In this document: piece by piece, positions 1 through 6,103 of the stretch | How the letters are laid out: every line of letters starts with the position of its first letter | Position numbering within the stretch: the stretch's first letter is position 1 | Source of the DNA: Octopus sinensis | Lineage: Eukaryota | Assembly: GCF_006345805.1 (NCBI RefSeq) | Contig: NW_021829580.1 | Location: 1-6,103 of the forward strand | Direction of reading: 5' to 3' | Length of the DNA stretch: 6,103 nt | The notes under the pieces: generated by a model | Seen by the model: the letters and a program-made list of their open reading frames with translations, nothing else | What the model was told of the DNA's origin: nothing | Database searches by the model: none | Made by a program: the position numbers and the translations under genes

Positions 1-309
1 CGCCTTACTACTTAATTTACCATCACAGATAGCAGCTGAAGTTGCTACTAGCAATGCCACGGAAATTAACGGAAATTACCACGTGTTCTTGCAGGAAAAA
101 GAAAAGTACACTATGAACGTTTATTTTATTAATAATTTTATTAATTTTTTTTCTCGACGTATTTCATTTAAGTACATATTTTTGACAAGGTTTATAAACA
201 ACCGAAACATGTAAAATAAAAACATTTTTTTAATGTATTTATATAAAGAAATTTAAATGTACCTAATTTTTAAAATGTAGTATTTTCGTTCTTCTTTTTC
301 ATAAATATC

Positions 310-437
310 TACTTACGCAGGTTCTATTTTGCCAAACCGCCAAGGTGTGATGTAACCAAAGCAACACCGGGTGTCAAGCGATGGTGAGTGTGAAACAAGC
401 GCATACACATGCATACACATTTACGCACAACCACACA
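310..437 (-). mobile_element. Old, diverged tRNA-derived SINE (family A), 3' part
   Basis: TTTTGCCAAACCGC...CACCGGGTGTCAAGCGATGGTG...AAACA followed by a CA-rich tract aligns by eye with 4195-4280 (TTTTGCCGGACCGC...CATCGGTTGTCAAGCGATGGTG...AAACA) of the younger copy. Confidence 0.75.
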
Positions 438-553
438 GAGACGAACACCAACATTTCATTTGGTATACTTGGACAATTGTGAAAATCTCTTCGCATGGAA
501 CCATTGGTTGCCTTGTTAATCTTTAAGTAAAATATGCGTCAAACAGAAAAAAG

Positions 554-581
554 GTGTGTGTGTGTGTGTGTGTGGTGTGTG
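554..581. repeat. (GT)n microsatellite
   Basis: About 13 GT units with one interruption. Confidence 0.95.
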
Positions 582-668
582 ATACATAAATTAATAAACG
601 AGACGTGGTGAAAGAAGAAAAACAACCAACAGTGTATTAGGTCGATGCTGAGGAAAATTGGAAGAAAT

Positions 669-704
669 CTTTATCGCTTCGAGCCTATGCTCTTCTACGG
701 AAAG
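669..704 (-). ncRNA. Decayed minimal hammerhead-like motif (probably inactive)
   Basis: Minus strand reads CUUU-CCGUAGA-A-GAGC AUAG GCUC-GAAG-CG-AU-AAAG. Helix I (CUUU/AAAG) and helix II (GAGC/GCUC) have hammerhead geometry, but the core deviates from CUGANGA/GAAA/UH at about 4 positions. Confidence 0.3.
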
Positions 705-770
705 GAAAGATAAGAAGAGAAAAAAATAGATACAAATGAACAAGTGAAACGAATGGCAGACATATTTACT

Positions 771-927
771 ACAGGTTCCACACCAAATTCATTCACTGTG
801 TCATCAGACGGTCCGGCGGAGCTACAGTAGTAGGCATTTGCCTAGAGTGCCGTGCAGTGGGACTAAATCCGAAACCATATGGTTGCAAATGGCGCTTCTC
901 AACCACACGGCCGTGCATGCATACGCC
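771..927 (-). mobile_element. Old, diverged tRNA-derived SINE (family A), 5' part including head
   Basis: CCAAATTCATTCAC...GCTACAGTAGTAGGCATTTGCCTAGAGTGCCGTGCAGTGGGACTAAATCCGAAACCATATGGTTG...GCTTCTCAACCACACGGCC matches 4318-4431 plus 5330-5351. Probably the same copy as 310-437, split by about 330 bp of insertions in its central microsatellite. Confidence 0.8.
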
Positions 928-1371
928 TATTACAGTCTCCGTCAACACGGTTTCATTTCGTAAAGTCTAGGGGGTGACCCGAGCCCTAGAAAAGAAAGAA
1001 AAGCGAAAAAATTTCCCCACAAAATGGAACGAGGGACCGCATGGTGATTGCGAAGTGAATATGTTAGGGCAAGTGAATATGTTAGGGAAACCATCCAGGC
1101 AAGACAGAGTGCTGGGGATAAAACCCCTAATGCTGGTGCCCCAGTGTGGGCGCAATCCACAGCCTGAATGGCATGTGCTGGCATATGGGTGTAGCCGGTA
1201 GTTGAGCGTTGTTTGGAAAGGCTAAATCTGAAGTAGGTTTGTGACGAGGACACGAATATAAACGGCAACAAAACCAATTAAACTCACTAATCTGTTGATA
1301 AGAGAGACGGAGTCGGATTTATCACATATTGAGGTCATTTGCACAAAGCGTTATAAAATACTCACAGCGAG

Positions 1372-1485
1372 TATATACACACACACACATATAGGCCATG
1401 TATATATATATGTATATATATATATATACTTTTGCGTGCGAGCGCACTGCTTATAAGCCACTCAAGTACACATATTTCTGGCGAA

Positions 1486-1529
<44 letters not shown>

Positions 1530-1736
1530 TCACACACTCACACACATACACATACACAGACTACATACGTATACTAGCTACAAACCACGCACACAAGACA
1601 CACATACATACACGTAATATCTCTTACAAGCCACACACATGCGTACTTGACATGTATATATTACTTACAGACCACACGCGCGCACACACGCACACGCACG
1701 CAAACACACGCACGCACACACAAACACATACGCACA
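1372..1736. repeat. Compound (CA)n/(TA)n/(CA-CG)n microsatellite region
   Basis: Tracts at about 1372-1428, 1487-1613 and 1672-1736. These generate the HT-rich ORFs. Confidence 0.9.
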
Positions 1737-1854
1737 TTTATCTGCGCCGTTTGGTTAAACTGCAAAACTTAATTTCATTTAAATTCTGGTTTCTGGCTTC
1801 GTACTCCTCTCCGGCGCTCTTCCCATCTTCATCTCCTCAAACGATCTTAATTGC

Positions 1855-1927
1855 CTCTCTTTCTCTTTCTCCCCACCTCTCTCTCTCTCTCTCTCTTGTG
1901 AGTATATATTTATATATATATATATAT
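1855..1927. repeat. (CT)n followed by (TA)n microsatellite
   Basis: Seen directly in the sequence. Confidence 0.9.
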
Positions 1928-2091
1928 GATAAAATAGGGTAATAATAAATTATTATTACCAGTGGCCTAGCACAAAAAACGAATTAGTCATTAGACTATA
2001 TATTATTCATATAGGAAAGCGTTGTGCTAGAGCACAAAAAAGGGATAAATTCTAGCACAACGCTTTCCTATTTGGAAGCCCCTTATTGTAT
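1928..2091. repeat. Short (TA)n-flanked element with two inverted repeats (possible Penelope-like terminal fragment, minus orientation)
   Basis: 11-bp perfect IR GGTAATAATAA-A-TTATTATTACC (1938-1960). 21-bp perfect IR ATAGGAAAGCGTTGTGCTAGA (2011-2031) / TCTAGCACAACGCTTTCCTAT (2051-2071) with a 19-nt spacer. The IRs are certain; the family assignment is inference. Confidence 0.6.
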
Positions 2092-2098
2092 TTCTATA

Positions 2099-2604
2099 TC
2101 TATATATATAAAACTCTAGTTGTGTGAGTGTCTGTCCCCTTCGATTTAGATTCCTAACTCCTCCCACATTTTGCGGTGCAGTTTAACCAAATTCGGGTAT
2201 CTTATAGTCGTGATTCATATCGAGCTCGCCTGACTATTAGCGCGCGTCAACGATGAGTCTACGATTTTAAAAATAATTTAACATCATTTTTTATTCCATT
2301 TTAATGCATAAAATGCATCGTGTGTCGATGGCGGCGGAGTTGGCGTCCACATTCACAGCTGCACCTGTTTTCTTCTCCCCCTTCCCTCCCTCGTGAAGCT
2401 TGTGGGAAGGGAGTGTAAAGAAATCAACGTCGTAAAGCGTTGTGAAGGAAACCAGCGTTCTTTTAGAACAACGACTTCATGGCTTGAAGATACCAAAACA
2501 AAAATGGCTAAGAAAGCCTGAATTTATAAGGGAAGTAACTCTCTAAAAATGCTTATATAGTTATTTCCCTTACAAACCCGAGCAACGCCGGGCGATACTG
2601 CTAG
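2099..2604 (+). mobile_element. Non-autonomous Helitron (rolling-circle transposon), 506 bp
   Basis: Starts TC (2099-2100, TCTATATATATAAAA) after A2098 and ends CTAG (2601-2604) before T2605, i.e. an A^T target. GC-rich subterminal hairpin CCCG-A-GC-AAC-GC-CGGG (2577-2592) lies 8 nt before CTAG. No ORF. An alternative start is TC at 2093. Confidence 0.88.
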
Positions 2605-2646
2605 TATATATATATATTTGGAAGCCTCTTATTGTATATATATATA

Positions 2647-2990
2647 TTTTGAGCTGACGAAAGAAATGTCGAATTGTATTTGGCTGATCTAGAAACGTAC
2701 GTTCTCAAATAATCTTTGCACTTGTGATTTTTTAATGTTTTTACCCCCATACCTTCGTGGGTTTTTTTTGAGTAAAACTATCTGAGAGAAATTTTCTTAA
2801 GTATTAGAAATGGTTAAAAAAAATTTTTTTGGCTGCTATTTCTAATGAGTTCAGTATGTGGCAAGTAATTTATTTTACTAACCCTTTATAAAATGTAATA
2901 TTTTGAATTCGCCTTAAATTGTCCCTTTACATACTGAATACTTGGTGAATTGATTAATAATTAATTAATTTTACCCTCAATTGTTGAAAT
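2647..2990 (+). mobile_element. Non-coding hammerhead-bearing repeat, likely a Penelope-like element terminal repeat or non-autonomous derivative
   Basis: About 345 bp of AT-rich, non-microsatellite sequence bounded on both sides by (TA)n and beginning with the hammerhead. Minimal hammerheads with palindromic helix III are an established feature of Penelope-like element pseudo-LTRs. Confidence 0.55.
2648..2709 (+). ncRNA. Type I hammerhead ribozyme (minimal helix III, Penelope/retrozyme-like)
   Basis: Helix I TTTGAG (2648-2653)/CTCAAA (2704-2709). Core CTGACGA (2654-2660). Imperfect helix II 2661-2691 (AGA/TCT and GTCGAAT/ATTTGGC around loop TGT). GAAA (2692-2695). Helix III AC-GTAC-GT is palindromic. 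Cleavage triplet GUU, predicted cut 3' of 2703. Confidence 0.8.
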
Positions 2991-3053
2991 TATATATATA
3001 TATATATATATATAATAGACAAATCCATACATATATATATATATATATATAGT

Positions 3054-3086
<33 letters not shown>

Positions 3087-3105
3087 TATATATACAAATC
3101 CATAC

Positions 3106-3186
<81 letters not shown>

Positions 3187-3195
3187 GTGTGTGTG
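2991..3195. repeat. Long interrupted (TA)n tract followed by (CA)n/(GT)n
   Basis: About 180 bp of TA repeat. The interruption ACAAATCCATACAT occurs twice (3019-3032 and 3094-3107). Confidence 0.95.
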
Positions 3196-3200
3196 AGTGA

Positions 3201-3301
3201 GGCGCAGGCGTGGTTGTGTGGTAAGAAGCTTGCTTGTCAACTACAAGGTTCCGTTCAGTCTCACTGCTTGGCATATATATATATATATATGTTGTGTGTG
3301 T

Positions 3302-3340
<39 letters not shown>

Positions 3341-3365
3341 GTATCTGTGCGATTTGCATATATAA

Positions 3366-3418
<53 letters not shown>

Positions 3419-3555
3419 GTGTGTGCTTGACCCCACCGCTTGACAATCGTTATTGACTTCTATGCATTCCTATAACAAAGCGATTCGGCACAAAGTCCGA
3501 CAGAATAAGCACAAGACTTTAAATATTGAGTACTTGGAATCGATTCGTTTGACAA
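3201..3555 (+). mobile_element. tRNA-derived SINE (family A), diverged, internally deleted, with expanded central (TA)/(GT) microsatellite
   Basis: Head GGCGCAGGCGTGGTTGTGTGGTAAGAAGCTTGCTT...GTTCAGTCTCACTGC (3201-3273) has A-box- and B-box-like motifs. Microsatellite at 3274-3425. Then CCCCACCGCTTGACAATCG...GCGATTCGGCA...AGAATAAG...TCGATTCGTTTGAC, matching the reverse complement of 4136-4270. Confidence 0.85.
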
Positions 3556-3711
3556 GACCAACGATTCTCAATCGGGATGTGGTGGTGGCGGGGGGGGGCA
3601 CATGATCCTTTGGCGTCCATATAAGATTGAGTTGCTAAAAAGGACCCGCAATAAATCGGATCTACTTCTGCAATACACAAATCTTTTAACAGTTCTTTCC
3701 TACATTCCTAA

Positions 3712-3845
3712 TCTTTTCTACTCTAAGCACAAGGCCCGACATTTTGAGGCGGGGGATGGGGAGTCGATTAGCTCGATCCCAGTACGCAACTGGTACTTAA
3801 TTTATCGATCCCCGAAAGGATGGAAGATAAAGTCGGCCTCAATTT
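3712..3845 (-). mobile_element. Headless SINE body (family B variant)
   Basis: AGTCGATTAGCTCGATCCCAGTACGCAACTGGTACTTAATTTATCGATCCCCGAAAGGATGGAAGATAAAGTCGGCCTC closely matches the units at 5547-6090, but the distal (3') segment differs. Confidence 0.85.
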
Positions 3846-3854
3846 AGAATGACG

Positions 3855-3927
3855 TGCCTCAGGTGAGGATCGAACTGACGACCTTCAGATTATGAGATTG
3901 ACGCGCTGCCTACTGCGCTGGGCGGAC
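3855..3927 (-). pseudogene. tRNA-Met (elongator, anticodon CAT) pseudogene
   Basis: Minus strand GTCCGCCC-AGCGCAGTAGGCAGCGCGTCAATCTCATAATCTGAAGGTCGTCAGTTCGATCCTCACCTGAGGCA. Positions 9-73 are nearly identical to eukaryotic elongator tRNA-Met (D stem GCGC/GCGC, anticodon loop CTCATAA, TTCGA T-loop). However, 4 of 7 acceptor pairs are broken, U8 is C, and there are A30:C40 and C51:C63 mismatches. Confidence 0.85.
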
Positions 3928-4076
3928 CCAAGGGATGGGGTCCTAAGGGAAACTTTCCCCGCTCAAGAAAAGAAGTGTGCCCTTCTAAATAATGTTATTA
4001 CGCCCTTTTTAACTGGAATTGTATTCCCTTCTGCACCAATTCGGAAAATTCTTGGGATCGCGCCTTTATTTTTCAT

Positions 4077-4431
4077 TTCTTCTTTTACTTATTTCAGTTA
4101 TTTTGACTGCAGCCATGCTGGAGCACCGCCTTTAGTCGAACAAATCGACCCCAGGACTAATTCTTTGTCAGCCTAGTACTTATTCCTTCGGTCACTTTTG
4201 CCGGACCGCTAAGTTACGTGGACGTAAACACACTAACATCGGTTGTCAAGCGATGGTGATGGGGGACAAACACATACATACATATATGATTGACGGGCTT
4301 CTTTCAGTTTCTGTCTGCCAAATCCACTCACAAGACTTTGGTCGGGTCGAGGCTGTCGTAGAAGACATTTGCCCAAGATGTCACGCTGTGGGACTGAACC
4401 CGGAACCAGGTGGTTGTGAAGCAAGCTTCTT
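4077..4431 (-). mobile_element. tRNA-derived SINE (family A), well-preserved copy; 5' head interrupted at 4431
   Basis: A-rich tail (plus-strand TTCTTCTTTTAC), body with GTCGA-ACAAA-TCGAC hairpin, short CA/TA tract, and B-box (minus GGTTCAGTCCC, about 4390-4400). The head continues at 5330-5351. Confidence 0.92.
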
Positions 4432-4495
4432 TATTTCATTAAATTGGCTATGCAAGCCTTACACAGATGAAGCTGCAGGCTGGACAAAGACATTA

Positions 4496-4526
4496 ATGAG
4501 ATGAGATGAGATGAGATGAATGATGA
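4496..4526. repeat. (ATGAG)n pentanucleotide repeat
   Basis: ATGAGATGAGATGAGATGAGATGAATGATGA. Confidence 0.9.
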
Positions 4527-4589
4527 ACAGGATGGTATTAATGAGAGAAGGCAACATTGTTCTTTTGTGAACTAACAATTTGGGGCAAT

Positions 4590-5083
4590 CATCATCATCA
4601 TTGTTCGACCGTGGTCGAGACAATGGAATTTACTATGCTACGCCAGACTTCACGGGCCATCATGGCATTACGGAGGTCCTGTTGCTGGATGCCTGTATCC
4701 CTGGAGATTACATCGGGGTAGGAGAGTGTGCGCCCTCTGGTATCGCGAGTAGATGGCTTCCAGAGGAGATGAGTAGAAATTGCCTCGTTTTCAGCTCTAC
4801 AACAATGTCCAGCAAACTGGACTCTCCAACCTTTCACAAGAGATGACACAGGTGGTAGTTTCTCATATATTTGCATTTTGGTTGGATGGCGCTTCCACGA
4901 GAGATTTTGAGCTCTCATAAGGAGGCGAGTGTAGGTTCCATCCAACCGCCTCTCAAGCTTCTTTGATAACGTCCAGGTTTCTGAGCCATATAGTAGAATT
5001 GGTTCGACTGTGACTTTGAATATTTCAAGTTTGAAGTCTCTACTTAGATTTGATGACCAGATCTTATGCATGTCATTACAGGG
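4590..5083 (-). mobile_element. 5'-truncated RTE-clade LINE
   Basis: (TGA)4 tail at 4589-4600. TSD ACAAT-TTGGGGCAAT (4575-4589) vs ACAATATTGGGGCAAT (5084-5099), with exact 10-bp core TTGGGGCAAT. Encodes an RTE C-terminal region. Confidence 0.92.
4598..5080 (-). pseudogene. C-terminal ~160 aa of an RTE-clade LINE endonuclease/reverse transcriptase ORF (post-RT region)
   Basis: Motifs KIW...KLEIF...V.PILLYGSETWTL, RLL.....SW, FAGH..R, LLWKP...RGR and REVWR are typical of RTE ORF C-termini. The frame is uninterrupted, but the first ~17 aa of the 4598..5131 ORF come from flanking DNA. Confidence 0.92.
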
Positions 5084-5090
5084 ACAATAT

Positions 5091-5261
5091 TGGGGCAATA
5101 AACCTCTTACCAATATTTCTTTGGGACTCAAGGTCCTTACAATGAGGCACTAAGCCTCTTACCTCAAATGACAACATGTCCTTGAAATGAGGAACTTGGC
5201 CTCTTACAATTTTTTCTCATGAGCTATATGTCCTTTCAATATGTGGCACTCATCCTCTTAC
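5091..5261. repeat. Degenerate tandem array, 4 units of 45-54 bp
   Basis: CCTCTTAC at 5103, 5155, 5200 and 5254; GTCCTT at 5133, 5178 and 5230. Unit core GTCCTT-N4-6-TG(A/T)GG(C/A)ACT-NNN-CCTCTTAC. Confidence 0.85.
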
Positions 5262-5313
5262 TTTTACAATTTTCCGTCCCGCCGGCACCCAACCCGGCAC
5301 GAAGTGCCACTCC

Positions 5314-5351
5314 GTGAAGCAAGCTTCTTACCATACAGCTACTGCTGCGCC
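5314..5351 (-). mobile_element. Displaced 5' end (A-box region) of the family A SINE at 4077-4431
   Basis: Minus strand GGCGCAGCAGTAGCTGTATGGTAAGAAGCTTGCTTCAC matches the head at 3201-3238. Confidence 0.9.
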
Positions 5352-5537
5352 TAATTAATAATTAATATTTGATTATAAAAATACAATGGGCTTTTTTAAA
5401 AAACTTCGAATGTCTGTAAGGGTCCAGTTCAGTAAAATAAGAATCAAAAAAGGTTTATGGTAGAGAAACATCTGACTAAACCCTTTAAGGGAGCATAATG
5501 AACAAGAACCCAGATCCACAAGGTTAACGGAGCAAAC

Positions 5538-6103
5538 TTCTATTCTTATTTCTTTACTACCCGCAAAGTGCTACACACAGAGGGGACAAACAAGGACAAA
5601 GGGATTAAGTCGATTATATCGACCTCAGTGCGTAACTGGTACTTCATTTATCGACCCCGAAAGGATGAAAGGCAAAGTCGACCTCGGCGGAATTTGAACT
5701 TAGAACGTAGCGGCAAACGAAATACCTATTTCTTTACTACCCACAAGGGGCTAAACACAGAGGGGACAAACAAGGACAGACAAACGGATTAAGTCGATTA
5801 CGTTGACCCCAGTACATAACTGGTACTTAATTTATCGACCCCGAAAGGATGAAAGGTAAAGCCGACCTCGGCGGAATTGAATTCAGAACGTAGCGGCAAA
5901 CGAAGTACCTATTTCTTTACTACCCACAAGGGGCTAAACACAGAGGAGACCAACAAGGACAGACAAACGGATTAAGTCGATTATATCGACCCCAGTGCTA
6001 AAACAGGTACTTAATTTGTCTACTCCTAAAGGATGAAAGGCAAAGTCGACCTCGGCGGAATTTGAACACAGAACTAACGGCAGACGAAATCCGCTAAGCA
6101 TTT
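5538..6103 (-). mobile_element. tRNA-derived SINE (family B) with tandemly triplicated body; head runs off the right edge
   Basis: Units 5547-5726 (180 bp), 5727-5909 (183 bp) and 5910-~6091. Each has a B-box-like GTTCAAATTCC and the core GCCTTTCATCCTTT-GGGGTCGATAAATTAAGTACCAG on the minus strand. Only the last unit continues into different sequence (CGCTAAGCATTT). Short A-rich tail GAAATAAGAATAGAA at the left end. Confidence 0.9.

Follow-up and report, generated by a model that had tools for sequence, protein, structure and literature searches.

A dispersed hammerhead-ribozyme repeat in Octopus sinensis carries insertion marks that suggest mobilisation by Penelope-like elements

We analysed a 6,103-nucleotide stretch of Octopus sinensis DNA (contig NW_021829580.1; hereafter the window) and found that it contains one truncated copy of a multicopy, non-coding repeat with a hammerhead ribozyme motif in each unit. 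Insertions of this family end at two fixed 3' sites, which are paired in a strict manner between the arms of inverted insertions. On the basis of these observations, we propose, at a probability of roughly 0.6, that the 562-bp repeat is a retrozyme that relies on the enzymes of a Penelope-like element (PLE) supplied in trans and is probably copied from circular RNA.

Results

A 562-bp repeat inserted at (TA)n tracts

Searching the 2.7-Gb genome with the window copy returned 2,855 candidates, and the 40 of these that were scored yielded 41 near-full-length matches with 94-100% identity, the window's own included. Tandem copies have a period of 562 bp. The unit measures 555-562 bp (27 natural monomers span 535-568 bp), and subfamilies diverge down to ~78% identity. 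Copies are dispersed over many contigs and occur at (TA)n as single, tandem and inverted insertions, with arrays of 2 to 13 units in which consecutive units contain a complete hammerhead. The unit has no open reading frame (the longest stop-free frame is 52 codons), and a search for PLE protein matches inside it, including a divergent subfamily, found none.

A first-pass annotation of the window had described a ~345-bp unit headed by the ribozyme and flanked by TA tracts. The tracts are present on both sides (Table 1). We rejected the 345-bp unit, given the 562-bp period and the position of the ribozyme inside every tandem unit: the left edge of the window copy is a 5' truncation point, and its right edge is one of two fixed 3' ends, site L. 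Since 96 other 5' starts are scattered over unit positions 19-486, the start of this copy at helix I looks incidental. The broader proposal of a multicopy, non-coding hammerhead element of the retrozyme or Penelope kind, inserted into (TA)n, held up well: the core pattern has 2,966 matches genome-wide compared with 1 for the reversed control, so the sequence is far from single-copy, and its fixed ends run into (TA)n.

Literature searches listed no account of this family, although repeat libraries or supplements may already contain a consensus. The main text of an octopus repeat annotation (PMC13282606) makes no mention of ribozymes.

Table 1. Features of the repeat copy and its flanks, in window coordinates.
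Feature	Position	Strand	Basis
562-bp hammerhead repeat, copy truncated at its 5' end (unit nt 1 to ~350)	2646..2992	+	genome matches; tandem period; alignment to natural unit
Left (TA)n tract	2635..2647		sequence
Right (TA)n tract (target)	2991..3169		sequence
Helix I, 5' strand UUUGAG	2648..2653	+	sequence; pair counts
Core CUGACGA (C3-A9)	2654..2660	+	sequence
Helix II, 31-nt arm	2661..2691	+	fold; family base states
GAAA core	2692..2695	+	sequence
Palindromic helix III ACGUACGU	2695..2702	+	sequence; dimer versus monomer energies
GUU triplet; predicted cut after U2703	within 2692..2703	+	sequence; cut is a prediction
Helix I, 3' strand CUCAAA	2704..2709	+	sequence; pair counts
Predicted 11-bp stem (2849-2859 with 2929-2939) enclosing site S	2849..2939	+	consensus fold; U-A/C-G change, 7 versus 8 rows
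Site S, upstream fixed 3' end (unit ~250-266); inferred reverse transcriptase start, read through in window copy	2886..2901	+	38/100 3' ends; junction classes
~90-nt 'tail' between fixed ends S and L	2897..2992	+	tandem unit; 3'-end map
Site L, downstream fixed 3' end (unit ~343-353), in predicted hairpin loop; window copy ends here	2986..2992	+	49/100 3' ends

The window motif is a minimal type I hammerhead

Read from the sequence, positions 2648-2709 have the topology of a type I hammerhead, with the core parts in order at a three-helix junction. Helix II is composed of an A2661·A2691 mismatch at its base, a 3-bp stem (AGA/UCU), a 3x3 internal loop (AAU/UGA), a 7-bp outer stem and a UGU loop, and core position N7 is C, U or A among subfamilies. 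The bare core pattern also matches 50 of 200 shuffles and is alone not beyond chance. The full descriptor matches 1 of 3,000 shuffled windows, and 0 of 3,000 once the palindromic helix III is included. The order of parts that had been read by eye (6-bp helix I, CUGACGA, helix II, GAAA, palindrome and GUU) is confirmed from the sequence. A comparison with Rfam retrieved no hammerhead family from the window at E<=1, and the folding energy of the 62-mer is ordinary (z -0.33). At the level of sequence, the core, helix I and palindromic helix III identify a genuine hammerhead motif.

Computation gives the active monomer fold a probability of 7e-5, while two copies folded as a double hammerhead reach -26.2 kcal/mol versus -11.6 kcal/mol for two monomers; these are computed energies and not activity. 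An unstable helix III had been anticipated, and the energies agree with the dimer model put forward in PMC4209133.

The base of helix II is unpaired in most of the family

The A·A at 2661/2691 and the GUU triplet had raised the suspicion that this copy may be impaired. Among the 2,966 core matches, the helix II base is A·A in 833, U-A in 51 and A-U in 16; the other ~2,066 have mostly U·U (76 among the first 100 matches listed, counted by hand), and only 67 of all matches have a Watson-Crick pair. GUU is the triplet of the whole family, and over its first ~110 nt the window copy shows no difference from units of a tandem array at another place in the genome. We therefore rejected a copy-specific lesion; an unpaired base, A·A or U·U, is the family state and the window copy is typical of it. 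As A-U is the rarest natural state, the A2691U change once suggested as a 'repair' is better regarded as a test variant. The U-A variant forms a small dispersed subfamily, which indicates that a paired base is compatible with spreading, though it is not the family norm. The G10.1-C11.1 pair, typical of PLE hammerheads (PMC4209133), is absent from this family. In axolotl, HHR_Amex2 has U·U at the helix II base and cleaves nonetheless (PMC7229834). As Rfam misses the window motif, the family-wide unpaired base may extend current hammerhead descriptors.

Across 19 aligned variants, 89.5% of helix cells are paired, compared with 29-46% when slid, and the changes consist of G-U changes and one C-G/U-A swap in outer helix II. 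The helices are kept among these paralogues, and their covariation score did not exceed shuffles (83/500). The core and palindrome persist across subfamilies that are ~78% identical, evidence that is partly circular because most rows were found by the core pattern.

Insertions end at two paired sites

We mapped 100 3' ends from 55 insertions and found that 87 fall at two sites, 38 at S and 49 at L; 84 of these 87 run directly into (TA)n. The remaining 13 include a few pieces that a locus edge had cut and that entered the count repeatedly. Of 39 inverted insertions, 29 combine L with S, 2 combine L with L, none combines S with S and 8 have one end unclassified, giving L+S pairing in 29 of 31 classifiable cases (p 5e-7). 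The first 30 loci were picked by matching through L, which disfavours S+S among them. Loci picked by the core pattern alone gave 13 of 15 L+S (hand tally; p 0.007), and among further multi-copy inverted insertions six were all L+S and a seventh was not classable. Of the four TATA/ATAT words that the unit contains, three coincide with S or L, suggesting that primer microhomology could partly set the ends, although not their pairing.

PLEs have been described as having a tail on one end together with inverted copies truncated at the 5' end (PMC8557442 and its preprint), and the octopus family displays a tail together with tandem and inverted 5'-truncated copies. In the Anolis PLE Poseidon, the tail was mapped between two internal reverse transcriptase (RT) start sites and called unique to PLEs; AT-rich sites are cut on both strands and a dimeric protein is predicted (PMC11167929). 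The paired fixed ends in octopus read as this PLE 'tail' signature, and we consider mobilisation by a PLE very likely.

The unit is predicted to be highly structured

Folded as a circle, a natural monomer scored z -6.5 (40 shuffles). Five more monomers scored between -3.4 and -9.8 against dinucleotide shuffles and between -3.6 and -5.7 against tetranucleotide shuffles, with weaker values for their opposite strand (z -1.9 to -4.9; 20 shuffles each throughout). The computed folds are thus highly self-paired, as expected of a non-LTR retrozyme. In a consensus fold of 17 rows, 15 of 128 pairs have changes on both sides, a count reached in 1 of 500 shuffles; this is suggestive only, because the alignment that gave the structure also gave the changes, many of which are contributed by the two most divergent rows. 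Site S is predicted to lie in an unpaired AU-rich stretch within the 11-bp stem, and site L in a hairpin loop.

Units of one insertion share derived variants

Across 56 multi-piece insertions, 233 derived variants are common to all pieces (155 of them across both arms), 37 occur in only some pieces and 222 are singletons. One variant is confined to a single array, where all 4 units carry it; another is carried by 6 copies of one insertion and by 2 copies of a second, and the A-U helix II variant is present in all 3 copies of one insertion. Units diverge by 0.83% within the same arm and by 1.01% between opposite arms (26 insertions, p 0.054), with same-arm units slightly more alike in 16 insertions versus 9; this near-equality suggests that most tandem units date from insertion.

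Arms longer than one unit are common (62/107) and pass through the intact ribozyme cut site. Only 1 of 96 5' ends lies within 3 nt of the cleavage site; among TA-joined loci, ~3-6 of 34 have a 5' end there by our own reading. Given arms that cross the cut site and the lack of a pile-up of 5' ends at it, we consider linear cleaved monomers an unlikely main template. The derived variants shared across both arms, together with the strong folding of the monomer, instead favour repeated copying of one monomer, and on balance the template of the insertions was probably a circular RNA. Many insertion-wide variants are markers of sub-lineages, not of individual insertions, and the assembly may lack source arrays. 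Duplication at the DNA level also occurs: an inverted insertion of ~13 plus 3 units (L225; G000:C1:132517065-132526384) contains a 4-unit block repeated in its 13-unit arm. A nearest-neighbour comparison over 234 columns, a weak test, placed 47 of 90 cases in the same insertion and 23 in another, with 20 ties.

Candidate helper elements

The genome contains 5,029 GIY-YIG candidates, of which 150 were scored, giving at least 150 matches. Intact 781-aa frames with RT and GIY-YIG domains (RT score just below the Pfam cut-off) occur in near-identical copies with an upstream 479-aa frame. These PLEs carry the Cx4CxxC linker, a Neptune/Nematis motif that has been linked to microsatellite targeting (PMC8557442). 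Intact Neptune-type PLEs in this genome end in (TA)n, one of them with a ~40-nt tail. Hammerhead-less Naiads are further candidates for a helper. The pseudo-LTR hammerheads of the 781-aa group (L082:5662-5710; L068, L077 and L141) are a U3-A8 core variant with a palindromic helix III.

The linkage to Penelope RT/GIY-YIG frames foreseen in the first-pass annotation did not emerge at the DNA level: in the ~50 PLE loci that were examined, no DNA in common with the unit was found, and a partner search through GIY-YIG loci, the divergent subfamily and a second hammerhead family found no PLE that does. An apparent PLE chimaera at L009 and L192 was rejected, its spacer being a piece of a DNA-transposon inverted repeat. 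At L076, pieces of the unit lie beside a PLE with (TA)n between them.

The second hammerhead family (L084:640-1070; G000:C1:207473439-207473869) has 3,936 candidates at a spacing of ~477 bp and two 3' ends ~77 nt apart. In its helix II, a similar internal loop ends in UAA and the base is A-U; the DNA similarity of this family to the window unit is not beyond chance. In a single case (L191:3435-6255), an arm of this family is joined head-to-head, with no TA between, to the arm of a 5'-truncated Neptune-type PLE, and both arms end in (TA)n. This junction is a possible chimaeric insertion of two RNAs, which would name a helper for the second family.

Other repeats in the window

A separate repeat at 2110-2604 terminates on the right in a GC hairpin and CTAG, a presumably Helitron-like end that also occurs in L194, and lies between the two copies of a direct repeat (~2069-2093 and 2613-2637). 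A SINE-like repeat is present as three tandem copies of 184 bp at 5547-6090, with a related copy at 3762-3840. On the minus strand, 3855-3923 has a weak tRNA-like match below the Rfam cut-off, and 4598-5149 a 183-codon frame with no Pfam match, which we take to resemble the C-terminus of an RTE-type LINE protein.

Discussion

A proposed life cycle and its rivals

In the life cycle that we propose, a tandem copy would be transcribed, and two hammerheads, paired via their palindromic helix III, would release a monomer to be ligated into a circle where the lone ribozyme is predicted to be nearly inactive. A PLE protein, most likely of the Neptune type, would cut both strands of a (TA)n tract, and the freed 3' ends would prime cDNA inside the RNA at the AU-rich unpaired sites S and L, inverted insertions using one start site per strand. 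The RT could then pass the ribozyme and round the template, copying anything from part of a unit to several units, and a random stop would leave the variable 5' ends; the window copy would be one short product begun at L. A fuller version holds that the insertions record a Penelope enzyme copying circular RNA, with two RTs rolling from S and L round one circle, an RNA without DNA homology to its helper that is recognised by shape, and a helix II base that acts as a brake. We offer this joint reading tentatively and at less than even odds, including its suggestion that the unpaired base, kept as A·A or U·U, might be selected against self-cutting of the circle.

The strongest competitor keeps the PLE proteins and drops the circle. 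The repeat would be a non-autonomous deletion derivative of a PLE (pseudo-LTR plus tail), copied from uncut linear multimeric transcripts, with a hammerhead that is slow or protein-dependent and unneeded for insertion, and with arrays upheld by young homogeneous source arrays and DNA-level duplication. This would account for the end-pairing data equally well, and it fits the arms that cross an intact ribozyme site, the long arrays and the 4-unit duplication. Experience with Anolis Poseidon points the same way, as unprocessed RNA is its main substrate and ribozyme cleavage is unneeded for insertion in vitro (PMC11167929), which counts against a retrozyme circle; non-autonomous tandem PLE derivatives have also been described in Chlamydomonas (PMC8557442). 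However, aged arrays bear unit-specific mutations, yet daughter insertions are mostly uniform across units and arms, and some array-private variants have no visible source. Moreover, no parent PLE was found among the ~50 PLE loci examined, and the core and palindrome have been kept across the divergent subfamilies, with the circularity noted above. We judge this explanation rather unlikely.

Explanations that dispense with PLEs fare worse. An RT of the LINE type (RTE, CR1 or R4-like) with a preference for TA repeats, twin priming being the source of the inversions, would draw on the LINE fragments common in the window and nearby loci and on the coincidence of ends with TATA/ATAT words. Twin priming uses a second internal site that is variable, whereas here both inverted arms start at fixed sites and each may span several units, a pattern it does not predict; the repeat has no tail repeat of its own, and no 3' end in common with a LINE was seen. 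We consider a LINE origin very improbable. Least probable of all is that recombination between (TA)n tracts spread the repeat as a DNA satellite or minisatellite in which the hammerhead is a vestige. Such an origin would suit the higher-order duplication and neighbour-shared variants of some arrays, as well as the non-significant hammerhead covariation, but it is at odds with dispersal on many contigs, fixed 3' ends, random 5' ends and head-to-head arms, and with a sense strand that is more structured than the antisense and has paired changes across the unit.

Comparison with known systems

Overall, the family appears to resemble animal non-LTR retrozymes while bearing PLE insertion marks, and it departs from known elements in size, helix II and its two-arm insertions. 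Like PLEs with pseudo-LTR minimal hammerheads (PMC4209133, PMC8557442, PMC11167929), it occurs as 5'-truncated copies in tandem and inverted order, has one tailed end, targets AT-rich or microsatellite DNA, and carries a palindromic helix III and a hammerhead upstream of the RT start sites. Unlike them, it has no open reading frame, no G10.1-C11.1 pair and no DNA similarity to the PLEs examined in the genome, and its tail is ~90 nt compared with 30-40 nt. Non-autonomous Chlamys elements such as MRC1 (PMC8557442) are likewise short, PLE-dependent and inserted as multicopy head-to-tail arrays; they share 3' sequence with autonomous partners, whereas no partner homology was found for the octopus repeat, and most Chlamys lack the hammerhead that it has.

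With animal non-LTR retrozymes (PMC7229834; 10.64898/2026.07.22.740005), the family shares a non-coding AT-rich tandem unit with one type I hammerhead, thousands of copies, a strongly self-paired predicted circle and co-resident PLEs. In axolotl, HHR_Amex1 has a similarly weak palindromic helix III and HHR_Amex2 a similarly unpaired helix II base (PMC7229834). The octopus unit is longer (555-562 bp versus 150-450 bp) and differs from those described in its long helix II with a 3x3 internal loop, its GUU triplet, its (TA)n targeting and its inverted two-arm insertions with fixed paired ends. The word 'inverted' is absent from the main text of PMC7229834, as is 'tail' from that of 10.64898/2026.07.22.740005.

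Mobilisation of animal retrozymes by PLEs, and circular templates, have been proposed from co-occurrence, shared ribozymes and phylogeny (PMC7229834; 10.64898/2026.07.22.740005). If the circle-copying reading is true, a single short RNA and an intact enzyme from the same genome would suffice to test this unproven life cycle directly. Young copies (insertions diverge internally by ~1%) occur alongside intact candidate enzymes in this genome, which suggests that reconstitution is feasible. To those earlier lines of argument the octopus family adds evidence at the level of insertions: a PLE tail signature on a non-coding hammerhead repeat, strict S/L pairing between arms and uniform units within insertions.
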